64,000 nucleotides of DNA from NCBI GenBank assembly GCA_044228445.1, contig JBGAUV010000002.1, forward strand, positions 140,600 through 204,599, given 5' to 3'. The notes under the pieces are model-generated. The model searched no databases. It was given only the letters and a program-made list of their open reading frames with translations, and was not told the origin of the DNA. Numbering within the stretch: position 1 is the stretch's first letter; each line of letters opens with the position of its first letter. This document shows, piece by piece, positions 1 through 64,000 of this stretch. The position numbers and the translations under genes are program-made. The stretch comes from Minisyncoccia bacterium (GTDB taxonomy: Bacteria > Patescibacteriota > Minisyncoccia > Phycocordibacterales > PALSA-1337).

Positions 1-112
1 CACGGCGTTGAACTGGTCTGAAGTCGTAAGAAGGGCTTACTTGGAGCAGAAAAGCGTACACAGGGGCGAACAGGTGGCAAGAAGGGGTAAGTTTGTTGCT
101 GGGTCGCTTCTC

Positions 113-934
113 TTATTTGAAATCACCACCACTTTCATTCTCAAATTCCTTTCTGTATTGCTTCCAGCCAACAAAGTTTCCTACACGCTCATTTTCACTA
201 AGCGCTTGGGCCACATGCTCGAAAGGACTCCAGTGTCCCGATGATGCCAATCGTTCGCAAAGTTTTACATCACTTTCAACATCAGATGGTTTTCCATCAA
301 ATAGGAAATAGCTAACTCGGGCAGAACGTGCCGCACTTATCTTTTTCTTGAGTTCCGCATCAAGTTTATTTTCTTCGCCCTTTACGAAAGGCAAATGCCA
401 TTCACCCACCTTAAGCTTATCTGGCTTGGTCGATTCGAATATATTTATGATCTGTTTTGCTACTACCTGAATCTCTGGTTGTGCCGCAGGGTTGTCACGA
501 AGTTTAAGAAAATTACCCCATTCGGTAGCAGTAAGAACGATCTCTGTCATGATCCAAGGCTCGATCAATCGATTCAGGATTTCTTTATGTAGACCAGCTT
601 TCTCACCAATGTAATGGAAGAAACAAGCCACATATCGGGACCAAAGCCACACACGTTTTATAACAAAAAGTCGGAATCCTGTGATGGCCTCACCTGATGC
701 CATGCCAGCTTTATTTTCCCCGAAATAAACTGGGATGAAAGGTGTCAGGAGTACACGTGCACGCATTTTCTTTGCAGGTACTGCACGGCTTGATGCTGCA
801 TTTCTTGAGAGTGATCGGTGACTATTGATGTGTGGTTGTATGAATTTTGGTACTTTCAAAACAAACGTTGCGATCTTTTTTCCAGTCGCTTCACATTCAG
901 AGAGTGCTATCAGTTTTGTAGTTATTTCATTCAT
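113..934 (-). CDS. ThyX-like (flavin-dependent thymidylate synthase family) protein, apparently circularly permuted
   Basis: N-terminal ~185 aa align to the C-terminal two-thirds of ThyX as I recall it: ATFVLKVPKFIQPHINSHRSLSRNAASSR ~ [31 protein letters not shown], and TATEWGNFLKLRDNPAAQPEIQVVAKQIINIF ~ [34 protein letters not shown]. C-terminal ~90 aa align to the ThyX N-terminus: ISAARSARVSY...SSGHWSPFEH ~ LSAVRAARVSF...KHGHETPFEH. ATGA start/stop overlap with the upstream gene at 931-934. Confidence 0.5.
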   Translation of the reverse strand: MNEITTKLIALSECEATGKKIATFVLKVPKFIQPHINSHRSLSRNAASSRAVPAKKMRARVLLTPFIPVYFGENKAGMASGEAITGFRLFVIKRVWLWSRYVACFFHYIGEKAGLHKEILNRLIEPWIMTEIVLTATEWGNFLKLRDNPAAQPEIQVVAKQIINIFESTKPDKLKVGEWHLPFVKGEENKLDAELKKKISAARSARVSYFLFDGKPSDVESDVKLCERLASSGHWSPFEHVAQALSENERVGNFVGWKQYRKEFENESGGDFK

Positions 935-2055
935 AACTTTTCAATGACATCAGTGACCATTTCTGGTACATCTACGAAGCCCGAGTCTTTGATGTTTGAA
1001 GTAGATGCATACAGGGCTGATCCATAAAGTAAGGCTATCGTTTTTTCTATTTCGATTGGCGTAGATTCATAGCGTTTACCCTTGAATGTGATTGGAAATC
1101 CGTTATTGATAAGAGTGATATTATTCCAACGAATATCGCCATGCACATTGTCGCTTGGTTGTGTGGCTCCATTTCTTAAAAAAGTTGCTGGAAATTCTCT
1201 GTCGGATGAGGACATGCTTATAAGATAGATGCCGCTTGTAATTTTCTTATCGAGTTTGGCGATTTGTTCTGGCGTTAGAATATTTTTTCCCGTAACTCCG
1301 ACGACAGTATTTATGCGATTTTTTACAATAAAATCGACAAGCTCTTTCTCTGAATGAAAAGCTGTATCATGTCCGGTTACAAAATATCCGGCTTCTTGAA
1401 GAATAAGCATGGTATTGTTGCCCATTGGTCCGAGTCCAACTACTAAAATGCGCGGTTCAGTTACATTGTATTTGCGTATTACGTCTTCGATGCGATCGCA
1501 GCCGAGGCGTGCAATAAGTGGGCTTTCTTTATCCAATTTTATTTTAGAACGAGCAACATTGATGATTGGGAAAGATATCGACTTATTCTCAAGTTTGCGA
1601 AAACCAGATGATGTCTGTTCAATACCGACAATTTTTACTGAAATTGGCAGTTTATCTTTACGCTCGTTGAAGATATTTAACAATTCAGCTCCGTCATCAA
1701 TAATAATTACTGTGCTGGTGTCACTCAGTTTTCCTATAAGCTTTGAAAACAAATCTTCACAATTTTCTCTGTGCTGGTCATCAAAGGAGATATTGGGATC
1801 GAATGCTGGTTGCTCTGCGTCGAACCCAGAATCTTGTAATTCTTTTAGTACTTCGGTATTGGTGGAATAGATTTTGCCAATAGTATGAATGTTTTCCTTA
1901 GGTATGCCGAAGTCGGAAAGGAGGGCGAACATTTTCTCTTGTGGCTCCATGAGGTGTTGACATGCGCAAATATGCACATCTTTCAGTGACTCGTTTTGTT
2001 TTGGGAAAGCATCGGTAATGGCTTTCAAAAGTGGATAATTGTAGGAGTCTTTCAT
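931..2055 (-). CDS. S-adenosyl-L-homocysteine hydrolase-like NAD(P)-binding Rossmann protein
   Basis: IVGIEQTSSGFRKL resembles the SAHH GVSEETTTGVHRL motif. NVARSKIKLDKESPLIARLGCDRIEDVIRKYNV..ILVVGLGPMG resembles SAHH [45 protein letters not shown]. GxGxxG dinucleotide fold. 4-nt overlap coupling to the ThyX-like gene. Confidence 0.45.
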   Translation of the reverse strand: MKDSYNYPLLKAITDAFPKQNESLKDVHICACQHLMEPQEKMFALLSDFGIPKENIHTIGKIYSTNTEVLKELQDSGFDAEQPAFDPNISFDDQHRENCEDLFSKLIGKLSDTSTVIIIDDGAELLNIFNERKDKLPISVKIVGIEQTSSGFRKLENKSISFPIINVARSKIKLDKESPLIARLGCDRIEDVIRKYNVTEPRILVVGLGPMGNNTMLILQEAGYFVTGHDTAFHSEKELVDFIVKNRINTVVGVTGKNILTPEQIAKLDKKITSGIYLISMSSSDREFPATFLRNGATQPSDNVHGDIRWNNITLINNGFPITFKGKRYESTPIEIEKTIALLYGSALYASTSNIKDSGFVDVPEMVTDVIEKL

Positions 2056-2203
2056 TTTTTAATGATATCACGGGGACGGATCAAATCCTTAATTTAAGCC
2101 CTTAGATAATAACATAAGTAGTTGACTTTGTAAAGTTTTTGTGCTAGTTTAACCTCAGTAATTTCCGAACGAAAAAACACTCAAAAAACGAAAGGACTTT
2201 GTC

Positions 2204-4066
2204 ATGAAAAAACAATACTGGCTGATTCCGCTTCTCCTGGTGGCATTCATCAGGGCGGAAATGGTCGTAACTCCCGCATGGGACAGTTACGGCAAACCGG
2301 AAATGATCACCTACAACGCCTCACGGCGTGTGTATGTTGATCGGACCAACCGGATGGAAAACTGGGCGATCGCATACCGCAACACCAGCGCAGAAACACA
2401 GAAAATCTACGAGGACTTGAAAAAGCCTTTGGAGATTCCGGCCAAGCGCAAGCTCGTTTTGAAGCTCCGGACAGATTTGTTCTGTGAACAAAGGAACTAC
2501 ACATGCGCAGGCATGATGTTCCTCTCGAAGCATTCTCAAAGACGGCGACTCGTTCTGATCAACGTCGAACGGAAAGCTGACTACGAGGCACAGTATCGGG
2601 TCTGGCCGCATCTTGGCATTCTCTCTGTCGGCACTGCTGCACATGAAGAAGGCTGGGAAGTTGTGCTCTGGGACGAACTTGTCCAAGGACATGCTCCTCT
2701 TGATAAGTTAATTCAGGAGGATGACATTGTCGGATTAAGTCTCATTGTCTCGGGCATTGAACGCGGCATCGATCTTGCTCATGAAGCCAAGGAACGTGGG
2801 GCTCGGTATGTCATCGCTGGAAACGATTCAGCAATCTTCCGAGCAAACCAACTCCTTCGGCTTCCCGACAAACCGATTGACGCGGTCTTCACTTCGAACA
2901 GCCTGAATGCGGTCCGTCGCTTCTTCCGAGAAATCAACAACACGGGCATTGAAGGTATCCGCATTGCCGACGTACAAACTACGCCGGATGTGCAGAATAA
3001 GTCCAATGAACGGAGTCAGTTACTCGTTGAGATGGGCGATCGCAAACAGCTCAAGGATAGAGGAAGGTTCGAATCGGATGATGTCTTCATTGTCCCGAAG
3101 CTCGATCTTTTCCCTGAATCCTACTGGCAGGAGGTCTGGACTAACTATCGGTCGCAGTTCGGGAAGAAACACTCGAACCCAACGACTGTAAAAAATGGTC
3201 TGGCGCTTCTCGCTCAGGGCTGCACCAGGACTCGAGGAATTGATGTGTGCAGGTATTGCAGCATCTACGGCGTTGGAGACCTTCGTTTCCCATACCGCAA
3301 ATACGTTGTGGACCTTGCTGAGACCCTGAAAAGTTTCGGCATCGATATGGTCTTCAATGCAACCGACTCGGCCTTCGAAATGCGTCCTGTAGTTCAATCC
3401 TTGATCGAGGAGAATATCCGCTTCAACGGCTTGGAAATATATGTACGAGCTCAAGGCATCGCTCGAGCTCCGCAGTTGCTCGAAGAATGGATGTCGGTCG
3501 TCAAAGACCGCTTCATTGTCAATTGCGGTATGGACTCCGGTGACGATACTTCGCTCAAGCAAGGCATTGTGAAGTCATCGGTTCGTGGAGGTTCGCGTTT
3601 CGGTGAGAATCGAGAAGCAGTCCTTAACCTCAAGAAAAGTGGGGCACATCTTCACTACTCGCTCATCTTCGGTTCGCCTGGAGAGACGAGGGATACATGC
3701 GAAAGAAGTATGGAGTTTCTTGAGTGGACGATCGATACCTTGGGGAATCAGTTGGATATCTGCGAAACAGATTACTTCTGGCTGAACTTCGGTTCACCGG
3801 CCGCGCAAGTCTTCCACGACTATTCCTACGCACAAGAGCTTGCTGCCATGGCTCAGAAGTCAATCTCAAGGGAGGAATGGGAAATCAACTTTGCAAGTGT
3901 CGCCGATGCACTATCTGTGCCTGACGATACGGAAAAAGCATGGTACCGATTCTTCACGAGGATTGATTACGATACTGCAACGGAATACAACGAACGAGCC
4001 AGGTTGCGAATGGAGAAGGTCACCGGTAGCATTCGTGGCCGAGCGTTCCTTCCGCCGGTAAGTTGA
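2204..4066 (+). CDS. radical SAM superfamily-like protein with N-terminal Rossmann/B12-binding-like region (non-canonical cluster motif)
   Basis: GCTRTRGIDVCRYCS gives a Cx8Cx2C triad where rSAM has CxxxCxxC. HYSLIFGSPGET matches the rSAM GxIxGxPGET-like motif. The upstream region LGILSVGTAAHEEGWEVVLWDE is Rossmann-like. RBS gaaagga lies 8 nt upstream. ~50% G+C by my count of a 200-nt sample. Confidence 0.4.
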   Translation: MKKQYWLIPLLLVAFIRAEMVVTPAWDSYGKPEMITYNASRRVYVDRTNRMENWAIAYRNTSAETQKIYEDLKKPLEIPAKRKLVLKLRTDLFCEQRNYTCAGMMFLSKHSQRRRLVLINVERKADYEAQYRVWPHLGILSVGTAAHEEGWEVVLWDELVQGHAPLDKLIQEDDIVGLSLIVSGIERGIDLAHEAKERGARYVIAGNDSAIFRANQLLRLPDKPIDAVFTSNSLNAVRRFFREINNTGIEGIRIADVQTTPDVQNKSNERSQLLVEMGDRKQLKDRGRFESDDVFIVPKLDLFPESYWQEVWTNYRSQFGKKHSNPTTVKNGLALLAQGCTRTRGIDVCRYCSIYGVGDLRFPYRKYVVDLAETLKSFGIDMVFNATDSAFEMRPVVQSLIEENIRFNGLEIYVRAQGIARAPQLLEEWMSVVKDRFIVNCGMDSGDDTSLKQGIVKSSVRGGSRFGENREAVLNLKKSGAHLHYSLIFGSPGETRDTCERSMEFLEWTIDTLGNQLDICETDYFWLNFGSPAAQVFHDYSYAQELAAMAQKSISREEWEINFASVADALSVPDDTEKAWYRFFTRIDYDTATEYNERARLRMEKVTGSIRGRAFLPPVS

Positions 4067-4083
4067 AGTTCTTTGATCACAAG

Positions 4084-4116
4084 GCCCTCTGGTTCACTCC
4101 GGAGGGTCTTTTTTCG
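4084..4116 (+). terminator. intrinsic terminator after the rSAM-like gene
   Basis: Hairpin CCCTCTGG-N6-CCGGAGGG (one G-U pair) followed by TCTTTTTT. Confidence 0.6.
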
Positions 4117-4133
4117 TGATAAAATGTAAAAAC

Positions 4134-4793
4134 ATGAAAGAAAAAGCCATTGAAATACTGACACAAGTCCAAAAAGATAACCCGTTCATTAAGTCTATTT
4201 ACCTCTGGGGATCGATTACGACAGACGAATATACTGAAGGAAAAAGTGATATAGATGCTATAGCTTTTGTTGAGGAAAACACAGATTCTTCTGCAAGAGA
4301 CAGGATCAATGAAGTTCTTAGTAAAGAAATTTCTAGTCTCAAGATTAATTTTCTTTATGAATCAGAGCTGAATGATGGTCCATCAAAAGGCGGTCTTACG
4401 AAAGTCATACATCCTGCAGTAATTCTTTATGATTTTCCTGCATGGATTTATATAGATGGTGCTCAGTATAGAAAAGAAGATTTTAGTTCAGGTAGAACCT
4501 CATTAGATGAAGTTATAGGTATTTTAACAAACACGATTAAGGACAGGTTCCTACCTATTCCAAACGAGCAGGATTGTGTTTATTTTGTAAAAGCAGTAGC
4601 AAAACTTTTATATTTCAAAAATCAGAGAAGCTTACCATTCAAAGCATTTCGGTATGCTGACTTGATCGTTGATTCTAATGTGGAGGACAAAGATATTGCA
4701 GTTATTATTAGTGAGCTAAAGAAATCAAGTTGGAATCGACAGTTAATAGCTGAAAAAGCACCAGAAATTATTTCTTTTGTTAACCGTCTATAG
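4134..4793 (+). CDS. Pol-beta superfamily nucleotidyltransferase, ANT/AadA/Lnu-like
   Basis: YLWGSITTDEYTEGKSDIDAIAFV matches the GS...[DE]hDhhhhV nucleotidyltransferase signature (compare AadA HLYGSAVDGGLKPHSDIDLLVTV). The track start at 4116 is GTG; ATG at 4134 (MKEKAIEIL) is more likely. Confidence 0.55.
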   Translation: MKEKAIEILTQVQKDNPFIKSIYLWGSITTDEYTEGKSDIDAIAFVEENTDSSARDRINEVLSKEISSLKINFLYESELNDGPSKGGLTKVIHPAVILYDFPAWIYIDGAQYRKEDFSSGRTSLDEVIGILTNTIKDRFLPIPNEQDCVYFVKAVAKLLYFKNQRSLPFKAFRYADLIVDSNVEDKDIAVIISELKKSSWNRQLIAEKAPEIISFVNRL

Positions 4794-4865
4794 ATTTTGA
4801 ATTTGGTAACTTATGGAGTATACTAGGGGTGTTAAAGAGATAGAGGTGGTCCCTTTCTGTAACCT

Positions 4866-5066
4866 ATGAATATGAAAGACAAATTTTTCAAATTTTACGC
4901 CAATCTTCCTATGAATCTTCGTAAGGAGATTGTTTTAGATTTGGGTGCAGACCAAGGTGGTCCTATCACTTGGGAAGTGGCCTATAGAGAAATAGATGCT
5001 GATACAGATTTGGGTAAAAAGATACTTGAAAAATTAATCGAGCTTAAATTCATTCCTACTGAATAA
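4866..5066 (+). CDS. small hypothetical protein (66 aa), paralog of the next ORF
   Basis: RBS agaggtgg upstream. Shares a GKK(I/L)LE/IE..L C-terminal motif and overall pattern with ORF 5070-5306. Confidence 0.4.
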   Translation: MNMKDKFFKFYANLPMNLRKEIVLDLGADQGGPITWEVAYREIDADTDLGKKILEKLIELKFIPTE

Positions 5067-5069
5067 ATT

Positions 5070-5306
5070 ATGAATCAAAATGTAACAAACAATCCAGTAG
5101 AATTAAACCAGGATATCATCAACTTGGTTATTGCTCGTTTGAAGACTATTCCCTCAAACGCAACCCTTTCTGTTGGTAGTGATAAAGAACCGATGTCAGC
5201 AGAAGTTCTTATTGAGGAAGTAAAGAAACAAACTGAAATTGGTAAGAAGCTTATTGAATCACAACTCTTTTTCTTGCGCTCTCTGCAGGATTTACCTGTA
5301 GCCTAA
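5070..5306 (+). CDS. small hypothetical protein (78 aa), paralog of the previous ORF
   Basis: Starts 4 nt after the previous stop. EIGKKLIESQLF resembles DLGKKILEKLIEL of the neighbour. Confidence 0.4.
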   Translation: MNQNVTNNPVELNQDIINLVIARLKTIPSNATLSVGSDKEPMSAEVLIEEVKKQTEIGKKLIESQLFFLRSLQDLPVA

Positions 5307-5314
5307 TATGATTT

Positions 5315-5938
5315 ATGTCACTTCTTATCACTCGCCCAAAATATGAATTGGTCACTCACTATTTCTACCATTGGAGTGAGGAAATTGTAAAAGAAGCTAA
5401 GAAAAGGATATCGAGCGTTATTGATCTTCAAAAAGAGAAGGCTTCTCGAAAACTTGTCGATAGTTATCTTGAGAAACAAAAGCCGGAGATAGCTATTTTC
5501 AATGGTCATGGCAATGATGTATGTATCACAGGACACAATCAAGAGGTCCTTATTGAGTCTGGTAAAAACTCTCACTTACTTAAGGACAAAGTTGTATATA
5601 TGCGCTCATGTGACTCTGGCAAGACGCTCGGACCACAGGCTATAAAAGAGGGCTGTAAGGCATTTATCGGTTATCGAGAACCTTTTAATATTTGGACAGA
5701 CAGAACGTCAGTCAATGAGCCTTTGAAAGATACATACGCTAAACCTTTCTTTGAAACTTCAAACGAAGTGCCACTTTCTCTAATCAAGGGCAAGACTGCC
5801 CGGGAAGCTCATAATGAAAGCATGACTGCATACCGTAAAGTTATCTCTCATCTGCTTACAAGCAATGCTGAAAACTCATTCGTAGTATCTGACCTTATTT
5901 GGAATATGCATAACCAGGTGTGTTTGGAGAAAAATTAG
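5315..5938 (+). CDS. hypothetical protein with His-Gly...Cys dyad reminiscent of clan CD (caspase-like) peptidases
   Basis: IAIFNGHGND and VVYMRSCDSG: each candidate catalytic residue follows a hydrophobic strand, His then Cys, ~35 aa apart. Assignment is tentative. Confidence 0.25.
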   Translation: MSLLITRPKYELVTHYFYHWSEEIVKEAKKRISSVIDLQKEKASRKLVDSYLEKQKPEIAIFNGHGNDVCITGHNQEVLIESGKNSHLLKDKVVYMRSCDSGKTLGPQAIKEGCKAFIGYREPFNIWTDRTSVNEPLKDTYAKPFFETSNEVPLSLIKGKTAREAHNESMTAYRKVISHLLTSNAENSFVVSDLIWNMHNQVCLEKN

Positions 5939-6432
5939 TGATGCATACATTTCTTAAAAAAGATTCATTGGATAGTTGGAATACATTGCCGCCGGTGCCA
6001 ACTGAAAAAATTATAAATGTAAATTGTCACAAATTTGTCTTATGCGAGTTAGGAAAAATTACTTGGGACAATATGGTCTCTGAGAGTAGGGACGAAGATT
6101 TCACTTTTGGTGAGAAAATTCGAGGTATATCAGATCTTTCTTATAGGCATATAACCACTCTCGAATCATTACTGTCACTTGCTGGTGAGGTGTGTAACGT
6201 CGGCAAGATTTACATTGGTCAAATCCGAGACTCGCAAACGGGAGAGATGGCACATTCATTTATTGTTGATGTGCAGCAGAATAATCATTATGTGTGCTTT
6301 GATAAGCCGGGGTTTAAATATCCCTTTCAAGTCAGCAATCTTGAGGAAATCTGGGGCTTCGTCAATAAAGATGGTGAGAGGTCAAATCAAAATCAAGAAT
6401 GGAGATTTATACCAATCGAGGAAGTGAGGTGA
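5920..6432 (+). CDS. hypothetical protein (170 aa)
   Basis: ORF overlapping the previous gene by 19 nt. No recognisable motif. Confidence 0.4.
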   Translation: MFGEKLVMHTFLKKDSLDSWNTLPPVPTEKIINVNCHKFVLCELGKITWDNMVSESRDEDFTFGEKIRGISDLSYRHITTLESLLSLAGEVCNVGKIYIGQIRDSQTGEMAHSFIVDVQQNNHYVCFDKPGFKYPFQVSNLEEIWGFVNKDGERSNQNQEWRFIPIEEVR

Positions 6433-6556
6433 ATATTGCGAACATTGTGCACTTTATCGGGTAAGCACGGCACTTAGGGATTGCAGAGCAAATTTAGTAT
6501 AATCCTTAACACCCGCCAGTTCTGAAAGCCAAGTTGAGGGGTCATGCAATAAAAAC

Positions 6557-6590
6557 AAAGGGCATCTATGATGCCTTTTGTTTTTGTTGC
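6557..6590 (+). terminator. intrinsic terminator
   Basis: AAAGGGCATC-TAT-GATGCCTTTT followed by TGTTTTTGTT. Confidence 0.55.
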
Positions 6591-6885
6591 ATATGATTCT
6601 ACTGGAGATGAGAAGGCCGGACTGAGCGAAGGCGAAGGAGGCGGGGTCGACAGCCGAGCTAGCAGGCGAGGACTAGTGACCGATTCCCTGCAGGGTCACG
6701 ATTGACTTTTATAAAAAGTATGCTATTATTTTAATGCTAGTTCTTTGATTATTTGTCATAGCTGAAAGTGACTTAATTTGTAGGTAATTTTCGGCTATGA
6801 CAAAACCGTGATTGCGGCAATGTCATCTTGTACAAAAAATGGTATTCCTTTCAAGGATACGCCAACAAAGTGAAAGACTAAACCA

Positions 6886-7638
6886 ATGAATGGTACAGCT
6901 GATAAGGTGGAAATTGAAGAAGTTGATCTGTGTGATGATGGAAGGAGCTTGCCAGGGACAGAGTTGTCCTTAGCACACTCACTTTTCTGTGCACTGCGAG
7001 ACGAAGGTTTTGATGAAAGTGACATTGGTAAGCTTGTAAAAGCAAAGCCTGAGTTGCTCGGGTATATCCTCGGATTTCTACGAGGAGAAGTTCAACTTCA
7101 CGATATTCCTTGCGAACTTGTAAACCTGGACAAACATCCTGGTATTAAGCGTGACAAGAAAAAGAAAATCAACTTGTTCAGGGATCTCAGATTGGGTACA
7201 TGGCTCACGGATTGGTCTGACGGGATAAAAATCGCTGGCAAGTATGTTGACATTGTTCGCCCGAGGGGATTAGGTCTGCAGAGCCGTGGCTTTTTTACCC
7301 GAAGTACACTCAATCCTGAAAAAAACAGGGATGAGTATTGTATCGACCTAAATGCGCAGGCGGCAAAGTGGTTCTATGAGAATCACAAAGACGCAACCCG
7401 TAACTTCTTTGAGTGTGTAGGTCGTATAGCGAAATCCGACGAATGGAATGATGATAAAATCTTCTTTTTGGGAACACTTTGGTCAGTGGATGGAGTAGCT
7501 CATGCCATGGCTTTGGTATCGGATAGTGAAGGTTATATTTACTGTCGACTCGAGCCACTTCCAAGTGGTGATTGGCCAGAGAACTGCTATATTGCTGTTC
7601 TGGTTGATAACCTAGAAGTGCTTAAGAGTTACAAGTAG
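6886..7638 (+). CDS. hypothetical protein (250 aa), GC-rich ORFan
   Basis: Long ORF with no recognisable motif. G+C clearly above backbone. Confidence 0.4.
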   Translation: MNGTADKVEIEEVDLCDDGRSLPGTELSLAHSLFCALRDEGFDESDIGKLVKAKPELLGYILGFLRGEVQLHDIPCELVNLDKHPGIKRDKKKKINLFRDLRLGTWLTDWSDGIKIAGKYVDIVRPRGLGLQSRGFFTRSTLNPEKNRDEYCIDLNAQAAKWFYENHKDATRNFFECVGRIAKSDEWNDDKIFFLGTLWSVDGVAHAMALVSDSEGYIYCRLEPLPSGDWPENCYIAVLVDNLEVLKSYK

Positions 7639-7674
7639 CGCTTCATAAGTTGAAGAACTTATTAAAATCTTCAA

Positions 7675-7702
7675 GCCACACCCCGATAGGTGTGGCTTTT
7701 AT
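7675..7702 (+). terminator. intrinsic terminator
   Basis: GCCACACC-CCGATA-GGTGTGGC followed by TTTTATC. A second small hairpin ATAAGTT-GAAG-AACTTAT sits at 7644-7662. Confidence 0.55.
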
Positions 7703-7774
7703 CATATTTAATTTTGCTATAAACAAAGACAATAATTTTTATTTATGCTAAATTAATTTAATACATAAACTAAC

Positions 7775-8374
7775 ATGCCCCAAAAACCCATTATAGCCAT
7801 TGATATTGATGATGTTCTTGCAGAAAATGCTCGTGGTTTTGTGGAATGGAGTAATAAAAGGTTTGATACTAGTTTAACTCCTGATGATTATAATGAACAT
7901 TGGTCTGAAATGTGGAAGATTGACAATGAAGAATTAGAAAAAAGAGCACATGAATTTCGTAACTCAGATCATGTTAGTGCATACAGTGCAATTCCGGGAG
8001 CTAAACAAGCTTTAGAAATACTTAAGACTAAATTCACACTTATTCTTATCACAAGTCGTGTGGCTACAATGAAAAATTTAACAAAAGAATGGATTGAAAA
8101 AAATTATCCAAATATCTTTAGTGACTATATCTTTTGTGGTTTTTATGATGGTCCTGTGTCCAGTGGTTTAAAATTAACAAAAGCAGAATTTGCAAAAGAT
8201 ATAAAAGCTGATTATTTAATAGATGATCAAGTTAAGCATGTGGAAGCATGTTCAAATCTAGGAATTAAATCATTATTATTTGGTAATTATTCTTGGAATA
8301 AGGATGTAAAGCTAAATAATAATATAACTAGGGTAAGTGATTGGGGAGAGGTGTTGAGATATTTTAATTTATAA
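7775..8374 (+). CDS. HAD-superfamily 5'(3')-deoxyribonucleotidase-like phosphatase
   Basis: N-terminal IAIDIDDVLA (DxDxV HAD motif I, like NT5C DMDGVLAD). ~200 aa. Confidence 0.55.
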   Translation: MPQKPIIAIDIDDVLAENARGFVEWSNKRFDTSLTPDDYNEHWSEMWKIDNEELEKRAHEFRNSDHVSAYSAIPGAKQALEILKTKFTLILITSRVATMKNLTKEWIEKNYPNIFSDYIFCGFYDGPVSSGLKLTKAEFAKDIKADYLIDDQVKHVEACSNLGIKSLLFGNYSWNKDVKLNNNITRVSDWGEVLRYFNL

Positions 8375-8382
8375 AACAAAAC

Positions 8383-8414
8383 TCGCGTAGAAGCCGAAGC
8401 ATTCTACGCGAGGG
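8383..8414. terminator. hairpin between convergent genes (mainly a minus-strand terminator)
   Basis: CTCGCGTAGAA-N9-TTCTACGCGAG. A- and T-rich run (AAAACAAAA on the plus strand) lies immediately 5' of the hairpin, giving a U-run in the minus orientation. Confidence 0.5.
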
Positions 8415-8418
8415 TTGG

Positions 8419-8703
8419 TCAAAGGAGTCTGCCGATTTTAGCTTCAATTGACCTAACCACATCAGGGTGTGGGTAATTCTCAGTGATAGCAGTAGCAATG
8501 ACTGCTGCAATACCGCCAGTTGCCCAGTACTTCCAAAAACTAATTTTGTACTGGCCACTTACTGGATCAAATTCAACCCAGTTTTTTGAATTCTTACTTT
8601 TGAACTTAGGTTCTGTCATTGTTCCTTTGACAGTGAGTCCGAATTCCTTCGCAACCTTCCCCAGCTGTTCCTTGCTGAGGACCGACTTTTGAGTTGTTTT
8701 CAT
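8419..8703 (-). CDS. hypothetical protein (94 aa)
   Basis: ORF with the terminator immediately downstream. No known motif. Confidence 0.35.
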   Translation of the reverse strand: MKTTQKSVLSKEQLGKVAKEFGLTVKGTMTEPKFKSKNSKNWVEFDPVSGQYKISFWKYWATGGIAAVIATAITENYPHPDVVRSIEAKIGRLL

Positions 8704-8837
8704 CGTTCTTTTTTTACCGCCACATACTATATAACATATTTCAGGATATAAGTCAATGTTAGATTTTACCTTATTTATTAATCATTTTATAACAATAATA
8801 TTTAATATATAATGTATACAATACTTTTTTAAATAAA

Positions 8838-9455
8838 ATGAATAAGAAATATTTTTTAATTCCCATATTTTTAATCATTGGTTTTATTGCAATATATTTC
8901 TTTACAAATAAGCCTATTATTAAAAACTATCCTCCAAAGAGTCAGACTATTATTGCATTCGGAGATAGCCTTATTAGAGGAACTGGTAGTACATTAGGTA
9001 ATGACTTTATTTCTCTTTTATCAAAAAAATTAAATAAAAATATAATAAATGAAGGTATACCTGGTGAAACTACTAGTGATGCTTTAAATAGAGTTGATGA
9101 AATTATAAATAAAGACCCAGGAATTGTTATTTTATTATTTGGTGGCAATGACTATTTAAGAAATAGACCTCAAACAGAGACTTTTAGTAATTTAAGACTT
9201 CTGATTAAAAAATTACAGGATAATGGTAGTATGGTCATTCTTTTAGGGATTAGAGGGGGACTTTTGGTGGATAAATTTAGCTCTGATTTTGAAAAATTGG
9301 CAGATGAAACTGGTGTTATTTTTATACCAAATGTTCTTGAGGGTCTCATAGGTAAACCAAAGTATATGTCTAGTGATAATATTCACCCAAACAATGAAGG
9401 ATATGCAAGGATTGCTGATAAGGTCTATAATAAAATTAATAAATACATTAAATAA
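8838..9455 (+). CDS. SGNH/GDSL-family hydrolase (lipase/esterase-like), membrane-anchored
   Basis: AFGDSLIRG (GDSL block I), LLFGGND (block III), DNIHPN (DxxH block V). N-terminal TM helix. Confidence 0.8.
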   Translation: MNKKYFLIPIFLIIGFIAIYFFTNKPIIKNYPPKSQTIIAFGDSLIRGTGSTLGNDFISLLSKKLNKNIINEGIPGETTSDALNRVDEIINKDPGIVILLFGGNDYLRNRPQTETFSNLRLLIKKLQDNGSMVILLGIRGGLLVDKFSSDFEKLADETGVIFIPNVLEGLIGKPKYMSSDNIHPNNEGYARIADKVYNKINKYIK

Positions 9456-9974
9456 ATGAAAAAAATATTTTTTATATTAATTACGATTGTGGTACTTATT
9501 TCAGGTGTTTTTTACTATAATAAATTAAATACAGGTTATAAAGTCGTAAATAATAAACTTCATCATTTTTCTTTTAAATACCCAAGTTCATGGAAAATAA
9601 TTGGAAGTGGTAAAACAATTGAACAATCTAGTTTTGTAAGTGTTATAGGTAATAATATTTCTTTTACAATAACTCAATATGATAATACTAAAGGCTATAC
9701 ACCTAAACAGTGGTATGAAAGAGATACAATAGAAAAATTAGGACCTAATAATTATCCATATCCGGAAAAACTTGTTGCAAGTACTCAGAATACTATTTTA
9801 AATGGATACAATGCATATAAGGTAGTTACAAATGATGCAGGTGCTAGTTATGACTATTTTTTATCAAAAGGAAATGAAATATACGTAATTAATATAGAAA
9901 GAAACGATACGATTGATTATTCAAAAAATCAAAGATATATAGATGATATTTTAAACAGTCTGTCTTGGAATTAA
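9456..9974 (+). CDS. hypothetical membrane-anchored protein (172 aa)
   Basis: Starts immediately after the GDSL hydrolase stop. N-terminal TM helix. Confidence 0.45.
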   Translation: MKKIFFILITIVVLISGVFYYNKLNTGYKVVNNKLHHFSFKYPSSWKIIGSGKTIEQSSFVSVIGNNISFTITQYDNTKGYTPKQWYERDTIEKLGPNNYPYPEKLVASTQNTILNGYNAYKVVTNDAGASYDYFLSKGNEIYVINIERNDTIDYSKNQRYIDDILNSLSWN

Positions 9975-10064
9975 TTATTTAAAATGAATAAATTGACATA
10001 AAATAAAAAAGTATTATCCTTTTTGTAGAAGTACAAAAAATCAAAACAACTAAAAGGAGGAAAT

Positions 10065-10931
10065 ATGGAAAAAGATGAAAGGGAGGATTTTCTATTAAAG
10101 AGCTATCTAAATGATGTCCGTGATTACAATCTCATTTCCAGAGATAGAGAGGTTCAACTCGCTCAAGAAATAGCAAAAAGAAATAACGAAGCAAGAAATG
10201 AACTTGCTCTAGCAAATGTACGTTTAGTGATAAAAATCGCTATGGACTTTGACGGCTATGGTCTTTCTATTCATGACTTAATCCAAGAGGGTAACACTGG
10301 TCTCATGAAGGCTGTTGATAGATTTGACCCAACTAAGGGTGCAAAGTTTTCTACTTATGCAGCTTGGTGGATCAAACAGGCAATTAAAAGAGCTTTAAGT
10401 AACTCAGGATTTACCGTAAGGATTCCAGTTCATCTCGTGCAGTCAATTTCTAATTTGAATAGATTCAGAGAAAAATTTGAGAAGGAAAATAGAAGGTTAC
10501 CAAATGATGATGAAATTAAACAAGAACTAGGTCTTGTTGCTGATACAGTTGACGCAGCAAAGACCGTGCGAAATGGTAGAATATCACTTGATTCAAAATT
10601 TGGTGAAAGTGAGATAAGTCTTTCTGATATTCTCGAGGATGAAACATCTATCAATCCATCTTCTGCTAATGAGCTAGATGATCAACTTTCTAATTTAGCT
10701 GATCTAGTTAATAGATTAAGTAACAGAGAAAAAAACATAATCGAGTGTCGTTTTGGTCTTAATGGCAAAGAACAGATGATACTTGATGATATCGGTAAAA
10801 TTTATGGAATAACCCGAGAGAGAGTTAGACAAATTGAGGCAAAAGCACTTAAGAAGTTGCGGAATTGGCTTGATAAAAAGAATTCCGAAGTAGATCTTGA
10901 TTTGCCACCAGCAGTCTACAATGTTGGATAA
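10065..10931 (+). CDS. rpoD: RNA polymerase sigma-70 family factor (compact, 288 aa)
   Basis: Region 2 (DLIQEGNTGLMKAVDRFD, STYAAWWIKQAIKRAL). Region 4 HTH (LDDIGKIYGITRERVRQIEAKALKKLR). Strong RBS aaaggagg upstream. Confidence 0.85.
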   Translation: MEKDEREDFLLKSYLNDVRDYNLISRDREVQLAQEIAKRNNEARNELALANVRLVIKIAMDFDGYGLSIHDLIQEGNTGLMKAVDRFDPTKGAKFSTYAAWWIKQAIKRALSNSGFTVRIPVHLVQSISNLNRFREKFEKENRRLPNDDEIKQELGLVADTVDAAKTVRNGRISLDSKFGESEISLSDILEDETSINPSSANELDDQLSNLADLVNRLSNREKNIIECRFGLNGKEQMILDDIGKIYGITRERVRQIEAKALKKLRNWLDKKNSEVDLDLPPAVYNVG

Positions 10932-10943
10932 AACATACACAAA

Positions 10944-10971
10944 CAGCCTGACTACGTCAGGCTTGTTTTTA
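10944..10971 (+). terminator. intrinsic terminator after rpoD
   Basis: CAGCCTGAC-TAC-GTCAGGCTTG followed by TTTTT. Confidence 0.6.
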
Positions 10972-11130
10972 TATATAAAATAAGACTAAAAAGAGCGATT
11001 TTATCCACAGTTTTAGCTTGCTTTACTTTTTATCTTATGTATGGTATACTCTCTATCAGACGTTTGCAGTACATTGCAAACAAAAAATATTGCTTCGTCC
11101 CTAAGACGAAGCGCAACCAAAGGATAAAGA

Positions 11131-12078
11131 ATGAAAAAGTTCACGGCGATTGTCGTGACATTGTTCACGGCAATCCTTTCCCTTGCGCTCGTCGCAAGGG
11201 GACAAGCACCTGCGGGTGCTGCGGGTGCCATTGTGGTGCCACCGGTGTTCCCGGAGTTCCTGCCAATCGGAGACGAGTGGCAGATGAAGGACTGGGCGGT
11301 GACTAACCGTCAGTTCCGGATGAACGGAAACCCTTACAATGTGTCGACAATCTGGAGTATTGAGTATACTGAGGGTAATGGCTCTACTAGTACAATGGGA
11401 GCATCATCTTCAGGATACAAGTTTCTAGACTGGGATGACTTCATGCATACAGCTCAGAAGATCGGTCTCGATCTTCTGAGGCGCGTAAAGGCTACAAATA
11501 CTTTTGATAATACCAAAACCATGAAGTTCTCAGTGATTCATGGTTATGACAACATTGTCGCTCGAAAGGGTGTCAATGCTGTATATATCCGTAAGGATAT
11601 TGGTCTTGTTGAAGGTGTTGGTCCAGAATCATTTTTGGATGAAACGGGATTGATACTCCTTCAAGGAGTGGTTCGTGTTGATGGTCTTGAGAAGTTCGAA
11701 GTGACCACTAATGGTGGGTACTCTTGGACTGAGAGACCTGTACAAGACTACTTCGTCCTTAAATTTAGTGATCTTGAATCCGGGAATCCTATCCGGTACA
11801 GGGTTACTGCTAAAGGACAGTCTCAGGTTTACACCCAGACCGGAGATAAACTGTCTCAACCTACAGTCAGAGTTTTGAACGATAAAGTGATCGTTCTATA
11901 CAAGACTCCTGGTTCCAAGACTAGGATCGAGTATAAAAACTCTTTTGATGGTGAATGGGTCATTATGAAGGAGTTTCCCTCAACTGACTTGAGCCAGTAC
12001 AAAGAGATACTGAACTATCCACCAGAAATCGGTTCCGGTGGAGTCAGTATAAGGCTCTTCCGAGCCTCGTCGGAATAA
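11131..12078 (+). CDS. secreted hypothetical protein (315 aa), GC-rich
   Basis: Signal-peptide-like N-terminus MKKFTAIVVTLFTAILSLALVA. The 5' UTR holds a perfect hairpin GCTTCGTC-CCTAA-GACGAAGC at 11091-11111. Confidence 0.5.
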   Translation: MKKFTAIVVTLFTAILSLALVARGQAPAGAAGAIVVPPVFPEFLPIGDEWQMKDWAVTNRQFRMNGNPYNVSTIWSIEYTEGNGSTSTMGASSSGYKFLDWDDFMHTAQKIGLDLLRRVKATNTFDNTKTMKFSVIHGYDNIVARKGVNAVYIRKDIGLVEGVGPESFLDETGLILLQGVVRVDGLEKFEVTTNGGYSWTERPVQDYFVLKFSDLESGNPIRYRVTAKGQSQVYTQTGDKLSQPTVRVLNDKVIVLYKTPGSKTRIEYKNSFDGEWVIMKEFPSTDLSQYKEILNYPPEIGSGGVSIRLFRASSE

Positions 12079-12090
12079 ACGAGGTCAAGC

Positions 12091-12124
12091 AAAAAGGGCG
12101 TTACTTGCGTAACGCCCTTTCTTC
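12091..12124. terminator. bidirectional intrinsic terminator between convergent genes
   Basis: AAAAA-GGGCGTTAC-TTGC-GTAACGCCC-TTTCTTC. Confidence 0.65.
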
Positions 12125-12142
12125 TATCATTTTATAAACTAA

Positions 12143-15100
12143 TTAAATTTCACCTGCATTTGATATTCTGAGTAAGGCTGTATTACTAAATTCATCTGGA
12201 ATCATTGGGTCTGCGCTAACACATTTCAAATAGAATGAGTATGTACCTGTTTCAGCTATCTTAGCTTCAAGTCCTAGTGCACTACCGTTTTTGCTATTAT
12301 TAAACCAATTCCATACAGCAGAACCATCGCTTCCATCTGGTTTAATTGTAACTGATGTACAACTATATCCACTCAAGTTATTACTCTTCCACGCTAGATT
12401 GAATGTTCCTGTTGGACCTACTTTGTAAGGTACTACTGCTTTTGGATCTCCGACTACAGGTGTTGTAATTGGCTTATCTATTACTCCAGAGCCACCAATA
12501 AATAATTTAATATTTGGATTAGATGTCACTATTGGAGGTGCAGGAGGTGGAGGATTCTGTCCATTGTTACCTCCTCCGCCGCCACCATTAATTGGATCTG
12601 GTGGAGGTGGTGGAGGAGCAGGTGATGTTACTGTTAATGTTACAGAGTTACTATTTATTGTTGGCGAGTTAGCTTTTGTACATGTGATAGAAAATATATA
12701 TGAACCATCAACTATAGATGAAAGGTTTGTTGGTAAAGAAGTGTTTGTACCAGTTATTGAACCTCCCCAAGCCCATATGCTATTTCCACTACTACCATCA
12801 GGTTTAACATTATTAAATGAACAACTATATCCAATAGGTGGGTTAGCCATTGTCCACTGCAAACCAAATGTATCACCTCTAACAACACTTGTAGAAGGAC
12901 CATAACTTACATCAACTGATTTTTTTATACCAAGACTTAGATTTGAAACGGGACAACCAATTGTAGTTACTTTAGGCGTTATGACACTTGCAACTGGTGA
13001 TGAAGCTAATGTCTTACCTGAAACTACAGCACTAATAACATAGTTATACTTTGTGCCAGTATTAAATACGGGATATTTTTCTGTATTCATTGTTGCAGAG
13101 CCAGATAGGGTATATGTTGCATCAATTTTGTTAATTACTGTATTTAATCTAGTTATTGTATATGAACTAGCATTTGGTATCGGACTCCATGTTTGACTTA
13201 CCCATAATTCAAGCGGTGTACATTTATCAGAAGAAGGTGTTACTGTAAATTGATAGTTCGGAGGAATAATAGGAGCGGGTTGAATTATAATCTTTACTGT
13301 ATTGCTTGATACTATATTTCCATTTGAACAAGATATATTGAGTGTATATGTTCCAATTTCAAGACCTGTAGTTTCCAAACTATTTGCTTGACCATTTATT
13401 TCGGTTCCATATGACCAGATTGAATTGTTTATATTACCAGTAGGCATTGTTGTCTTTTGGTCACATACGGTATAGTCGGGAGTCAAGTTGCTTGCCCATA
13501 GTAAATCAAATTTTTCACCAGAAACAACAGTCGCTGAATTATTCATACTTGATACCGAAGTTTGATAGGTATAGTTTGAAAAGTTAATATTTGAATCTGT
13601 GCTCTTTTTTATAAACAACTTGATTGATTTTGCTACTCCGACTGGACAACCCTCAAGTGGAGCGATTACTGATATTTGTGGAGAAGCTTGTTTTTCTATT
13701 CCACCAACAATAGCTGTAACTTTATAGTAATATTTTTTTCCGGTTTCAAATGTAAAGGTAGGATATACCTCAGTATTTTCTGTTCCTGTAACACTAAATA
13801 TTACCGTTTCTGGTGTACTATCCTTAATTCTGTATAGTTTGTATGAGGTAGCTCCTGGTACTGGACTCCACTTTTGTTTTATCCAAATATCATTTGCTGA
13901 ACATTGGTTTGAAGAAGTTGTAACTGTAAAATTATATACAGGAGGAAGTTCATTTATTGTTATTCTTGAAACATTACTTGTAACTGTATTTCCAGCGGTA
14001 TTTGTACAAGACAGCATTAGCTTATATGTACCGTATGGTTTATTTTGACTTGAAAGACCTGTAACTATTGAATTAAGTCCCGTACCATAAACCCAAAGAC
14101 TATTATTTGTATTATTATTAACATCCTGTGTTGCTTGTCTACATGTATAGTCAGGAGTCAAGTTGCTTACCCATCTTATGTCAAAAGTTTTTCCGGCAAA
14201 TAGACTTACATCGGTATTGGATGCAGAAGTAGTTGTTGTTAATGAATAATTAGACAAGTCTTTTGTCATATCAGTTGATTCTTTTGCAAATAGTTTTATT
14301 GATGGTGAAGCAACACTTTGTGGGCAATTTGCTCCAGTTAAGACTGTTGGTGAGAATGCAAAAACAGAAGGGGATAGTGCCTGCTCTGCTCCAGAAATTA
14401 CAGCTGAAACTTTATATTCATAAAGTTCACTAAATGAAAGTATTTTATCTTCAAATGTAATCTTTCCTGCAACCATATAGTATGGAGTGGTTGTGCTATA
14501 TACTTTTTCAGGTTCGTTCGTGTGCATTCTATAAAGTCTATATGAACTTGCTCCTGGAATTGGACTCCAACTTGCAGTAATTTTTAAATCACTCAAATTA
14601 CAACTATCTGCACTTCTGATTGCTGTAAGGTTATATGGTAATGGCGTAGATTGAACGCTTATATTATATGTTGTTGAGTGTGATATTGTTTGTCCACCAG
14701 TAGTTACAGTTGTGTTTATTGGAACAGAATTACAAGTAAAACCAGTTCCTATATTGTACGGATCACCGTTTATTGTATATCCGCCAGCACCACAACCATA
14801 AGGACCTGTCGCTACAGCTATTCTCTGATTTGCTATCATATCCTTACCTTGATCACCTAATATTTTAGTACCAGTAGATGTTAAACAATCTCCATCATCG
14901 TATTGAATACATTTAACTGAAAATTGTCCACCGTTATTGTAGTCGCTACTTGGAGAAAAACCTGAATCCTTACTACAACCAAAATAGAAACCGTTATACA
15001 TTGTAGGAGAGTTATCATGTGTCCAGTCTACCTTACAATAATAAACATATGGTGTGGTATTTGTTGTTGTAACTACTGTTGTACCTTGTTTTGTATATGT

Positions 15101-16030
15101 ACCTGTAACTTTAACTGTATATGTACCTGGGACTGTACTACCCAATGACTGCACTCTTAGAGTAGAATTTGAACTAGGTGTTAATACTCTTTGTCCGAAA
15201 GCAGTACTACCTACAATAAGACCAGTACTTAAGTCCTTTACTTCAGCACCTGAAGAATCTTTTATTGAATCTACATTTAATGTTACTTCACCAGTAGCAC
15301 CAGCATTTAAATTTGTTAGGCTTATTATACTATCAGCAGGGTCACCAATTATGATAGTTTTATTTCCATCATTTGATATTCCGAAATCAAAACTAGGTGT
15401 TGAAGCTGTATTTGATACAGTAAAGTTAATTGAATCAACACCAATATAGTTATCACCGGTATTATTTGGAAAAAATAGATTGTAATTTGTCCAGGGGTAT
15501 CTGGTTCCTAATCCATCATATAGTACTGGTTGTTCAGCAATTTGTTTTAACCTGGGTATTGTTGTTCCATCTATATAACCAGGAGTAATATCACTTGCTG
15601 CATTGAAGAAAACATGTAGTGTATAGTTTCCTGGCTGAAGGTTTGATAATAAAGTAGAATTGTTTAAATCTGTTTTAATTACATTACTATTTATAATCAT
15701 TCCATTTGGTACTGGGTCATCTGCCCAAAAATCTGTTTTAGCAGGTATTTGAGGATTATAATTAAAACTAGAATTATTTGTTACTCTATATCCTGCAAGT
15801 ATAGTTCTTGATCCATATGTTTTTGGGAAAGTAAGAGAAAGTTGCAAAGAATCACCAGTATTAAAGCTTGTTTTGTTTATGCTTACATTTGCTGTACCGA
15901 TATTTGCACCAATAGTTGAATTTGAGAGATTTACAGTGTTAGCTTTAGCTGTATTTGTAAATATAAAACCAAGAGATAGTACAAATAGTGAAATTGTTAA
16001 TTTATAGGAATTTATTTTCATTTTTTTCAT
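12143..16030 (-). CDS. giant secreted/cell-surface protein (1295 aa) with tandem Ig/FN3-like repeat modules
   Basis: Signal peptide. ~230-aa modules repeated 3-4 times (KLF.K.STD...NLTPDYTC...SIW.YGT...GTY.L..C.N, then WSP(I/V)PGA(S/T)SY.LYR). Pro/Gly linker PPPPPPDPINGGGGGGNNGQNPPPPAPP. Confidence 0.75.
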   Translation of the reverse strand: MKKMKINSYKLTISLFVLSLGFIFTNTAKANTVNLSNSTIGANIGTANVSINKTSFNTGDSLQLSLTFPKTYGSRTILAGYRVTNNSSFNYNPQIPAKTDFWADDPVPNGMIINSNVIKTDLNNSTLLSNLQPGNYTLHVFFNAASDITPGYIDGTTIPRLKQIAEQPVLYDGLGTRYPWTNYNLFFPNNTGDNYIGVDSINFTVSNTASTPSFDFGISNDGNKTIIIGDPADSIISLTNLNAGATGEVTLNVDSIKDSSGAEVKDLSTGLIVGSTAFGQRVLTPSSNSTLRVQSLGSTVPGTYTVKVTGTYTKQGTTVVTTTNTTPYVYYCKVDWTHDNSPTMYNGFYFGCSKDSGFSPSSDYNNGGQFSVKCIQYDDGDCLTSTGTKILGDQGKDMIANQRIAVATGPYGCGAGGYTINGDPYNIGTGFTCNSVPINTTVTTGGQTISHSTTYNISVQSTPLPYNLTAIRSADSCNLSDLKITASWSPIPGASSYRLYRMHTNEPEKVYSTTTPYYMVAGKITFEDKILSFSELYEYKVSAVISGAEQALSPSVFAFSPTVLTGANCPQSVASPSIKLFAKESTDMTKDLSNYSLTTTTSASNTDVSLFAGKTFDIRWVSNLTPDYTCRQATQDVNNNTNNSLWVYGTGLNSIVTGLSSQNKPYGTYKLMLSCTNTAGNTVTSNVSRITINELPPVYNFTVTTSSNQCSANDIWIKQKWSPVPGATSYKLYRIKDSTPETVIFSVTGTENTEVYPTFTFETGKKYYYKVTAIVGGIEKQASPQISVIAPLEGCPVGVAKSIKLFIKKSTDSNINFSNYTYQTSVSSMNNSATVVSGEKFDLLWASNLTPDYTVCDQKTTMPTGNINNSIWSYGTEINGQANSLETTGLEIGTYTLNISCSNGNIVSSNTVKIIIQPAPIIPPNYQFTVTPSSDKCTPLELWVSQTWSPIPNASSYTITRLNTVINKIDATYTLSGSATMNTEKYPVFNTGTKYNYVISAVVSGKTLASSPVASVITPKVTTIGCPVSNLSLGIKKSVDVSYGPSTSVVRGDTFGLQWTMANPPIGYSCSFNNVKPDGSSGNSIWAWGGSITGTNTSLPTNLSSIVDGSYIFSITCTKANSPTINSNSVTLTVTSPAPPPPPPDPINGGGGGGNNGQNPPPPAPPIVTSNPNIKLFIGGSGVIDKPITTPVVGDPKAVVPYKVGPTGTFNLAWKSNNLSGYSCTSVTIKPDGSDGSAVWNWFNNSKNGSALGLEAKIAETGTYSFYLKCVSADPMIPDEFSNTALLRISNAGEI

Positions 16031-16031
16031 A

Positions 16032-16397
16032 TTATCTGTTGTATCTATTAAGGGCTTCTAATATCGTCGCTTTCTCTTCTGTAGTTAATTGCATTTCATT
16101 TCCACTGCTAAACTGAGCTAGTATAGTTCTTTTTTCATATGGTGTTAGAGGTTCTTCATTTATTCTTGCTATTCTTGCAAATAGCTCTGCTTTTTTATCT
16201 GAAATTGAGACTTTCTTATTAATATCGAGACTACCTTGCGGGTTTATATCAATTCTTCTTTGGAGTTTTAATTTATCTCCAACGACATTTCCAATATATT
16301 GCCATAAGAATGACATTCCAATTATGATAAGCAGCACAATTATGAGCCACATTGCTTTCTTGTGACTGTCATCTTTCGGTTTTTTTAAAAATTCCAT
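16032..16397 (-). CDS. small single-TM protein (121 aa) leading the giant-protein operon
   Basis: Stop lies 2 nt before the giant gene start. TM helix WLIIVLLIIIGMSFLW. Confidence 0.5.
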   Translation of the reverse strand: MEFLKKPKDDSHKKAMWLIIVLLIIIGMSFLWQYIGNVVGDKLKLQRRIDINPQGSLDINKKVSISDKKAELFARIARINEEPLTPYEKRTILAQFSSGNEMQLTTEEKATILEALNRYNR

Positions 16398-16499
16398 ATG
16401 ATTTTGGGTTTAGAACTATTAATATGAATTCTATTATACCATTATATTGATTTGTATATTCTGCTTGCTGTGGAAATGTAAATATGATAATTTGGGTCT

Positions 16500-16865
16500 A
16501 TGCAAAATATACATATATTGATAAATATTATCGGACAGGTATTATTCGGAGGTTATTTCTTTTGGAATGGTATAAAGCACTTTAAAGACCATAAGTCATA
16601 CACAATGTATGCTCAAGCAATGGGTGTTCCTTTTGCTAGTATTATGGTTTATTTTAGCGGTTTATTTATATTTTTAGGTGGACTTGGAGTAATATTTAAT
16701 ATTCAAAAGACAATATCTCTTATACTCATACTAGTTTTCTTAGTGCCAGTTACATATAAAATGCATCAATTCTGGAAAAAGGAGAATTCAGCTGAAAAGA
16801 ATAGTGAAATGATAACTTTCCTAAAGAACGTAGCACTTATAGGAGCCGTGTTACTACTAATGTAG
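16500..16865 (+). CDS. DoxX-like small membrane protein
   Basis: Three to four TM helices, 121 aa. Pattern typical of the DoxX family. Confidence 0.45.
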   Translation: MQNIHILINIIGQVLFGGYFFWNGIKHFKDHKSYTMYAQAMGVPFASIMVYFSGLFIFLGGLGVIFNIQKTISLILILVFLVPVTYKMHQFWKKENSAEKNSEMITFLKNVALIGAVLLLM

Positions 16866-16912
16866 TTTCAATTAGGCAGTCTATTGTGCTAAAATAGCCT
16901 TTAAGGCTAAAT

Positions 16913-19114
16913 ATGAATGAAAATTCTAATAACAATTCTTTAAGCAAGTATTCAAGTCCATACAACCCTCAAAATACTGAAAAGAGGATATACGAAATTT
17001 GGGAAAATAGTGGCTTTTTTAATCCTGACAATATTGTAAAAAGTGAGGGTAAACTTGCTATAAATAAAGATAGTAAACCTTTTACTATCATTATGCCACC
17101 TACAAATGCCAATGGTTCTCTTCATGCAGGACATGGTCTTGTTATGACTATAGAGGATATTATGGTTAGGTATAAGAGAATGAAAGGGTATAGAGCTCTA
17201 TGGCTTCCTGGGCTTGATCATGCTGGTTTTGAAACTCAAGTAGTTTATGAAAAAAAGCTTGAAAAAGAAGGAAGAACACGTTTTGATATACCACCAAAAC
17301 AACTTTATGATGAAATTTTGGATTTTACTCTTACAAATTCAAAAAACATAAAGGAACAAATTCGTGCAGTAGGTGCAAGTTGTGATTGGTCACGTGAAAG
17401 ATTCACTTTAGACCCACAAGTTGTTGATATTGTATATGGAACATTCAAAAAGCTTTATGATGATAACTTACTTTACAGAGGAAAAAGAATTGTAAGTTGG
17501 TGTCCAAAGCATCAAACATCATTTTCTGATCTTGAAATAAAAGATGAAGAAAAAACCGAGAGTTTTTACTATTTTAAATACGGTCCTTTTACCATAGGTA
17601 CCTCTAGACCAGAAACAAAGTTCGGAGATAAATACGTTGTAATGCACCCAGATGATAAAAGATATGCAGGCTATAAACATGGTCAAAAAATCGATTTGGA
17701 ATGGATAAATGGACCTATAACAGCGACAATTATAAAAGATGAAAGTGTAGATATGGCTTTTGGAACAGGTGTTATGACTATTACTCCTTGGCATGATGCT
17801 ACAGATTTTGCTATTGCAGAGAAATTTAATTTGGATAAAGAACAAGTAATTGATGAAAAAGGAAAACTTTTACCAATAGCAGGTGAATTTGCTGGGCTTC
17901 ATATTACAAAAGCAAGACCTTTAATAGTAAAAAAGCTACAAGATAAAGGTTTGGTGGAGAAAATTGATGAAAACTACAAACATACAGTACGTACTTGCTA
18001 TAAATGTGGAACTACAATAGAACCTCAGATCAAGAGTCAATGGTTTATTCGTATGAAACCACTTGCAGATAAAGCACTAGAAAAGATAAAATCTGGGGAA
18101 ATAAAATATATTCCAGATCATTATGAAAAGATAACAACTCATTGGTTATCAAATATTATGGATTGGAATATTTCAAGACAAATAGTTTGGGGAATTCCTA
18201 TTCCAGCAAAATTATGCAAACATTGTGGTGAAGGTTTTGTTGATTTAAAAGATGAAATAAATAAATGTAAAAAATGTGGAGGTGAAGTTTATAAGGACAA
18301 TGATACATTTGATACATGGTTTTCTTCTGGACAATGGCCTTTTGCAAGTCTAGGTTTTCCTAATAGCGATGATTTTAAAAACTTCTATCCAACTGATGTT
18401 ATGGAAACAGCTGGAGAAATCATATTCTTTTGGGTAAGTCGTATGATAATGCTTGGTCTATACATGACAGGAAAACTACCTTTCAAAACTGTTTATTTAC
18501 ACGGTCTAGTTCTAGATGCAAAAGGTCAAAAAATGAGTAAGAGTAAAGGAAATGTGATCAATCCTCTAGACTATATGTCAAAATACGGTACCGATTCTTT
18601 TAGAATGGGTCTGGTTATAGGTAATACTCCTGGAACTTCACTTTCTCTTTCTGAAGAGAAAATAAAAGCATATAAACTATTTGCAAATAAACTTTGGAAT
18701 GTTACTAGATTTGTTCTTACCTCTACTTCAGGTATTGAAATAAATAGAGAATTTAATAATTGGAGTACAAAAGATAAACTATATATCGATGAATTTTCTG
18801 CTCTTAAAAAAGAATTAACAAAAGAAATGGATGATTTCAAATTCTATATGGTTGCTGAGAAGATTTATGGTTATGTCTGGCATAACTTTGCTAGTGTTAT
18901 TCTTGAAGAAAGTAAAGTTATCTTTAAAGAGGGAAGTGAAGTTGAAAAAGAGTCTAGAAATCAATTCCTATTAAATGTTTTATATGACATTATTCATCTT
19001 CTTCACCCATTTATGCCTTTTATTACAGAAGAAATATGGGCCGATTTTCCAAAGGGAAAAGATATTGCTGAAAATAAAAATAATTTATTAATGATACAAA
19101 AATGGCCAGAATAA
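16913..19114 (+). CDS. valS: valyl-tRNA synthetase (compact form)
   Basis: PPTNANGSLHAGHG (HIGH), QKMSKSKGNV (KMSKS). RERFTLDP..LYRGKRIVSWCPKHQTSFSDLE parallels ValRS. Confidence 0.85.
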   Translation: MNENSNNNSLSKYSSPYNPQNTEKRIYEIWENSGFFNPDNIVKSEGKLAINKDSKPFTIIMPPTNANGSLHAGHGLVMTIEDIMVRYKRMKGYRALWLPGLDHAGFETQVVYEKKLEKEGRTRFDIPPKQLYDEILDFTLTNSKNIKEQIRAVGASCDWSRERFTLDPQVVDIVYGTFKKLYDDNLLYRGKRIVSWCPKHQTSFSDLEIKDEEKTESFYYFKYGPFTIGTSRPETKFGDKYVVMHPDDKRYAGYKHGQKIDLEWINGPITATIIKDESVDMAFGTGVMTITPWHDATDFAIAEKFNLDKEQVIDEKGKLLPIAGEFAGLHITKARPLIVKKLQDKGLVEKIDENYKHTVRTCYKCGTTIEPQIKSQWFIRMKPLADKALEKIKSGEIKYIPDHYEKITTHWLSNIMDWNISRQIVWGIPIPAKLCKHCGEGFVDLKDEINKCKKCGGEVYKDNDTFDTWFSSGQWPFASLGFPNSDDFKNFYPTDVMETAGEIIFFWVSRMIMLGLYMTGKLPFKTVYLHGLVLDAKGQKMSKSKGNVINPLDYMSKYGTDSFRMGLVIGNTPGTSLSLSEEKIKAYKLFANKLWNVTRFVLTSTSGIEINREFNNWSTKDKLYIDEFSALKKELTKEMDDFKFYMVAEKIYGYVWHNFASVILEESKVIFKEGSEVEKESRNQFLLNVLYDIIHLLHPFMPFITEEIWADFPKGKDIAENKNNLLMIQKWPE

Positions 19115-19794
19115 AGCTATATGCAATTTTGCCGTGGATAATTCAGAGGGGGGTTTTGATATTATTAGTTAAGCCACTTTACTATAGTTTTCTTGATATA
19201 AAAGTAATTGGCCTAAAAAATATTCCTTTAAATCGTAATAATTATATTTTTGCATCTAACCATTCAAGTGAATTAGATCCAACAATAATACCAGCAGTTT
19301 TACCCTTTAATTCAAAATTTATACCTATGTTTTACGTATCTAAAAATAGGAGTTTTTATGATAGAAGTGGATGGAGAAAAATATTTTATGGGGGATTAAT
19401 ATTTAAGTTATTTGGTGCGTATCCTGTAGTAAGTGGATTAAAAAATTATGGTTTGTCAATGAACAGACATATAGAGATTTTAAAGGATGGAAATTCCGTT
19501 CATATTTTTCCAGAGGGTGTTAGAACAATAAATGGGAAGATTGGGGAGGCTAGAGGAGGAATATCTTATCTTTCAATAAAGTCTGGAGTACCAGTTATAC
19601 CAGTATCTATTAAAGGATTCTATAATATCAGCATTAAAGATTTTTTTTCAGATAATAAGGAAGTTGTAATAAACTTTGGCTCCCCAATATATATAAATTC
19701 TAATTTTTCTATTGAAACTGACGTTTTAAAACATAAGGATAATGCATCTATTATTATGAATGAAATTAAGTCACTCTTCAATCACTCGGTTTGA
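19102..19794 (+). CDS. plsC: 1-acyl-sn-glycerol-3-phosphate acyltransferase
   Basis: NHSSELD (HxxxxD) and FPEGVRT acyltransferase motifs. Confidence 0.8.
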   Translation: MARIKLYAILPWIIQRGVLILLVKPLYYSFLDIKVIGLKNIPLNRNNYIFASNHSSELDPTIIPAVLPFNSKFIPMFYVSKNRSFYDRSGWRKIFYGGLIFKLFGAYPVVSGLKNYGLSMNRHIEILKDGNSVHIFPEGVRTINGKIGEARGGISYLSIKSGVPVIPVSIKGFYNISIKDFFSDNKEVVINFGSPIYINSNFSIETDVLKHKDNASIIMNEIKSLFNHSV

Positions 19795-20688
19795 CATTCT
19801 TTCTATAAAATTTCTTTGTTTCTTCTCGTTTCGCAGACTATTTACAAGTAGTAAACCTAAAATAACAACTGAAATAAATGAAATTATTTTATATAAATAA
19901 ATACTCAATAGGTTACCATTAAAAACTACAGATACAATATTGAAACTTATTAGGAGTATGGTAAATACTTCTAACAAATAAATTCTTACCTTAAGAAAAT
20001 CATATTTTATTATAGTATATATTATTATGTATATACTTATTGGACTGACTAATAATCCTATCCATTCGTAATTAAATATATTGATTCTGGGTAATAAAAT
20101 ATTGGTAGTTAAAAGAGATAATATTGTAATTGAAAGTGAAATCAATATGTACAATATGCTACTTCTAACATTTGCATCAAATTTATAGTCTCTATATTTT
20201 TTAATTAGAATTAATACAGAATAAATAAATGATAAGATATAATAAGTTTCGAATATATACCAAATATAACCAAATTCCCACTTTATAATACCACTGTCTA
20301 AAACAAGAGAATCAGATATTACGTAGTTAGTAAATAAAATTAAATAAAAAAATATTATTTCAATAAAAATGAAGAATGAAATGAATTTAAAATCTATTTT
20401 ATTTCTATTTGGATAATTATAACTAAATATTATTAATAATGAAGATGTAATTGTACCAATATAATACGATAGCTTTATTAAAAAATTTATTCCAAATAAC
20501 CGATTACTCTCAACAATAATAGTATTTATTATCCCTAAATTAAATACCCACAGAGAAAAAAATACTAATAGCAGTAGAAATATATTTAGGGATAAATTTC
20601 TTTTATTAAATATATAAATTTTAAAACAAAGCAATAGTGTCGAAACACTTAAAATAAATTCAATGACAGCGTTTATATTGTTGTTCAT
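19771..20688 (-). CDS. polytopic membrane protein resembling the 7TM sensor module of the adjacent kinase (no kinase domain)
   Basis: ~8 predicted TM helices. C-terminal tail LVNSLRNEKKQRNFIERM resembles the kinase linker. Confidence 0.5.
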   Translation of the reverse strand: MNNNINAVIEFILSVSTLLLCFKIYIFNKRNLSLNIFLLLLVFFSLWVFNLGIINTIIVESNRLFGINFLIKLSYYIGTITSSLLIIFSYNYPNRNKIDFKFISFFIFIEIIFFYLILFTNYVISDSLVLDSGIIKWEFGYIWYIFETYYILSFIYSVLILIKKYRDYKFDANVRSSILYILISLSITILSLLTTNILLPRINIFNYEWIGLLVSPISIYIIIYTIIKYDFLKVRIYLLEVFTILLISFNIVSVVFNGNLLSIYLYKIISFISVVILGLLLVNSLRNEKKQRNFIERMSNRVIEE

Positions 20689-20732
20689 GTTGTTAATAAC
20701 ATAAATATATAAGGTGTTATAATATATTACAA

Positions 20733-21659
20733 ATGGATAATATTTTAAACAACATAAAGGAATTAAGTTTACATGTTGCGGTTACATACGATCTAAGTTT
20801 AAAGTTATTTTTTTATATTTATATTAGTTCAATTATACCGTTTTATTTAGGGTATTTTCTAATACTATACGGTAGTACTAGACATTTAAAATTCAAGGAT
20901 ATTTTTAGTTTAGATTTTAAAAATAAAATAAGACTAACTAAACAGACAATAATCGGTATAATTATACATGTTTTTGGTAGATTAATGCCCTACGCATATA
21001 TATTATTTTTTGGTCGAAATCTTCCAACATATTTTTATTTCATAGCAATTATTTTATTAGTAATAAGTATTTATCTATTCATTAATAAAATTTATTTTAA
21101 AAAGAGGAATATTGTCGATACTAGTTTAATTTTCAGTAAAAAACTTCATGTAGATGATAAAACAGAAAGAGAAATTCTATGGGAAATATATAATTCCACA
21201 TTTGAAAAGTTGAATAAAATAAGTCCATGTAAACAAAGTTTGGATGAACACCACTTTATGGAAATTATGGAAAATAGAGATGTTGCTAAATATATCTTAT
21301 CTAAAAATAATCATGGAATAATTGGTATTTGTTTAACCACAAATAATTTTATGAATACACCTTGGATTAGTGAAGATTATTTTAAGGTTAACTTTCCTAA
21401 TGAATTTTTTAAAAATAAAATTCATTATTTTATAGGTTTAGCAATTAGGGAAAATCACAGAAACAATAGTTATTCGATTTCTTTAATAGAAAATGTTATA
21501 GATGATTTACCAACTGATGCTATAATTGGATTTGATCATTCTAAAAATATTAATCCGTTGCTACACTATTTTACGAGGATAGTTAGACAAGCAAAGTTTA
21601 TTCAAAGGAAACATATAGACCAACAGCATTACCATGTTGTTTATAGAAAAAATCAATGA
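20733..21659 (+). CDS. membrane protein with cytoplasmic C-terminal domain (hypothetical)
   Basis: 3-4 N-terminal TM helices plus ~180-aa soluble domain. 4-nt overlap with the kinase gene. Confidence 0.45.
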   Translation: MDNILNNIKELSLHVAVTYDLSLKLFFYIYISSIIPFYLGYFLILYGSTRHLKFKDIFSLDFKNKIRLTKQTIIGIIIHVFGRLMPYAYILFFGRNLPTYFYFIAIILLVISIYLFINKIYFKKRNIVDTSLIFSKKLHVDDKTEREILWEIYNSTFEKLNKISPCKQSLDEHHFMEIMENRDVAKYILSKNNHGIIGICLTTNNFMNTPWISEDYFKVNFPNEFFKNKIHYFIGLAIRENHRNNSYSISLIENVIDDLPTDAIIGFDHSKNINPLLHYFTRIVRQAKFIQRKHIDQQHYHVVYRKNQ

Positions 21660-23251
21660 TATATAACATACTTTCAGTTATAACAATACTTTTCTATTCA
21701 CTAATAGGTATCTATGTCTATCTTAATGACAGGAAAAAACAAATTAATAAATTTTTTCTTCTGTTTAGTTTCAGTGCAGTAATGTGGATTTTTATTAATC
21801 TATTAGTAGATATATCATATAATTTAAATAACGTTGAGCTTCTAAGTAGAATTACAATTATTGCTTCAGGATTTGTAGCTTATTTCCTATATAAAATATC
21901 AACAGTATTTCCTAAGATTAGAAAAATTGGAAAAAATATAGAATTTTTAAATCAGATCTGTCTTTTAATAATAATTTTATTAACACCAACACATTTTAAT
22001 ATTAAAGATGTATATTTATTAGATAACGGCATACCTGCTATAGAGCCAGGTATTTTGTATTATTTTCTTTTAGTTTATTTTATATTTGTAATTGTTGTTT
22101 CATATAAGAATTTCTTTACTGAATATAAATATAATAATGATATTGAAAAAAGACAGGTTCAGTATGTATCGCTCGGTTTGGGAATATCACTTTTATTAGG
22201 ACTTATATCTGATTTGATTTTACCCTTATTTAACAATTCAGATTTTGTTAATTTCGGTCCATATTTTTCTCTTTTCTTTATTATGTTTACATCTTATGCA
22301 ATTATCAAGTTGAAATTATTTGATATTAAGATTGTTACAACTCAAATATTTGTATTTTCAATGTGGGTATTTGTTTTTGTTAGATTATTGATATCTGAAA
22401 ATGGTAATGAGCAAATTATTAATGGAAGTTTGTTATTATTACTAGTTGTTTTTGGCATATTCCTCATCAAATCCGTCATCAAGGAAGTCTCTCAAAGGGA
22501 AAAAATTGAACTTCTTGCTACTGATCTTCAAAAGGCCAATGCTAGACTTACTGAACTTGATAAACAAAAGTCTGAATTCGTTTCTTTTGCTACTCATCAA
22601 CTCCGCGCACCTCTTACTGCTATGAAAGGTTATGCTTCTTTGATTTTGGAAGGGGATATGGGTGTTATTTCTGAAGAGGTTAAAAATGCTATTGTGAGAA
22701 TATATGAATCTTCTGGAACTCTTACAAACATTGTTGATGACTATTTGAATATTTCTAGAATTGAACTTGGTACTATGAAGTATTCTTTTGAAAAAATTGA
22801 TTTAAAGAACTTAGTTAGTGATGTTATGGGCGAATTGAAGCCAAATATTGAAAAGAGCAAGCTCGATGTTGTTTTTGATTGTGATAAGAATAAAAAATAT
22901 ACAGTAAAAGTTGATCCTGATAAATTCAAACAGATAATTATGAATATTATCGATAATTCTATGAAGTATACGCCTAAGGGTAAGATTAATGTTGGTTTGA
23001 GTTTACAGTCTGGTAAAGTACTCTTTTCAGTTAAAGATACTGGTATTGGTATTGCTCCTGAAGTCTTGCCAAAGTTATTTATGAAATTCTCTCGCGCTAC
23101 AAATGGTAGTAGACAAAACATCCATGGTACTGGTCTTGGATTGTTTGTTGCTAAAGAAATTGTAAATGCTCATAAAGGAAAGATTTGGGCAGAATCACAA
23201 GGGGAGGGTAAAGGCTCAAGTTTCTACGTTGAAATAGATCAAGACATATAG
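21656..23251 (+). CDS. sensor histidine kinase with N-terminal 7TM sensor domain
   Basis: H-box ATHQLRAPLTAMKGY, N-box IIMNIIDNSMKYTP, G1 DTGIGI, G2 GTGLGLFVAKEIV. Confidence 0.9.
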   Translation: MIYNILSVITILFYSLIGIYVYLNDRKKQINKFFLLFSFSAVMWIFINLLVDISYNLNNVELLSRITIIASGFVAYFLYKISTVFPKIRKIGKNIEFLNQICLLIIILLTPTHFNIKDVYLLDNGIPAIEPGILYYFLLVYFIFVIVVSYKNFFTEYKYNNDIEKRQVQYVSLGLGISLLLGLISDLILPLFNNSDFVNFGPYFSLFFIMFTSYAIIKLKLFDIKIVTTQIFVFSMWVFVFVRLLISENGNEQIINGSLLLLLVVFGIFLIKSVIKEVSQREKIELLATDLQKANARLTELDKQKSEFVSFATHQLRAPLTAMKGYASLILEGDMGVISEEVKNAIVRIYESSGTLTNIVDDYLNISRIELGTMKYSFEKIDLKNLVSDVMGELKPNIEKSKLDVVFDCDKNKKYTVKVDPDKFKQIIMNIIDNSMKYTPKGKINVGLSLQSGKVLFSVKDTGIGIAPEVLPKLFMKFSRATNGSRQNIHGTGLGLFVAKEIVNAHKGKIWAESQGEGKGSSFYVEIDQDI

Positions 23252-23277
23252 TTCTATAAAAAATCCTTTTTAAAATA

Positions 23278-23724
23278 TTATTTAATTAATTCTTCAACTA
23301 CAGATTTTACATCTGCTCCATCAGCTTTTCCTTTTAAATCTTTCATTAAGCCACCAATAAATTGACCTATCTTTGCTTTATCTATTGTATTTCCTGATAG
23401 CTTTTCTTGAGCTATTTTCCTTATTTCATCTTTAGACATCATGCTTGGTAAAAAAGTCTCAAGTATACTTAGTTCCTGTTTCTCTTTTTCTGCCAAATCA
23501 CTTCTTCCTCCTTTTTCAAATTGCTCTATTGAATCTTTTCTTTGTTTTACACTTCTACGAATAAGTGCAAGTACAGAATCATCATCAAGCAATGGATCAC
23601 TTTTTCCTTTTGCTATAAGTTCATTTGAAAACAGACTTTGAAGACCACGAAGTACCTCAAGCTTCAAGCTATCCTTTGCTCTCATTGCGTCTTTTATCTG
23701 ATCTTTTATTGTTTGGTGTATCAT
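23278..23724 (-). CDS. GatB/YqeY domain protein
   Basis: 148 aa with the typical YqeY pattern (LETFLP..., IGQFIGGLMKDLKGKADG). Confidence 0.75.
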   Translation of the reverse strand: MIHQTIKDQIKDAMRAKDSLKLEVLRGLQSLFSNELIAKGKSDPLLDDDSVLALIRRSVKQRKDSIEQFEKGGRSDLAEKEKQELSILETFLPSMMSKDEIRKIAQEKLSGNTIDKAKIGQFIGGLMKDLKGKADGADVKSVVEELIK

Positions 23725-23775
23725 TTGTTTATTATTATGGTGATATATTGCCTAATATAGTATCATATAATAAAT

Positions 23776-24834
23776 ATGGAAACACTACTTATTATACTTA
23801 TTGTTTTGATTGCAATAGCTATTATTTTAATGGCTATAAACTTTTTTCGTACAAGAAAACCTGAAAAAGTTCAAAATGATGATACAGGTTTCAAGCTTAT
23901 CCTAGAACAATTAAATGAAATAAATAGAACAGTTGATAGTAAAATAAGTGAAAGCTCTAGAAATATGCGTGAATCAATGCATGTTCAATTATCAGAATCA
24001 TCAAGACTCATTCGTGAAGTGACATCTGGTCTTGTAAAACTAGAAGAGGGTAATAAACAAATACTTTCTTTTGCTGATCAACTCCAAAACCTTCAAGATA
24101 TACTAAAGAATCCAAAACAAAGAGGAATTTTGGGCGAATACTATTTGGAAACACTACTTAAAAATGTCTTGGCTCCAGGACAATTTCAAATGCAATACCC
24201 ATTTAAAAATGGAGAAATAGTCGATGCTGTTGTTTTTGTTAAGGATAAGATAATACCTATAGACTCAAAATTCTCACTTGAAAATTACAATAAACTTTCA
24301 GAAGAAAAAAATCCGGTAGAAAGAGAAAAGATAGAAAAAGTCTTTGTTGGAGATTTAAAAATGCGTATTATGGAAACTTCAAAATATATTCGTCCTGAAG
24401 AGGGAACTATGGATTTTGCTTTTATGTTTATACCTCATGAAGCTATATACTATGATCTTTTAATCAATAAAATTGGCGCTATAACAGAGGAAACAGACAA
24501 TCTAATTCAAAGAGCGGCAAGTAAGTATAAGGTAATAATAGTATCTCCAACATCATTCTTGGCTTATCTCCAAACCGTATTACAGGGCTTAAAAGCAATG
24601 CAAATAGAAGAGACAGCAAAAGACATTATAAAGGGTGTAAATGACCTAGGAAACCATTTAAAGAAGTATGAAGAGTATCACAATAAACTAGGTGTATCTC
24701 TTGGCACAGTTGTAAATCACTACAATACATCTATGAAGGAATTAAAGAAAGTAGATAAGGATGTTTTGAGGCTAACAGGCTCATCCCCAGGTATAGAGGC
24801 TACCCTTATTGACCGTCCGGAAGAGATAGTGTAA
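23776..24834 (+). CDS. rmuC: DNA recombination protein RmuC
   Basis: N-terminal TM plus coiled coil. Conserved FMFIPHEAIYYDL block. Confidence 0.75.
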   Translation: METLLIILIVLIAIAIILMAINFFRTRKPEKVQNDDTGFKLILEQLNEINRTVDSKISESSRNMRESMHVQLSESSRLIREVTSGLVKLEEGNKQILSFADQLQNLQDILKNPKQRGILGEYYLETLLKNVLAPGQFQMQYPFKNGEIVDAVVFVKDKIIPIDSKFSLENYNKLSEEKNPVEREKIEKVFVGDLKMRIMETSKYIRPEEGTMDFAFMFIPHEAIYYDLLINKIGAITEETDNLIQRAASKYKVIIVSPTSFLAYLQTVLQGLKAMQIEETAKDIIKGVNDLGNHLKKYEEYHNKLGVSLGTVVNHYNTSMKELKKVDKDVLRLTGSSPGIEATLIDRPEEIV

Positions 24835-24846
24835 TATAGCCATACT

Positions 24847-25197
24847 ATGAACAAACAGGGAGAAAACAAAGAAATAAAGCAAGAAATAGCCGTTATTCAG
24901 ACTGGTGGTAAACAATATACCGTTTCAGTAGGTCAAGAAATTGATATTGAAAAAATAACTGGTGATTATAAAGAAGGTGATTCTATTGTTTTCGATAAAG
25001 TACTCCTTGTTGATAATGGTTCAGACACTACTATAGGTACTCCTTATATAGATGGAGCAAAGGTAAAAGCAAAACTAGTTAAAATAGGAAGAGCTCAAAA
25101 AGTTACGGTTATAAAGTACAAACAAAAGAGTAAATATTTTAAGAAAAACGGTCACAGACAGCCATTCTTTAAGGTTTTGATCGAAGCAGTAAAATAA
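24847..25197 (+). CDS. rplU: 50S ribosomal protein L21
   Basis: IAVIQTGGKQYTVSVGQ...KVTVIKYKQKSKYFKKNGHRQPFFKVLI. Confidence 0.9.
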   Translation: MNKQGENKEIKQEIAVIQTGGKQYTVSVGQEIDIEKITGDYKEGDSIVFDKVLLVDNGSDTTIGTPYIDGAKVKAKLVKIGRAQKVTVIKYKQKSKYFKKNGHRQPFFKVLIEAVK

Positions 25198-25208
25198 ACA
25201 AAACAAAA

Positions 25209-25236
25209 GACACCAAAACGGTGTTTTTTGTTTTAT
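25209..25236 (+). terminator. intrinsic terminator after rplU
   Basis: GACACC-AAAAC-GGTGTT followed by TTTTGTTTT. Confidence 0.6.
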
Positions 25237-25374
25237 ACAAGAACTATTTACATATAACATAATATATGTTATTGTTTCAAACGAGCTCGACTTAAACCTC
25301 GGGCAGAAGTAATCAAAATAATTGAAATTATGAGCTCATGATTCCTTCTGTACCAAAGCAGAAAGGATAGTGAG

Positions 25375-25797
25375 ATGAACAAGAGACCAGCTCTTTTGAT
25401 GGAAGCTCGGGCAATTGTCCACGAGGCAAGGTATGGTGAAGGATCAGTCGGTCACGTGTGGCTTGAGGAGAAGCATAAAGGCAGAGTTAGTGTTGGTTAT
25501 AAGATTGCTTCTCGTATAGTCGCAGTTCGAGGTAGTTCATATCTGTCAGTTGAGGGTAAGAACTATACCGTTAAGTATCCCAAGATAACCATTCTGGGAA
25601 ACTTAGTTCACGACACTACTGAGTTTGTGGGTGAATATATCTGCAAGCTTGTTTGTGATCGTAGAGAAGAACGTGATCGTGAAATCGCAATATGGCTTGC
25701 CAATTGCCGAGTTGTCCGAATTGAGAGAAATGGTCACTACATCTGGCGGGTTGTACTCGTCAGAGGTAAAAAGGGAAAGGAAGAAATTATGAATTAG
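25375..25797 (+). CDS. hypothetical protein (140 aa), GC-rich ORFan
   Basis: ORF with G+C far above the neighbours. No motif recognised. Confidence 0.4.
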   Translation: MNKRPALLMEARAIVHEARYGEGSVGHVWLEEKHKGRVSVGYKIASRIVAVRGSSYLSVEGKNYTVKYPKITILGNLVHDTTEFVGEYICKLVCDRREERDREIAIWLANCRVVRIERNGHYIWRVVLVRGKKGKEEIMN

Positions 25798-25835
25798 TTT
25801 CAAACAAGGGTTGCCTTACGGGGCGCCCTTTTATT

Positions 25836-26444
25836 TTAACCCCTTCTATTTTCCAGAGCATTTTTTATAGTATCTGAATCTAGATATTCAAGCTCACTTC
25901 CAGTAGACAGACCACGACCCAGTGTAGTTAACTTTATATTTCTTTCAGGGAGTTTCTCTTTTATATACTGTTTTAAATAATCTCCAGTATTTTCACCATC
26001 AGCTGTACTATTCATAGAAATAATAATCTCCTTTACATTATCATCTATTCTTTTTATTAATTCTCTAAGTCTCACTCTTTTTTCAGGTTCTTTATCTAGT
26101 ATAGGTATAGTTCCTCCAAGAATAAAATAAAGACCATTATAAGCTTTACTTTTTTCTATTGTTTCAAAATCAACATCCCTTGCAAGTATCATTAATTTTT
26201 CTTTATCTCTATTTAAACTTGAACAAATATTACATAAAGAATTACTTTCTTTATTATTTTGAAAAAATCTAAAACATGATTTGCATATTGTTACGCTATT
26301 TTTTATTTCATTTATTAATTCTGTAATACCATTTATATAACTAGTATTTCTTGTAAGTAAAAAATAAACAAAACGTTTTGCTTGTCTAGGTCCAATACCA
26401 GGAAATTCTCCAAAATATTCAGCGAGTTTATCTAATGGATTCAT
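25836..26444 (-). CDS. recR: recombination protein RecR
   Basis: HhH (GIGPRQAKRFV), C4 zinc finger (CKSCFRF...CNICS), Toprim region. Confidence 0.9.
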   Translation of the reverse strand: MNPLDKLAEYFGEFPGIGPRQAKRFVYFLLTRNTSYINGITELINEIKNSVTICKSCFRFFQNNKESNSLCNICSSLNRDKEKLMILARDVDFETIEKSKAYNGLYFILGGTIPILDKEPEKRVRLRELIKRIDDNVKEIIISMNSTADGENTGDYLKQYIKEKLPERNIKLTTLGRGLSTGSELEYLDSDTIKNALENRRG

Positions 26445-26495
26445 TGAGCCATTATATCAAAACGCTATAAAAGGGGAATTGTTAAGTTGAGCGTA

Positions 26496-27905
26496 CTAAA
26501 AGCCTACAATCTCAGTACCACCACTCTTATTTTCAAAATCTCCAAAATCACTTTTATCAATAGACATAAAGCTTGTCTTCTTTTCATCGAAGTATAGTTC
26601 AACAACACCAGTTGGACCATTTCTATGCTTTTCAATCATAATTTTTGCAATATTTGGTCTTGCTGATTCTTTATTGTATTTATCTTCTCTATGTATAAAC
26701 CAAACCATATCAGCATCCTGCTCAATAGATCCAGAGTCTCTTAGGTCAGATAGTCTAGGTTCACCTCCACGTTGTTCAACTGCACGAGAAAGCTGTGATA
26801 GAGCAATAACAGGAACTTCAAGTTCACGGGCTAGTTGTTTCAAAGATCTTGATATTTCTGTAACCTGCTGAACTACATTGTCAGAATTTCTTGATTGTGT
26901 AGGAACCATAAGCTGTAAGTAATCCACTATAATAAGTCCAAGACCCTTTTCACTCTTTAGTCTTCTTGCTACTGCTCTCATTTTCAAAATATTGTTTGCT
27001 GGTTGATCATCTATGTATATAGGCGCATTTGAAAGTCTATCCATAGCATCTCGAATAGCTTTAAAATCAGTTTCTATAGATAAATTGTGTCCAGTTCTAA
27101 TCTTCCAAGCTTCAACTTGTGATTCAGCAGATAACATACGATCAACTAACTGTTGTGAACTCATTTCAAGAGAAAATATTCCAACAGGAACACTATGTTC
27201 AACTGCTGCTTTTCGAGCAATATCTAGTGCTAGAGATGTTTTTCCCATACTGGGTCTAGCAGCAAGAATAATAAGGTCAGATTTTTGTAAACCTGCAATT
27301 TTATTGTCGAGTGCTTGGAAACCTGTTGGTACTCCACGCATTTCTCCACTACTTCTATGAAGTTTATCAATTCTATCCCAAGCTTCACCTAGTGTATCTT
27401 TAAGTGCTACGAATTTGTGAGTACCTGTAAAGTTTGTAACTTCAAATATCTTTTTTTCTGCTTTATCAAGTAACTCATCAAGTTCTCCCGCTTCATCAAA
27501 ACCAAGATTACCAACATATTCGGAGGCACTTATAAGATCACGCATTATATGCTTTTTTTGAACTATTTCTGCATAATGTTTTGCATTTGTTGAAGAGGGA
27601 ACACTATGAACTATTTCTGTTAAATAACTCATACCCCCAGCTTGTTCAAGTAAGTCTCTTTCTTTCATTCTAGAAGAAACAGATAAAAGATCTATTGCTA
27701 TACCTTTTGTATGAAGTTCAAGCATTATAGACCAAATCATTTTATGTCTATCAGAATAAAAAGATTTTTCAGCAACAATATCGGTAACATCATGCATAAC
27801 TTCCGGACGTATCATAATAGAACCAAGAAGTGCTTTTTCAGCCTCAAGACTCTGCGGAGGAATACGCAAATCTTTTGTTTTAAAATAAGGTGAAGTTGGA
27901 TTCAT
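26496..27905 (-). CDS. dnaB: replicative DNA helicase DnaB
   Basis: PPQSLEAEKALLGSIM N-terminus. Walker A AARPSMGKTSLALD. RecA-like C-terminus. Confidence 0.95.
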   Translation of the reverse strand: MNPTSPYFKTKDLRIPPQSLEAEKALLGSIMIRPEVMHDVTDIVAEKSFYSDRHKMIWSIMLELHTKGIAIDLLSVSSRMKERDLLEQAGGMSYLTEIVHSVPSSTNAKHYAEIVQKKHIMRDLISASEYVGNLGFDEAGELDELLDKAEKKIFEVTNFTGTHKFVALKDTLGEAWDRIDKLHRSSGEMRGVPTGFQALDNKIAGLQKSDLIILAARPSMGKTSLALDIARKAAVEHSVPVGIFSLEMSSQQLVDRMLSAESQVEAWKIRTGHNLSIETDFKAIRDAMDRLSNAPIYIDDQPANNILKMRAVARRLKSEKGLGLIIVDYLQLMVPTQSRNSDNVVQQVTEISRSLKQLARELEVPVIALSQLSRAVEQRGGEPRLSDLRDSGSIEQDADMVWFIHREDKYNKESARPNIAKIMIEKHRNGPTGVVELYFDEKKTSFMSIDKSDFGDFENKSGGTEIVGF

Positions 27906-27991
27906 TTTTTTGTACTAACATTGTATCACGATAAAAATATTTAAGTACAAATGAAATAGTTTATAAACTGTGAAAAACGTGGGGAATAATA

Positions 27992-29359
27992 CTATTTCTT
28001 TTTAATTTCAAATCCACTAGGAGTATCTTTTACTGTATATCCTCTATTTTCAATTTCTATTCTCAAAGCATCTGCTTTATCCCATTCTTTATCATCACGT
28101 GCTTGATCTCGAGCTTCTGCTAGAACGAAAACTTCTTCAGGAATTTCTTGTTTAATTTCTTTTACCTTATCTAGTCCAAGACCAAAAACTTTATCAAAAT
28201 CCAAAAGCATTTTTACTTTATCTTTTGCATAAATTGAATGATCTTTTATCATATCCCATGTTAAAGCTAGAGCTTTTGGCATATCAAAATCGTCATTTAT
28301 ATTATCGATAAATTCACTACGATAATCTCTATTTTCTCCATGAGAATGTATATGTTCGTGTTCTGTATGATAAAGCCTTAAAAAGCTGTCTATAAGGCGA
28401 ATATAGGCCGTTTGAGCCCCTTTTACAGCCTCTAAGGTGAAGTTTACAGGTGATCTATAGTGTGAAGTTAATAGCCAGTATCTAAAACCAATAGGGGATA
28501 TACCCAAGTTCTCTATATCATCAAGTTTATAGAAATTACCCTTGGATTTTGACATCTTTTCATTCTCAACATTTATAAAACCAATATGTATCCAATAATT
28601 TACAAAATGCTTTTCATTTGCTGATTCTGATTGAGCAATTTCATTTGTATGATGAGGAAAAATAAGATCAATACCACCAGTATGAATATCAATAGTTTCA
28701 CCCAAAGTCTTTTTTGACATTGCAGAACATTCTATATGCCAACCAGGACGTCCTTTACCAAAAGGTGCTTCCCAAACTGCTTCAGGACTTTCATTTGTAT
28801 GAAACTTCCATAAAGCAAAGTCTTGAGGATTTTCTTTATCATATTCATCATTTGAAATTCTCTCTTTTGTTTCTCTTTCAGGATTTATATGAGCAAGTTG
28901 ACCATAATCTTTAAATTCATTTATTTTAAAATAAATTCCATCTTTTGTTTTATAGGCAATACCTTTCTTTATTAGACTAGATATCATATCAATCATGTCT
29001 TGAATACATTCTGTAGCCCTAGGTATTTTATTTGGTCTTTTTATATTTAATTTTTCTATATCTTGCAGAAATATTTCTTCATATTTCTTTGTTAGAGTAC
29101 TTAGCGATATCTTTTCGGCAGAACTTCTGTTAATAGTCTTATCATCAACGTCAGTAATATTCATTACTTGATCGACTTTGTATTCATTATATTCAAAAAC
29201 ACGACGAATAATATCATTTGAAATAAATGTTCTAAAATTACCAATATGAGCAGTATCATAAACTGTCGGCCCGCAATGATACATGGTTAAATTGCCTTTT
29301 TTTATAGGCTTAAACACTTCTTTTTTACCTGAAAGGGTATTGTGAATCTTTATTTCCAT
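27992..29359 (-). CDS. cysS: cysteinyl-tRNA synthetase
   Basis: CGPTVYDTAHIGN (HIGH), KMSKSKGN. Confidence 0.95.
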   Translation of the reverse strand: MEIKIHNTLSGKKEVFKPIKKGNLTMYHCGPTVYDTAHIGNFRTFISNDIIRRVFEYNEYKVDQVMNITDVDDKTINRSSAEKISLSTLTKKYEEIFLQDIEKLNIKRPNKIPRATECIQDMIDMISSLIKKGIAYKTKDGIYFKINEFKDYGQLAHINPERETKERISNDEYDKENPQDFALWKFHTNESPEAVWEAPFGKGRPGWHIECSAMSKKTLGETIDIHTGGIDLIFPHHTNEIAQSESANEKHFVNYWIHIGFINVENEKMSKSKGNFYKLDDIENLGISPIGFRYWLLTSHYRSPVNFTLEAVKGAQTAYIRLIDSFLRLYHTEHEHIHSHGENRDYRSEFIDNINDDFDMPKALALTWDMIKDHSIYAKDKVKMLLDFDKVFGLGLDKVKEIKQEIPEEVFVLAEARDQARDDKEWDKADALRIEIENRGYTVKDTPSGFEIKKK

Positions 29360-29433
29360 TTGTATTGTAATAATAGCAATAATTTGAGATAATGGCCAAG
29401 TGTTGTTTCTAAATAATCTTCAAAAATATTTAC

Positions 29434-30702
29434 ATGAATGATATAAACCAGAAAAAAGTTTCATACATCCTTTCAGGGTTGCTTGTAGTTGTAGTAGTTT
29501 TTTTTATAGGAAAATATATTGGTCAGAGAGATTTATTAACTGATACTAGATCAATAAGAATTCCTGATGGAATAGAGATTACAAATGAACAATTTGAACC
29601 TTTTTGGAAGGTTTGGAAAGTTATAAATGATAAATTTGTTACAGCTACTACTACAGATTCACAAAAAAGAGTTTATGGAGCTATTCAAGGTCTAGCTAGT
29701 TCACAAGGTGATCCATATACAGTTTTCTTTCCTCCAGAAGAAAATACAAATTTCAAAAGTGATATAGCAGGAAATTTTGAAGGAGTAGGTATGGAAATTG
29801 GTCTCAAAGATGGCATGTTAACTGTAGTTTCTCCTTTGAAAGGTAGCCCAGCAGAAAAGGCAGGTGTACGTCCAGGTGAAAAAATAATTAAAATAAATGA
29901 TAAAGTTGTAGGTGATTTGCCAGTTGAAAAGGCAGTAAAAATGATAAGGGGACCAAAGGGAACTATAGTAAAAATTACCTTTGTAAAGCCAAGTGGAGAA
30001 CAAGTAGAGCGACCAATTACCCGTGATGTTATAGACATACCAACTATAGAAAAAGGACTAAAGAATTCAAGTTCAAACATAGGTAGCACAACTGCTTCAA
30101 CAAATAATCCAAATAAAATAGGTGATGTATATACAGTTAGACTATATAGCTTTACTGCTCAATCCCCAAGACTATTTAGAGAAGCTATGAGAGATTTTGT
30201 ATTATCAGGTTCACATAAACTCATAATAGATCTACGCGGTAACCCAGGAGGCTATTTGGATGCAGCTTGGGATATGGCAAGCTGGTTTCTACCTGTTGGA
30301 GCAACTGTTGTAACAGAAGACTTTGGCGGCAAAGCAACAAATCAAGTATATAGAAGTAAAGGATACAATATTTTTGATAAAAATCTTAAATTATTAGTAT
30401 TAGTAGATGGAGGTTCAGCCTCTGCTTCAGAAATTCTTGCTGGTGCATTAAAAGAGAATGGTGTAGCAAGACTAGTTGGTAGCAAAACATTTGGAAAAGG
30501 ATCTGTTCAAGAACTTGTGCCTATAACTGAAGATACATCATTTAAAGTAACTATAGCTCGTTGGCTAACACCTAGTGGACACAATTTGTCACATGACGGT
30601 TTGGTGCCTGACTTTGAAGTAAAACCAAGTCAAAAAGACATAGATGCCAAAAAAGATGTTGTAATGGATAAGGCACTTGAAATTTTGAGCAAAGAGCAAT
30701 AG
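29434..30702 (+). CDS. ctpA: carboxyl-terminal processing protease (S41)
   Basis: PDZ (GSPAEKAGVRPGEKII), DLRGNPGG, GSASASEILAG, GKGSVQ. Confidence 0.9.
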   Translation: MNDINQKKVSYILSGLLVVVVVFFIGKYIGQRDLLTDTRSIRIPDGIEITNEQFEPFWKVWKVINDKFVTATTTDSQKRVYGAIQGLASSQGDPYTVFFPPEENTNFKSDIAGNFEGVGMEIGLKDGMLTVVSPLKGSPAEKAGVRPGEKIIKINDKVVGDLPVEKAVKMIRGPKGTIVKITFVKPSGEQVERPITRDVIDIPTIEKGLKNSSSNIGSTTASTNNPNKIGDVYTVRLYSFTAQSPRLFREAMRDFVLSGSHKLIIDLRGNPGGYLDAAWDMASWFLPVGATVVTEDFGGKATNQVYRSKGYNIFDKNLKLLVLVDGGSASASEILAGALKENGVARLVGSKTFGKGSVQELVPITEDTSFKVTIARWLTPSGHNLSHDGLVPDFEVKPSQKDIDAKKDVVMDKALEILSKEQ

Positions 30703-30730
30703 TATTAGGTTATAATAATTAAATAAAAAC

Positions 30731-31174
30731 ATGAAAGTAATACTACTTAAAGACATTCCTAAGATTGGAAAGAAATACGATATAAAAAACGTTGCTGATG
30801 GTTATGCAATAAACCTACTTATACCAAAGAAATTGGCAATACCAGGTACAAATGAAGCTATAAAAAACATTGAAGTTATAAAGTCAAAGGATGAAGGTGA
30901 AAAGAAAATTCAACAAGAACTTTTAGTAAAGAGTTTAAAAGAACTTGAAGAGGCTAGTATAGTTATAAAAGAAAAAGCTAATGAAAAGGGTCACCTATTT
31001 GCAGGTATTCATAAAGAAGAATTGGCAAAAGAAATTGAAAAGCAAACTAGAGTAAATGTATCACCAAGTTTTATTGAAATGGAACACCCAATAAAAGAAA
31101 TAGGGGAGCATATCGTTACTATCAGTGCTTTAGGTAAAAAGGCAAATATAAAGATTACAGTTGAAGCAAAATAG
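30731..31174 (+). CDS. rplI: 50S ribosomal protein L9
   Basis: MKVILLKDIPKIGKKYDIKNVADGYAINLLIPKKLA. Confidence 0.9.
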   Translation: MKVILLKDIPKIGKKYDIKNVADGYAINLLIPKKLAIPGTNEAIKNIEVIKSKDEGEKKIQQELLVKSLKELEEASIVIKEKANEKGHLFAGIHKEELAKEIEKQTRVNVSPSFIEMEHPIKEIGEHIVTISALGKKANIKITVEAK

Positions 31175-31223
31175 GTTCAATTCTTATATTTAAATTTACA
31201 TTAGACTATATAGTGCATATAAC

Positions 31224-31253
31224 AAAAAAGAGCCTTTCGGCTCTTTTTTGTTT
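31224..31253. terminator. bidirectional terminator between rplI and rpmA
   Basis: AAAAAA-GAGCC-TTTC-GGCTC-TTTTTT. Confidence 0.7.
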
Positions 31254-31255
31254 AT

Positions 31256-31528
31256 CTATATAACGTGAACGATTTTCTTTCTTATTATTGAATTATCGAA
31301 GTGTACTTTTCTTTTTGTACCAAACTTCACAACTCCATCTTTTAGTGCAAATAGGGTATGGTCTTTACCCATGCCAATATTCTTACCAGGAAGTACATCT
31401 GTACCTCTTTGGCGAATAATAATATCACCTACGAACACTGCTTGGCCATCATTAACTTTAACCCCCAGGTACTTGGGATTCGAATCTCGACCATTATCTG
31501 TTGAACCTGCTGCTTTTTTGGTTGCCAT
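31256..31528 (-). CDS. rpmA: 50S ribosomal protein L27
   Basis: [24 protein letters not shown]... Confidence 0.95.
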
Positions 31529-31592
31529 ACTCTATATTAATTAGTCACAAAAGTATATATTATTAGCCTCAAAAACGCAAGTATAATGGTAT

Positions 31593-31627
31593 TGACAAGT
31601 AAGTCTAGATATGCTAGTATATAGGTA
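31593..31627 (+). promoter_or_regulatory. sigma70-like promoter for the 31676 gene
   Basis: TTGACA, 17 nt spacer, TAGTAT. Confidence 0.5.
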
Positions 31628-31675
31628 TATGAGGTAAAAGTGAGTGTCTTACTTACAAATACCTCATTTTGATTT

Positions 31676-32137
31676 ATGATAGAAATTACTACAAGTGTTG
31701 TATTTCTTTTGTCCTCTATGTATGGTGCCGGTACTGATAAGGTGGATACAGCAGTTGCAATTAACAACAATTCTACCAATAACCAAAATACTCAGGCTGT
31801 AATACTAACAGGTGATCCAAAAGAAGTTGAAAAGTATGTTCGTGAAAAGTATGCAGATACACCTATTCTTATAGAAATAGCCCGTTGTGAATCTACATTT
31901 AGACATGAAGATAAACAAGGTAATGTTTTAAGAGGAAAGGTAGATAAAGCCGATGTGGGTGTGATGCAGATTAATGAGAGATATCACCTTGAAAAAGCTA
32001 AATCACTAGGTTTCGATCTTCATACAATACAAGGTAACACTGCTTATGCAGAATACCTATATGAAAAAGAAGGTGCAAAACCTTGGAGTGCTTCAGCAAA
32101 ATGTTGGAGTAAAAATGATATAGTAGCTAAAAAATAA
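31676..32137 (+). CDS. small secreted lysozyme-like / lytic transglycosylase (SLT)-like protein
   Basis: IARCESTF (catalytic E-S) and DVGVMQIN resemble SLT family motifs. N-terminal hydrophobic segment. Confidence 0.45.
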   Translation: MIEITTSVVFLLSSMYGAGTDKVDTAVAINNNSTNNQNTQAVILTGDPKEVEKYVREKYADTPILIEIARCESTFRHEDKQGNVLRGKVDKADVGVMQINERYHLEKAKSLGFDLHTIQGNTAYAEYLYEKEGAKPWSASAKCWSKNDIVAKK

Positions 32138-32147
32138 ATAATAAAAC

Positions 32148-32177
32148 AAAAAACCCACATAATGTGGGTTTTTTGTT
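32148..32177 (+). terminator. intrinsic terminator
   Basis: AAAAAA-CCCACA-TAA-TGTGGG-TTTTTTGTTT. Confidence 0.7.
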
Positions 32178-32224
32178 TGGTAAATTTAATTTGACTCTTT
32201 ACATATATAAATGCTAAAAATCTT

Positions 32225-32467
32225 TTGGAGATGAATATAAGTGATATGTTGGGGAAAAGGGTAATGGTGGTAATTAATGAAATTCAGGAAGGAGGAAAAT
32301 ATGGTCCGATTACTTACATTGGGACACTTATAAAAATTGAAGGTAATATAATTACACTTTTTGCTTTAGTAAATTGTACTGGTAACAAATGGAAACATAT
32401 TGTTGGTGAAATGATGGTAAATATAGAAGCTAAATCTTTTGTAAGCATTAATGAGATTAAACAATGA
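32225..32467 (+). CDS. small protein (80 aa) with Sm-like pattern
   Basis: GKRVMVVINE...ITYIGTLIKIEGNIITLFAL resembles the Sm1 motif. MVNIEAKSFVSINEI resembles Sm2. Confidence 0.3.
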   Translation: MEMNISDMLGKRVMVVINEIQEGGKYGPITYIGTLIKIEGNIITLFALVNCTGNKWKHIVGEMMVNIEAKSFVSINEIKQ

Positions 32468-32580
32468 TATGGCACGAGACGATCGTGTCATTTTCTTTTG
32501 TATATTGACTTATATATCATTTATATGTTATAAGTTTAATAGAAAGACAGAAACAGAAACAATCAAAACAAAGGAAGAAG

Positions 32581-33276
32581 ATGACAAAGGAAGAGATTTT
32601 TGCATTGACCTTGGAAAGTCTTGACATCAAGCTTTTGACTCAAGGGGTTAAGCGACACAATCGAATTACTAGGGGTGAAAAGCTGATTACCGTTGGTGAC
32701 GTGTGTCGAAAGTATCCATACCGTCTCAGAACGAGAATGTATCAAAGGTACAATCAAGAAGACCTTGGTGCTGGTAAAGACACTATCAATGAGTTTAAAA
32801 CTAGACTCGTTAAGCTAGGCTTAACAGCCGACGATTGGCCTGGGCTGGTTCCTCACAATGAACTTTTGCTCCATCTCTCAAAAGCAAAAATTCTGGAGTT
32901 ACCATTCCGGGAAGTGTCTCCCAAATTCGACGATTACTTTCATGCTAGGTTGCGTGAAATGGTTGGGCTAGATAGAGTAACATATAGAGAGAAGCCAGTT
33001 GAAGTGACACTTAAAGATGTCATCCTTACAGATCCAGACACCCTTAGTGAGGATACACACAGATATTTGATTGAACCATACAAACGTAGGTTCATGGTTC
33101 TTCGAATGAAGTTAGTTGCAAGAGGGTTCAATGAAAGTGACGGCCCGTTCTTTAAATGGAATCCTGAACCTGATGCAATTTGGAAAGCGGAAAAAATTCT
33201 CCGTGCTGAAGGTATTAAGGGGAAGAGCCTTACAAGGTTTGCTCAAATCGCGGTTAATCGCGGCTGGGTAACCTGA
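32581..33276 (+). CDS. hypothetical protein (231 aa), GC-rich ORFan
   Basis: N-terminus LDIKLLTQGVKRHNRITRGEKLITVGDVCRK looks HhH-like. Confidence 0.4.
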   Translation: MTKEEIFALTLESLDIKLLTQGVKRHNRITRGEKLITVGDVCRKYPYRLRTRMYQRYNQEDLGAGKDTINEFKTRLVKLGLTADDWPGLVPHNELLLHLSKAKILELPFREVSPKFDDYFHARLREMVGLDRVTYREKPVEVTLKDVILTDPDTLSEDTHRYLIEPYKRRFMVLRMKLVARGFNESDGPFFKWNPEPDAIWKAEKILRAEGIKGKSLTRFAQIAVNRGWVT

Positions 33277-33652
33277 TCTAATAGGGAAATACAACCGAGC
33301 TCGGACTAATAATCCGGGCTTCGTTTTTTATAGAGGGAACCCTCTTTCCTCTATATAGGCATGTCGTACAATATATCTTTTACGACATTGTGCATAGTAA
33401 AGCTGTAGAGATAAATGAATATTTCAATTTAATTAATCAGTTTAACGTATGGATGTATCAGTATATTCCCTTCACTTATATAAATTCAATTATTTAAATA
33501 TTATTATAATTAATTTATTAAATTTCGTACCCTGTTTATTTAAATTTGTAGTAAATTATACATATTGACATAATATTAATATTCTGTTATTTTATAACAA
33601 ATAGTCAGAGTGGTAATCACTCCCTTAAAACCGAAGAATCAATTTTCTTTCT

Positions 33653-34282
33653 ATGTCCCAAGGATTACATCTTTTACAGTCTCTAAAGCACTCCCTTTCT
33701 CTAAACCAATTTATTGGCGAAAGAAGTGGAGATATTCCAGTTTATTCTTTACACAGAATTAGAACCTGTGTTGCATCCTCACCATTACCTGTGAGTGCAG
33801 AGGTACAGGTTATGTTTTTGCGTGAGGTGATTATCGCCAACAATACTTATCGTGAAGAAAGTGGTAATGATTGGTATTGTCTTACATCGATTAACTTAGT
33901 TTCTGCTCTTGAAGGACTAGAGGCAAGGTTGAAAGAGGTAAATGATCTTGCATTAGAAACATTACCTAAAGGAGTTAAGGATGTTGTTGAACGTGTCCTG
34001 ACTAATGCACGTATAAAGTGCATTCACGATATTCGTGATTGGTTTGAAGCTAATTACGATGATCTTCTGTACAACATGAAAGGCTCAATTCCTTGGCCAA
34101 TTGTACAGAGACTTCGGCGGAGTCTCAGAGCCTGGTCATTTGGTATTGTTGATCCATTCGGGCAAGATATCGAAGATATGGTAATTGAAGTTGCCAAAGA
34201 ACAGGGTCACCATTGTGATGATGCTGAGTCAGCATGGAAAGCAATGGGCGGAAAGATTCTCGGTAAGACAGATAAAAGATGA
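33653..34282 (+). CDS. hypothetical protein (209 aa), GC-rich ORFan
   Basis: ORF with elevated G+C. No known motif. Confidence 0.4.
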   Translation: MSQGLHLLQSLKHSLSLNQFIGERSGDIPVYSLHRIRTCVASSPLPVSAEVQVMFLREVIIANNTYREESGNDWYCLTSINLVSALEGLEARLKEVNDLALETLPKGVKDVVERVLTNARIKCIHDIRDWFEANYDDLLYNMKGSIPWPIVQRLRRSLRAWSFGIVDPFGQDIEDMVIEVAKEQGHHCDDAESAWKAMGGKILGKTDKR

Positions 34283-34297
34283 GATCTGTCATCAAAA

Positions 34298-34336
34298 GTC
34301 CCGTACTACATTAACTTGTGTACGGGTCTTTTTTTA
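34298..34336. terminator. hairpin terminator between convergent genes
   Basis: CCCGTAC-N13-GTACGGG followed by TCTTTTTTTATTT. The loop region can pair further. Confidence 0.55.
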
Positions 34337-34342
34337 TTTGAA

Positions 34343-34597
34343 CTATTTATTCTTAATTGATTCTAGCAGTGGCGTTATAACTCTATCTAGTAGGATATCT
34401 TTTCCTAAATATGTTGTTGGCTTTTTTAAATATTTTTCCCAAACAAAAATTACTTTTTCTGTTACATAAGAAATGTTTTGTCTCGTTTCAGGCTTTTCTA
34501 AAGCCTTTCTGACATCAAAACCATAATACCCTAGTATGATAAGTACAATAAGTATAAGTATTATCCAATTTAGAAAACCGCCTTGTTTATTTTTCAT
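34343..34597 (-). CDS. small membrane protein (84 aa)
   Basis: One TM helix WIILILIVLIILGYYGF. Confidence 0.4.
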   Translation of the reverse strand: MKNKQGGFLNWIILILIVLIILGYYGFDVRKALEKPETRQNISYVTEKVIFVWEKYLKKPTTYLGKDILLDRVITPLLESIKNK

Positions 34598-34627
34598 ATT
34601 TTAATTTTAGCACGCTTTAAAATGCGA

Positions 34628-35941
34628 TTAAAGGAATGACAGTGGATTTAGATATGCCTTTGGATCAGCAAGTGGCATTAAAACATTTTTACAATTAGCA
34701 CTACCAGGTAGATAAGTAACTTTTACTCCTTGTGAAGCATAAACCCCAAAATGTAAGTGTGGACCAGTTGAATATCCAGTATTACCTGAATATCCAAGTA
34801 ATTGTCCTGTATCTACTTCATCTCCAACTTTAACTGATTGTAACGATAGGTGTGCATATAGAGTTGAAAGACCATTTGAATGTTTTACCATTATCCATTT
34901 ACCATATGAATAACATCTAGGTGCTAAATCCGTATTGGCTACTCCTATAACTGTACCAGATAAAGCTGAGTATACAGGTGTACCTATAGAAGCCGCAAAG
35001 TCTACACCCGTATGTCCTTTACCGTTGTATACTTGAGGGTTTTTTGTTGCAAAAGGTGTATTACCAAAGTATTGTGTGATTTTTAATTTTTGTAGTGGGG
35101 CAGATAAAACTCCAGTTCCTGTATGTGGAATTTTACTTGGATCAATTGCGATTTTTAGTGCTGATTCATATTCAGCTAATTCCCTTTCAAATGCCTCTTT
35201 TTGACTCTGTTTTGCTGAAACTATTTTTTTATAATTCGCCTCAGTATTCTTTGTAGCTTTTAAAATATTATTCTGTTCATTTACTGTATCTGCAATAATC
35301 TGTTTCTGACTTTTTAATTCTTGTTCAAGTTTCACAAGCTCAACCTTTTTTGTTTCAGTTTTCTTTTTGTTTTGCTCAAGTGAAGTTTTTATACTTTGCA
35401 ATTCATGTATTCTATCCTTTACTTCAGATTGCAGATAAGAAAGTCTATCAATATTTGACCAAGTATCGGTAAAGTCTTTTGCGCCAAGTATATTTTCTAG
35501 TATACTTTTTGGAGACATTACACTTATATTTGAAAGGGATTGAGATATCACTCTTCTACTATCCGTAATCCTATTTTGTTTATCCCCTATTTGGCTAGTC
35601 AACTCTTTTATTTCAAGATTGGTTGCTGATATCTTATTTTCCGTAATTGCTAGATCAGCTTCAAGTTTCTTTTTAGATAAAGTTAATTCGCTAAGTGTCT
35701 TTTTTAGTGAATCTGCTTCTTTACCTAGTGATTCTATTTGGCTTTGATAACCTTGTATTTCTTGTTCTAGTTGCTTTATGTTTTCATTTTTTTGATCTAT
35801 TTTTGATTTTATATCTTGTACTAGAGTTTTTGAGGTGTTTTGCGCAAAACTGTATTTATATAAAGATAAAATAATTATTGTTATAAATAATATAGCAAAT
35901 AATATTTTAAGAGTTTTTTTATTTTGCTTATATTGAATCAT
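34628..35941 (-). CDS. M23-family peptidoglycan endopeptidase with N-terminal coiled coil (EnvC-like)
   Basis: Long coiled-coil. C-terminal HTGVDFAA...HLHFGV M23 zinc motifs. Confidence 0.85.
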   Translation of the reverse strand: MIQYKQNKKTLKILFAILFITIIILSLYKYSFAQNTSKTLVQDIKSKIDQKNENIKQLEQEIQGYQSQIESLGKEADSLKKTLSELTLSKKKLEADLAITENKISATNLEIKELTSQIGDKQNRITDSRRVISQSLSNISVMSPKSILENILGAKDFTDTWSNIDRLSYLQSEVKDRIHELQSIKTSLEQNKKKTETKKVELVKLEQELKSQKQIIADTVNEQNNILKATKNTEANYKKIVSAKQSQKEAFERELAEYESALKIAIDPSKIPHTGTGVLSAPLQKLKITQYFGNTPFATKNPQVYNGKGHTGVDFAASIGTPVYSALSGTVIGVANTDLAPRCYSYGKWIMVKHSNGLSTLYAHLSLQSVKVGDEVDTGQLLGYSGNTGYSTGPHLHFGVYASQGVKVTYLPGSANCKNVLMPLADPKAYLNPLSFL

Positions 35942-37232
35942 AGGCAGATTTTAGTCTTGCCAAAGTCTCTTTTTTCCCAATTATTGAAGAAATAACAAAT
36001 GGATCAGGAGATTTGTCTTTACCAGATAGAGCATAACGCATAGGCCAAAGAACATTTCCTTTTCCATTCTTTTCAGCATAAGGCCATATAAGATCTTTTA
36101 TTTCCTGTTGAGTAAAGTTTTCATTTAGACCACTCATCATTTCTATTACACTACCAATATGACTTTTAGTTATACTTATATCCTTTTCTTGTTTCCACAT
36201 TAACTTTTCTCTTTCATATTTTGCTACTGATTTTATAAAAGAAAGTTCATCATCAAATAGACTAGGTATTTGGCTAAAGTACTGAACTTTTTCTCTAAGT
36301 AAAGGTAAAACTTTATTTGATATTTTTTCTGAAGAGAAAATATCACAGTATTTTATAAAGTCTTCATCAGAGAGCTTTTCTATATATTGTCTATTCATCC
36401 AATTTAATTTTTCTTCATTGAATATTGCTCCGGACTTGTGAACTTTATCAAGACTAAATTCCTTTATAATTTCTTGTAGAGACATTATTTCTCTCTCATC
36501 TCCAGGATTCCAGCCCAAGAAAGCCATGTAGTTTATAATTGCTTCATTTAAATATCCTCTATTTTTGTATTCACTTATCGGTAAAGCACCCTTTCTTTTT
36601 GAGAGTTTTGATCTGTCTGAACCTAGAACTAAGGGTATGTGTGCATACTGAGGTAAACTTGCTCCTAAAGCTTCATATATGAGAATTTGGCGTGGTGTAT
36701 TTGATATATGGTCTTCACCTCTAATAATGTGAGTTACACTCATATCATTATCATCAACAACTACAACAAGATGAAATACTGGTTCATCAAAACTCTTTGC
36801 AATAACAAAATCACCAAGTTCTGTCGTATCAAATTCTACTTTACCTCTTATTATATCAATCCAAGTTACTTTTTTATTTGGATTTTTAAACCTTATTACT
36901 TCACTTCTCCCACCCTCTTCTTTTGGAGTCTCTTTTGAAATATATGCATGACCATTGGCTATTAATTTTTCAATAGCTTTTTTGTGTATATCTACTCTTT
37001 CACTTTGTCTATAGAATTCATCATAATCAAGATTCATCCATTTTAAACTCTCAACTATATTATCTTCATATTCTTTTTTTGATCGAGCTTTATCTGTATC
37101 TTCTATTCTTAATATAAATTTACCACCATTTTTTTTAGCATAAATATATGCAAAAAGAGCAGTTCTATAACTTCCTACATGAAAAAGTCCTGTTGGTGAT
37201 GGTGCAAATCTTGTTACAACTCTATTATTCAT
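35928..37232 (-). CDS. gltX: glutamyl-tRNA synthetase
   Basis: RFAPSPTGLFHVGS (HIGH-like), KLSKRKG. Confidence 0.9.
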   Translation of the reverse strand: MNNRVVTRFAPSPTGLFHVGSYRTALFAYIYAKKNGGKFILRIEDTDKARSKKEYEDNIVESLKWMNLDYDEFYRQSERVDIHKKAIEKLIANGHAYISKETPKEEGGRSEVIRFKNPNKKVTWIDIIRGKVEFDTTELGDFVIAKSFDEPVFHLVVVVDDNDMSVTHIIRGEDHISNTPRQILIYEALGASLPQYAHIPLVLGSDRSKLSKRKGALPISEYKNRGYLNEAIINYMAFLGWNPGDEREIMSLQEIIKEFSLDKVHKSGAIFNEEKLNWMNRQYIEKLSDEDFIKYCDIFSSEKISNKVLPLLREKVQYFSQIPSLFDDELSFIKSVAKYEREKLMWKQEKDISITKSHIGSVIEMMSGLNENFTQQEIKDLIWPYAEKNGKGNVLWPMRYALSGKDKSPDPFVISSIIGKKETLARLKSAYDSI

Positions 37233-37298
37233 AATTGTTGTATTATAACAAAAAAGTACCCTTTTAGGTACCTTTTTGTAACATATTAGGTATTATAA

Positions 37299-37802
37299 TT
37301 AACCTTTTATTTCTGTAACGCTTGATGTTGCTCTGAAAAGCTTCATTATGATACCTCCCTTTGAATCCTTTAGAGGAGCATCTTTTGAAGCATCAAATTT
37401 CTTATCTCCATCATCTGAATGAAGCATAGCGTAATACATCATTCCTTCTTTTGTGTTCTCCTTTAGATTTACTTTTCCTGGGTTAATTCCTTTGTCAAAA
37501 TATGTATATCCTATTACATCTCCTGGTTTTCCATTGTTATCTTTATGTATAACAATCCAACCTGGTGCAGCAAACTGTGCTGAAGAAATATATACTATAT
37601 TTCCTGGATATTGATCTGAGACTACAACACGATTAACTTCTTTTGTAGATGAATCATCGTTATCAACTACTGATGAATTTGTGTCTGAAGGTGACTTTGA
37701 ATCTGTTCCTTTGTACATGTAATAACCAAGTACTACTAGTATTATTATTACAACTACTGTAACAAACCATTGCCATCCCTTTATACCTTGATTTGGTTCC
37801 AT
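37299..37802 (-). CDS. hypothetical membrane-anchored protein (167 aa)
   Basis: N-terminal TM helix. No motif. Confidence 0.4.
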   Translation of the reverse strand: MEPNQGIKGWQWFVTVVVIIILVVLGYYMYKGTDSKSPSDTNSSVVDNDDSSTKEVNRVVVSDQYPGNIVYISSAQFAAPGWIVIHKDNNGKPGDVIGYTYFDKGINPGKVNLKENTKEGMMYYAMLHSDDGDKKFDASKDAPLKDSKGGIIMKLFRATSSVTEIKG

Positions 37803-37872
37803 TTGTTTTAAAATTAATTATAAATCTCTAATAATTTAATATTATAGGATATGACCTATATTACCATATTTA

Positions 37873-38997
37873 CTAGTCGTGTTCCAGCCCAATTTCAAGT
37901 AAAGCATCAGCAATTTTGATAGGTGCATCAGAATGGCTAAATTGCTTGGCGGATTCGGACATTCGACTTGAAATATGCTGATTATTCATGATTCTGTCAA
38001 TCTCTGATATTAAAATATGTGAGCTTAAATTATGCTCCTCAATAACTGTGCAAGCACCTGATCTAGCGTAAGAAAAAGCATTTTCTACTTGATCATGGCT
38101 AATTTCTTTTGGTAAAGGAATAATAATTGAAGGTAAACCCCAACTAGCAATTTCAAATATTGATGATCCACCTCTTGAAACTACGATACTCGATACCCCA
38201 GCAGACATTCTCATTGATAAATCATTTAAATAATCAAAAGGATGATAACGAAGTATTTTATCATTATCCTTTAAAACTACTTTTGCTGTTTCTTTTACAG
38301 ATTCAAAATTCTTTTTACCAGTTTGGTGAATAATTTCATATCTATTTACCAATTCTGATAATGAATCAATAACAGCATCATTTATTTTTTGAGATCCTTG
38401 TGAACCTCCTAGAACTAAAATTACTGGTGTACTTTCTTCTAAATTTAATAATTGTCTAGCTCCGTTTGTTAGTTTATCTTTTACTTCTTTTCTAATTGGC
38501 ATACCTGTAAATGCCACTTTTTCTTTCGGAAAATATTCGATTGATTCAGGATATGATATAGCTATTTTTTTTGCAAACTTCCCTGCCCATTTATTTACAA
38601 TACCTGGACTTGTATCTGACTCATGGATTATTACAGGAATACCAAGTATTCTAGCCGCCACTAATGCTGGAAAACTTCCATGCCCCCCTTTACCAAAGAC
38701 CACATCAGGATAAATTCTATACATTTTTATAGTTGCAATTACAATACCCCAAATAGTTTTAAATAAATCAAAAAAATTTAATATTGAAAAATATCTTCTC
38801 CATTTTCCGGCTGTAATACCTACATATTCAATATCATTATCAAAAAGCGCTTTAGGGTTGTATTTTCCTGGAGCCATAAAGTATAGACTTGGCTTTAGAA
38901 TTTTTCTTTCTTTTGCTCTATCGTATATTGATTCAGCAATAGCAATTATCGGATAAAAATGTCCACCTGTCCCTCCTCCTGTAAAAAGTATTTTCAT
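37873..38997 (-). CDS. murG: UDP-GlcNAc:lipid I N-acetylglucosaminyltransferase MurG
   Basis: MKILFTGGGTGGHFYP N-terminus. GT28 architecture. Confidence 0.9.
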   Translation of the reverse strand: MKILFTGGGTGGHFYPIIAIAESIYDRAKERKILKPSLYFMAPGKYNPKALFDNDIEYVGITAGKWRRYFSILNFFDLFKTIWGIVIATIKMYRIYPDVVFGKGGHGSFPALVAARILGIPVIIHESDTSPGIVNKWAGKFAKKIAISYPESIEYFPKEKVAFTGMPIRKEVKDKLTNGARQLLNLEESTPVILVLGGSQGSQKINDAVIDSLSELVNRYEIIHQTGKKNFESVKETAKVVLKDNDKILRYHPFDYLNDLSMRMSAGVSSIVVSRGGSSIFEIASWGLPSIIIPLPKEISHDQVENAFSYARSGACTVIEEHNLSSHILISEIDRIMNNQHISSRMSESAKQFSHSDAPIKIADALLEIGLEHD

Positions 38998-38999
38998 AT

Positions 39000-40100
39000 T
39001 TATAACGATTTTTGATATCTAGAAATGTTTGCAACAATTCCAACTGCTAATAGTGTAACTATAAGTGCTGTACCTCCATGGCTAATAAATAATAATGGCA
39101 TTCCAGAAAGTGGAAGCAAACCAGTCATTGAAGATATATTCATAAATGACTCTGTTGTAATAAGTATAACAATTCCTATAGTTACAAGTCCACTAAATAC
39201 ATCCGGTGCTTTAACTGATATTTTAAAACCTCTAATTACAAAGAAAATAAATAAAGCAATAATAGTCAAACTTCCAACAAAACCGAATTCCTCTGCTTGA
39301 ACAGCAAATATTGAATCTCCTATTGGCTCTGGTAAATAATTAAACTTTTGAACACTCTGCCCATAACCTCTACCAAATAATTTCCCCGAACCTATTGCTA
39401 TCAGGGATTGTTGTATTTGATAACCAGAACCTTGAGTATTAGAATTTGGTCTAAAAAAAGTCATAATTCTATCCCTTATATATGGTCTTGCAATTGCCAA
39501 GCCAGCAATAAGACCAAGTAAAATTACACCAATTAAGATTATATTTCTAAACTTTGCTCCTGAAGCAAAAAGCATAGCAATTCCAGTCCCTGCTATTACT
39601 ACAAGAGTATCAGTATCTGATTGAGAGATCAAAAGTAAACTAAGTATTCCAGTTATTATAAGATAAGGTAGTATTCCATATCTAAATTCTTTAATTTTAT
39701 CCTTAAAATGTGATAACCAAGCAGCCATATAAATAATATAAGCAATCTTTAAAAATTCTGATGGCTGAAATGTAATAAAGCCTAAATCTATCCATCTACT
39801 TGCCCCACCATGATTTAAGGTAAATGAAGGAATAAATAATAAAAGATTTATACCTATAGCTAACATGAAAATATAAAATGAATACTTTCTAAGTATTTTA
39901 TAGTTAATTCTAGACATAGTATAAAAAGCAATCATACCAAGTATCAAACCCGCTGTTTGGTTTAATGCTACAGATTTAAAATTTGCACCATCTCTTGCTA
40001 ATAAACCAAGTGAAGCAGAGGTAAAAATAAAAAAGCCTAATAGTGTTAAAACTAGTATTGTAATTAAATATATTTTATCTATTTTGAGTTTTTCACTCAT
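39000..40100 (-). CDS. ftsW: FtsW/RodA/SpoVE family peptidoglycan polymerase
   Basis: 10-TM SEDS-like protein immediately upstream of murG. Confidence 0.8.
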   Translation of the reverse strand: MSEKLKIDKIYLITILVLTLLGFFIFTSASLGLLARDGANFKSVALNQTAGLILGMIAFYTMSRINYKILRKYSFYIFMLAIGINLLLFIPSFTLNHGGASRWIDLGFITFQPSEFLKIAYIIYMAAWLSHFKDKIKEFRYGILPYLIITGILSLLLISQSDTDTLVVIAGTGIAMLFASGAKFRNIILIGVILLGLIAGLAIARPYIRDRIMTFFRPNSNTQGSGYQIQQSLIAIGSGKLFGRGYGQSVQKFNYLPEPIGDSIFAVQAEEFGFVGSLTIIALFIFFVIRGFKISVKAPDVFSGLVTIGIVILITTESFMNISSMTGLLPLSGMPLLFISHGGTALIVTLLAVGIVANISRYQKSL

Positions 40101-40123
40101 AATGTTTATCTTAATTCATTATT

Positions 40124-40696
40124 TTAAACTTGATTTTCATTTTGCTGTTCTGTTTCATTTTCATTTTTTATCAAATCTATCTTTTTTCTAATCTCTTCAT
40201 ATTCAGGCATATCATCGAGTTTTGATAAACCCAGATGTGAAATTAGTTGTAGACTAGGTTTGTATAAATAGCTTCTTGCATCTTTTGTATTCTCAACTTT
40301 TTCAATCAACCCTCTCATAAGTAAGTTTCTAACAATAAACTGGGAATTTACCCCTCTTATATAGTCTATTTCAGCTCTACTTACTGGACCTTGATAAATT
40401 ATGATTGATAAGGTTTCAATTCCTGCTTTTCCAAGATCTCTATTTAATTCATCTTTTCTAACCTTTTCAATTATTTCGGAAGTCTCACCAGAAGTTGTGA
40501 GTGTATATTCATCTTCATGTTCAACTAAAGTAATACCTCTGTCTTTTAGATCTTGTTTTAATTCTTGTATACCTTGTTTTATATCTTGCTCTTTTACTTC
40601 AAGGATATTACATAACTTTTTCAAGGATAAAGGTTCGGCTTTATAAAAAAGTATTGCTTCGATATTTTTTGAAAGTGAATTCTTTTTATTTTCCAT
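40124..40696 (-). CDS. scpB: segregation and condensation protein B
   Basis: Winged-helix ScpB pattern (IEAILFYKAEPLSLKKL...). Confidence 0.8.
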   Translation of the reverse strand: MENKKNSLSKNIEAILFYKAEPLSLKKLCNILEVKEQDIKQGIQELKQDLKDRGITLVEHEDEYTLTTSGETSEIIEKVRKDELNRDLGKAGIETLSIIIYQGPVSRAEIDYIRGVNSQFIVRNLLMRGLIEKVENTKDARSYLYKPSLQLISHLGLSKLDDMPEYEEIRKKIDLIKNENETEQQNENQV

Positions 40697-40699
40697 ATA

Positions 40700-41434
40700 T
40701 TAATTATACCTTGGAATAGAAAGCTTTTTTGTTTCCATGTTTATATCTCCAAAATTCTTGTCTTGATTTGCATCAATAATTCCTTGTTTTACGAGTTCAA
40801 GCATAGCCAAAAAGCTAACAATTACATTTACCTTTTCTTGTTTATGTTCTTTTGTAAATTCATTAAAACTCATTTTAAGACCTGAAGTTATTCTTTCTGT
40901 TAACTTCGTTATACTTTCTTCAAGACTTATTATTTTTCTAACTACAGCTTTTGGTATAGCCTCCTTTTTTGGCATGCTATTTATTATATTTTTTATACCT
41001 AAAACTATATTTGGTATATCCATTGTTTTATGTGGAGAAAATATAGGTTCAAACTTTCTATCCCCTTCTTGTAAATATAAAACATTTTTACCAAAAAGAT
41101 TTGTTATGTTTTGACTAGCGTCTTTTATTTGTTTGTATATTTTAAGTCTAGTTTCTAGATCTTCAATACCTTGTTCCTCTTCTTCAGTTAGAGTCAAACT
41201 AGGTAGAAGAGATTTTGATTTTATTAAAAGTAAAGTCGAAGCAATAAGTATAAACTGAGCAGAATCACCCATACTATTTCTATTATTCGTATGATTTAGA
41301 CTTTCTACATATTTTATAAAATCATCAGTTACTTTTGAGAGAGCAATATCATTTATAAGTAATTTTCTTTTTTCAATAAGATCAAGTAGTAACTCGAGTG
41401 GACCTACAAAACTTTCAGTCTTTATTTCAAACAT
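40700..41434 (-). CDS. scpA: segregation and condensation protein A
   Basis: FVGPLELLLDLIEKRKLLINDIALSKVTDDF. Confidence 0.8.
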   Translation of the reverse strand: MFEIKTESFVGPLELLLDLIEKRKLLINDIALSKVTDDFIKYVESLNHTNNRNSMGDSAQFILIASTLLLIKSKSLLPSLTLTEEEEQGIEDLETRLKIYKQIKDASQNITNLFGKNVLYLQEGDRKFEPIFSPHKTMDIPNIVLGIKNIINSMPKKEAIPKAVVRKIISLEESITKLTERITSGLKMSFNEFTKEHKQEKVNVIVSFLAMLELVKQGIIDANQDKNFGDINMETKKLSIPRYN

Positions 41435-41448
41435 TACTAAATAATAAT

Positions 41449-42531
41449 CTAAAATCCTTCTTTCCTCAATTCCTCAATAGTCTTTTTTGCAGATTTTGAA
41501 AGCTTTTTTGGCATATCAATTATGACTGTGATAAGTAAATCACCTCTTTTATTTCCTCTTTCATGAGGTACACCCTTTCCTCTTACTCTCAAAACCTCAC
41601 CATGAATTACTCCTTCAGGTATATGCAAATCTATATCACCATCAAGTGTTTTTATAGGAATATCACCACCAAGCAGAGCTGTTGAAAGTTTGATATGTAA
41701 ATCCATTAATATATTTTCTCCATCCTTTTCGAAAACTGGGTGATCTTGAACATGGATTTTTACATAAAGATCTCCTGATTGACCACCAGATATTGCTTCA
41801 CCCATACCAGAAAGACGTACCATTTCCCCATCATTTACTCCTGGAGGAATTTTTACTGATATTTCATGTCTACCTTCTGTTATACCTTCACCTTTACATG
41901 TTGAACACTTTTCTTTTGGAATTTCACCCTTTCCTTTACATTCATCACATACACGAGTAGTTGAAAATGCACCCATGAAAGTCTTCTTTGTTTCATGTAT
42001 TTTTCCTTTACCTGCACACTTTACACAAGTCTTACTTCCAGATCCTGGTTTACCTCCTGTACCATTACATGTACTGCATGTGGCTGATTTTGTTAAAACA
42101 ATATCTCTTTCAACACCGAAAACAGATTCAGAAAAATTAATTTCAATATCTATAGATATATCTCTACCTCTTTTTGTTCTTCTTTGTCCCCCACCACCGA
42201 ATATATCACCAAATATATCTCCAAGATCAAACTCTACACCACCATTTTGAGTAAAGCCTGAAAAGTCAAAACCACCGAAACCTTGTCCTCCAAAGCCTCC
42301 TTGTCCTGGATTGAATCCTGCACCAGCTTGTCCATATGTATCATATTGTTTTCTTTTATTATCATCACTAAGCACACTATATGCTTCACTAGCTTCTTTA
42401 AACTTTTGATTAGAAGTTTCACCACCACCTTTATCTGGGTGATGTTCATGGGCAATCTTTCTAAATGCCTTTTTTATATCGTCTTTTGAAGCGCTTTTAT
42501 CCACGCCTAGGATTTTGTAATAGTCTTTCAT
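41449..42531 (-). CDS. dnaJ: chaperone DnaJ
   Basis: J domain with HPD. G/F-rich region. Four CxxCxGxG repeats. Track start at 42636 is a TTG extension; ATG at 42531 precedes MKDYYKILGV. Confidence 0.95.
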   Translation of the reverse strand: MKDYYKILGVDKSASKDDIKKAFRKIAHEHHPDKGGGETSNQKFKEASEAYSVLSDDNKRKQYDTYGQAGAGFNPGQGGFGGQGFGGFDFSGFTQNGGVEFDLGDIFGDIFGGGGQRRTKRGRDISIDIEINFSESVFGVERDIVLTKSATCSTCNGTGGKPGSGSKTCVKCAGKGKIHETKKTFMGAFSTTRVCDECKGKGEIPKEKCSTCKGEGITEGRHEISVKIPPGVNDGEMVRLSGMGEAISGGQSGDLYVKIHVQDHPVFEKDGENILMDLHIKLSTALLGGDIPIKTLDGDIDLHIPEGVIHGEVLRVRGKGVPHERGNKRGDLLITVIIDMPKKLSKSAKKTIEELRKEGF

Positions 42532-42649
42532 TGGTATAAATAATAACAAATTTATGGGAGAGTTAGTATTGACTGTTTTACTTATAAATGTTATTGTTTT
42601 TTTATGTATCAAGACCGGCCTCTCCTTGTGAGACAAGCCGGTTTTCTTA

Positions 42650-42900
42650 TTGACAGCATAAGATACTTTGTTAGAATATAAATACAGGTGGCGTGTTGAG
42701 GTTGAATCAAGCTCACGCCAATATATGTATCATATACTGCGCATGCGTATGTATGTGAAAACATCCTGATGATGAACCATGGTTCATCCGCATAACGGCG
42801 ACTTAAGTCCGTAAGGATCCTAGTTTATCTGGTGTAGTAAATTAGAGAGTTCGTCTATGTTATGTAGCACCATTGGCGCATTCAACCTGCGCCTTTTCTA
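42650..42900 (+). ncRNA. candidate ~215-nt small RNA (unclassified) with promoter and terminator
   Basis: TTGACA (42650-55), 16 nt spacer, TAGAAT (42672-77). Terminator GGCGCA-TTCAACC-TGCGCC-TTTTCTATTT (42875-42903). Body is GC-rich relative to the surroundings and contains the perfect 18-bp palindrome GATGAACCATGGTTCATC (42771-88). No ORF of plausible size. Confidence 0.4.
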
Positions 42901-42915
42901 TTTAATTTAAAAAAA

Positions 42916-42950
42916 CCAGCCTATCCTTTCGGAAAGCTGGCTTTTTCTTC
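42916..42950. terminator. bidirectional hairpin terminator
   Basis: AAAAA-CCAGC..CTTTCGGAAAG..GCTGG-CTTTTTCTTC. Confidence 0.5.
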
Positions 42951-43213
42951 TCTTATTAATATTGCAATAAGAAGCAATATCGCGGAAAAGATTTTGATAT
43001 GAAGGAATTCTATGTTCCAGGACAAAATCGCGAGGAATAGCAGAAGTGCTGATAAAATTTTTTCTTTCATTCTTTGCTCTTTATATATTAAGGAAAAAAT
43101 GATGTCAAATTGATGTGTAGCTCTACACCATGAAGCTACTAACTTCATATTGCCTATATGTATAGTCAATATGAAAAAAGAGGGTGCTCTGGCTCCCTCT
43201 TTTTTCTATTTAC

Positions 43214-45115
43214 CTACTTTTTCTCTTTAAACTCCGCATCTCTTACATTATCCCCTTCACTTCCTCCATTTTGTCCACCTTGATTTTGATCTGTATTTCC
43301 ACCCTGTGGAGGTTGCTGTTGATTCATGTACTGCCCTATCTTTTGAAGCTCTGTAGACAATGCCTCGGTAGAAGACTTTATAGCCCCTACATCACTACCA
43401 TCCTTTACCCCTTTTAATGCACTTATTTTGTCTTCTATAGCCTTTTTTAGGTCTGCTGGAGCCTTATCACCTGTATCCTTCAAAGCCTTTTCTGAGGTGT
43501 ATATAAGCTGTTCTGCAACATTCTTTACTTCTATTGCATCTTTCTTTGCTTTATCTTCAGCTTCATGTTTTGCAGCTTCTGATTTCATCTTTTCTACTTC
43601 ATCCTTTGAAAGACCTGAGCTTGCTGTGATCTTTATACTATTTGCTTTACCTGTAGCTTTATCTTTTGCTGTTACGCTCAATATTCCATTTGCATCAACA
43701 TCAAAGCTAACTTCCACTTGTGGCATACCACGAGGTGCTGGAGCTATTCCATCTAGGATAAATCTACCTAGAGACTTGTTGTCACTTGCCATTGCTCTTT
43801 CACCTTGTGTTATATGTATTTCAACTGATGTCTGATTGTCAGCGGCAGTTGAAAATACTTGTGAACGCTGTGTTGGAACTGTTGTATTTTTTTCTATTAA
43901 CTTTGTGGCTACTCCACCAAGTGTTTCTATACTTAGTGATAGCGGGATAACATCTAGAAGTAGCACATCTTTTACTTCACCACCTAAGATTCCTCCTTGA
44001 ATAGCAGCACCTACCGCAACCACCTCATCGGGATTCACACCCATATGAGGATCTTTGCCAAACATATTCTTTACTGCAGTCTGAAGCGCTGGCATACGCG
44101 TCTGACCTCCAACTAGAATAACTTCATTTATTTCACCTACTTTAAATGGTGAAGCATCCATTGCCCTCTTTGTAATCATCATAGCTCGGTCTATGAACTC
44201 CTGACATAGCTCTTCTAGTTTTGCTCTAGTTAGAGTTACAAGTAAGTGCTTTGGACCATCAGAACCTGATGATATGAAAGGAATATTTATTTCAGTTTGC
44301 ACTGCAGTTGAAAGTTCTATCTTTGCTTTTTCAGCAGCTTCATCTAGTCTCTGTAATGCAAGTGCATCTTTCTTTAGATCAATTCCATTTTCCTTTTGGA
44401 AAGTATCAGCTAGCCAAGAGACGATTTTTGCATCAATATCACGACCTCCAAGGTGTGAGTCTCCGTCAGTTGATTTTACTTCAACAACATCATCTCCAAC
44501 TTCAAGTACAGATATATCAAATGTACCTCCACCGAAGTCGAATACTGCTATTTTTTCATCTTTCTTCTTATTGAAACCATAAGCAAGAGCAGCTGCTGTA
44601 GGTTCATTTATTATTCTTTTTACATCAAGGCCTGCAATTTTTCCTGCATCCTTTGTAGCTTGTCTTTGTGAATCGTTAAAATAAGCAGGAACTGTAATAA
44701 CAGCTTCTGTTATTTTTTCTCCAAGACGAGCTTCGGCATCATTCTTTAATTTCTGAAGTATCATGGCTGAAACTTCTTCTGGACGAATCCATTTTCCACC
44801 ATAGTTTACTTCTATACCTCCATTTGATGATTTTCTAACTTCGAAAGGAATATTTTTAATATCCTTTTGAACACTTTCTTCATCAAAGTTATGCCCAATG
44901 AATCTTTTTATTTGGTATATAGTATTCTTTGGGTTTGTAACTGCTTGTCGCTTTGCTAGAAGTCCTACTAGTCTCTCTCCAGTCTTTGACTGAGCAACTA
45001 TAGAAGGAGTAGTTCTAGCGCCTTCTGCATTTTCCAAAACCTTTGGAACACCTGCTTCCATAACAGCGACTGCGGAAAAGGTAGTTCCAAGGTCGATTCC
45101 AATTATTTTTGACAT
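43214..45115 (-). CDS. dnaK: chaperone DnaK (Hsp70)
   Basis: [18 protein letters not shown] and other Hsp70 signatures. Own terminator at ~43168-43207. Confidence 0.97.
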
Positions 45116-45241
45116 AGATTAATTTACTAATTAATAATTTTATGTATAATTCCTAAAGAAAGGAAACTAATAATATGTGGGGAGAATAAATCAAAAAAAA
45201 GGGTAATGAAATAGCAAATGCTAAAGTAATTCCCTTATTTT

Positions 45242-45559
45242 TTATATTTGGGATGGTGCCCTAGTTGGTTGATTGGCTAAAATAAGGTCAAAGTTAAAAG
45301 GAGATATAAAAGATATAAATGAAGTTGTTCTATTAAAATATATTGAAACTATATTTTTTGAACTACATGGTAGATATATACTTTCAGTTTTTTCTACAAG
45401 TTTAACTAAAGGTTCAGCAGATATAATCTGACCTTGGAATACCCCATTTATTTCAACAATAGTAAAACGCACTCGGATAAGTAAACCATTTTTATCCTTT
45501 ACAATTCTCTCAAAAATATTGTTTAATTGTTTATTTTGAGTAGTTAACATATATAGCAA
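45242..45559 (-). CDS. hypothetical protein (105 aa) between grpE and dnaK
   Basis: ORF only. Position within the chaperone operon. Confidence 0.3.
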   Translation of the reverse strand: MLYMLTTQNKQLNNIFERIVKDKNGLLIRVRFTIVEINGVFQGQIISAEPLVKLVEKTESIYLPCSSKNIVSIYFNRTTSFISFISPFNFDLILANQPTRAPSQI

Positions 45560-45603
45560 TATTATATCAGTATTGTTTATATTGTCTAGATTAAATATAA
45601 AAT

Positions 45604-46167
45604 TTACCCCTTAAACTCCCCTACCTTTACCTTTGCTGGAATAAGTATTTTTCCATTTAACTTATATCCTTTATTTATTACAGCTATAACCTTATTATCC
45701 ATATTTTTATCTGAAACTGTTTCATATGAACTAGCATCATGTAGTGAATGATCAAAGTTTTCACCAATAGCTTTTATTTCTTCAAGTCCATTATCACTCA
45801 AGGCTTTTGTAAGTTGAGAATATATGTATTCAACTCCTATTCTCCAGTTTTTATCTGCTTTTTCCCAAGCCTCCTTATTTCCCATTGCCATATCAAAGCT
45901 TTGTAGTACTGGAAGTAAATCCTCTATCATTCTTTCATTTGCAAACTTTATATATTCCCTCTTTTCTTCCTCATCTCTTTTTCTTGCATTCAAAAGATCA
46001 GCTTTTGCTCTTTGCCAACCATTTAAATATTCAGATCTTTCTGCCAGAGCTTTTTTTAATTTCTCCTTTAAAACTTTAACAGTTTGAACAGCAGTCTCTT
46101 CAGTTATGACAGAGTCATCGATATTTTCATCCATATCGTATTTAATTTCATTAGTTTCATCGTTCAT
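45604..46167 (-). CDS. grpE: nucleotide exchange factor GrpE
   Basis: ADLLNARKRDEEEKREYIKFANERMIEDLLPVLQSFD. Track start at 46209 is TTG; ATG at 46167 (MNDETNE) follows a TATACT -10-like box. Confidence 0.9.
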   Translation of the reverse strand: MNDETNEIKYDMDENIDDSVITEETAVQTVKVLKEKLKKALAERSEYLNGWQRAKADLLNARKRDEEEKREYIKFANERMIEDLLPVLQSFDMAMGNKEAWEKADKNWRIGVEYIYSQLTKALSDNGLEEIKAIGENFDHSLHDASSYETVSDKNMDNKVIAVINKGYKLNGKILIPAKVKVGEFKG

Positions 46168-46225
46168 AGTGAAATTAGTATACGGCACTAAATTAAATTT
46201 GCAAGCCAAGATAAAAGAAAACCCC

Positions 46226-46253
46226 TCTTCGGGGCTTTCTTTATTACTATCTT
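46226..46253 (-). terminator. terminator after rpsI
   Basis: On the minus strand: GCCCCGAAGAGGGG hairpin followed by UUUUCUUUU. Confidence 0.55.
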
Positions 46254-46654
46254 TTACTCCACTGTGGGCTCTTTCTCGCTTTCTTGAGACCGAACTTACG
46301 TCTTTCTTTAGCTCTAGGATCTCTCTTTAGAAGACCTGCTTTCTTTAATCTTCCACGAAGTTCTGCATCATATTCTATTAATGCTCTTGATATACCGTGT
46401 CTTAAAGCATCAGCTTGAGCGCTTAGTCCACCACCTTTTATAACAGCTGTAATTTTAAACTTTGTAGTAGTTAATTTTGAAGTAGTCATAGCTTCTGTAG
46501 CTGTAATCTGCATTTCCTTTACTGGGAAATAAGCTTCAACAGATTTACCGTTTATTTCATAAGAACTCTTATCTGAAGGAGTAATACGAACACGTGCTAC
46601 TGCTGTTTTTCTTCTTCCTACTGTTTCTATGTATTTATTTGCTATTGCTGACAT
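46247..46654 (-). CDS. rpsI: 30S ribosomal protein S9
   Basis: GGGLSAQADALRHGISRAL...RDPRAKERRKFGLKKARK. Confidence 0.95.
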   Translation of the reverse strand: MSAIANKYIETVGRRKTAVARVRITPSDKSSYEINGKSVEAYFPVKEMQITATEAMTTSKLTTTKFKITAVIKGGGLSAQADALRHGISRALIEYDAELRGRLKKAGLLKRDPRAKERRKFGLKKARKSPQWSKR

Positions 46655-46658
46655 AATA

Positions 46659-47006
46659 TTATTTTGTTATTGAAAGATTTTTCATCATTTCTTTTCTAAG
46701 GCTATTACTTGGAAGCATTCTATATACTGCTCTTCTGAAAGCCTCTTCAGTTCCTTTTCTTTCTATAAGATCAGAAAGCTTTTCAGTATTTATACCTCCT
46801 CTAAAACCTGTGAAAGTTACGTATTTTTTATCTTGTTTCTTCTTTTCATTTATATAAGCTTTATCACAGTTTATTATTGAAACCTTAACTTGTGGAGCTC
46901 TATTTCTAACAAAAGTAACTGTGTTTTTTCCCATCAGATAATTTGCAGCTTCTGATGCTACTCTTCCTAGTTTTTTGCCTTGTGCGTCTATGGTGTAATT
47001 TTTCAT
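46659..47006 (-). CDS. rplM: 50S ribosomal protein L13
   Basis: AQGKKLGRVASEAANYLMGK...TGFRGG pattern of L13. Confidence 0.9.
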   Translation of the reverse strand: MKNYTIDAQGKKLGRVASEAANYLMGKNTVTFVRNRAPQVKVSIINCDKAYINEKKKQDKKYVTFTGFRGGINTEKLSDLIERKGTEEAFRRAVYRMLPSNSLRKEMMKNLSITK

Positions 47007-47020
47007 GTTTTTATTTCGTA

Positions 47021-47371
47021 TTATACAAATTCAATCATTGCCATAGGGGCTGCGTCAAGTCCTCTAGGTTCAAGCTTTATAATTCTTGTGTAACCACCTT
47101 TTCTATCCATATATTTTGGAGCAAGTTTTTCAACTAGGTGTTTTACTTCATCTTCACCGTGTATTTTTGAAATTAATACCCTTCTTGAAGCTACTGTATT
47201 TAGCTTTCCTTTTGTAACTAGTTTTTCAACATAAGGACGTAGGCTCTTTGCTTTTGCTAAAGTAGTTGTAATTCTACCTTCATTAATAAGGTTGCGAGCC
47301 AAAGATCTAAGCAGAGCGTCTCTCTGTCCCATCTCTCTTCCGAATTTTCTGTTTTTTGAATGGTGTCGCAT
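47021..47371 (-). CDS. rplQ: 50S ribosomal protein L17
   Basis: MRHHSKNRKFGREMGQRDALLRSLARNLI. Confidence 0.95.
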   Translation of the reverse strand: MRHHSKNRKFGREMGQRDALLRSLARNLINEGRITTTLAKAKSLRPYVEKLVTKGKLNTVASRRVLISKIHGEDEVKHLVEKLAPKYMDRKGGYTRIIKLEPRGLDAAPMAMIEFV

Positions 47372-47387
47372 GGTATTAAATTAATTA

Positions 47388-48356
47388 CTACTTCAAATTT
47401 ATATTATATTGAGCCAATACTTTCTTTATCTCTTGAACTCCTTTGCTTCCAAGTCCATCAACATCAAGAATATCTGCTTCCTTCTTTCTTGCTAAACCTC
47501 CTACTGTTCTTATGTTTGCATTTGATAATGCTTTTACAGTTCTTGGTGAAAGTCCTATAGCATCTATTCTTGTCTTTAGGAATTCAACATCTAGTTCTTG
47601 CCTATCACCTCCTGCATCTTCTGTATCATCAGATTTTTCTGAGCTCTCAATCTCTATTTCTGGTTCTTTGAAACCAACTATAGCTTTTAGTTGAGTAATC
47701 ATTATTGATATTGATTCTTCAAGAGCCTCTTTTGGTGTAAGTGTACCATCTGTTTCTATTGAAAGTCTTAGACGGTTGAAATCTGTTCTATCACCAACAC
47801 GCATGTTCTCTACTTCATAGTTTACTCTCTTAATAGGTGTGAATGAAGCATCTAGAGATATACTTCCTATATCAACACGATCTTTATGTAGAGTTTCTTT
47901 TAGAACGAAACCAAGACCTTTTTCTACTGTAATATCCATATCTACTTCTGTAGCTTTATTTGTTATTTCAAATATTGTTAGATCTGGATTTAGGATTTCT
48001 ACTTGTCCTGGGAATTCAATATCCTTTGCTGTAACTTTCTTTACTCCCTTAGCTTTGATTGTAAGAATCTGAGGTTCATCTCCAGTTATTCTTATTCTAA
48101 GCTTTTTTAGATTTAGAAGGATAGTTATAACATCCTCTTTTACACCTTCTATACTTGAAAATTCATGTTCTACTCCACTTATTCTTACTTTTGTTACTGC
48201 TGCACCTGGAAGTGATGAAAGAATAATACGTCTTAGTGAATTACCAAGAGTATGACCATATCCAGGATATAGACCATCTATTTCGTATACACCACTAAAA
48301 CCCTCTTCACGAACAATTCTTGGTTTTGATGGTAGAACAATGTTATTGTTTGACAT
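47388..48356 (-). CDS. rpoA: DNA-directed RNA polymerase subunit alpha
   Basis: N-terminal dimerisation domain plus C-terminal alpha-CTD HhH (LSPRTVKALSNANIRTVGGL). Confidence 0.95.
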   Translation of the reverse strand: MSNNNIVLPSKPRIVREEGFSGVYEIDGLYPGYGHTLGNSLRRIILSSLPGAAVTKVRISGVEHEFSSIEGVKEDVITILLNLKKLRIRITGDEPQILTIKAKGVKKVTAKDIEFPGQVEILNPDLTIFEITNKATEVDMDITVEKGLGFVLKETLHKDRVDIGSISLDASFTPIKRVNYEVENMRVGDRTDFNRLRLSIETDGTLTPKEALEESISIMITQLKAIVGFKEPEIEIESSEKSDDTEDAGGDRQELDVEFLKTRIDAIGLSPRTVKALSNANIRTVGGLARKKEADILDVDGLGSKGVQEIKKVLAQYNINLK

Positions 48357-48389
48357 ATTATTTTTATTAAAATTATTACCTTATTAAAA

Positions 48390-48995
48390 TTAACGACTAT
48401 AAAAACCTATAACAGTATCTGGATCGAATAGGAGTTCTGTCTTTGAGGCTGTAGGTATACCATCAACTGTAATAGTTTTTTTATCAAAATCAAGCTTTAA
48501 CCAAGCTGGTAGCTTAATTGTCTTTAATTTTTCGTCTAGATTTGCGAATAGAGCTTTCTTTTTACTTCCTTCTCTTATTCCTATAACATCACCAATTTTT
48601 ACTTGGTATGAAGGAGTAGTTACTTTTACACCATTTACTGTTAGGTGACCATGAGAAGTCATTTGACGTGCAGCTTGGCGAGTATTTGCAAAACCAGATC
48701 TTAGAGCAATATTATCAATTCTACTTTCTAGAGTTCTAACTAGTATTTCACCAGAATTTCCCTTTTTAGCAATTGAATTTTTTACGTATTTTGCAAATTG
48801 TTTTGCTGTAACTCCGTAACTAAATCTTGCTCTCTGCTTTTCTTGCATTCCAAGTCCGTAGTCACTCTTTGCTTTTCCTCCTTCTGATCTCTTACCATTT
48901 TGTCCAGTACGAATAGCATATTTTTGAGTTTGAGTTTTCTCAAATACTGGTGCTCCTAGTCTTTTTGCAATTTTATATCTTGGTCCAATTATCAT
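48390..48995 (-). CDS. rpsD: 30S ribosomal protein S4
   Basis: N-terminal block GPRYKIAKRLG..PVFEKTQ. S4 RNA-binding domain. Confidence 0.95.
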   Translation of the reverse strand: MIIGPRYKIAKRLGAPVFEKTQTQKYAIRTGQNGKRSEGGKAKSDYGLGMQEKQRARFSYGVTAKQFAKYVKNSIAKKGNSGEILVRTLESRIDNIALRSGFANTRQAARQMTSHGHLTVNGVKVTTPSYQVKIGDVIGIREGSKKKALFANLDEKLKTIKLPAWLKLDFDKKTITVDGIPTASKTELLFDPDTVIGFYSR

Positions 48996-49006
48996 AAATT
49001 TATATA

Positions 49007-49432
49007 TTATACTCTTCTTGGTTTCTTAGGCTTTGGTCCATTCATAGGAACTGGTGTAGCATCCTTTATTGTATTTATTATTACACCCTTTGAAATGAAT
49101 CCTCTAACCGCTGATTCACGTCCTGAACCAACTCCCTTTATTACAACATCAATCTCTTTTAATCCCATAGGTTCAGCTTTTGTAGCTAGAGTTTCTCCAA
49201 CCTTTGCAGCAGCAAATGGTGTACCCTTTTTTGCACCCTTAAATCCAAGTGCTCCACTTGATGACCAGATAATAGCATTACCAAGTTTATCAGTTAGTAA
49301 TACCTTGGTGTTATTGTATGTAGATTCAACATATAGAATACCTGAATCAAGTTTTCTTTTACCAGAAGAAGCTGGCTTTTTTGCCATTTCTTTCTTTGCT
49401 CCATCTTCATTTGTAATTTTTTTCTTTGCCAT
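49007..49432 (-). CDS. rpsK: 30S ribosomal protein S11
   Basis: GILYVESTYNNTKVLLTD..G....WSSSG, C-terminal PKPKKPRRV. Confidence 0.95.
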   Translation of the reverse strand: MAKKKITNEDGAKKEMAKKPASSGKRKLDSGILYVESTYNNTKVLLTDKLGNAIIWSSSGALGFKGAKKGTPFAAAKVGETLATKAEPMGLKEIDVVIKGVGSGRESAVRGFISKGVIINTIKDATPVPMNGPKPKKPRRV

Positions 49433-49444
49433 ATTATAAAATTA

Positions 49445-49825
49445 TTACTTCTTCTCTTCTTTCTTTCTTCCTGAACCCATGGTCTTTCTAACATTTCCGC
49501 GAACTGTTCTGCTATTTGTCTTTGTTCTTTGTCCACGCGCAGGAAGTCTTCTAGCATGTCTACTTCCTCTATATGCTTTTATATCCTTTAGTCTTTTTAT
49601 GTTTTGAGCTACTTCACGCTTTAGGTCTCCTTCAATTCTAAAGCTTTCAACTATTTTTCTTATTTCATTTTCTTGCTCAACAGTTAAGTCTTTAGACTTT
49701 AGTGAAGCATTAACCTTTGCCTTTTTTAATATATGTAGAGCTCTTGGTCTACCTATACCATAAAGTGTTGTTAGAGCAATCTCTAGTCTTTTGTTTTCTG
49801 GAATTGTTATACCTAGTATACGCAT
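49445..49825 (-). CDS. rpsM: 30S ribosomal protein S13
   Basis: MRILGITIPENKRLEIALTTLYGIGR. Confidence 0.95.
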   Translation of the reverse strand: MRILGITIPENKRLEIALTTLYGIGRPRALHILKKAKVNASLKSKDLTVEQENEIRKIVESFRIEGDLKREVAQNIKRLKDIKAYRGSRHARRLPARGQRTKTNSRTVRGNVRKTMGSGRKKEEKK

Positions 49826-49834
49826 AAATTTTAT

Positions 49835-49951
49835 TTATCCTTGGCGCTGTTTATGGCGAGGATTTGACTTACAGATAACATAAACATATCCCTTACGTCT
49901 TACAACGCTGCATTTTGGACATATTTTTTTTACTGAAGCTTTTACTTTCAT
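49835..49951 (-). CDS. rpmJ: 50S ribosomal protein L36 (38 aa; absent from ORF track)
   Basis: My hand translation of the minus strand gives [38 protein letters not shown], then stop. This matches the L36 C-x2-C...C...H zinc-ribbon pattern. Confidence 0.85.
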
Positions 49952-49958
49952 TTTTTAT

Positions 49959-50198
49959 TTAAAGTCTTTTGGTAATTCTTGCTCTTCCTCCGTATGGATC
50001 GAGTATCATTTCTACTCTATCACCTATGAGAACCTTTATTCTGTGCATTCTCATTTTTCCTGCCAAATAGGCCATGATAATTTCTTCTCTATCATCTAAT
50101 TTAACTCTAAAAAGAGTATTAGGAAGAGCCTCAGTTATTGTACCTTTAGCTGAATTTAATTCAGTATTTTTTGGCTTATCTGTGCTGTTTTTATCCAT
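49959..50198 (-). CDS. infA: translation initiation factor IF-1
   Basis: GTITEALPNTLFRVKLDDREEIIMAYLAGKMRMHRIKVLIGDRVEMILDPYGGRARI. Confidence 0.9.
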   Translation of the reverse strand: MDKNSTDKPKNTELNSAKGTITEALPNTLFRVKLDDREEIIMAYLAGKMRMHRIKVLIGDRVEMILDPYGGRARITKRL

Positions 50199-50229
50199 TA
50201 AAATTGAACAGTTTCTTATATTATCAGAA

Positions 50230-50262
50230 AGGTGTATAAAAAGTCAACAGGTAAATCAATTC
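50230..50262 (-). promoter_or_regulatory. sigma70-like promoter for the infA-rpmJ-rpsM operon
   Basis: Minus-strand reading: TTGACT, 18 nt spacer, TAATAT, ~40 nt before the infA ATG. Confidence 0.4.
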
Positions 50263-50309
50263 CCAGTTTGCCTTTTGCGATTGGGTCTTACTTATCGGCT
50301 ATACAACCT

Positions 50310-51755
50310 TTAATCTGATTTAATGTTAAGTATAATCTTTTCTTTTGAATTTGGGAAGGACCTCATCCAAAATGGTGTTATAAGTGCATAAGCACTACTT
50401 ATAGATGGGTACTTCGCAAATATACTATTACTTTCTTTTAATTTCTTTCCTAATAACTCTGTTTTCAGACTATCTTCTGAAAATGTACCTGTCATGCTAA
50501 GTTTTCCATCAACATTTAATATTAAAGTATTTTCTTTTTTTGGTGAAAAGTCTTTTATATTATCTATTGATACATTTAAGTCTTTAATACCCTTTATCGT
50601 ATAGCTATTTGATGGGAATCTTTCAACTTGTTCTTGAGCAATATATTTAAACATTTGATCTGCATCAAATACTACGGCTCTTATAACACCTTGAACATTT
50701 ATTTGTGTTTCAACAGTCTTATTTGCAGCACTTGTATCAGTTTTTTGTGATTGTACAGGTAGCACTACGTATTCAATTGAACTTAATTTTGGATAAAGTA
50801 TATCTTCACTTGATATACTTTCTTTTATTTTTTCTTCAAGTACTGCTTTTAAACTCGCTTTTAAGCTTTCAACTGCTTCTTTCTCATCTTTTGGTAAGAC
50901 TGTAAGTTTATTTCCAGAGTAACCACCACTAAAATCAGCTTTTGTCTTTGCATATATAGTATCGTATTTAGCACTACCCTTATACGCAATAACTTTCAAT
51001 ACTTCACCTATAGAATTTGTTTTATTGAATTCCGAACCTGGTTTATCAGCAATAACACTTACAGAAATAGAGCCTGGATTCTTTTTATCAGATAAATTCT
51101 TCATTCCTGGAATTATTACAGTACTAGTAGTTCTATAAACTAAGTTATTGGAATCAGATAATCTAGTTCCAGCAAGGAGCTTTTGTGGTGTTGTACTATT
51201 ATAGTTATATAGCGCTACTAAACCCTTAGATTTTGTTTGTATAAGTGGCCCTTTAACAGCATTTACTGTCTTTGTTTGCGTGCTTGTAGCAGTAATTATA
51301 TTGTATTGTAGTTCTTTCAATGAAACATTCTTTTTTGATGTTACCTTTTGATTAACCTGAAAATTGGCAGTTTTTGGTGTAATTGTTACAACTGCTTTTG
51401 AATACAGTAATGATAATGCAATAGCTATGACCCCAACACTGACAAAAATAACTAAAAAAGTAGCAATTGTATTTGAAATTAATTTTCTACCAGAGCCTTT
51501 TTTATTAGTATTTAATACACTATTAGCTACAGGTCTGTCTTTTGTTTTATTTACTCTTGGTGAAGGTCTTTCACTATCTTCTTTCAGTTCTCTTCTTCTA
51601 ATTAGTCTCTTTACTACTTCTTCATGCTCAATTCTACCGCTTTCTTCTTCATCTCTATCGGCCATGGATATATTTCTAATAGTCCTCTTTTCATTTGGAA
51701 ATATATCTCTAACTACTTTCTTGGAGTTATTTTTTTCTATTTTTCTATCTGCCAT
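50310..51755 (-). CDS. hypothetical bitopic membrane protein (481 aa) with Lys/Arg-rich N-terminal tail
   Basis: N-terminal ~90 aa highly basic. Single TM LISNTIATFLVIFVSVGVIAIALSLLY. Large extracytoplasmic domain. Confidence 0.5.
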   Translation of the reverse strand: MADRKIEKNNSKKVVRDIFPNEKRTIRNISMADRDEEESGRIEHEEVVKRLIRRRELKEDSERPSPRVNKTKDRPVANSVLNTNKKGSGRKLISNTIATFLVIFVSVGVIAIALSLLYSKAVVTITPKTANFQVNQKVTSKKNVSLKELQYNIITATSTQTKTVNAVKGPLIQTKSKGLVALYNYNSTTPQKLLAGTRLSDSNNLVYRTTSTVIIPGMKNLSDKKNPGSISVSVIADKPGSEFNKTNSIGEVLKVIAYKGSAKYDTIYAKTKADFSGGYSGNKLTVLPKDEKEAVESLKASLKAVLEEKIKESISSEDILYPKLSSIEYVVLPVQSQKTDTSAANKTVETQINVQGVIRAVVFDADQMFKYIAQEQVERFPSNSYTIKGIKDLNVSIDNIKDFSPKKENTLILNVDGKLSMTGTFSEDSLKTELLGKKLKESNSIFAKYPSISSAYALITPFWMRSFPNSKEKIILNIKSD

Positions 51756-51783
51756 ATTTATTATATTCTAACATAAATAAAAA

Positions 51784-52971
51784 TTATTTTTTATCTTTAT
51801 TCACATCCTTAATTGCTCTAACGTACATACCCATTAACCAACTACGTTCTTCAGGCTTTTCAAAGCTAACAGCTTCATCAACTAGTGAATCATCAAAATG
51901 TACTACTTCAAATCCAACTTCTTTTATAGCTTTTTCAAATATCTTAAAATGTTCATGTATAGAAAGATATATGATATGTGGAATACTTACACCTTCTCTT
52001 GAGTTTAAAGTATTATTCAAATCCCTTTTCCAACCCTCCATAACATCACCAAGTATTTCTTCAAAATTAGTTTTCTGTTTATTTTCAAGTTTATCATCTT
52101 CATATAGTGTTAACATAGATTTAACATTTTCTGGGCTTATTCTCATTAATTTCGATATTTTTCTTACCAATGTATATGCACCGAATGGAAATGAAGCTAA
52201 AAATACACCAGAGCCTTTATTTACTATAACTATATCTGTAAGTTCTCCATGAACATGTAGTGAGGTATACTCATCTCTATTTGGAGATAGGCTTCTTAAT
52301 GCTAAATAGTGGAGTAGAAGTGAACCATGCAAATATTCCTTCTTTACATGAAATACCTTATCGACTTCATTTTTAATTTTATTTAAAATATTTTGTGATG
52401 CCAATGTAATTGCAAAAGATACTTCTAAAACACTTGTTTTTTTACCTGAATAATTATTTACAGAATATCCATTTAGTCTTATATCAAATATTTTTTGCTC
52501 AAAAAGTACTATATCAAGATTAGTAGACTTTTCTTTTTCTAAGTCTAAAATAAATTCATTCATCAATAATCTACTTTCATTCGTTATGATTTCCTCTATT
52601 GTCTTTTCATTAATACTTACCTCTTTTTTATAATCAGCGCGAATTTTTTGTGCATGAGAAACTGCCCATGGTGAAGATAGTGCATAATATATATCATGAA
52701 TATTATTATCATTATATCCAATCGTTTTTGCTCTTGCTAAACCGTTTTTTTGAACAGTTGATAATACATCATTCAATGTCTTAAGCATTACCTTTGTCAT
52801 ATATGGACCACCGTTACTTTGTCCTCTATCAAGTGAAATATGTTTTGTATAGTTATATATAATATGAGGTTTAGTGCCTTTATCAAATACAACGAGCGAT
52901 CCTCTTATAAGACCACTTTGAATATCAAGTACCAATGATAAAGTGTTTTCCTTTTTATTTAAGAAAGACAT
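51784..52971 (-). CDS. actin-fold ATPase-like protein (FtsA/PilM-like) with degenerate nucleotide motifs
   Basis: N-terminal LSLVLDIQSGLIRGSLVVF resembles phosphate-1 (DIGS/T). LHVHGELTDIVIV resembles phosphate-2 (DIGGGTTDI), but GGG is replaced by HGE. Confidence 0.35.
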   Translation of the reverse strand: MSFLNKKENTLSLVLDIQSGLIRGSLVVFDKGTKPHIIYNYTKHISLDRGQSNGGPYMTKVMLKTLNDVLSTVQKNGLARAKTIGYNDNNIHDIYYALSSPWAVSHAQKIRADYKKEVSINEKTIEEIITNESRLLMNEFILDLEKEKSTNLDIVLFEQKIFDIRLNGYSVNNYSGKKTSVLEVSFAITLASQNILNKIKNEVDKVFHVKKEYLHGSLLLHYLALRSLSPNRDEYTSLHVHGELTDIVIVNKGSGVFLASFPFGAYTLVRKISKLMRISPENVKSMLTLYEDDKLENKQKTNFEEILGDVMEGWKRDLNNTLNSREGVSIPHIIYLSIHEHFKIFEKAIKEVGFEVVHFDDSLVDEAVSFEKPEERSWLMGMYVRAIKDVNKDKK

Positions 52972-53034
52972 AAATAATTTAAATAAATTATATCATATAT
53001 AAAATGATTTAAACTATGATGTTTGTTAACACTA

Positions 53035-54831
53035 TTATTGCAAAACTGCCTTTATTCTTCTTACTCCTTGAGCCACAGCCTCTTCTTTTTGAATTTTGAA
53101 CACTAGATTACCATTTTCACCCTTTAATTCTTTTGTATTTTTAACATGAGGACCTCCACAGAATTCTTTTGAATAAGCAGAATCAATATCATTACCTATA
53201 AAGTAAATGCTTACTTCATCACTGTATTTTTCTCCAAAAAAATGTTTTGCTCCAGTCTTTTCAGCGTCTTCTTTTTTCATAACTACCATGTTTACAGGCA
53301 AACTCTCATTCATTTTTTGATTTACTATATCTTCTACTTTCTTTTTTTGTTCATCAGTCATTTTTCCAGTGTAAGAGAAATCAAATCTAAGTCTCTCTGG
53401 AGTAATGTTTGACCCTTTTTGCATAATACCTTGTCCTAAAACATCATGTAAAGCTTGGTGTAGTAAATGTGTAGCAGTATGATAACGAAGTGAATTATCA
53501 CTAGTATCTCCTAGTCCTCCTTTAAACTTCTTTTCTGCTCCGGAACGAGAGAGTTCTTGGTGTTTTTTGAATTCTTCATCAAAACTAGCTATATCAATTT
53601 TTATTCCTTTTACTTTAGCTAGTTCAAGAGTTAGATCAATTGGAAAACCGTAACTACTAAATAATGTAAATGCTTGTTGGCCACTTATATCATTTTTACT
53701 AATTTTCTCAAATTCTTTCATTCCATTCTCAATAGTCTTTCCGAACTTCTCACATTCTTTGTATATAACATCAATAATATTATCTCTTTGTGACATTATA
53801 TTTGTATATACACCTGCATATTTACGACAAACTATATCTACAAATTTTTCAATACTAGCTCTATCTAGTTTTCTATTAATAGTATTGAAAACTGCTCTAC
53901 GAATAAGTCTTCTTAATATATATCCTTGATCTGTATTTCCAGGTAAAACGCCATCTGAAATAAGGAAAATTGAGGAACGAATATGATCAGATAGAATTCT
54001 TCTGCTTTTTATATTGTCAGTAATACTTCCTGCCAGTTCCATTATTTCTGAAAATAAATCAGTATCATAAACATTAGTCTTATTTTGCAAAACGGTAGTT
54101 ATTCTTTCAAAGCCTGCTCCTGTATCAACATTCTTCTTTGCCAATTTTGAAATGATTTTTCCATCTTTCTTTTCAAATTCCATAAAAACATCATTCCAAA
54201 TCTCAACTATTTTCTGTTCATCATCAGCTTTATTGTATTGTTCTAGTGTCATATCACCTAAACCTTGTTCGGTAAGATCATAAAACATTTCACTACAAGG
54301 GCCAGTAGGACCTGTCCAAGTATCCTTACCCTTTACTGCTGGCCACCAGTTTGCACTTGCATCCTTAAAATATATTCTATTTTCTGGCATTCCTGCCTCC
54401 ATCCAAATCTTTTTTGCTTGTTCATCAGCAGGACTATTTTCATCTCCTTTAAATACTGTTACATAAAGTCTTTTTGGATCTAGACCAAAACCATATTGTT
54501 TTGAAGTTAATAATTCATAACTCCACTTTATGGCCTCTTCTTTGAAATAACTACCTAAAGACCAATTACCCATCATTTCAAAGAAAGTAAGGTGAGTATT
54601 ATCCCCTACGTCCTCTATATCAGTAGTTCTTACACACTTTTGTATATTTGCTAGTTTATCACCATTTGGGTGTGTTTTACCCATTAAATACGGCACTAAA
54701 GGTTGCATACCAGCAGTGTTAAATAGAACACTAGGATCATTTTCTGGAACTAGTGGTGAACTTGGTAGTATATAGTGTCCTCTTTCTTTAAAAAAGGATA
54801 TGAATCTGTTACGAATTTCTTCTGATTTCAT
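53035..54831 (-). CDS. alaS: alanyl-tRNA synthetase (compact, 598 aa)
   Basis: FNTAGMQPLVPY, CVRTTDIEDVGDNTHLTFFEMMGNWS. Editing-domain motif HTATHLLHQALH. Confidence 0.9.
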   Translation of the reverse strand: MKSEEIRNRFISFFKERGHYILPSSPLVPENDPSVLFNTAGMQPLVPYLMGKTHPNGDKLANIQKCVRTTDIEDVGDNTHLTFFEMMGNWSLGSYFKEEAIKWSYELLTSKQYGFGLDPKRLYVTVFKGDENSPADEQAKKIWMEAGMPENRIYFKDASANWWPAVKGKDTWTGPTGPCSEMFYDLTEQGLGDMTLEQYNKADDEQKIVEIWNDVFMEFEKKDGKIISKLAKKNVDTGAGFERITTVLQNKTNVYDTDLFSEIMELAGSITDNIKSRRILSDHIRSSIFLISDGVLPGNTDQGYILRRLIRRAVFNTINRKLDRASIEKFVDIVCRKYAGVYTNIMSQRDNIIDVIYKECEKFGKTIENGMKEFEKISKNDISGQQAFTLFSSYGFPIDLTLELAKVKGIKIDIASFDEEFKKHQELSRSGAEKKFKGGLGDTSDNSLRYHTATHLLHQALHDVLGQGIMQKGSNITPERLRFDFSYTGKMTDEQKKKVEDIVNQKMNESLPVNMVVMKKEDAEKTGAKHFFGEKYSDEVSIYFIGNDIDSAYSKEFCGGPHVKNTKELKGENGNLVFKIQKEEAVAQGVRRIKAVLQ

Positions 54832-54866
54832 ATTGAAATGAGTTTATCATAAAAACACTGTTCTCT

Positions 54867-56665
54867 CTACTTTTTTATTTTCTTCTTATTTGCCTCATTA
54901 ACCAGTCTTTCGAATTCATTTATATCACTTTCAATAGACTCTATACCTTTTTCAAATATATTATCCTTAATAATATCTATTCCTACAGATTTCAATATAT
55001 TTTCAGGTGTATCATTTCCTCCAGCAGAAAGAATTTTTTCTATCTTTTCCTTAAATGTTTTATCTTTATAATATTGACTTAATAAATATTTTGAAAGCAA
55101 ACCACCATAAGCATATGTATATACATAAAAGAAATATCTTAAATGATTCCATCCTACGAAAGAATACCCGTCCTTTTGTTCAAATTTAAATACTGGACCA
55201 AGATAATTTGACATATTTTTATTATGTAAATTAGCTATTTGTTCTTTTGATAAATATCCTTTTTCTTTTATTTCTTTATGAAGGTCCTTTTCATAGTTAT
55301 AACAAGCAATTTGTCTAAATACTGTAGAAATATCATTAGATATTTTATCGTGTAAAGCTGTAATTCTATCCTTTTTAGGTAATTGATTTATTGTGTGATT
55401 AATTGCTAAATTTTCAAAAAATGTACTTGCAGTCTCAGCGATTGAAGTAGAATAATCCATATCAAATATAGTATTATTTCTACATAATTCACTATGGAAA
55501 GCATGTCCCATTTCATGAGCAATTGTTCCAAATGATTTAAAACTATCTGTATGATTTAATAAAACGTAAGTAGGATTGGTATATGTTGATGAACAAAATG
55601 CTCCACCTTTTTTACCAATTTTTGGATATACATCTATTTGACCGTTTTTAATAAAGTTATCAAAAATATCAGAATACTTTTTATCAAATTCTCCAAATAT
55701 ATCCTTTAATATTTTTACACTATGTTCAAAAGTAAATTTTTGATTTATTTTACCTATTTTTTCATGTCTATCAGAATAAGATAATGTTTTTTGTTTCATT
55801 ATCTTTACTTTTATTTTATAAAATCTATTTGAAATTTTAAAACCTCTTGTAACTATATTTACAAGATTATCTACTACCTGTTTATCATTTCGATAATTTT
55901 TAATTGTGATTTCGTCTGGAGATTTTGCTCCTCTTAAATCATCGTCTATCTTTTTATTTTTAATTACAGCATTTATTTCAGCTTCAGAAAATACGGATAT
56001 TTCTTGTAACTTATCAGTTATTTTACTATATAAATCATCTCTCTCTCTTTCTTTTTTAGATCCTGAATCTTACCCAATGCTTCATTTATCGGTAATATCT
56101 TTCCTTTATATTTAACTGATAGTGAATTTAGTATTTTTGAATTCGTACTTGTCCATAGACCATGAGATACATTATATTTTAGACTCAATATTTGTTCTTC
56201 TTTATCGCTTAAGTAATACTTTGAATCAATAAAAATACATTTTAAAAGAAAATGAAATTTCTTTAATTTATCATTATTCAAAATTTCTTCTTGTCTCTCA
56301 GGTTTTATACTACCTAAAGAAAGCTTAAAGAATAGTATTTTATTTTCAGCTTTTGTTAAAATATCATTAAATTGATTCTTGAGTTGAATTACCTTTTTAT
56401 CACTAGAATTAAGAACTTCTCTATAGTAAAGATATAGTAAAGGATTTTTATCCGAAATAATTGTTATCTTTTCAAAATCATTTAAAGCTTCAAGTAGTTT
56501 ATTATCATCAATTAAATATTGTTTATCCTTATTATCATATTTTAAAGCAAAATCCTCATAGGCTTTTACTATATTTTCTATTGAAGTCCTTATATTATTA
56601 TCGTCTAGAGATTTATATAGTGGATTCAAATTCCACTCATATTTTTTATTCTTTTTATCTTTCAT
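54867..56665 (-). pseudogene. pepF: oligoendopeptidase F (M3 family) gene split into two ORFs (56018-56665 N-terminal part; 54867-55799 catalytic part)
   Basis: The downstream ORF has HEMGHAFH (HExxH). The upstream ORF looks like a PepF N-terminal domain. Same strand, 218-nt gap containing a CT-rich tract. Confidence 0.55.
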
Positions 56666-56677
56666 AGTCTATTTATA

Positions 56678-57517
56678 CTATACCCCCATTACTTCAGCAA
56701 TCTCTTTCTCTACACTAGCAATTTCTTGAGCTGTCATACCTATTTCATGCAAATAGTTTTTATGTTCAAGAATTTCTTTACATAGTACTATGCCTTTTGA
56801 AAGCAAAGTTTTTTTATGAGTATTTGAAAGTGAAGCCAAGCATGTAGAAGGATGAAGTCTTAATTGTTCTATTATATCTTGAAGATTTCCTTTGGCAGGA
56901 TAATTCCAACCAATTAACTTTATACCATTACATTCACTATATCGTATTGCTTGATCAGTAAACTTTGTATTTGTAATTATATATCCTTGTTTTAAACGAA
57001 GCTTTTTACCACCATATTCAAATGTATTTTCTTTCAAATCATCAAAGCGAGCTTTTACATAAAGAGCCACCTTTAAATCTGATTTTAAACCAAATTCATT
57101 GTGGAATTTTGCTTCTACCATAACCAAGTCTTCACCTTTCCAAGCAACAACATCCATTTCATGAGGTACACAACCACCAAAGACAGTTTGATCTGTAAGA
57201 GTTTGGTATCCCCAAGCATTAAATATCTTTGAAATATATTTTTCAAAAGGAAAACCATCTGGACCTAATTCTGATAAAGCTCTTCTAAGAGAATACTTTA
57301 TAGCAATAGGCATTGAGTATTGTCTAAGTAGTTTGAAAGCATGAGAATAAATATGGCCTGTCGTCATTCCATCTTTTATCTCTTTACCTATATGCTCTAT
57401 TATCTTATCTATTATCTCTTCATTACCACCTGCATTTAAAAGAGAATCTACAAGCTTTTGCTCTTCGAATAATTCTCTTGTTCCATCTGCTTTTGTAACG
57501 GTTATAAGGTGATTCAT
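56678..57517 (-). CDS. ATP-cone domain protein fused to a restriction-endonuclease-like (Mrr-type) domain
   Basis: N-terminal ATP-cone-like MNHLITVTKADGTRELFEEQKLVDSL. C-terminal HEMDVVAWKGEDLVMVEAKFHNE resembles the PD-(D/E)xK Mrr catalytic core. Confidence 0.45.
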   Translation of the reverse strand: MNHLITVTKADGTRELFEEQKLVDSLLNAGGNEEIIDKIIEHIGKEIKDGMTTGHIYSHAFKLLRQYSMPIAIKYSLRRALSELGPDGFPFEKYISKIFNAWGYQTLTDQTVFGGCVPHEMDVVAWKGEDLVMVEAKFHNEFGLKSDLKVALYVKARFDDLKENTFEYGGKKLRLKQGYIITNTKFTDQAIRYSECNGIKLIGWNYPAKGNLQDIIEQLRLHPSTCLASLSNTHKKTLLSKGIVLCKEILEHKNYLHEIGMTAQEIASVEKEIAEVMGV

Positions 57518-57546
57518 AATAAAGATATTATATCACCATAAATAAT

Positions 57547-58668
57547 CTACGCTATACTTCCCCCACCCAAACACAACTCTCCATCATAAATAACTAGTGA
57601 TTGTCCACTTGATATAGTGTATTGCTCATTTTTAAATTCAACTTCATTTTCACTTATAACTTTTATATCCTGCAATTCTTCTCTATATCTAGATCTAGCT
57701 TTAAGCCAAGCATTCATAGGTACACTTCCTTGATTCCAGTTTACATTTTTTAACTTAATTCTTTTTATAGAACTTGGTAATTCACCTTTTTCATTTTTAT
57801 TTGCAACAGTAATTGTATTTTTATCTATATCTTTCGAAATAACATAATAAGGTGCATCATTTGGTGTTTTTTTAAATATTTCAAAGCCATGTCTTTCTCC
57901 AATGGTAAAAAAGAAAGCACCATTATGACTACCTACAATATTTCTCTTTTCATCTAGTACATCACCCTTTTTTTCTTGTATAAATCTAGCTAGAAAATCT
58001 TTTATATCAACTTTTCCTATAAAACAAAGTCCTTGGCTATCTTTTTTAATAGCATTCGGAAGGTTAAATTTCTTGGCCAATTCTCTTACTTGAGTCTTTT
58101 CTATATTTCCAACTGGAAATAATGTTTTATTTAAATGCTCTTTTTTTAAAGTATATAGAAAGTATGATTGATCTTTATTTTTATCTGTACCTGCATATAG
58201 TTTTCCATCCTTAATCTGTGCATAATGTCCAGTGGCTACAAAATCAGCACCGTTTTTAATTGCCCAATCAAAGAATCCACCAAATTTAACATATTGATTA
58301 CACATTACATCAGGATTTGGAGTTTTCCCTTTTTTATATTCGTCTATCATATAGTCTACAACCTCCTTTTTATATTCTTCTTCAAGATCAAGAGTTATAA
58401 AAGGTATATCAAGTAAGCTTGCTACTCTCATTGCATCTCTTCTGTCCTCCTTTGAGGTACAATTTATCCAACTTGGTTGCCAGACATTTATAAAAACACC
58501 CGTAACATCATAGCCTTGTTCTTTAAGTAAACAGGCAGAAACTGAGCTATCAACACCACCTGACATACCCAAAAATACCCTTTTTTTAGGGTTATTTTTA
58601 TGGTTCAACGTATTTTGTTCGGTTTTTAAGGTGTTCATTATATGTCTCAGCATAGTGCACTTTTCCAT
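57547..58668 (-). CDS. mnmA: tRNA 2-thiouridylase MnmA
   Basis: RVFLGMSGGVDSSVSACLL PP-loop. Start probably internal (MNTLKTEQ..., ~58638) rather than 58668. Confidence 0.9.
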   Translation of the reverse strand: MEKCTMLRHIMNTLKTEQNTLNHKNNPKKRVFLGMSGGVDSSVSACLLKEQGYDVTGVFINVWQPSWINCTSKEDRRDAMRVASLLDIPFITLDLEEEYKKEVVDYMIDEYKKGKTPNPDVMCNQYVKFGGFFDWAIKNGADFVATGHYAQIKDGKLYAGTDKNKDQSYFLYTLKKEHLNKTLFPVGNIEKTQVRELAKKFNLPNAIKKDSQGLCFIGKVDIKDFLARFIQEKKGDVLDEKRNIVGSHNGAFFFTIGERHGFEIFKKTPNDAPYYVISKDIDKNTITVANKNEKGELPSSIKRIKLKNVNWNQGSVPMNAWLKARSRYREELQDIKVISENEVEFKNEQYTISSGQSLVIYDGELCLGGGSIA

Positions 58669-59575
58669 CCTTATCTGTCAAGAAGAAGAAATATTTAGTA
58701 GGTAAAGGATTCAATGTTGCTTCAATTGATTCAAGTCCAGGGTTTGATATTGGTGTTGGTGGTAATCCTTTATGTTTATATAGGTTATATGGTGAATCCA
58801 TAGCTAGATCAGATAAGGTTATTTCTGCGCTAGTTTTATTTAATATATACCAGAATGGAGTATCGAATTGTAAAAACATATTTTTATCCATTCTATTCTT
58901 TATTATTCCTGCAACAATTCTTTTATCCTGATAATCACGAACCTCTTTTTCTATAAGTGAAGCAATCGTGATTACTTTTTTTATACCATCCTCAGAAAGT
59001 TTATATTTATCTAAAATAGGTTTCGCTTTTTTATTAAAATTATCTTGCATAACTTTTATAACTTCCCTTGCACCCACATTTTCATAAAATATATAAGTAT
59101 CTGGTAATAAATATCCTTCATATGGTTTTGCTAAAGCAACAAAACCTGGTGCATTAAAATTTGGAATTGATTTTAATATTGTTAAAGCCATATCTGATGC
59201 TGTACTACCTTCATATATAACTATTTTAACTTTGGAAAAACCAAACCTTCCTTCTGATAATCTACTAGCAATAGTAAATAAATTTTGTGGATAGTTGAAT
59301 CTATATTCACCTGAAAGAATCTTACCCTTTTGACCTAGTATCATAACTGCAAGTTTTAACATAAAAGGAGAGCGAATTATTTTTTGTTCAAACAATGTTT
59401 CACTTAGTTCAGATATACCTACACCTTGTTTTACTTCTATATCAATTTTCTTAGGGAAATTTTCTGGGGGTCTAGAAAAATACATTACAAAACCACCAAT
59501 TACTATTAAAAGTAAAATTGAAACTATAGATTTAATATACTTTTTAATGTCCTGATTCATCTTTATATTAAACAT
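58598..59575 (-). CDS. mltG: endolytic murein transglycosylase MltG (YceG-like)
   Basis: N-terminal TM helix. YceG domain with conserved C-terminal GLPPTPISNPG. Confidence 0.85.
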   Translation of the reverse strand: MFNIKMNQDIKKYIKSIVSILLLIVIGGFVMYFSRPPENFPKKIDIEVKQGVGISELSETLFEQKIIRSPFMLKLAVMILGQKGKILSGEYRFNYPQNLFTIASRLSEGRFGFSKVKIVIYEGSTASDMALTILKSIPNFNAPGFVALAKPYEGYLLPDTYIFYENVGAREVIKVMQDNFNKKAKPILDKYKLSEDGIKKVITIASLIEKEVRDYQDKRIVAGIIKNRMDKNMFLQFDTPFWYILNKTSAEITLSDLAMDSPYNLYKHKGLPPTPISNPGLESIEATLNPLPTKYFFFLTDKDGKVHYAETYNEHLKNRTKYVEP

Positions 59576-59584
59576 ATAGGTATT

Positions 59585-60841
59585 TTATATAGGTAGATTT
59601 GATGGTGCTTCCCCTTTCTTTGAAGGAACTCTGTCTAGTGTTGGAGTACCTGCAACCTGTCCTGGGAAATGATATACCGTTGCCAATTCCTCACTATTTA
59701 AAATTACAAACTTACTTGTCCAAGGTGCATGAAAGAAACATCTTCTTTTATATGCATCAAGAACATTTGCTCCATGCTTATCTCTTTTTTTATTTGCTGG
59801 ATCTTCCCATGGAACTCCTTTCATCTTTGGGTGCCATTTTTCACCATTAGTCTTGAAACCATTTAAATGTTCAGAACCGAAATGTTTGAAGCCAGCATTT
59901 ATACCTCCAGAACCAAATGGTGGGTTAAATTTATCTTTTTTATCTATATATAAAGCACGTATACCAACTTCAAAAGGGGTTTTTGATATACTTCTTTCAA
60001 GTGCATATACAATCTCTTTTTCTCCCTCAGTAATACTTAATGTTTGTCCTTTACCATCCTTATCCTTTCCTGCAATTTTTGTTTTTGAGTCTCTGATTAA
60101 AATATCATTAATTTCTTTTTTTGCTTCATCTTTCCAAGCATCTGTTTCACCAAATAAAGTTCCTGGTTTATGATCATCACCCTTATGTCCTCTTACGACA
60201 AACTGTATCCATATTTGTTGTTCTGGACCGAGACTTCCTAAAAATTCAATAAATGGAACAAGTGGGTCAACTTTATATTCTTCTTTTGGATCTTTATCAA
60301 GACCATAGTCAACATAGGTTTTTATTGGATAAGCATTCTTTTTTGTAAAAATAAACTCTCCTCCCCAAATTCTCCAAACTTTTGGATCAAATACGAAGGG
60401 TTTGGTATAGTCTTCTGCTTCTGTAATTTCTATTCCAGGAAATTGAGAATATAGCGCAGACATTAGATTGGATTTTCTCCTGTCTTCTGTTCTTATAAAA
60501 AATTTTACTCTTCCACCTAGCGATACTAATTCAAGAGAGTATTCAGGTCTCAATTCACCCTTCCACCATCTGCTAAATTTATTTCCATCTGAAGCATTGT
60601 ATATAGAATTTAAAAATACCTCCATTGCTAATGGTGATTTGAATATATCTTTTGGTAGTCTTATTTCAAGTAATGTGTATTTCAGATTTAAAATAAAGCT
60701 TGATTGAATATAGTCTAACCAAAGTGGCCAGAATACAATCCAAAGTATATAAGTAAGAACTAATGGAGACAGATAAATTATTATACTTATAACAGTTGGA
60801 AATATTTCTACTAAAAATGAATTATATAGAGATTCGAACAT
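59585..60841 (-). CDS. hypothetical membrane-anchored protein (418 aa)
   Basis: Two N-terminal TM helices, Lys-rich soluble domain. No motif. Confidence 0.45.
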   Translation of the reverse strand: MFESLYNSFLVEIFPTVISIIIYLSPLVLTYILWIVFWPLWLDYIQSSFILNLKYTLLEIRLPKDIFKSPLAMEVFLNSIYNASDGNKFSRWWKGELRPEYSLELVSLGGRVKFFIRTEDRRKSNLMSALYSQFPGIEITEAEDYTKPFVFDPKVWRIWGGEFIFTKKNAYPIKTYVDYGLDKDPKEEYKVDPLVPFIEFLGSLGPEQQIWIQFVVRGHKGDDHKPGTLFGETDAWKDEAKKEINDILIRDSKTKIAGKDKDGKGQTLSITEGEKEIVYALERSISKTPFEVGIRALYIDKKDKFNPPFGSGGINAGFKHFGSEHLNGFKTNGEKWHPKMKGVPWEDPANKKRDKHGANVLDAYKRRCFFHAPWTSKFVILNSEELATVYHFPGQVAGTPTLDRVPSKKGEAPSNLPI

Positions 60842-60885
60842 ATATAGGTAAATTTATTACCCATATATTGTAACATCAAAGTATA

Positions 60886-61917
60886 TTAACCAACAATAGA
60901 ATACTTACCGTCTTTATCTTTTTTAAAATGCTTTTGGTTTTGGAGATTAACCATAATTGTATTGTCCTTTACATATCTTTCCTTCAGAACTTTCGCAATT
61001 ATTTCTTCTTTTGTAAGAGGACCATTCTTTTCTATAATTTTCTTTATAACATCTCTAACAACACCTGACATATAGCCCCATTCCTTAAGAGCATAAAGTC
61101 CTCTACCTACTAGTACAAAACGAGGATCTTTTATAAGTTCATTATGAGTTGTAGCAACATGAGCTTTCTTTTTGAAAACTTGAGTAATTTGTTTTGCAAC
61201 TTCACGGAAATGTATTGGAGAACCATGTTTCCTTATAACTAGGAAAGCATAATCTCTCATACCTTTTGTTTTTACATTTGGAGAATGAGAAACACCCCAT
61301 TCACCTATTGCATTTTTGCCAATAGCCTTTGATATTGAAAGCCATCTCTTCATTACTTCTTGATTTTTATATTTTTCTGAGACCTCACCTAGATGAGATA
61401 TGAACTTTGATATCATTTCTGATTCTGGTAATAGATCTTCATTTGTTAGGCTTGAGTATAGCTTCTTTAGAGATTCTTCAACTTGTCTTGCTACAGCTTC
61501 ATTTACATGTAAACGATGTTTGAAATGTTCATCTTCTTTTCTTTTCTTAAATGAATCACCAATAACCAAGATAAAGTTTACACTATTTTGTAGTGATGTA
61601 TCTTTTGAAACTGAACCAAGGAAATCTTCCTCAACAACAATTCCTCCTAGTGTATGTATTAAACCTTCAAGCTCATCAGATATAGCTTTTTCTGCTTTAT
61701 AAGCATCTGACTTTCTTATATTTTGTATAGCATAGTTTTCGATCTGACGAACACGTTCACGTGTAATACCATATATTTTACCAATAGCATCTAGAGTCAT
61801 CTTTGTAGTGCTAGTTCCTAGTCCATAACGCTTTATAATTACGTCTTTAGCTCTCTCAGGGAGAACTGATAGTAAACGCTTAACAGATTGCTTTGGTTTA
61901 AATGTTATATTTGCCAT
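60886..61917 (-). CDS. sigma-70 region-4 HTH protein with C-terminal HARE-HTH-like domain
   Basis: N-terminus LDAIGKIYGITRERVRQIE is 18/19 identical to rpoD region 4. C-terminal SPIHFREVAKQI...IKDPRFVLVGRGLYALKEW fits the HARE-HTH pattern of the RNA polymerase delta N-terminal domain. Confidence 0.5.
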   Translation of the reverse strand: MANITFKPKQSVKRLLSVLPERAKDVIIKRYGLGTSTTKMTLDAIGKIYGITRERVRQIENYAIQNIRKSDAYKAEKAISDELEGLIHTLGGIVVEEDFLGSVSKDTSLQNSVNFILVIGDSFKKRKEDEHFKHRLHVNEAVARQVEESLKKLYSSLTNEDLLPESEMISKFISHLGEVSEKYKNQEVMKRWLSISKAIGKNAIGEWGVSHSPNVKTKGMRDYAFLVIRKHGSPIHFREVAKQITQVFKKKAHVATTHNELIKDPRFVLVGRGLYALKEWGYMSGVVRDVIKKIIEKNGPLTKEEIIAKVLKERYVKDNTIMVNLQNQKHFKKDKDGKYSIVG

Positions 61918-62003
61918 ACTTTTAATTTGTTTGTTGATTAATTTATATCATTAGCTTGTAAATAAGTCAAACTTAACGAAAATGTATGAATTTTTACATT
62001 AAA

Positions 62004-64000
62004 TTAAACAACAATATTAATTAATCTATCTTTAACGATAATTACCTTTTTAATTTTATTTTGTTCAATGATTTTCTTTATTTCAGGCATATTTAAAGCC
62101 GTATTTTGAATATAATTATCATCCATACCCTTTGAAGTTTCAAAACTAGCTTTTATTTTTCCATTAACTTGAACAACAATTGTAATTTTATTTGAACTAG
62201 TTTTTGAAATATCTGCATTTGGCCAAATCTGTGTATGAATTGAAGCTTTATTACCTATTATTGACCATAGTTCTTCTGTAACATGTGGAATAAATGGAGA
62301 TAAAATCAAAATTAAATTTTCAAAAGTCTTTTTTGAAATTGCTTTTTCTTTTTCCAAATCATTTACAGCGATCATAAGTGAACTTACTGCCGTATTAAAT
62401 GACATATTTTCAATATCGTCACTTACTTTTTTAATAACTTTATTTATCGTTATTTCCGTACTTTCTGTATCTTTATACCCTTTTGTATAATTTATTTTAT
62501 CTTGCAATTTCCACACTCTCTCTATAAATCTTCTAGGACCAGCTATATTATCTGTTTCCCATGATATAGCTTGATCAAAAGGACCCATAAACATTTCATA
62601 TAGACGTAGAGTATCGGCACCAACATTGTTTACAATATCGTCTGGGTTCACAACATTGCCTCTTGATTTTGACATTTTTTCTCCTCCTCCTGCTAATATA
62701 AGTCCATGTGATGTTCTCTTTTGATAAGGTTCTTTTGTAGATACAACTCCTATATCAAATAAAAACTTATGCCAAAAACGAGAATACAATAAGTGAAGAG
62801 TTGTATGTTCCATACCACCATTGTACCAATCAACTGGAGTCCAATATTTTAGCTTTTCTTTATCAGAAAGTGCCTTTTTATTTTTTGGATCAGTATATCT
62901 CAAATAATACCAACTAGAACCCGCCCAGTTAGGCATTGTATCTGTTTCTCTTTTTGCTTTACTTTTACACTTTGGACATTTAACATTTACCCATTTTGTA
63001 ATAGCTGCAAGTGGTGATTCACCATTTTCTGTAGGTAAATAATTTTTAACTTTTGGAAGTTTTATTGGTAAATCCTTTTCTGGAACTGGTACTATTCCAC
63101 ATTTATTACAATGAATTACAGGAATAGGTTCACCCCAATATCTTTGTCTTGAGAATACCCAGTCTCTAAGTTTGAATTTATTTACCCAATTTCCTTTTAC
63201 ATATTTTGTAATATCTTTCTTAATATCCTCTGACTTTTTACCGTTAAAATCTTTTGAATTTATAAGGATACCGTTTCCTGTATATGCTTGAGATTTATTT
63301 GTAAATCTATGTAACCATATACTCATTTCAGCATGAGTCATTTTTTCTTCATTTACATCTTTTTCATTCATCCAAATAGTTTCGTGTGCATCACTTTCTT
63401 CAACTGAAACATCGTCTTTATCCTCATTTTCTAGAGTAAATAGAACAGCGGTTGTTAAAGATATTCTATTTTCACCTTTATGTGCAGCATAATATTCTGC
63501 CATAACTTGTCCTCCTAATATTCTGGGATCTTTTAAATTTTTATATCCTGTTTCCTCATAAACTTCTCTTTTTGCTGCAGTAATAACATCTTCTTTATCT
63601 TCAACACCTCCCATTGGAAAAGTTGTCCATGGATGTTTCTTCCATTTCAAACCAAGTATTCTGCCATTTTTAGGATTATAAACTATTGCATGAACATTTC
63701 TTCTTGTTACTGTTTTCTTTCCCTGAATAGGAGGATTTCTTTTATCTACTACATGTGGAATAACTACTTCTTTTATAGGTAGACCGTATTTATTTGCAAA
63801 TACATAATCTCTATCATCATGCGCTGGCACCGCCATAACAGCTCCAGTACCATAATCTCCAAGTACATAATCACTGATCCAAACTGGTATAGTTTCTCCA
63901 TTAGCTGGGTTTATTGCACTAATTCCTTTTATGCATACCCCTGTCTTTTCTTTATCAGCATTTGTTCTTTCTATTTCGTCTTTTGCTTTTGCTTGTGATA
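62004..64000 (-). CDS. leuS: leucyl-tRNA synthetase, 3' portion (gene continues beyond window) with inserted Nudix domain
   Basis: MAVPAHDDRDYVFANKYGLPI, RDWVFSRQRYWGEPIP, EKMSKSRGNV (KMSKS). My in-frame translation upstream of the track ATG (63836) reaches the window edge with no stop: ...AINPANGETIPVWISDYVLGDYGTGAVMAVPAHD. Insertion contains GGVEDKEDVITAAKREVYEETGY. Confidence 0.9.
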   Translation of the reverse strand, partial: SQAKAKDEIERTNADKEKTGVCIKGISAINPANGETIPVWISDYVLGDYGTGAVMAVPAHDDRDYVFANKYGLPIKEVVIPHVVDKRNPPIQGKKTVTRRNVHAIVYNPKNGRILGLKWKKHPWTTFPMGGVEDKEDVITAAKREVYEETGYKNLKDPRILGGQVMAEYYAAHKGENRISLTTAVLFTLENEDKDDVSVEESDAHETIWMNEKDVNEEKMTHAEMSIWLHRFTNKSQAYTGNGILINSKDFNGKKSEDIKKDITKYVKGNWVNKFKLRDWVFSRQRYWGEPIPVIHCNKCGIVPVPEKDLPIKLPKVKNYLPTENGESPLAAITKWVNVKCPKCKSKAKRETDTMPNWAGSSWYYLRYTDPKNKKALSDKEKLKYWTPVDWYNGGMEHTTLHLLYSRFWHKFLFDIGVVSTKEPYQKRTSHGLILAGGGEKMSKSRGNVVNPDDIVNNVGADTLRLYEMFMGPFDQAISWETDNIAGPRRFIERVWKLQDKINYTKGYKDTESTEITINKVIKKVSDDIENMSFNTAVSSLMIAVNDLEKEKAISKKTFENLILILSPFIPHVTEELWSIIGNKASIHTQIWPNADISKTSSNKITIVVQVNGKIKASFETSKGMDDNYIQNTALNMPEIKKIIEQNKIKKVIIVKDRLINIVV

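What the first reader, a model, noticed from the sequence alone, without database searches (positions are those of the whole stretch)
42600..42950. Candidate ~215-nt sRNA between dnaJ and dnaK on the opposite strand
A near-consensus sigma70 promoter (TTGACA 42650-55; 16-nt spacer; TAGAAT 42672-77) points along the plus strand. It leads into a GC-enriched, ORF-less segment that ends in a strong intrinsic terminator (GGCGCA-TTCAACC-TGCGCC-T-run) followed by a second hairpin terminator. The body contains the perfect 18-bp palindrome GATGAACCATGGTTCATC and the GNRA-closed stem AGUCC-GUAA-GGAUC. A further hairpin with a T-run (42612-42647) sits just upstream of the promoter. Size and context would fit a 6S-like or other housekeeping sRNA embedded in the chaperone operon, but I cannot classify it.
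Basis: seen in the sequence. Interest (0 to 1): 0.55.

Follow-up and report, generated by a model that had tools for sequence, protein, structure and literature searches.

The report
Accessory small RNA gene in Patescibacteria
The stretch between dnaJ and dnaK very probably holds a real but non-essential small RNA gene that matches no described family, occurs only in some members of one genus-level group of candidate-phyla-radiation (CPR) bacteria, and is not a 6S-like housekeeping RNA.

Summary
These signals are not above chance in one sequence. Comparison with relatives makes the case.

The block hairpin, promoter, about 215-nt body and terminator recurs in six lineages of one DnaJ cluster (at least 90% identical) of Patescibacteria. 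Conservation starts at the predicted transcription start and ends at the terminator's T-run. The body is 86-98% identical between lineages. By contrast, dnaJ four-fold sites are 52-88% identical and the flanking cassette genes only 42-67% identical in protein.

The same multi-domain fold is predicted in all six lineages, with a few compensatory changes. No reading frame is conserved. No Rfam family matches.

It is not housekeeping. Seven fetched relatives lack it, including one with 97% identical DnaJ, and one carries a truncated copy. It sits in a hypervariable cassette island wedged between dnaK and dnaJ. Three lineages have a 187-aa gene downstream of it and three, including this window, do not. 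That argues against a leader or an obligate antitoxin.

The function is unknown. My best guess is a trans-acting, probably protein-binding, accessory sRNA. Transcription has not been shown.

The parts
42612..42647 (+). Upstream hairpin followed by a T-run. It is a conserved cassette-boundary or terminator element that always precedes the RNA promoter.
   Evidence: It is at least 90% conserved directly upstream of the promoter in all six RNA-bearing lineages. Copies also follow other cassette ORFs in L002 (4 copies). It is present in L001 and L052, which lack the RNA.
42650..42677 (+). Sigma-70-type promoter: -35 TTGACA (42650-55), TG (42669-70) and -10 TAGAAT (42672-77).
   Evidence: It scores 11 of 12 with a TG. 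The other five lineages have TTGATT-17-TGnTAAAAT. The hexamers and TG are conserved while the spacer and discriminator vary.
42684..42768 (+). RNA domain 1. It has a closing stem (CAGG 42685-88 with CCUG 42765-68), hairpin P1a (42690-42719, whose 18-nt loop region varies at one position each in L060 and L002) and a long hairpin P1b (42725-42764) that varies in sequence.
   Evidence: Conservation starts at ACAGG, the predicted +1. P1b in L002 carries more than 13 substitutions and indels yet still forms a 14-bp hairpin. AU/GC and CG/UA double changes are seen.
42771..42788 (+). Hairpin P2: GAUGAAC-CAUG-GUUCAUC, the 18-bp palindrome.
   Evidence: All 7 stem pairs are invariant in six lineages. 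The only change lies in the loop (CAUG to CACG). Because nothing in the stem varies, this hairpin is uninformative about RNA versus DNA function.
42790..42874 (+). RNA domain 3, a three-way junction. It has a closing stem (42790-95 with 42860-65), an inner stem (42798-804 with 42847-54), hairpin P3a (GUCC-GUAA-GGAU, about 42807-18), hairpin P3b (42820-45, invariant loop UGGUGUAG) and then a single-stranded tail UAGCACCAUU.
   Evidence: Folds are. Most substitutions between lineages fall in loops or junctions, or keep the pairing (GU/AU/GC at pair 140-159, UG/CG at pair 145-154). The C113G change is offset by a register shift in the 3' strand (read from the sequence).
42875..42903 (+). Intrinsic terminator T1: GGCGCA-UUCAACC-UGCGCC followed by a U-run.
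   Evidence: Found. The stem is invariant and a T-run is present in all six lineages. Homology between lineages ends just after it.
42911..42945 (.). Second hairpin T2, flanked by an A-run and a T-run (bidirectional). It is a neighbour, not part of the conserved RNA unit.
   Evidence: The same hairpin follows the 186-aa gene in L043/L044 and is present in L058. It is absent after the RNA in L003, L002 and L060. On the - strand it ends the 49-aa ORF.
42921..43070 (-). Neighbouring small hydrophobic ORF of 49 aa (MKEKILSALLLFLAILSWNIEFLHIKIF...), convergent with the RNA.
   Evidence: Translation is. It is conserved in L058 with 4 aa changes. It is not found in the other RNA-bearing lineages. It shows no excess complementarity to the RNA. 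It is listed for context only.

Best explanation
The window holds an independently transcribed, structured, non-coding RNA gene of about 190 nt plus a terminator, about 215 nt in all. It is an accessory gene, not a core gene.

Inferred mechanism:
- A sigma-70 promoter with an extended -10 starts transcription at about 42684.
- The transcript folds into three local domains: a two-hairpin domain, a short perfect hairpin and a three-way junction.
- Transcription ends at the intrinsic terminator at 42875-42903.

The unit travels as 'boundary hairpin, promoter, RNA, terminator' inside a hypervariable array of small cassettes that occupies the dnaK-dnaJ spacer in one genus-level group of Patescibacteria.

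Sequence is conserved about equally in loops, junctions and stems. No complementarity to neighbouring mRNAs is seen. I therefore think the RNA most likely acts in trans through its folded shape, by binding a protein or other partner, rather than as a cis leader or an antisense RNA.

Shown: the signals exist, the unit is conserved, it has sharp boundaries, its neighbours vary, it has no coding potential and it matches no known family. Inferred: transcription, the exact ends, the fold and the mode of action.
For: 1. Unit conservation. Hairpin, promoter, body and T1 recur in six lineages: the window, L058, L060/61, L003, L043/44, and L002 (the same sequence as L042 and L046-51). CM scores are 198-233 bits.

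2. Boundaries. The discriminator just before ACAGG varies while the body is conserved from ACAGG onwards. Homology stops after the T-run.

3. Promoter logic. The -35, TG and -10 are kept while the spacer varies. The T-run is kept in all six.

4. Contrast with neighbours.
- The body is 86-98% identical.
- dnaJ four-fold sites are 52-61% identical between distant lineages.
- The 187-aa gene is 63-67% identical in protein.
- The upstream 230-aa-family gene is only 42% identical in protein and 54% in DNA between L058 and L003, where the RNA is 93% identical.

5. Independence from neighbours.
- Upstream there is either nothing, a 225-231-aa gene or a 136-aa gene.
- Downstream there is a 187-aa gene in three lineages, T2 plus a convergent small ORF in two, or another small ORF in one.

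6. Fold.
- z = -3.5, -2.7 and -2.1 for three copies.
- The same architecture appears in separate MFE folds of four copies.
- 97.9% of pair cells are standard pairs, and 3 pairs changed on both sides. 10 of 500 shuffles reach that covariation score.
- The real diverged copies keep folding energy better than randomly mutated ones for the most divergent pairs (fractions 0.013, 0.027, 0.017).

7. No ORF is conserved on either strand, and 1-nt and 3-nt indels are present.
Against: - No expression data exist.
- Only six close sequences are available. 48 of 63 pairs never vary, so covariation has little power. The structure was also derived from these same sequences.
- The energy-retention test is not significant for three of the eight pairs tested (0.32, 0.25, 0.073).
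- RNA identity does not track genome distance. It is 92.6% for the window against its closest relative L058, and 91.7% against the distant L003. L058 looks like a mosaic of the two types. Recombination or transfer of the unit could therefore explain part of the high identity, in place of purifying selection.
- The - strand also folds fairly well.
- No target or partner has been identified.
Confidence: 0.62

Rival explanations
1. The element is a cis-regulatory leader (riboswitch or attenuator) of the 187-aa gene. The RNA promoter would drive that gene and T1 would be the regulated terminator. The window copy would be an orphaned remnant left after the gene was deleted.
For: In L002, L003 and L043/44 the 187-aa ORF starts 60-95 nt after T1 in the same direction. 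In the window, T1 is followed directly by the hairpin that ends the 186-aa gene in L043/44, as if the gene had been cut out. The stems of P1a and T1 are near-identical (GGCGUG/CACGCC against GGCGCA/UGCGCC). The L002 centroid fold pairs the 5' end with the 3' arm of T1, so an alternative fold is conceivable.
Against: - Three of six lineages (the window, L058, L060) keep an intact promoter, RNA and T1 with no such gene, and have two different downstream contexts.
- L045 keeps the gene but has lost the RNA promoter and the first two-thirds of the RNA.
- A conserved block, TTGATw-17-TGGTATAAG, lies between T1 and the gene. It could be the gene's own promoter (read from the sequence; its -10 lacks the final T).
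- The window promoter is closer to consensus than the others, not decayed.
Confidence: 0.1
2. There is no functional RNA. The block would be conserved at the DNA level, as a homogenised promoter and terminator scaffold, a recombination or boundary module of the cassette island, or a small selfish or mobile segment spread by recombination between lineages.
For: - The boundary hairpin is repeated within the island and occurs without the RNA.
- RNA identity is decoupled from genome divergence, and L058 is a mosaic. This points to exchange between lineages.
- The flanking non-coding parts, including the hairpin, the promoter and the 5' region of the 187-aa gene, are also well conserved.
- The P2 palindrome could be a protein-binding site on DNA.
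- Presence is patchy.
Against: - The body is more conserved than the promoter spacer or discriminator beside it, and conservation begins exactly at the predicted +1.
- The promoter and terminator signals are each kept in a functional form in all six lineages.
- P1b changes sequence but keeps a hairpin.
- Only a single copy was found in 64 kb, and there are no terminal repeats or transposase.
- Phage and plasmid collections hold no match.
Confidence: 0.16
3. The RNA is the antitoxin of a toxin-antitoxin or abortive-infection module. It could be type III-like with the 187-aa protein as toxin, or type I-like with the convergent 49-aa hydrophobic peptide as toxin.
For: - The island carries toxin-type cargo in relatives: PemK pairs in L001 and L053-55, and Fic/RhuM in L056 and L062.
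- The order 'promoter, RNA, terminator, gene' matches the layout I recall for ToxIN (my own knowledge).
- The window and L058 have a convergent small hydrophobic ORF that shares a bidirectional terminator. This recalls the txpA/RatA and bsrG/SR4 layouts (the layouts are from my own knowledge).
Against: - The RNA has no tandem repeats.
- The RNA occurs without the 187-aa gene in three lineages. The gene occurs with a promoter-less truncated RNA in L045.
- The 49-aa ORF accompanies the RNA in only two of six lineages.
- The transcripts would not overlap unless T1 is read through, and complementarity is no better than shuffles.
Confidence: 0.08

Closest known systems
Lineage-restricted stand-alone bacterial sRNAs with their own sigma-70 promoter and intrinsic terminator
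   Same: It is a discrete intergenic unit of 100-300 nt. It has a strong promoter, a Rho-independent terminator and a structured body, with no ORF, and it is restricted to close relatives.
   Different: There is no single-stranded seed with detectable complementarity to neighbouring mRNAs. It sits in a hypervariable cassette island. It occurs in Patescibacteria, where two literature searches found no papers describing sRNAs.
6S RNA (Rfam RF00013 and related families)
   Same: It is similar in size (about 190-215 nt), is highly structured, has its own promoter and is richer in GC than the surrounding spacers.
   Different: There is no CM match. The 5' and 3' ends do not pair and there is no central bubble. 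It is not universally present, even within the genus.
Type I antitoxin sRNAs arranged convergently with a small hydrophobic toxin ORF (RatA/txpA, SR4/bsrG of Bacillus subtilis; recalled from my own knowledge)
   Same: In the window and L058, an sRNA of about 215 nt converges on a 49-aa hydrophobic ORF across a shared bidirectional terminator.
   Different: There is no 3' overlap unless T1 is read through, and no complementarity above shuffles. The ORF is absent from four of the six RNA-bearing lineages.
Type III toxin-antitoxin loci (ToxIN-like; layout recalled from my own knowledge)
   Same: In three lineages the order is promoter, RNA, terminator, protein gene.
   Different: The RNA is not a tandem-repeat array. 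The RNA and the gene occur apart. The protein is unrelated to any model in PADLOC.
tpke11, a candidate sRNA reported in the E. coli dnaK-dnaJ spacer (recalled from my own knowledge, not checked here)
   Same: It has the same genomic address, between dnaK and dnaJ.
   Different: No Rfam family matched here at all, so there is no homology. This RNA lies on the opposite strand and belongs to an inserted variable island rather than to the operon.
Integron-like cassette arrays, in which each cassette ends in an imperfect hairpin site
   Same: For the surrounding island only: small, mostly single-gene cassettes of variable content lie in one orientation, and many are followed by the same conserved hairpin.
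   Different: No integrase is seen next to the array. The hairpins look like ordinary terminators (a stem followed by a T-run). No recombination was tested.

Membership tests
6S RNA | A match to the 6S covariance models | tested here: not met
   There is no hit at gathering thresholds in 64 kb. No 6S hit appears at E <= 10 in the element or in two homologues.
6S RNA | A rod-like fold, closed by pairing of the 5' and 3' ends, with a large central bubble | tested here: not met
   The MFE and consensus folds give three local domains plus a terminator. The 5' end pairs with positions 82-85, not with the 3' end.
6S RNA | Housekeeping distribution: present in essentially all relatives | tested here: not met
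   It is absent from the dnaK-dnaJ spacer of L001, L052, L053-55, L056/57 and L062/63, and truncated in L045. Only the fetched loci were searched, not whole genomes.
Any described RNA family (Rfam 15: SRP, tmRNA, RNase P, Y RNA/YrlA, riboswitches, ribozymes, T-box and others) | A covariance-model match | tested here: not met
   The only weak hits (E of 0.03 or more, far below gathering scores) fall on the flanking terminator hairpins or are inconsistent between homologues.
Cis-regulatory leader, riboswitch or attenuator | Constant association with a downstream gene in the same orientation | tested here: not met
   The 187-aa gene follows in three of six lineages. In the window and L058, T2 and a convergent ORF follow. 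In L060 a different small ORF follows.
Cis-regulatory leader, riboswitch or attenuator | An antiterminator that is mutually exclusive with the terminator | tested here: inconclusive
   P1a and T1 have near-identical stems, so strand swapping is possible. It appears in one centroid fold. All of these bases are invariant, so there is no comparative test.
Type III toxin-antitoxin (ToxIN-like) | The antitoxin RNA is made of tandem direct repeats | tested here: not met
   TRF finds no repeat in the body.
Type III toxin-antitoxin (ToxIN-like) | Obligate co-occurrence of the RNA and the toxin gene | tested here: not met
   RNA-only loci exist (the window, L058, L060). One locus has the gene with a truncated RNA (L045).
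Type I toxin-antitoxin | A small hydrophobic toxin ORF whose mRNA overlaps or is extensively complementary to the sRNA | tested here: not met
   The ORF exists in the window and L058. The transcripts abut only at T2. The duplex energy is no better than shuffles (73% of shuffles reach it). The ORF is absent from the other four lineages.
Stand-alone bacterial sRNA gene (generic class) | Its own promoter and terminator, conserved with the body, and no conserved ORF | tested here: met
Stand-alone bacterial sRNA gene (generic class) | A discrete transcript is detected | not testable with these tools
   No transcriptome data could be accessed.

The most novel reading that the evidence does not exclude
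The RNA is the founding member of a new class of structured RNA specific to Paceibacteria-like CPR bacteria. It would be the one strongly conserved component of a hypervariable, hairpin-delimited cassette island. It would work as an RNA-protein or RNA-only accessory system, for example controlling or protecting against the island's toxin-like or defence-like cargo, or acting in the interaction with a host cell.
Probability: 0.15. Interest if true: 0.6.

Novelty: new member of a known kind. Interest (0 to 1): 0.38.

Why it matters
My two literature searches found no papers on non-coding RNAs in candidate-phyla-radiation bacteria. A well-delimited, conserved, structured RNA of about 215 nt with no Rfam family is a concrete candidate to test in metatranscriptomes.

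Its setting may be as useful as the RNA. The dnaK-dnaJ spacer of this group is a hotspot that holds interchangeable small cassettes, including PemK pairs, Fic/RhuM and unknown membrane and soluble proteins. The cassettes are bounded by a shared hairpin. The RNA is far more conserved than its neighbours there.

The find is narrow in taxonomic range and has no assigned function, so its impact is modest unless a partner or phenotype is found.

Tried and rejected
- **Rfam.** I searched at gathering and at E <= 10 on the window and two homologues. Nothing usable came back. ARAGORN found no tRNA or tmRNA.
- **Exact-pattern scans.** Two viral scans gave one chance palindrome hit inside a coding region. 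One metagenome scan found only a contig identical to L002.
- **Phage and plasmid blastn.** No match.
- **CM search for more distant copies.** A search of about 30 other Patescibacteria dnaJ loci and the whole window found none.
- **Neighbour protein families as handles.**
  - The 187-aa family has only 3 clusters among 5.8 billion proteins.
  - The 136-aa family has only 2.
  - Neither has a Pfam or PADLOC hit.
  - The afdb50 library was unavailable.
- **Coding hypotheses.** These included a tiny MMNHGSSA frame inside P2 and a 51-aa antisense ORF. I rejected them because starts, lengths and frames are not conserved.
- **Antisense or base-pairing to the small ORF mRNA, dnaJ or dnaK 5' regions.** No signal.
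- **Origin from a sigma-factor gene fragment.** A 29-of-35 same-sense match is real for the window copy but absent from the other copies checked (L003, L044, L002). There is no wider similarity. It remains unexplained.
- **Look-ups of the window's own DnaJ.** Both forms, the 360-aa sequence and P0136, returned nothing.
- **Literature.** Two searches found no papers describing sRNAs in Patescibacteria or Saccharibacteria.

Full report
**1. What is in the window**

The gene identities come from Pfam. The features are as follows:
- A hairpin with a T-run at 42612-47.
- TTGACA at 42650-55, a 16-nt spacer, a TG at 42669-70 and TAGAAT at 42672-77.
- A stretch of about 190 nt with no ORF.
- The terminator GGCGCA-TTCAACC-TGCGCC with a T-run at 42875-42903.
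- A second hairpin at 42911-45.

GC is 0.41-0.43 in the body and 0.27-0.30 in the adjoining spacers. The + strand folds at -68.3 kcal/mol (z = -3.5). The - strand is less extreme (z = -2.8).

On their own, the promoter-like and terminator-like counts in the region do not exceed shuffles. The single sequence is therefore suggestive only.

**2. Organism and relatives**

A DnaJ-based scan of species-representative genomes places the window in Patescibacteria (CPR). The three close records are labelled Candidatus Saccharibacteria. The next DnaJ relatives, at 71% identity or less, are mostly named Paceibacterota, Parcubacteria or Taylorbacteria where a name is given.

The cluster of DnaJ sequences at least 90% identical to the window's has 16 members. 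I fetched the dnaK-dnaJ region for most of the distinct lineages.

**3. The element is conserved as a unit**

Six lineages carry the boundary hairpin, promoter, body and terminator T1:
- the window;
- L058;
- L060/L061;
- L003;
- L043/L044;
- L002 (the same sequence as L042 and L046-L051).

This rests. A covariance model built from four of these copies scores all six at 198-233 bits.

In every copy the -35 (TTGACA or TTGATT), the TG and the -10 (TAGAAT or TAAAAT) are kept, while the spacer and the 6-7 nt before ACAGG vary. Conservation begins at ACAGG, the predicted +1. It continues through T1 and its T-run, and then homology between lineages stops. These boundaries are what a transcription unit would show.

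**4. How conserved it is, compared with what**

The body is 86-93% identical between lineages, and 97.7% between L003 and L044. The comparisons are as follows:
- In the same genome pairs, dnaJ four-fold degenerate sites are 52-61% identical for distant pairs and 88% for the closest pair.
- The 187-aa gene that follows the RNA in three lineages is 63-67% identical in protein.
- The 230-aa-family gene just upstream is 42% identical in protein and 54% in DNA between L058 and L003, where the RNA is 93% identical.

The RNA unit is therefore an island of conservation between fast-diverging neighbours.

There is a caveat. RNA identity does not scale with genome distance (92.6% to the closest genome, 91.7% to a distant one). 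L058 shares character states with both the window type and the L003 type. Exchange or recombination of the unit may therefore add to purifying selection as a cause of the high identity.

**5. Structure**

Separate MFE folds of four copies gave the same architecture, and the six-copy consensus fold agrees with it:
- Domain 1 has the closing stem CAGG/CCUG, the near-invariant hairpin P1a and a long hairpin P1b.
- Domain 3 is a three-way junction with hairpins P3a and P3b.
- A single-stranded tail and then T1 follow.

On the six-sequence alignment, 97.9% of pair cells are standard pairs. Three pairs changed on both sides, and eight further pairs show one-sided compatible changes. 10 of 500 column shuffles reach the observed covariation score, and slid controls fall to about 30-46% paired.

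P1b in L002 differs by more than 13 substitutions and indels yet still forms a 14-bp hairpin.

I also mutated one copy at random, with the observed number and type of changes, and compared folding energies. Random mutants usually fold worse than the real diverged copy. The fraction of random mutants that fold at least as well is 0.013-0.04 for four pairs. It is 0.017, 0.073, 0.25 and 0.32 for four more.

Taken together this is supportive but not decisive. 48 of 63 pairs never vary, and the model was derived from these same sequences.

It is GUAA or GCAA in two lineages and AUAG in four.

**6. Not coding and not a known family**

No ORF on either strand keeps its start, length or frame across the six copies, and 1-nt and 3-nt indels occur.

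Rfam gives nothing at gathering thresholds in the 64-kb window. No hit appears in the body at E <= 10. Two homologues give only inconsistent noise. ARAGORN finds nothing. Phage and plasmid collections have no similar DNA.

**7. Not housekeeping: a cassette in a variable island**

In this group the dnaK-dnaJ spacer is a hotspot of variable content. Apart from the small convergent ORF next to dnaK, the window holds only the RNA unit. Relatives hold the following:
- L001 (97% identical DnaJ) and L053-55 carry a PemK toxin pair and no RNA.
- L056/57 and L062/63 carry Fic/RhuM and other genes and no RNA.
- L052 has a 136-aa gene, the hairpin and then a different gene.
- L002 has five cassettes.

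The same hairpin that precedes the RNA follows several cassette ORFs in L002 and occurs in loci without the RNA.

L045 has a copy in which the hairpin is fused to the last third of the RNA, with no promoter. The 187-aa gene there is intact.

The family is also rare in public data. One metagenome contig matches a 20-mer from the RNA. The 187-aa and 136-aa neighbour families have 3 and 2 clusters among 5.8 billion proteins.

**8. Relation to neighbours**

Three lineages have the 187-aa gene 60-95 nt after T1. Three do not.
- In the window and L058, T1 is followed by T2 and a convergent 49-aa hydrophobic ORF.
- In L060, T1 is followed by another small ORF.
- T2 of the window is the hairpin that ends the 186-aa gene in L043/44. 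The window therefore looks like that arrangement minus the gene.

Together with L045, this separates the RNA from the gene in both directions. That argues against a leader or an obligate antitoxin.

The RNA has no tandem repeats. Its duplex energy with the small-ORF mRNA and with the dnaJ and dnaK 5' regions is no better than shuffles. The 187-aa protein remains uncharacterised.

**9. Interpretation**

The best-supported reading is a stand-alone, structured, accessory small RNA gene (confidence about 0.6). The mode of action is inferred only. Sequence is conserved evenly across loops, junctions and stems, and no antisense target is nearby. This favours action through the folded shape, such as binding a protein, over simple seed pairing.

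The rivals are:
- an orphaned leader of the 187-aa gene (about 0.1);
- DNA-level or recombination-driven conservation without a functional RNA (about 0.16);
- an antitoxin RNA (about 0.08).

**10. Novelty and score**

This is a new candidate member of a familiar kind, a lineage-restricted bacterial sRNA. It has no described family and comes from a phylum for which my literature searches found no sRNA papers. It is not 6S-like. Interest is moderate at 0.38. The delimitation and conservation are good and the genomic setting is interesting. Against that, there is no expression evidence, no function, a very narrow distribution and limited covariation.

Noticed in passing
window 42535-43213; L002 1583-5000; L003 1-2200; L001 1-1018; L053-L063 upstream of dnaJ: In this genus-level group the dnaK-dnaJ spacer is a hypervariable array of small cassettes, mostly on the strand opposite the chaperone genes. 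The cargo differs between lineages. It includes PemK toxin pairs, Fic/RhuM, a 225-231-aa membrane-protein family (42-67% identical), and 136-aa, 85-aa, 187-aa and 122-aa proteins with no family. Many cassettes end in the same conserved hairpin (ACCGGCCTCTCCTTGYGAGAYAAGCCGGT followed by a T-run). No integrase or transposase was seen in the fetched flanks.
   Followed up: partly
window 42809-42843 and window 10414-10448: A 35-nt stretch of the RNA is 29 of 35 identical, in the same sense, to the sigma-70 gene (codons TVRIPVHLVQSI). None of 500 dinucleotide shuffles of the RNA reaches this score anywhere in the window. The window differs from L003, L044 and L002 at 7 positions in this stretch, and at all 7 the window base equals the sigma-gene base. 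L058 shares most of these states. Gene conversion, common origin and coincidence all remain possible.
   Followed up: partly
window 42921-43070 (- strand), with TTGACA at 43108-43103 and TATAAA at 43085-43080: An unannotated 49-aa hydrophobic ORF (MKEKILSALLLFLAILSWNIEFLHIKIFSAILLLIAILIREEKASFPKG) has a promoter-like site so close to the ATG that the mRNA would be nearly leaderless. It ends at the bidirectional hairpin T2. It is conserved in L058 with 4 aa changes, but no gene was called there.
   Followed up: partly
L045 243-373: This is a truncated copy of the element. The boundary hairpin is fused directly to the last 90 nt or so of the RNA, so the promoter and the first two-thirds are deleted. 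The downstream 187-aa gene remains intact.
   Followed up: yes
L003/L044/L045/L002, between T1 and the 187-aa ORF (for example L046 9912-10000): The non-coding region upstream of the 187-aa gene is almost identical between L003 and L044, including a TTGATw-17-TGGTATAAG promoter-like block. The coding sequence that follows is only 63% identical in protein. The switch from conserved to diverged is sharp, at the start codon.
   Followed up: partly
window 42548-42600 and the homologous positions in L001, L002, L003 and L043: A conserved block, GTTAGTATTGAC...TTAYRATGTTAYT, lies just upstream of dnaJ in all lineages, whatever cassette follows. It may be the dnaJ promoter, or a divergent promoter for the first cassette.
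   Followed up: no
L002 1637-2005, L052 937-1212 and the 187-aa proteins (P0001-P0003): The N-terminal 45 residues or so of the 187-aa protein weakly resemble the 122-aa cassette protein (pairwise E = 0.006). By eye they also resemble the ORF after the hairpin in L052. This hints at a family of paralogous variable cassette proteins.
   Followed up: partly
L060 about 4730-4840 (- strand): Directly after T1 in L060 there are two direct copies of a unit of about 20 nt (AATTTAAATGATATAAACTA). They lie before a 50-aa hydrophobic ORF (MKTILVLCVICVICKLIGLN...). An ORF with the same N-terminus begins after T2 in L044.
   Followed up: no
window 1-64000: No tRNA, tmRNA or any Rfam family at gathering score was found in the whole 64-kb window.
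   Followed up: no
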